A DNA stretch of 20,000 bases, taken from NCBI GenBank assembly GCA_010093995.1, contig ML992510.1, forward strand, positions 53,768-73,767, in the 5' to 3' direction. Below the pieces are notes generated by a model. It was not told the origin of the DNA. It was given only the letters and a program-made list of their open reading frames with translations, and made no database searches. Source of the stretch: Elsinoe ampelina (Eukaryota). This document shows, one piece after another, positions 1-20,000 of the stretch. The translations under genes were made by a program, and so were the position numbers. Position 1 is the stretch's first letter; each line of letters opens with the position of its first letter.

Positions 1-1186
1 CTCAGAAGACATGTGGTCCGCGCACAACCTCATCTCACCAGGCGACCGCCTACGCGCCAGTGCCATCCGACGCGTGACCACCCAAGCCGCCTCCACCGGC
101 TCTACGGTCTCGCAACGGGTCCACATAACCCTCACCATCGCCGTCACGTCCGTCGACTTCGACGCCCGCGCCTCGGAGCTGCACGTCTCCGGCCGCGTCG
201 CGAATGAGAATCCCCACGTCAAGCTGGGCCAGTTCCACACGCTGGATCTGGAGCTGAATCGGAATTTCACGCTCGAGAAGGAGGACGGGTGGGATAGTGT
301 TGCGCTGCAGACGTTGAGGGAGGCGTGTGATACGGAAAACAGGGCCGAGGTGTGGGCGGTGTTGATTGAGGAGGGATTGGCGAACTTGTGTGTGGTGAGC
401 GAGGGGACGACGGTGGTGAGGCAGACTGTGACGACGAGGATGGGGGATAAGACGTTGCCGGGGTATGGGAGTGCGGTGGAGAGGTTCTTTAGGAAGGTGC
501 TGGATACGTTGGTCCGGGCGGTGGATTTTGGGGAGTTGAAGCCTGTGTTGGTGGCGGGCGTGGGGTATACGGGGCAGAAGTTTTTGGCGTTTGTGAAGGA
601 TCAGGCGCAGAAGACGGGGGGAAAGGGGAGGAGTGGGGATGGGAAGGAACTGAGGGCGTTGTTGGACAAGATTGTGTTGGAGAGGGCGACGAACGCGAGT
701 CTGGGGGCGTTGAAGGAGGTGCTGGCCAGTCCGGGGGTGCAGAAGAGATTGAGTGATACACGGTTTGCGAGGGAGACGGGGTTGCTGGACAAGATGTTTG
801 AGAGGATGAGGAAGGATGATGGGAGGGTGGTCTATGGTCCGAACGAGGTGATCAAAGCTGTCGACGCTGGGGCCGTGGGGAGAGGAGGCGGAGTTCTGCT
901 CATCAGCGATGAGCTATTCCGCAGCTTAGAGGTTGGTGAGAGGAAGAAGTGGGTGTCCCTTGTGGACCGGGTGAAGGACAGAGAAGGCGGCGAGGTCCGC
1001 GTGCTGAGCAGTATGCACGAGAGCGGAAACCGACTCAAAGGTGTAGGTGGAGTAGCAGCGCTCCTGACCTTTCCCATTTTCGACGAAGACGAGCTGGAGG
1101 GTGGTGCTGTGCAAGGTCAAGGCGCGCAAGCCGATGGAGCGGCAGATGGCGATCAAGGGGATCCTCTGGGCGAAATTGAGATGTGA
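1..1186 (+). CDS. DOM34: Dom34/Pelota ribosome-rescue factor (eRF1 paralogue), 5' end lies outside the window
   Basis: The frame is open from position 2 (S-E-D-M-W-S-A-H-N-L-I), matching the Pelota EDMW.AYNLI motif, so the ATG at 11 is internal. Other Pelota motifs: LHVSGRVANENPHVKLGQFHTLDLELNRNFTLEKEDGWDS, IEEGLANLC, LSDTRFARE, YGPNEV, LLISDELFRS, VLSSMHESGNRLKGVGGVAALLTFP. Stop TGA at 1184-1186. Confidence 0.95.
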   Translation, partial: SEDMWSAHNLISPGDRLRASAIRRVTTQAASTGSTVSQRVHITLTIAVTSVDFDARASELHVSGRVANENPHVKLGQFHTLDLELNRNFTLEKEDGWDSVALQTLREACDTENRAEVWAVLIEEGLANLCVVSEGTTVVRQTVTTRMGDKTLPGYGSAVERFFRKVLDTLVRAVDFGELKPVLVAGVGYTGQKFLAFVKDQAQKTGGKGRSGDGKELRALLDKIVLERATNASLGALKEVLASPGVQKRLSDTRFARETGLLDKMFERMRKDDGRVVYGPNEVIKAVDAGAVGRGGGVLLISDELFRSLEVGERKKWVSLVDRVKDREGGEVRVLSSMHESGNRLKGVGGVAALLTFPIFDEDELEGGAVQGQGAQADGAADGDQGDPLGEIEM

Positions 1187-1720
1187 GGCGCATGCTTCGT
1201 CTTCCCATTCAGATGACGAGCGGCTGCGTTGCACGACCGAGATCGAATCTCTCTGCTTTGAGCTATAGACGAAGGACATAGCGACCAGCGTCGTTGGACG
1301 GACGGATCCGAAGCTGGGCAAAGGAGGTGAGGACTGATCTCCAAGCACATGGTGGGCCCTTACATGTCCTGCAGGTGGCGGTAAGAAGTTTTACCAGACC
1401 CCTTCCTCACGAAGTGCGAGTCGTCCCACGATTCGAGCTACCAAGCCAGGTCTACCCTCCCTAGTAGCTCTGGTGAGCGCAGCATGAAGCCCCTGAGGTC
1501 ACCACATGTCATGAAGCAACCTACGGCGGGTTGGTCAGATCTAGCTGGCATGATCAAGGCGAGACGATTGACGCTACAGCAAACTGGAACTGCCTTGCGG
1601 CAAATGCACTATGCCAATCAATACCAGGATGCGGTATGTGTCAGACTCCCATGAATGCAAACTATACATAACCCTTACCCTTTTTACCTTACCCGTCCCA
1701 TCGCCCTTCTCATCGGCGAC

Positions 1721-4700
1721 CTAGGCAAGCTGCGCCCTCAAACTATACACCTCAAAAGCCCTCACCTCCACCGCCACACTATTATCCCTGACTTCCAGCT
1801 CCTCCTCATCGTCCTCGAGCAAGTTACACCTGTACACCTTCTTCACCTTGACATCCCCAAACTTGACAATCCCCCTCGCCTGACCACCAAGACTATCATA
1901 GATCCTCAGCACGACACTCTTGCCCTTTCTCACCGGCAAACCAGTGTAGCCCTTGTCGTCCGCCAACCCACTGGAAGGCGCGACATCCTCGTCGTCTTCG
2001 GCGCGCTTGATGGTGTCCAGCACGAGACCTCGATCAGCGTCCGAGTTGGGGATGAGTTTGAAGCTCTTGTTCAACAACGACTCCACGCTGGCGATGTCGT
2101 GGTGCCCGCGGATCCGCGTGGGGAAATTGAATTCAAACCCGGCCTTGACTGTCTTTTCACCTAGAGGACCAACGTGAGGCATGATAGCCCAGCGGATCTT
2201 GTGCTTGCCCATATCCGCGTGGGCGTCGGGAGCCTTGGGGCTGCGGAGGAGGGAGAGACGCATGAGGCTGCCAGCCGTCGCGAAGCCGTATTTGGAGTCG
2301 TTGAGGACGGACACGCCGTAATTGGATTCGCTGAGGTCGGCGAATTTGTGGCAGCAGACTTCGAATTTGGCCATGTCCCAGGAGGTGTTGTAATGGGTTG
2401 GCCGTTCGATCAGGCCAAATTGGGTTTCGTAGGTGGCGGTTTGGGATCGGAGGGTGGTGGGGAACTCGACCTTGAGGAATTTCATGGTCTCGTGCCAGTC
2501 GACTTCTGCGGTGGTCTCGACGTAAGAGTTGATCAGTGAGTCGGGGTCGGATGGGTCGTGGTTGAGGGAGATTGTTGTGAAGATGCTGGATTTGTCGGAG
2601 ATGATGGTCTTGGTTTCCAACGACACACGAGTCGATGAGGAGACGACAATGCGGGATCTGGAGTTGGACTTGAGTTCCTGGCGAGACTCGAGATGGAAGA
2701 CTTCCACATCCCATGCTTGCCAGTACAGAGGCTTGTCGTCAAAGAGGACGAGCTGATTGGCTTTGGCACCCTTGGGCAGAACTTCTCGTGACGCCCGTTT
2801 GTCGTAGATGCTGGTGATGACACCATTGCTGACCTCCACGTCGAAAACTGTGTTGGAAAGTAGGAAGATGTCGGCACTCTTCTCCCGAATAGATGCACCC
2901 TTCGAGTAGGACACCGGCACTACCTTGGACACGCTCTGGCCAGACTCTGCCATGTAGAACTCTTCCTGGCCATCAGCAGTGACGGCTCGAGAAAGGTTTG
3001 AGCGGTCCCAGCCAAGGGTGTTGAGCGCGTATCCTTTATTGGCGATCTTTTCCTTGAAACCTAGCGCCGACAAGGCATCGTGTAAGAGCTTCTCCCCTGT
3101 CTTGAAGACTTGAGCATAGATCTGAGAGAGTCAGTACGTCGACTGTGCTAACATTCATTTCGACCGACCTCATCCGAATCATCGTAGCACATCTCGATAC
3201 AACTTCCCGGCAAGCAGTCGTGGAATTGGCAGAGTAGCACATTCTCCCACATCTCATCTATCTCCTTCTTTGGGTACTTATAACCAGTGACCATGCCCGT
3301 AACGGATTCTTGGATACTTGCAAGCGTCGCGTAGTACTCAATGTCGTGTAGTAGGATCTCGGAGTGTCTGTTGTTCCACTTGTTGTTCGCCTGCGTGGTG
3401 TAGGTACCTCTGTGCAATTCGAAGTAGAGTTCACCATACCAGGTGACAAAGGGCGTGCTCTCTTGCTTCTTCTCCAACGCGGCAAAGAATTCATCGACAG
3501 ACTCTGCGATCTTCACTCTCGGAAGGCGGCCGATCTTGTCTGCCATGCCTCTCTCGCGTCGTAGCTTCTCGATCTGTTCCCACGTCGGACCACCACCTCC
3601 ATCACCCTTGCCAAAAGGCAACAGAGATGTCGGATCCTGGTCAAGAGACTTGTGCTGTGTGACACTGCGAGTGACATCACCGAAATGTGCGTCGGCAGTG
3701 TAGGTCTCGCATGGTGCCATGTGGCACAACACTTGACTGCCATCTAGCGATACCCAGTTGAAGGTGGTGTGCGGGAAATTGTTGATGTTGTTCCAGCTCA
3801 GCTTTTGGGTGAAGAACCTGTTCATGCCTGCAAGGCGACAGAGCTGCGGTAATTGGGTAGAATAGCCAAAGGTGTCAGGCAGCCAGAATGTTTGACAGCG
3901 TTGGCCAAATCTGCTCTCGAAATAACGCTGACCGTACACGAATTGACGCACGAGTGATTCACCACCTGGCATATTCGTGTCGTGCTCGACCCAGCTGCCT
4001 CCGATGGGCTGGAAAGTACCCTCCTTGACCTTTGACTTGACTCTGTCGAAAGCCGACGGGTAAATCTTCTCCAGCCATTTCCACTGCTGTGCTTGTGAGG
4101 CGACAAAACGATGCTCTGGGTATCGCTCGAGCAGATCGCACTGGTTCATCCAGGATCTGACAACCTTTCGCTTCGTCTCCGCAAAAGGCCACAGCCAGCA
4201 AGTATCGATGTGGCAGTTTCCTATCGCATTTACAATAGCGGGGTTGTCATTGTCATACACCTTGGAAGAGTTGACGTTGCCAATGTATTCCTGAGCAATC
4301 TTTCTCCCAGCAACGATCGAATCATGGGTACCACCGCCAGCGATGAAAGTGTCTATGATCCTGTTGCAAACTTGCTGCGCCTCGTGCTCCTCCCATGAAT
4401 CTGTCGGGAACTCCCTGGCCGCATCACCGATGATCCAGAAGTCGATATACAGCTGCCGAGCTTCCAGATCAATAGCCACGATATCCGCAGTATGTAGCTG
4501 GAAGTAACGGTCCTCTTTTGGTGGCTGTATACTGTCACCACCAGCGGCGTTGCCGAACATTGCATTGCAGGCCATCTCGACATAGAAGACATGGGTCTTG
4601 CCATCGTAGTACTTCTTTGGGAGGATCCACTGGGCACGTTCTCCGTTACCAGTCAGACCCTGAACCGGATCTCCGTCTTCCGTCCATACTAGGCCCTCGT

Positions 4701-5181
4701 TACCAGCGTCCCAGTGGAACTCCAAGTGGTTCTTGTCTGTCAACTCTTTCGGAACGGTGAGGTGTACTCGGAACCAGTGGGTGGTCCAGCTCGGCCCGAA
4801 TGAGTCCCACTTCTTCGCGGGTTTGAAGTCGTGTGAGGTGGCCTCTTTGAAGGAAGGCCGCGATTGACCAGGGGGAGACCAGACCTCCAGCTTGACATGG
4901 GGGTCACCAGAGACTCGAGCTTCCTCGATCTTGCTGGAGGACGGTCAGGGGACGGTATCGGACTGCCATAGAATACCTACGCTACAAGGCCCTGCTCTCT
5001 GTATTGGCCGTTGTCTGTGAATTGGCGCAGTCTGCCTTGGTAGATGGAGTGTATCTGTCCATATTAGGCTCCAGCTCTAGCATGATCACTCTGGTCGATC
5101 TACCTGCTTTCCCTTTGGTCTCTCGGCCAGCTTGGGATAGCTAGCTGCGAGAGCTGACGTTGGCTTTGTTTCTCCGCCCAT
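1721..5181 (-). CDS. AMS1: Alpha-mannosidase, GH38 class 2C (Ams1/MAN2C1 type), ~1105 aa; exons 5181-5104, 5054-4981, 4933-3169, 3121-1721
   Basis: Motifs GNCHIDTCWLWP, GGSWVEHDTNMP, FWLPDTFGYS, FFTQKLSWN, GDGGGGP, GELYFELHRGTYT, QFHDCLPGS, RPTHYNTSWDMAKFEVCCH and LSLLRSPKAPD. Three short GT-AG introns (5103-5055, 4980-4934, 3168-3122) have CTAAT/CTGAC branch sites and join the ORF pieces in frame from MGGETKPTS. No signal peptide. Confidence 0.95.
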
Positions 5182-5502
5182 GTTTGCAGGATTGTATACA
5201 GAGGAAGAAGGCTGCCTCAAGGTGAGGAGGGGTGTTTCGAAGCTCTGCCCTGTTCAGGTCCATCTCAAGTTACCCCAGGTGACGCCGTTAGCTCCGCACT
5301 GGCGCTGCACTTCTGACTAGCCTAAACCAACTTAGCGTCGATCCATATTGGTCGGAGTTCGGGAGTCCTGCATGACGGAGATCGCTACTGAGAGCCTCGG
5401 TTGATGGCCCCGCATCATCACCCTTGCACCATGAAGCTGACGATCCGAAAGTGACGGGAATGACATATTTCTTCCCTTGCACTTTGAGGATATGGCCAGA
5501 AC

Positions 5503-6629
5503 ATGGCCTATCTGTCGCCTACTTCCGCCGTAAGTCGCCCACGTAGCGCAATCAAGACGCGATTTCTAACACTGATCAGGCCGCTCTAGCACGATTGCGC
5601 GCGTTCGTACCTCCGCCGACAAACTATCACTCTTTACCGATCACAAGACGAGCCGCAGTGCTGATCCTCTTATTCGCTGACCGAAGCGGAGGACTGCGAG
5701 TTGTGCTCACAATCCGGAGTACGAAGCTAAGAAACTATGCTGGACAGGCCGCACTCCCAGGTGGAAAGGCCGACTCGTTAGAAGAATCACCATGGCAAAC
5801 CGCTCGACGAGAGGCTTGGGAGGAGATTGGCCTGCCGATAGGAGAAGGCGAAATCATGAAAGGTTGGAAAGTGGAAAGACTCGGCGAATTGCCATGCAAC
5901 CTGGCCGTGACAGAACTGGGAGTCCGACCATGCGTGGGTTACCTCTCGCCCTCAGTGCCCAGTGCGGGAGATGCAACGAATGCATCGAGGAAGAGCAACG
6001 ACTCGCCGGACCCGGTGAAGGACCTGCTCCCGACTCTGGATGCAAAAGAGGTTGCCGCAGTGTTCACCGCGCCATTTCACAATTTCCTCAGGAAAGAGGA
6101 TGAAGATCCGAAAGTCAGGAGAAAAGTCCCTGGCAAATGGTACAACGGCACCTGGGTTAGTTGGCACGAAGAGGCTTGGAGAATGCATCAGTTCTTCGTG
6201 CCGAAAGGACTCGTATTCCGAAGCGAAGAGGAGCAGACGGGCGACGAAGACAATCCAGCAATTGGGGATACAAATGCATCTGTATCCGGTGCTGCAAATG
6301 GCAATGTTGACGGTAGTCAGTCGCGCCAAGGAAAGGGACCAAGTCTCAGAAACAAGGTCGTGGAGGAAGCGCGAACAAAAGAGAAAGAGGCTGCTCCGGC
6401 AGTGGACCCTCTGGACGAAGCGAGATACAAGGTCTTTGGCATGACCGCCAGGATACTGGTTGATGCTGCGAGAGTAGCATACGGCGAAGAGCCTGATTAC
6501 GAGCACAACAGCCACTTTGGAGACGAGGATATGATTACTCGACTCATGAAGATGGGACGATTGGCTCCGATCAAGAAGGAAGGAGAACGACTGACGAGAG
6601 ATGTAATGTCTGCTGCTGCCAAGATGTGA
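5503..6629 (+). CDS. PCD1: Nudix CoA diphosphatase (Pcd1/NUDT7 family), ~358 aa; exons 5503-5529, 5580-6629
   Basis: AAVLILL, then the CoA-Nudix motif LTIRSTKLRNYAGQAALPGG, then the Nudix box GGKADSLEESPWQTARREAWEEIG; VFGMTARIL near the C-terminus. Intron 5530-5579 (GTAAGT..CTAAC..CAG) gives MAYLSPTSA/AALARLRAF. The C-terminal AKM is PTS1-like. Confidence 0.9.
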
Positions 6630-7087
6630 GGCGAGCATGTGACAGGATCGCCCTGCACAAGCAGATCTTTGTCGTTGTCTCAAACATTTCTTGTACATAC
6701 ATACTTGAAGCATACATCAATTCCAGTGGTGAATGGCCCCCACAGATATTGTCATTGACTTTGTGAACAAGCCCACATCTCGACGTGAAAGTCGCACAAA
6801 TTCAGGCGCGGCCCATTCAGCTGGTGACCCTGAGGAACTCAGCCCCGCTGTGTCTCTATCACACACCTCTTGAAACACTTTGCTGACCCCAACTCTTGAT
6901 TTGTGTCCCTTCTCTTCCACAACGAGGACGGCCTTCCGAGCGACCATACTCCGAGCTTGACCAATCGGTTCTGCCTCTCGGGCTCCTTTTGCGATATTAC
7001 CAACCTGCTCTTCCTACCACAGTACCTAGAGAAGCTCTACCCACCGTCCAAAAGCAGGCAGCTGCGAGCTGCGAACAAGCCGAGATC

Positions 7088-8682
7088 ATGTCTTGTAAGT
7101 CACTCTGTGCCTGGGCAATACGAACAGTCTGCCCGACAGAAGCTCCATGGCAATCGCGACTGTGCACAAAGGCATCCCGGTCTTTCTTCGTTCAATGCTT
7201 CGAGTCTGCTCCTTTGCACTCTTGCACGCATTGCAACCCAATCCCTGATATATCCTCAACTCCAATTCCTATACACCTAGACTGACCATCATGCCAGTCG
7301 CGAATATGATGAGCAAGCTGCAGGGCCAGCCTGACAGCTACGACAAAAAGTATGTACCGATTGCATTTCTACAAAACAGTCAAGCATAAGAGCTGGGAGA
7401 TCATCGGACTGTATTAGGCCAGGACTAACCCTGCACAGATCGAAATACAGGTTCGGCAAGACACTAGGTGCAGGCACCTACGGTATCGTCAGAGAGGCCG
7501 AATCTCCGCACGGCAAGGTCGCGGTAAAGATCATCCTCAAGAAGAATGTCAAGGGCAATGATCAGATGGTCTACGATGAGCTCGAGATGCTGCAGAAGCT
7601 ACGACACACACACATTGTCAAATTCTACGACTGGTTTGAATCGAGAGACAAGTACTATATTGTAACCCAGCTGGCTACTGGAGGAGAATTGTTCGACCGC
7701 ATTTGTGAGAAGGGTCGCTTCACCGAGAAGGATGCTTCGGGTACGATCAAGCAAGTACTGGAGGCTGTAGAGTACCTACACAAGAACGACGTTGTGCACA
7801 GAGGTACGATTGCGCTCAGTGAGGATAGCGCACACCAGGCGGACTGACTCGACCAGATCTGAAACCAGAGAACCTTCTCTACCTCACAAAGGCCGAGGAC
7901 TCATCGCTGGTATTAGCAGACTTCGGCATTGCAAAGCATCTCGACTCTCCTGATGGTATGCTCAAGACGATGGCTGGCTCATTCGGATATGCAGCTCCAG
8001 AGATTATGCTGAAGCAAGGTCATGGCAAACCTGTGGATATGTGGTCGATGGGGGTTATTACCTACACACTACTCTGCGGGTACTCACCATTCCGAAGCGA
8101 GAATCTCCCAGATCTGATCGATGAGACCAAGCACGGCCGCGTCATCTTCCATGAGAGGTATTGGAAGGATGTCAGCAAAGAAGGCAAGGAATTCATCCTG
8201 ACGCTACTACAACCTGAGGCGGGTAGCAGAGCGACTGCGTCGGTGAGTAGTGCTTATGTGACCGGAAAGACTTTGCTGATCTCGGATAGCAAGCACTCAA
8301 GCACCCTTGGATCGCCGGCAAGGTCGCAGGCGACCACAACTTAATTCCCGAGATCAAGGCATACCTGGCAAAGGCTCGCCTAAAGCGAGGTGTGGAGATG
8401 GTCAAGCTCGCCAACCGTATCGAGTCCCTCAAGATGCAGGAGGACGACGAAGAGGAAGCGCAGTCGCCACATCCAGACATTCCGAAAGGCGCCGACGCAC
8501 TTGCCGGCCGGACCGACAGCAAGAGTGTCAAGTCAACGCAGAGCTCTGGGTCTGGCAAATCAAGATTGAGCAAGGCTGCGAAGAGTGCGATATTCCGCGA
8601 GGTCGTGCTGGCAAAGGTGAGGGAGATGAAGGCTGAGAACGAGAAGACGCAAGTAGCTAGTGGCACGATGAAGCCGACATAG
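7088..8682 (+). CDS. cmkA: Ca2+/calmodulin-dependent protein kinase (CmkA/Cmk1 type), ~400 aa; exons 7088-7094, 7298-7349, 7439-7803, 7857-8242, 8290-8682
   Basis: The spliced product starts [40 protein letters not shown] and contains [22 protein letters not shown] (split by an intron), [27 protein letters not shown] and a basic amphipathic calmodulin-binding segment [16 protein letters not shown]. All four introns are GT-AG with CT(A/G)A(C/T) branch sites. Confidence 0.93.
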
Positions 8683-9236
8683 CAGATGGCGAAGTGATGT
8701 GTATTCGATCAGGGTAGTATGGCGCTGGTGTGTTCCTCGACAGCTATCACCGAAAGCTGCAGTAGCGAGGAGCTCAGTACTTCTTATTCAGCATCGCGAC
8801 CTAGGATGAAAGACCACGGATCGTCGTAGGTCCAAGAATGAAATGATACGTCAATTGCATCACACTCAATGACCCTGATGTGCTTTGGCTAAGTTCAACC
8901 AAGCATCCGGAAAAATAGACATGCCATTTTCCCAAGCCAGCGCCCCCTCCCCTCCCGAGGTCGTGCCCCCGCTTTGCTGGTCTCGGCAAACCGGTGGGAG
9001 CTGACCTGGCCCCGAACATCTCTCCTCTTTGGCACTAAACCTGTGATGCCACCTTCCGAACAAATTATGACATGTGCTCTTCGGGCTATCATCCCCCGGT
9101 AGCGTGATGGCTACAGACCTTGGCCAAGCAGGCAGGTAATCCGAAAACGATGGCATGAATGTGATTTAATGGAGCGAGTCGCTCTCTCGTGAGTAGATGC
9201 GGTGAGATCCTTTTACGCTCTTCCCGCATTTCTGTC

Positions 9237-10831
9237 ATGGTTAATAATAGACTCTTATCCCTTCTGGGTGCCATCGCGACTCCTGCCTTCGCGGCATGGA
9301 TCGTACCAGGTGGCAGATGGTACGACACGGCCAACAACCTCGTCAATGCCCACGCTGGCGGCATCACACTGGACCCAGCATCAGGTCGCTACTTCTGGTA
9401 CGGAGAATACAAGATCCAAGGTCAGGTTGAAGGTGGTGGCGTCAAAGCGTACAGCTCGACTGATCTCGCGACATGGAAAGACGAAGGCATGGCTCTCCAG
9501 GCCATCGAAGGACATCCTTACCTCGACCCAAAGATGATCATTCAGCGACCCAAGGTTGTCTACAGCGACGTCAGCAAGGAGTATCAGATGTGGTGGCATG
9601 CCGACAATTCCACTTACGGTCTTCTCCTACAAGGATATGCAAAGTCTTCCACTCCTGCCGGACCGTTCGAGTTTGTCAGCGCAACTGCTCCACTAGGAAA
9701 CTGGAGCCAGGACTTTGGCATCTTTGAGGACTACAAGGACGGTAAGGTGTATGCTCTGTACTCGAACGGCGACCGACGCGAGGGGAGGGATGTGTACTTG
9801 ACTTCGTACAATGAGGACGTTACAGCCCTGGATCAGGTTGTCCATCGCTTCGACAAGTATGATCTCGAAGCGCCTACAATCATTCAGACGGAGCAGAGCT
9901 ACTATGCTTTGATGTCACACAAGACTGGCTACAGGCCAAACAATGTGGTAGCTTTCCGTGCGGACAATTTGGCTGGGCCGTGGTCGCAGCCTTTCATCAT
10001 TAACCCCTTGAATACTCGAGGCTTCAACTCGCAATCCGGCTTCTCCTTGCGAATCAATGGCACCGAAAAGACAACATATTTGTACGTCGGCGACCAGTGG
10101 GACTCCAACTCGCTCTGGGAGAGCCGCTACATCTGGTTGCCAATGGAAATCGACGACGAGAAGAAGACCCTTGACCTGGTCTGGCATGATGTGTATGACC
10201 TGAACATGTAAGCATGCCCTTACTTCAGAACGTCCAGGCTGTACCCTACTGACCTGCTGTAGCGAGACCGGCGTCGTCACACCAATCGAAGGCACCCCAT
10301 ACTACGCCAAAGACGCAATCACCGCCGGCAACGCCTTCAAGCAAGAAGCCGTAAGCCCCCCTCCCCTCCCACCCCACCATCTTCCTCCATCCTAACTCCC
10401 CCCAGAACTTCGCCGCAGACAAGACCATCCTGACCGGCATCTACGGCAGCACCAGCACCGCCACCTTCACCATCCAAGGCGTCGGCGGTCCACAATGGGT
10501 CTCCTTCTACTACCAAAACACCGACGACATGGGCTTCGGGGACCAGCCAGGCGGCACGCCTGACCGCATCGGAGGGACATGGCAGCTGCGCCGTATCGCA
10601 AGTGTGGTCGTCAATGGGAACACGGAAAGTGTGCAGACGCTGTATCAGAGGGATACCCATAAGGGGATCATTTTGTCGACGCCGTTGTTGTTGGATCTTA
10701 GGGAGGGGAGCAATGAGATCACGGTCGGGGGATTGTGGAATGGGTTTGATTATAAGGGGGCGGATTTGGAGAGGGTGGTGGTTTATCCGCCTGAGGGGAG
10801 GGGAGGGGGGAATAGTACGAGGCTGCAGTAG
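9237..10831 (+). CDS. Secreted GH43 (subfamily 24-like) beta-1,3-galactanase with C-terminal CBM35-like module, ~494 aa; exons 9237-10207, 10263-10350, 10406-10831
   Basis: Signal peptide MVNNRLLSLLGAIATPAFA. Motifs NAHAGG, YFWYGE, YSSTDLATW, QRPKV, QDFGIF, LEAP, SHKTGYRPN, NSQ, YVGDQW and RYIWLP are typical of GH43_24. Two GT-AG introns (10208-10262, 10351-10405) restore the frame into a beta-sandwich-like tail (GSNEITVGG..GADLERVVVY). Confidence 0.88.
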
Positions 10832-10977
10832 TGCTGTAGAACCAATGGTCAGAGGTCATAATCGCAAGTCTTGACAAGGGTGCAGCCTTGCACTTCAAGG
10901 CATATCCAATCCAAAACATTGAATCATCCCGAAAGCCGCAGATGTTTGCCCAGATTTGTCACGTGATGCCATACCCG

Positions 10978-11236
10978 TGTTGACTTGTGTGGGGGAGGAA
11001 AAAGGATTAATTACTGCCTAAACTACCAAAATAAGGTAGATTGTAACTACATAAATACTTAACCTAGTATACTAAAAGATAGCTAAATTAAAAGAACTCC
11101 TTAATAGTAGCAGATTAAGACAATAATTATCTAATTTAATTATAGATTAGTAAAATAGTAAGATAGTGTTTAGTTTAACCTTAGGATAAACTAAATTAGA
11201 GTCTTCTTAGCGCTCTAGCTTATGCCTTAGTTAATA
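10978..11236 (-). repeat. Putative 3' LTR of the Copia element (~259 bp)
   Basis: Begins TGTTGAC at 10978 and ends GTTAATA at 11236. GTTAATA is the RIP product of GTCAACA, the exact inverted complement of TGTTGAC. On the minus strand it is preceded by a PPT-like AAAGGGGT(G) at 11237-11245. The second LTR copy is not in the window. Confidence 0.6.
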
Positions 11237-13049
11237 TACCCCTTTACTAAGTAGCTATAACTCTATAATAGCTAGTTAGTAGACTACTAACTTAAAGAAT
11301 AGCTATTATAAGAAGGCCTTATACCTCCTAGGTAGTAATAATTTAGTAAATCTATTAGCTAGTATATCTACTAATAGTATTTATATAACTAAGATAGGAC
11401 TAGATAGATCTCTAGCTTAATTAATCTCTTGTTTTAGCTAATAATAATAAATATTAATATAGTAAAGATATATATTTAGCTTCTTAATTAAAGTAGTAAT
11501 AAGACTAATAGTTTACTAATTATTATACTAAATACTAACATATTTAAGGGGATAGATAGAGGCTATTAGCCTTCTCTACTATATAGCTTACTTAGTAGTC
11601 TCTATAAGAGTAAGTAGCTTAGCCTCTATAGTTAATATTATAACTATTAGTTACTTTATAGCCTTCTAATTAATTAATCCTTAAAACATCTTAAAGAGAT
11701 AGCCTTAAAGGCTCTTCCTTATTAGGTAGCTACTAAAGCTAGTATCTAATAAAGCTTAGAAGATTAGTAGTAGTATTAAGCTATTAAAGGTAAAAGCTAA
11801 ATCTTTAGTTTTATAGAGATATTAGATTACTCTATTTACTATTCTCTAGTAAGTTAGTAATAGATTTATTAGATACTCTAATAATCTAGAAGTAGTAAAG
11901 GCTATATTAGGCCTTATAATAACTACTATAAAGTTAATAGATCTAACCTTTTACTAATATAGGTAGATCTCTTATAGTAATACTTAGCCTTTATAAGGTT
12001 AAAGTATCTTAATTAGTAGTAGTATTAACACTAGCCTTATTAGTTCTATAATAAACTTACTATATATCTATTATATATACTAGGCTTAGCTAAGCTAGAG
12101 TTTCTTTATTAGTCTATCCCTTATAACTTAGATAGCTAGAAACTAGCTTAGATCTCTAAGTACCTTTATCTTAGATTTAGTATAGAGAGCTATAATAATA
12201 GTATTAGCTTTCTCTTTATACTTCTTAAGGTATATAATAGTAATATTATCTACAAAGAAGAAGATTATTACATTAGGAATTAGCTAGAGGTAAGGAGCCT
12301 TAGGGGCCTAAGTAAAACTAATACTCTTTAGAGTAGTAGTAAATTTAGTATACTAGAGAGCTAGAGCTTATTTAAGACTATATAAGACCTTATTAAGTAA
12401 GAGAATTATATCTAATAGAGTAATACTAGGATAGTCCTTTATAAGATCCTCTATAACTAGCTTAAATCTAGTAGAGATAGTATAGTATATAGTCTTATTA
12501 ATAGGACTATTAATATAGGTATTAATAATATCTATCTAGATAGCCTCTATATCTTTATAAGTAAGTAATACTATAAGTATTCTAAAGATCTTAGCTACTA
12601 GAGTTACTATATAAGTCTTATATAGACTCTTACTTTATACTTTATAACCTCTCCTTTATTATTAACTTTATAGATAAACATCTATATTAAAGAGATAGGC
12701 TTATTAGTAGCTTAAGCTACTAGTATAATAGTCTATATATATTTTAAGTATAAAGTAAGTAATTTAACCTTTATAGCCTCTTAAAATTGCTTCTTATAAG
12801 GATAAGCCTTAAGTTCTTTAATATTAGCTAGTAGTAGTAGAAGATTGTCTCTTAATTCTAGCTTAGGCTAAGTTAGTATTATTAATAGATAAGTATTAAA
12901 GGCTTAGTAATATCTAAGAGCATTATTAGTTTATATAAGAGTAGAAATATATACTTACCTTCTTAGTTTTCTTATTCTTCTTATTATAAGAATATATTTA
13001 GGAAAAAGATTAGCTAACCTTATAGTAATTCTTTAAGGGGTTTACTTAG
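10978..13049 (-). mobile_element. Ty1/Copia LTR retrotransposon relic, 3' part (RT, RNase H, PPT, 3' LTR), interrupted at 13049 by the Gypsy insertion
   Basis: Minus-strand motifs as read, with the de-RIP interpretation in brackets: PISLI*MFIYK ~12660-12700; KVLYSLK*A [KALYGLKQA] ~12360-12392; IFFFVDNI [FVDD] ~12242-12265; LDTSF..RKSL*GY [SDASF] ~11700-11750; *KAIK*LIVIILTIEAKLLTL [WKATKQ..V..STTEAELLAL] ~11605-11668; INIYYY*LKQE [VDIHHHWLKQE] ~11425-11458; ILANRFTKLL [MLADGFTK] ~11335-11366. Confidence 0.88.
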
Positions 13050-13236
13050 TGTTAAAGCCTTATATTAAAGCTACGTATATCGTAATATAGAGAACGCCTA
13101 TCTAACTAAACAGTCTATTAGTAGTAGAACTAATTACTGTCGAGTCCTAGGCATAAGCGCCGCGTAGAATATCTAGGTATATTATATAAGCGGGACTAGC
13201 CGCTACTAAGTGCCGCTCTAATACTATGCCCTTATA
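13050..13236 (-). repeat. 3' LTR of the Gypsy element (187 bp)
   Basis: Runs TGTTAAAGCC...GCCCTTATA. Aligns without gaps to 19713-19899 with 20 mismatches by manual count, all transitions. Confidence 0.95.
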
Positions 13237-13256
13237 ATTGCCTTCTCCTCTAGGGG
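13237..13256 (-). promoter_or_regulatory. Polypurine tract (PPT) of the Gypsy element
   Basis: The minus strand reads AGAGGAGAAGGCAAT immediately before the 3' LTR. Confidence 0.75.
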
Positions 13257-13722
13257 AGCTGTCCTTAGCTCCTTACTAGTATATAAATGTATAATTATAA
13301 ACGAAAGTAATATAGGCCTTAAGGCATTTTCTATTATATGTTATACATAAACTATATACTACTTAGTTATTGTAGTCCCGACAATCTAGGTCTAAGGAGG
13401 TATTTATCTAGTCGCTATAGTATTAAAGCTAATTAGTAGCAACAATATTACTTTTCCTTAAAATTCCTAGTAGTACTATAGGGGATATACGCTCTACGCT
13501 AGTAGCTATAATAAAGATATAGTATACTAGAGGTTAGTATATATAACCTTACTATTGCCCCTTACTTTCTCTCTTCTATATATTAAAACACATTTTTATT
13601 TTCTTAGACCTCTACTTTAATATAGCGCTTCTTACTCGACTTGTACTTACTTTATAATATCTACTCCTTTATATAATATATATAGCTCTAGCTCTTATTA
13701 GCCTTCTATAACTCTCTTAGGT

Positions 13723-14394
13723 ATGCCTTATATAACCCCTACTAGCGTAGGTCCTACGCTAGCTTCTCTCTACTATAGGTATACCGTAGGCGTTAATAAG
13801 GGTAAGTATAGTCTATTTAAATACAATTCGTAACTAATACGTAGTAGAATTTAACTACATTAGTAGGAATTTTAGCACCCTTACTAAGAAGAAGTATACT
13901 TACTATATTAAGAGTTACTACACCTATAAGCTACTTCTACCTTACCTATATAGTAACTATATAGCTATATATAACGTATTTAACTCGCTTACGAAGATTA
14001 ATAATAACAATAACAACGTACCTACGAACTATATAACTCTTAATAAGACCCTTAAGGACTTTAAGAATTTGTTAAAGGCATACTATACTAATAAGAACAA
14101 GGTTACTAGTAAGGCATCTATACCTCGTACTAGCCGTATAGGTGCCGTATATAGCGCACTTAACTAGGAGAAGGTAGTAGAGCTTTAGAAGATTAGGAGG
14201 ACCTTAACTACCTTAGTAGTAGTCGGATAAGAGGTATATTAGCTATGTTACTTATATGTCTATCTTATAACTAATATGCTTAGATAGTGTATAATACTAG
14301 TAGGTCGACTAAGCACTCCGATAGGATTATAGCTAGAGGGGAGTTTTTTAAGAATAAGAATAAGATTAAGAAGAATAATAAGAATAGAAAGTAG
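13723..14394 (+). pseudogene. Antisense accessory gene relic inside the Gypsy element; predicted exons 13723-13801, 13845-14233, 14284-14394 (~192 aa); Cys-cluster-like after de-RIP
   Basis: ATG at 13723. Intron 13802-13844 reads GTAAGT..CTAAT..TAG and intron 14234-14283 reads GTATAT[GTATGT]..CTAAT..TAG. There are 106 consecutive stop-free codons (13847-14164) in stop-saturated RIP DNA. The three internal stops (14165, 14186, 14228) are all revertible to CAG/CAA. Confidence 0.65.
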
Positions 14395-14619
14395 TAGGGT
14401 AGTTATATACGAGCTAGGTATATATCTCTAGCGCTATACCTATAAGGTCTTATATATAGTATAGAAGTTTATAGCGTTTAGAATAATACCTATATAGCTA
14501 GTATAAGCGTAGTACTTTATTAAAATGTATTACTCTAGATAAGGAGTCTATTCTTTAACTAATTTATATACTTATATAATCTAACTACTTATATGCTCTA
14601 TAATCTATATCTTCTATAA

Positions 14620-17600
14620 CTCTTCTTAGGCGCTCTCGACTATAACTTATATATAGTAATTAGCTCTCTTATATTTATATAATTCTCTTTAGGTTCCTAG
14701 CTATTAAACTTAATAGGCTAGTCCTTCTACTTTACTAAGTAGAATACCTTACCCTTTATAGTTCTCTTACCTAGGATTTTCTCTACTATCTACTTATCTA
14801 CTTTATCTACGAGAGGTATACTCTCTTTTAGCTCTTTACTAGCTCTACCTATCTATAGTTTAAGAAGAGATATATAAAAGATATTATAGATATAATACTA
14901 ACTCGGTAAGGCTAGGTAATACACCTATAATCTAATTATGTTAAGTATACGAAATAGGCTAAGGAATTGTAGTTCTATCTTCTTCTTTAGTATAGGTAGC
15001 TATAAGTTCTTAGCTAAGAGTAGTACTAAGTTATCTACGCTATATACTCTTAGTATATACTTCTTATTATAGTACTTAGCCTAGTAGATAGAAGCCTTTT
15101 TCTATTACTCTACTAGCTTAGTATATATATCTTATAAGCGTTATACTAACTCTAATACTACTAGCACTCTTCCCCCTAAAGTCTTATTCTAAGACTTAAT
15201 AGCTATTACCTCTAACTTAGGATAGTAGCTATATATTATCTAGAAGAGGCTTATATATAGCGTAGTATAAACGCTATTATTGCTTACAAATTCCACTTAA
15301 GATAGATATTTAGCCTAGTTGTTCTATAGTTCTATATAGTAGTACCTTAGGTACTATTCTAATATCTAGTTCTACTACTTAGTCTAACTATCTATCTATA
15401 GGTCGAAGGCTATACTAAGCCTATACTTTATATATGTCTTATAATAGAAATTGCTCTAGAACTAGCTAGTAAAGACTAATCCTCGATTACTTATAATACT
15501 CCTTAGAACTCTATAGTAGCGAATTATATAGTCTTATATAATCTCTATAAGATCTAAGAAAGTATACTTCTTAGTAGTTAGAATATATAGTAACATCTTA
15601 GTGTAATAGTCTATAATTACTAGTACTATATTATAGATACTATTACCTTACTTACTTAGTAGTAGGTTAGTAATAAAATCTATTATAATTTCTTACTATA
15701 GGTAGTCTAGTATAGGTAGCGTATATAGCTCGCTATAGAGGTAGTAGTAGTACACCTTATACTTCTAGTAAACTTAGTATAACTATACGTAGTTATTAAT
15801 ATCTTTCCTTATAGTTACCTAGAAGTACTTTCTTAAGAGAAGCTTAAGTATCTTATCTCTACTAAAGTAACTAGCCTAATTACTATTATAGTATATACGT
15901 AGTACCTACGCCTTTAGGGCACTATTATTTAGGATAACTAGTGTATTATAGTAGAATAAGAGGTTACTCTATAGATTCTATAGCGTCTTACTCTTGTCTC
16001 TACTACTTCCCGCTTATAAATGTAGCTTTATAATCTTAGAGTCTTATCTCTATAGTAGCTCTATAACTAATAATAGATTAGTAGAGAGATCTTTAAAGGG
16101 ATCCTCTCTTATAGTTACTATAACTACGACTCGCTAGGTTATTAGAAGCCCCTAGGAGTTCTTAGAAGAAAAGTTACTACTATATAGCGTATAGATAGCC
16201 TAGGCCTAGCCTAGAGTAGCCTCGTATATAGCGTAAATATGTCTAACTAGCGGAGTAGCTTCCTTAGCGTTAGTAGTCTAGTCCTATATATAAAGCTTAT
16301 TCTAAAGAGTAGAAAGGAGATATAATATCTCTTACTCTTTCGCTACGTAGTTAGAGCGCCTTAAAGGCGTGTTAGCTAGGTTTCTTATGCCTAGCTAATA
16401 CTCTATTATAAAGTTAAAGGTAGCAAGGAAAGTAGCCTAGTAAGCTTATTAGCTATTTAGCTATTTTAGCTTTATAAATCCTCGGAGGTTGTTATAGTTA
16501 GTAAGCACTTAAATCGCATATATAGCACCTTTAAGGTAGTATTACTATTACTTAAAAGTATATACAATTACTAGAAGCTCTTAGTTATAAGTCTTATAGT
16601 TATATTTAGTAGAGATTATCTTTCTTAACTAGAAGGTAATAGAGTACTAAGCACTATTAAATAGCTATAATAATATTGCTACTACTATAAACTTTAATAT
16701 ATTACTTTTAATACGTAAAGGTAGTATAGAATTATAGTAGCGAAGAATAGAGACATATGTAAAAGTATCTCTAATATTCTTAAATGCCTACTATTCGCTT
16801 ATACCCTATACGAAAGAGCTATACTTACGACCTTTAACTAAGCCTTTAAGGAGGCTAGAGAGGAGAGTAATAATCTTAGAGTAGTGCTATATAAAGCGCT
16901 AATAGAAGTTTATAAAGCTAGTAAACTACTAGACTTTATAATAGCTTTTTAGCCTTAGCTAGTTCTTAATTATAATTACTTTACTTAGATCTATTAAGAC
17001 GCCTATAGTAGAGATAATATAGCTAAGGAATTCTACCTCCTTAGTAAAGAATTTATACTTCTTAAGGCTAGTATATAAAGTAAACTTCTATAGTCTTATA
17101 AGAATCTTACATATATAGTATATATAGTTCTTCCTTAAGTTACTATAGATAAGAATATTATTAAGGTAGACAACATAGATAGTATCTACTAGCCCCTCTA
17201 GTATATAATTAATATATACTTAGAAGGTAGCTAAGGCATTAGTTAACCTAAAGAGTATAACTAAATACTTAAAGTAGCTATAGTATATATAGAATATAGT
17301 CTTCTACTCGTTGCTATACCTAATAGAGATCCTATAGTAGACATCCTTAAGATTTAACTTCGAAAACTACTAGGCTTACCTAAGCTAATTAAGTATCTCG
17401 CTAATAAGTAGAAGTAGGTAGCGATTCTTAATAGTTACCTCGTTTAAGCCTTAATAATTTATATATAAGCGTAGACTACTATCTTTCTTAGGTATAAATA
17501 AGATAGAAGTACCTACCTTACTTATAGAGTACCTAATCTACCTATTTAATTAAGTAGTCTCGAGATAGTCCTTAAGTACTTTAAGCTCCTTAACTAAGAG

Positions 17601-18400
17601 ATTGTATAAGGGCTAGAATAGAGGTCTCTTACCTAGCTCTAGCTTAATTATATACTCTATACCTAGTAGGTATAGTAGGTTAGTAATGTCCTTATATATA
17701 AAGATATTAAAGAACTCTACGAACTCTAGCGAAAAAGCTAGGTTATCTATAGCGTAAGTACTCTCCTTAGATAAAGTCTATACTATAGTATATGTTAAGA
17801 ATATAGCTCTCTCTAGATAATTAGGCTATAAAGTTATATAACTCTAAGTTATATAATGCTAAGGCCTAGAGATTTATAGCTGTTCTTTCTTCTAGTAGAT
17901 AGACTCCTTAATTAATTAACTCGTCTATTACCTAATTAGTGTACAATTAGTTCTATACAATATTCTACCCTTAAACGTGCCTTCCGCTTAATAGTATACA
18001 CTCTTAGCTTATTCTTAAGGTCCTTTATAAAGTCTTCTAGTTCGCGTAAGTAAACTATATATAAGAAGTAGCTATATAACTAGTTATCTATAGTGCTATT
18101 TATAATTATATATTATCTTCTTCGCTATAGGCGCCCTAAGATAACTAGAGGGCCTAGTTCTAAGTCTATAGTATAGAAGAGGCTAATTGTCTCCCTAAGG
18201 TTACTATAGGAGTCTACTAGACATATACGAAGCTAGTATATACTATAGTAGAATCTAGCTTACTCTATAAAGGAAGATATACTTAGATACTAAGTATGCT
18301 TAACCCTTAGTAAATTATAACGTAGAGTAAATACCTATAATATAAGATTAACTTCTATATAGTTATCTATAAGAAACGTGTAGCCTTTACGCTCTATAGG
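14620..18400 (-). pseudogene. Gypsy pol relic: protease (~18330-18390), RT (~16950-17660), RNase H (~16350-16790), integrase (~14900-15930), chromodomain (~14646-14798)
   Basis: Protease: FLIDNYIEVNLI. RT: KDSSLRLYINY*GLNEVTIKNRYLLLLI [LCVDYRGLN..NRYPLP], VVYLNNILIYS [YLDD] and EFLSYIIS..GVLIDLSKV. RNase H: SNILKFIVVAIL [SDASKFAV], *ELLVIVYTFK***YYLKG and VLTNYNNLR [TDHNNL]. Integrase: HHCC zinc finger, IDFITNL, RGLVFTS and F..*IDS*TK [QTDGQTE]. Chromodomain: VEKILGKR...FYLVK*KD*PIKFNS*EPKEN. Confidence 0.92.
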
Positions 18401-19690
18401 CGCTATAATAGCGCTATTATAGGGCGGCGATAGGTAAGTATTAATTAGAAGAGGGGAAAGGCTTAGTTACGCTCCTTAGCTAAGCCCTTAGAGTTTCCTA
18501 ACTTAGAGTTATTAGACTTATCTATAGTAGTAACCTTATACACTATATAAGACTCGTTGTCCTTCTATAGGTGCTTCGACCTATACTCTAGCTTAATATA
18601 ACTAGTTTTACTATAGCTATAGTACTTAGTATTCTTCTTCTACTTATTAGAAGAACTCTCTTACTCTCTAGCCTATTTAGTAGGTAGATCGGCGGCATTA
18701 CGCTTGCGCTAAGTAGGCTAGCTACTACTAGGCTAATAGCGATATTCCCCTTAGGATCTACTATAACTACTACGCTTATATAGGTAGTTAGGTTTATTCT
18801 TATATATAGTACACTTACTACTAGTATAGTCCGTTAACTCGATATAGAAGCCTAGGGACACTAATTCTTAATAGATAGCTAGGATAGTATAGTACTTAAT
18901 AATAGTAGTATATAGCGTAGGCTATAGCTTTATAAGGAGGTAGTATACTCTCTACTCTTTAGAGTAGAGCGCTAGTTACTCCTCTAGAGTAGTAAGTTCC
19001 GAGGTAAAAGCCTAAATAGACTAGCCCTTATATTGTTAAGCGCCCTTATATACGAGAGTTATATGTACTTTATAGTTAATAGAATTATTAACTACATTCT
19101 ACACGAACTAGCGGAATTGCTTCTATATATAGCCTTCTAGGCTATCTACGTAGTAGTAGTAGTACTATATCTTATCTAGCTTACCTATAAGAAATATAAC
19201 TCTATATAGCACCTTCTACTAGTTAGTAGAGTAAGCCTTAGAGGCTAGAGTAAAGATAACCTCGAGATTCTTTAGGAAGGATCTTACCTCTTTTAGAGTC
19301 TTACTCTAGTAGAGATAAGGTTTCCTTAGTTAAGGTTATTTAGAGAATAGTCTTATAAATAGTCTACTACTGCTATATATACTCTATATACTAGCGTTGC
19401 TTAATATATACTCTATAGAGGTATATAAGCTATAACCGAAGCTAGTAGAGGTATATTCTATATTATATATATAATATATTTACTTAATCTCTTCCTCGAG
19501 GCTCTAAGCCTTAAGTTCTAGCTCTAAGCACTTATACTTAGTATATAGGCGTAGTAGCTACTTCTCGAGAGTCTCCTTAACCTCTAGGGAAGTCTACTTA
19601 ATAGAGTCTATCTTAGTAACATTAATAACATAAGGTACTAGTGTCTCGCTAGTAGAGTTCTAGTTATCTATAGAGTCTAATAGATTATAA
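18400..19690 (-). pseudogene. Probable gag region of the Gypsy element (heavily RIP-degraded)
   Basis: Called by position between the 5' LTR and the protease motif. A possible degraded zinc-knuckle lies near 18850-18920 but cannot be read confidently. Confidence 0.55.
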
Positions 19691-19712
19691 CTATAGGTAG
19701 AGTAATTAGAAC

Positions 19713-19899
19713 TATTAAAGCCTTATATTAAAGCTATATATGTCGTAATATAGAGAATACCTATCTAACTAAATAGTCCGTTAGTAGTAGAACTAATTAC
19801 TATCGAGTCCTAGGCGTAAGCGCTATATAGAATATCTAGGTGTATTACGTAAGCGGGACTAGCCGCTACTAAGTGCCGCCCTAATGCTATGCCCTTATA
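19713..19899 (-). repeat. 5' LTR of the Gypsy element (187 bp)
   Basis: Runs TATTAAAGCC (TG->TA by RIP)...GCCCTTATA and is followed by the TSD CTTAG. Direct repeat of 13050-13236. Confidence 0.95.
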
Positions 19900-20000
19900 C
19901 TTAGGCTAAGCTTTAACTACCCCTTTAGTCTAAACTTCTATCTTATCTTTCTTAGCTTTATCTTCTCCTATTAGTAGAGGAGATAGCTATACTACTATAG
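19900..20000 (-). mobile_element. Probable continuation of the interrupted Copia element (integrase-RT linker side)
   Basis: RIP-type sequence resumes after the TSD. The assignment follows from nesting logic only; no diagnostic motif is seen in these 100 bp. Confidence 0.5.

Follow-up and report, generated by a model that had tools for sequence, protein, structure and literature searches.

We identified, in a 20,000-nt stretch of Elsinoe ampelina DNA (contig ML992510.1, positions 53,768 to 73,767; hereafter the window), a 109-codon stop-free frame at 13838-14164 on the plus strand, lying inside an LTR-bounded Ty3/gypsy chromovirus degraded by repeat-induced point mutation (RIP). The frame is antisense to gag-pol and is located between pol and the 3' LTR, the position described for antisense additional open reading frames (aORFs) in other retrotransposons. 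Its length exceeds chance expectation, and it is incomplete, with no assignable start codon. We tentatively interpret it as the dead relic of such an aORF, a reading to which we assign a probability of roughly 40%. An earlier sequence-only reading of this locus had proposed a larger, spliced antisense gene encoding a zinc cluster protein; its coordinates are correct, and the significance attached to them was overstated.

A RIP-degraded chromovirus insertion and its copies

Positions 1-10900 of the window correspond to gene-dense fungal DNA of 50-62% GC, encoding an eRF1-family protein, a GH38 alpha-mannosidase, a NUDIX protein, a protein kinase and a GH43 enzyme, and from approximately 11000 onward the GC content falls to 23-35%. 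The TpA/ApT ratio is 1.89-2.23 in the element described below versus 0.60 in 1-10900, and the (CpA+TpG)/(ApC+GpT) ratio is 0.13-0.22 versus 1.23. A RIP signature, comprising an excess of TpA and a loss of CpA and TpG relative to the neighbouring genes, is present across the element. The spacer between pol and the 3' LTR (13237-14645), with indices of 1.89 and 0.21, is as heavily RIP-hit as pol itself. Within the 9-kb RIP block as a whole (11000-20000) there are 1927 TA dinucleotides and 575 TAG trinucleotides.

The element occupies 13050-19899 on the minus strand and constitutes a complete chromovirus insertion of 6850 nt. Alignment and direct reading delimit a 5' LTR (19713-19899) and a 3' LTR (13050-13236) of 187 nt each, both on the minus strand, corresponding to a direct repeat of 188 nt at 89% identity (13052-13239 and 19715-19902). 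The target-site duplication CTAAG is found on the 3' side of the element (13045-13049), where it matches in minus-strand reading the five bases outside the other LTR, and on the 5' side (19900-19904). Just upstream of the 3' LTR, on the minus strand, a run at 13241-13250 represents a putative polypurine tract (PPT). When translated through stops (with X at each stop), pol (14646-17495, minus strand) displays Pfam domains all in one frame, namely RVT_1 (17013-17495), RNase H (two models, about 16527-16793), an integrase zinc domain (15780-15926), SH3_Tf2-1 (14859-15029) and Chromo (14646-14789). The element thus possesses reverse transcriptase, RNase H, integrase and a C-terminal chromodomain in the order typical of chromoviruses, which it further resembles in its short LTRs, its PPT-like run and its 5-bp target duplication. 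The pol frame is interrupted by 78 stops in 950 codons, with a longest open run of 43 codons. The remaining gag/protease region (17496-19712, minus strand), which by codon-model frame preference lies partly in a different frame from pol, is heavily RIP-mutated, has no Pfam match and includes an 81-codon open run at 18591-18833. As the element is complete, with LTRs, a PPT-like run and the CTAAG duplication, the spacer moved together with it. Between the end of the chromodomain match at 14646 and the start of the 3' LTR at 13236 lies a gap of about 1.4 kb, in agreement with the separation of about 1.35 kb reported previously.

Other copies were surveyed by aligning Logan DNA contigs at a likeness of at least 80% from the window's organism (X1) and from a second organism, organism B (X3). 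Many distinct contigs cover 30 of 30 spacer bins in X1 and 28 of 30 in X3, and the differences among copies are almost all transitions of the RIP type. Alternative letters are found, for instance, at 13858 (4 contigs in X1 and 12 in X3) and at 14340 (10 and 14 contigs, respectively). Since these many contigs derive from both X1 and X3, the segment is not private to the present copy, and the earlier concern that it might represent an insertion restricted to this locus can be set aside: it is multi-copy in two organisms. In X1, contig depth summed over 13610-14603 is lower by a factor of about ten than over pol and the LTR, with the corresponding values in X3 being closer (summed depth is not equivalent to copy number), and there is a hint that the spacer is not common to all members of the family. 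Loose contig ends occur at 13403/13404 in both organisms, and one X1 contig skips 182 nt inside the 13838-14164 frame, out of frame. No RNA run was listed as containing the segment, and two RNA-labelled runs aligned to it yielded nothing beyond a pair of partial low-complexity matches at 14349-14386; transcriptional silence would be expected of RIP-mutated copies.

A stop-free frame antisense to gag-pol

The 106-codon stop-free run noted previously is real, comprising 109 codons from stop to stop and 106 when counted from 13847. None of the other runs in the RIP block, of which there are 2059 in all, is as long, the next having 81 codons, and a run of at least 109 codons was obtained in 1 of 1000 dinucleotide-preserving shuffles of 11000-20000 (median 63, 99th percentile 96). 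TA dinucleotides within 13838-14164 number 16, 14 and 39 at codon phases 1-2, 2-3 and 3|1, respectively, and all 16 TAN codons are TAY. While the lack of TAR codons is a consequence of the frame being open, openness does not account for TA being commoner at the codon junction than at phase 2-3. The junction is also the TA-richest phase in several windows of pol. Against a chance set of 1444 open runs of at least 60 codons, drawn from 1500 shuffles, an equally strong asymmetry of TA between the first two phases was found in 12 runs.

Codon usage was assessed with a model trained on in-frame versus out-of-frame codons of the element's own RIP-mutated pol, with stops omitted. The 13838-14164 frame scores +23.9 bits (0.219 bits per codon), compared with mostly negative scores for wrong-frame open runs of the real sequence; in the chance set a single run reaches 0.219 bits per codon and none of the 1444 reaches the 23.9-bit total. 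Three codons are mainly responsible for the score (AAC, ten occurrences; AAG, thirteen; AAT, seven), and the frame includes a run of six Asn and a run of three Lys, with no tandem repeat detected within 13838-14164. A change in strand composition is also observed here, in that the plus-strand purine fraction is 0.549 in 13838-14394 versus 0.44-0.485 elsewhere in the element, where the minus strand is the purine-rich one. Upstream of the frame lies a pyrimidine-rich tract (13540-13780; plus-strand purine fraction 0.32-0.36 in 120-nt windows), which might conjecturally serve as a promoter of the CT box type. Taken together, moderate evidence exists for a former coding sequence on the plus strand at 13838-14164.

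Beyond 14164 the same frame continues to 14233 with stops at 14165, 14186 and 14228. The last of these (14228-14230) fits an unspliced frame ending at 14230. Base 14230 is G in most other X1 copies, and a consensus of loose ends in X3 reads TAG at 14228-30 with a neighbouring TpG kept, such that it looks little mutated. No Met is encoded within 13838-14164 and no start codon can be assigned, an absence which is not decisive since RIP converts ATG to ATA. A further constraint comes from comparing intact relatives with the window's pol, in which Gln has become a stop in 38% of 273 aligned cases and Trp in 78% of 106. By arithmetic, an ordinary protein of 109 residues would have a probability of about 9e-5 of staying open at pol's stop rate; given how often Gln and Trp in pol have been turned into stops, an ancestral protein encoded here would have needed to be nearly free of both residues.

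If the frame is indeed the relic of an aORF, the plus-strand frame 13838-14164 would probably have extended to the stop at 14228-14230, and the chromovirus lineage would have carried an aORF antisense to gag-pol that was later killed by RIP. In an active ancestor, transcription may have started from an internal promoter of the gene's own, on the strand opposite to the genomic RNA, and yielded a small protein of approximately 110-130 residues, probably rich before RIP in Asp, Glu and Lys as well as in His, Tyr and Arg. By analogy with what has been proposed for other antisense aORFs, its most likely role would be in modulating the expression or transposition of the element itself. The present copy would be dead, as its gag and pol are.

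Searches for homologues covered both the frame and the surrounding spacer. At E<=10, Pfam gave no match to the frame and, across all six frames of the spacer, none beyond two rows at chance level. A HMMER search against 1.84 billion representatives gave no matches at E<=0.001, and a word-index protein search gave one candidate and none at E<=10, both with little power on a RIP-mutated query. In a protein atlas the top match of the frame scores 0.92, with 53% of its cluster carrying Caulimovir_coat_dom, and Retrotrans_gag scores 0.84; this comparison shares 127 of 256 features, and 4 to 10 in 100 shuffled proteins reach 0.9, so that the lead to coat/gag families is weak. Similarity to the element's own gag is not significant (147 of 1000 shuffles reach the score), and BLAST of the frame within the window identified no significant similarity to other parts.

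Relatives of pol were more readily detected. The closest proteins are P0001 and then P0002, the latter on a 6747-nt contig. P0001, with E 3e-158 and 34% identity to the RIP-mutated query, is a pol of 1252 residues encoded by a metagenome contig of 6945 nt and has the same domains as the window's pol. A metagenome scan recovered 80 more distant loci with related pol, at most 60% identical to P0001; scans of viral and prokaryote genomes gave no related loci. None of the 80 resembles the spacer (best tblastn E 0.065, with only short AT-rich matches by blastn). An LTR pair was found in 11 of the 80, with pol-to-LTR gaps of 89-1142 nt, and in the nine of these gaps that were read the longest antisense frames have 55-96 codons and are unrelated to that of the window, all of these relatives being distant. 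With a RIP-aware matrix derived from the pol alignments, even the link between the window's gag and that of L015, an intact member of the 80 loci, was missed (44.6 versus 38 +/- 5 in shuffles). As the gag pair was also missed, the silence of the matrix on the accessory frame is uninformative, and protein comparison at this distance is likewise uninformative.

The spliced gene model and the Zn2Cys6 reading

The sequence-only reading had placed the open frame within a gene of three exons and two introns at 13723-14394. The ATG proposed to open exon 1 (13723-13801) is present, and nothing further marks it among the 25 ATG per strand of the RIP block; the open run containing this exon (13702-13830) has a codon score of -8.1 bits and looks non-coding. 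Intron 1 (13802-13844, 43 nt; GTAAGT...CTAAT...TAG) and intron 2 (14234-14283, 50 nt; GTATAT...CTAAT...TAG) both carry the motifs ascribed to them, but neither rises above chance. In the 9-kb block, a pattern consisting of a GTRNKN donor, CTRAY branch and YAG acceptor spanning 40-90 nt is found 82 times on the plus strand (about 9 per kb) and 66 times on the minus, and both proposed introns, being at chance frequency, are unsupported. Splicing does retain a single frame of 579 nt ending with TAG at 14392-14394, as had been claimed, except that exon 2 contains three in-frame stops (TAG 14165, TAG 14186 and TAA 14228), one of which is the 'x' of the helical ELxKIRRTL segment proposed for the product. 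The stop two codons ahead of the second donor argues against exon 2 running into an intron at that point. Finally, the charged tail attributed to exon 3 (14284-14394), with its Lys and Asn residues, proves to be encoded by a hexanucleotide tandem repeat, (TAAGAA)6.3, at 14349-14386.

The six TAY codons from which a Gal4-type Zn2Cys6 cluster had been derived (13771, 13780, 13856, 13895, 13904 and 13925) were all confirmed. The cluster itself does not withstand examination: the product has no Cys, and reverting Tyr to Cys gives a first loop of x10 rather than x6. Neither the 109-aa frame nor any of the six frames across 13255-14646 matched the Zn_clus profile (PF00172) at E<=10, a check of low power on RIP-mutated sequence. 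Of the 20 Tyr in the spliced product, 15 fall within residues 3-69, and the six 'Cys' positions were therefore chosen from among many. Shuffling the product's first 133 residues reproduces a spacing like the one proposed in 905 of 20000 cases, and the canonical Gal4 spacing (C-x2-C-x6-C-x5..12-C-x2-C-x6..8-C), absent from the product, in 163 of 20000. Comparable Tyr patterns were found three times elsewhere in the six frames of the RIP block, all with internal stops. Furthermore, two of the six positions reside in exon 1, and joining them to the remainder requires the unsupported first intron. Among the variant places listed (40 of 433), none falls at the second base of the six TAY codons. What likeness there is to a Gal4-type cluster is loose, consisting of two pairs of the form Y-x2-Y, basic residues ahead of the fourth position and a final Y-x6-Y; unlike the window's product, which has no HMM match, such clusters contain Cys and a first loop of x6. 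A C2H2-like reading of four Tyr (C-x2-C-x12-H-x4-H; spliced residues 44, 47, 60 and 65), which we rejected, fits equally well, and illustrates how readily such patterns arise. In the literature we found no report of a retrotransposon-encoded Zn2Cys6 protein, in searching that was not designed to exclude one.

What Tyr codons represent in this element can be gauged by aligning its pol with six intact proteins and with L015 pol. Cys residues of intact relatives appear as Tyr in the window at 56% of 82 positions, and over 695 alignments a Tyr of the window's pol faces Tyr in 166, His in 120, Arg in 94, Phe in 57 and Cys in 46. Tyr codons, CTAAT boxes and splice-like GTA/TAG motifs abound in RIP-mutated DNA to such a degree that gene models resting on them call for shuffle controls.

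L015, which is circularly permuted and 60% identical to P0001, possesses a 293-codon antisense open frame between pol and LTR/gag, containing six Cys arranged as C-x2-C-x16-C-x9-C-x2-C-x6-C. A relaxed six-Cys pattern has four stop-free matches in the six frames of the 80 loci, this one among them; the L015 region has a GC content of 60-64%, and each of its six frames is open. No Pfam model matches the L015 frame at E<=10, the 80 loci contain no relatives of it, and a protein search, in which 8000 candidates were swamped by low-complexity words, returned no matches. The L015 frame does not resemble the window's model (135 of 300 shuffles score as high), and a codon model from L015 gag-pol scores all antisense frames negative, with a bias from the purine-rich sense strand. 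We regard the L015 frame as a curiosity rather than as support. It is highly improbable that the six-Cys frame of L015 and the Tyr pattern of the window are diverged remnants of one conserved gene, antisense and placed between pol and the 3' LTR, through which a fungal chromovirus lineage in at least two species encoded a cysteine-cluster regulator binding nucleic acids.

Rival readings and known antisense genes

Under one rival reading the frame is open by chance within an A-rich 3' spacer that codes for nothing: RIP made the spacer TA-rich and one frame escaped stops, with Lys and Asn reflecting low-complexity, purine-rich DNA. A run of such length is found in approximately one in 1000 RIP blocks of this size (9 kb), and because very many windows were examined a frame of this rarity is expected somewhere by chance. 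The TA phase locking and the codon score, however, are independent of openness and rare in chance runs (12, 1 and 0 of 1444), and this reading also sits poorly with the reversal of purine skew over just the 13838-14394 block and with the freedom of 13838-14164 from tandem repeats. It gains from the dominance of AAC, AAG and AAT in the codon score, with the Asn and Lys runs, from the plain (TAAGAA)n repeat that underlies the adjoining exon 3 signal, from the want of a Met, homologue or Pfam match, and from the expectation that RIP should have disrupted a real gene as it did pol; on balance we consider it somewhat unlikely. We judge it unlikely that the frame instead represents an inverted fragment of another coding sequence, either a piece of retroelement gag or a host gene, captured before the subfamily spread and never a gene of the element. 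Own-gag similarity at the level of shuffles, the lack of significant similarity elsewhere in the window or in the 80 loci, the silence of Pfam gag models at E<=10 and the ease with which shuffled proteins attain an atlas score of 0.9 all weigh against such a capture. Nevertheless, it would be consistent with a codon composition that is purine-rich and pol-like, as in retroelement coding DNA but reversed in orientation, with the weak atlas lead to coat/gag families, with the approximately tenfold drop of summed depth in X1 at the pol end, and with the loose ends at 13403/13404, which suggest a mosaic spacer.

The complete three-exon gene, with a Gal4-type cluster masked by TGY->TAY mutation, is exceedingly improbable. 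Its motifs and frame arithmetic are as stated, the TGY->TAY conversion is real in pol, and a distant intact relative has an antisense six-Cys frame, but this last is without Pfam match, homologues or likeness to the window's model and lies in GC-rich DNA open in six frames. The unmet canonical spacing, the frequency of similar patterns in shuffles and elsewhere in the block, and the small share of pol Tyr that face Cys speak against the cluster. The non-coding score of exon 1, the chance frequency of the introns, the microsatellite nature of the exon 3 tail and the three in-frame stops, of which that at 14228 is common to other copies and to the less mutated copy of organism B, speak against the gene structure. 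The evidence thus lends no support to exons 1 and 3, to either intron or to the Zn2Cys6 cluster. What survives of the proposed third, antisense gene of the element is a long, codon-like frame in an LTR-bounded, multi-copy unit, for which the relic of an aORF is our preferred reading.

A review of additional ORFs in LTR retrotransposons places antisense aORFs in the interval from pol to the 3' LTR of Grande1, RIRE2, Retand and PvRetro13 of plants, and likewise of Boty of Botrytis cinerea and Sclerotinia sclerotiorum (PMC7264820). According to this review, such frames are found in most copies of a family and are conserved like other element proteins; their function is not known, and a regulatory role or antisense-RNA effects have been suggested (PMC7264820). 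The antisense gene of Boty is termed brtn (PMC8365987, PMC4227169), one form being named 'brtn-106' (PMC4227169). As characterized in these descriptions, Boty is similar to the window's element in being a fungal Ty3/gypsy element with a chromodomain and in carrying an extra ORF with a small product, antisense to gag-pol and before the 3' LTR. In contrast to Boty, the window's copy is RIP-dead and has no assignable start codon. The Botrytis genome is far less GC-rich than the genome hosting the window's element. The plant aORFs share position and orientation within the element with the window's frame, and their elements belong to other lineages. Some fungal chromoviruses are also depicted with an additional ORF, in text that specifies neither the strand nor the elements concerned.

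Antisense aORFs are therefore a kind already known, to which the window's frame, if real, would add a member. A true relic would make this a second fungal lineage among the few LTR retrotransposons with an antisense accessory gene, and, should the frame be real, the less mutated copies of organism B would yield a testable protein.

Copy variation and RIP across the spacer

Alignment of contigs to the window revealed loose ends at 13403/13404 in Elsinoe ampelina and the second organism alike, within the spacer separating the chromodomain from the 3' LTR (13237-14645). Together with a peak in depth at 13468-13538, these contig ends suggest a mosaic structure for the spacer, with block 13403-13609 more highly repeated than the sequence on either side. 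Further, one E. ampelina contig links 13967 directly to 14150, corresponding to a copy with a 182-nt deletion within the plus-strand open frame (13838-14164). Several sites retained as CpG in the window copy (13637-8, 14146-7, 14224-5 and 14637-8) are TpA in most other copies; thus, in E. ampelina, CpG is also lost through RIP, in two steps.

Antisense frame of a related chromovirus

Among the metagenome loci with related pol sequences, L015, an intact and circularly permuted chromovirus contig, carries an antisense open frame of 293 codons between pol and gag (L015:3351-4232, minus strand of the locus). This frame includes a six-cysteine pattern, C-x2-C-x16-C-x9-C-x2-C-x6-C (L015:3666-3788). 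It matched no Pfam family, had no homologues in a protein search or among the fetched loci, and shows no similarity to the spliced antisense product proposed for the window (13723-14394). The surrounding region is GC-rich, with all six frames open.

Gag region and neighbouring sequences

Part of the element's gag region (17500-19700, minus strand) appears not to share the frame of pol. For blocks starting at 19640, 19313 and 18659, the codon model trained on the element's own RIP-mutated pol favours a frame shifted by 2, suggesting either a gag-pol frameshift or indels. After RIP, the region retains no Pfam domain of gag.

Adjoining the element is a second RIP-mutated repeat (11000-13044), itself without a Pfam match, for which summed contig depth at bins 12900-13041 was very high in E. 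ampelina and low in the second organism. Strong TA codon-phase periodicity at 12320-12649 (14/43/23) indicates that another dead coding frame may be present there.

Gene-dense DNA (1-10900; GC 50-62%) gives way sharply, at approximately 11000, to the AT-rich RIP block. Its genes encode an eRF1-family protein, a GH38 alpha-mannosidase spread over two frames, probably owing to an intron, a NUDIX protein, a likewise split protein kinase, and a GH43 enzyme.
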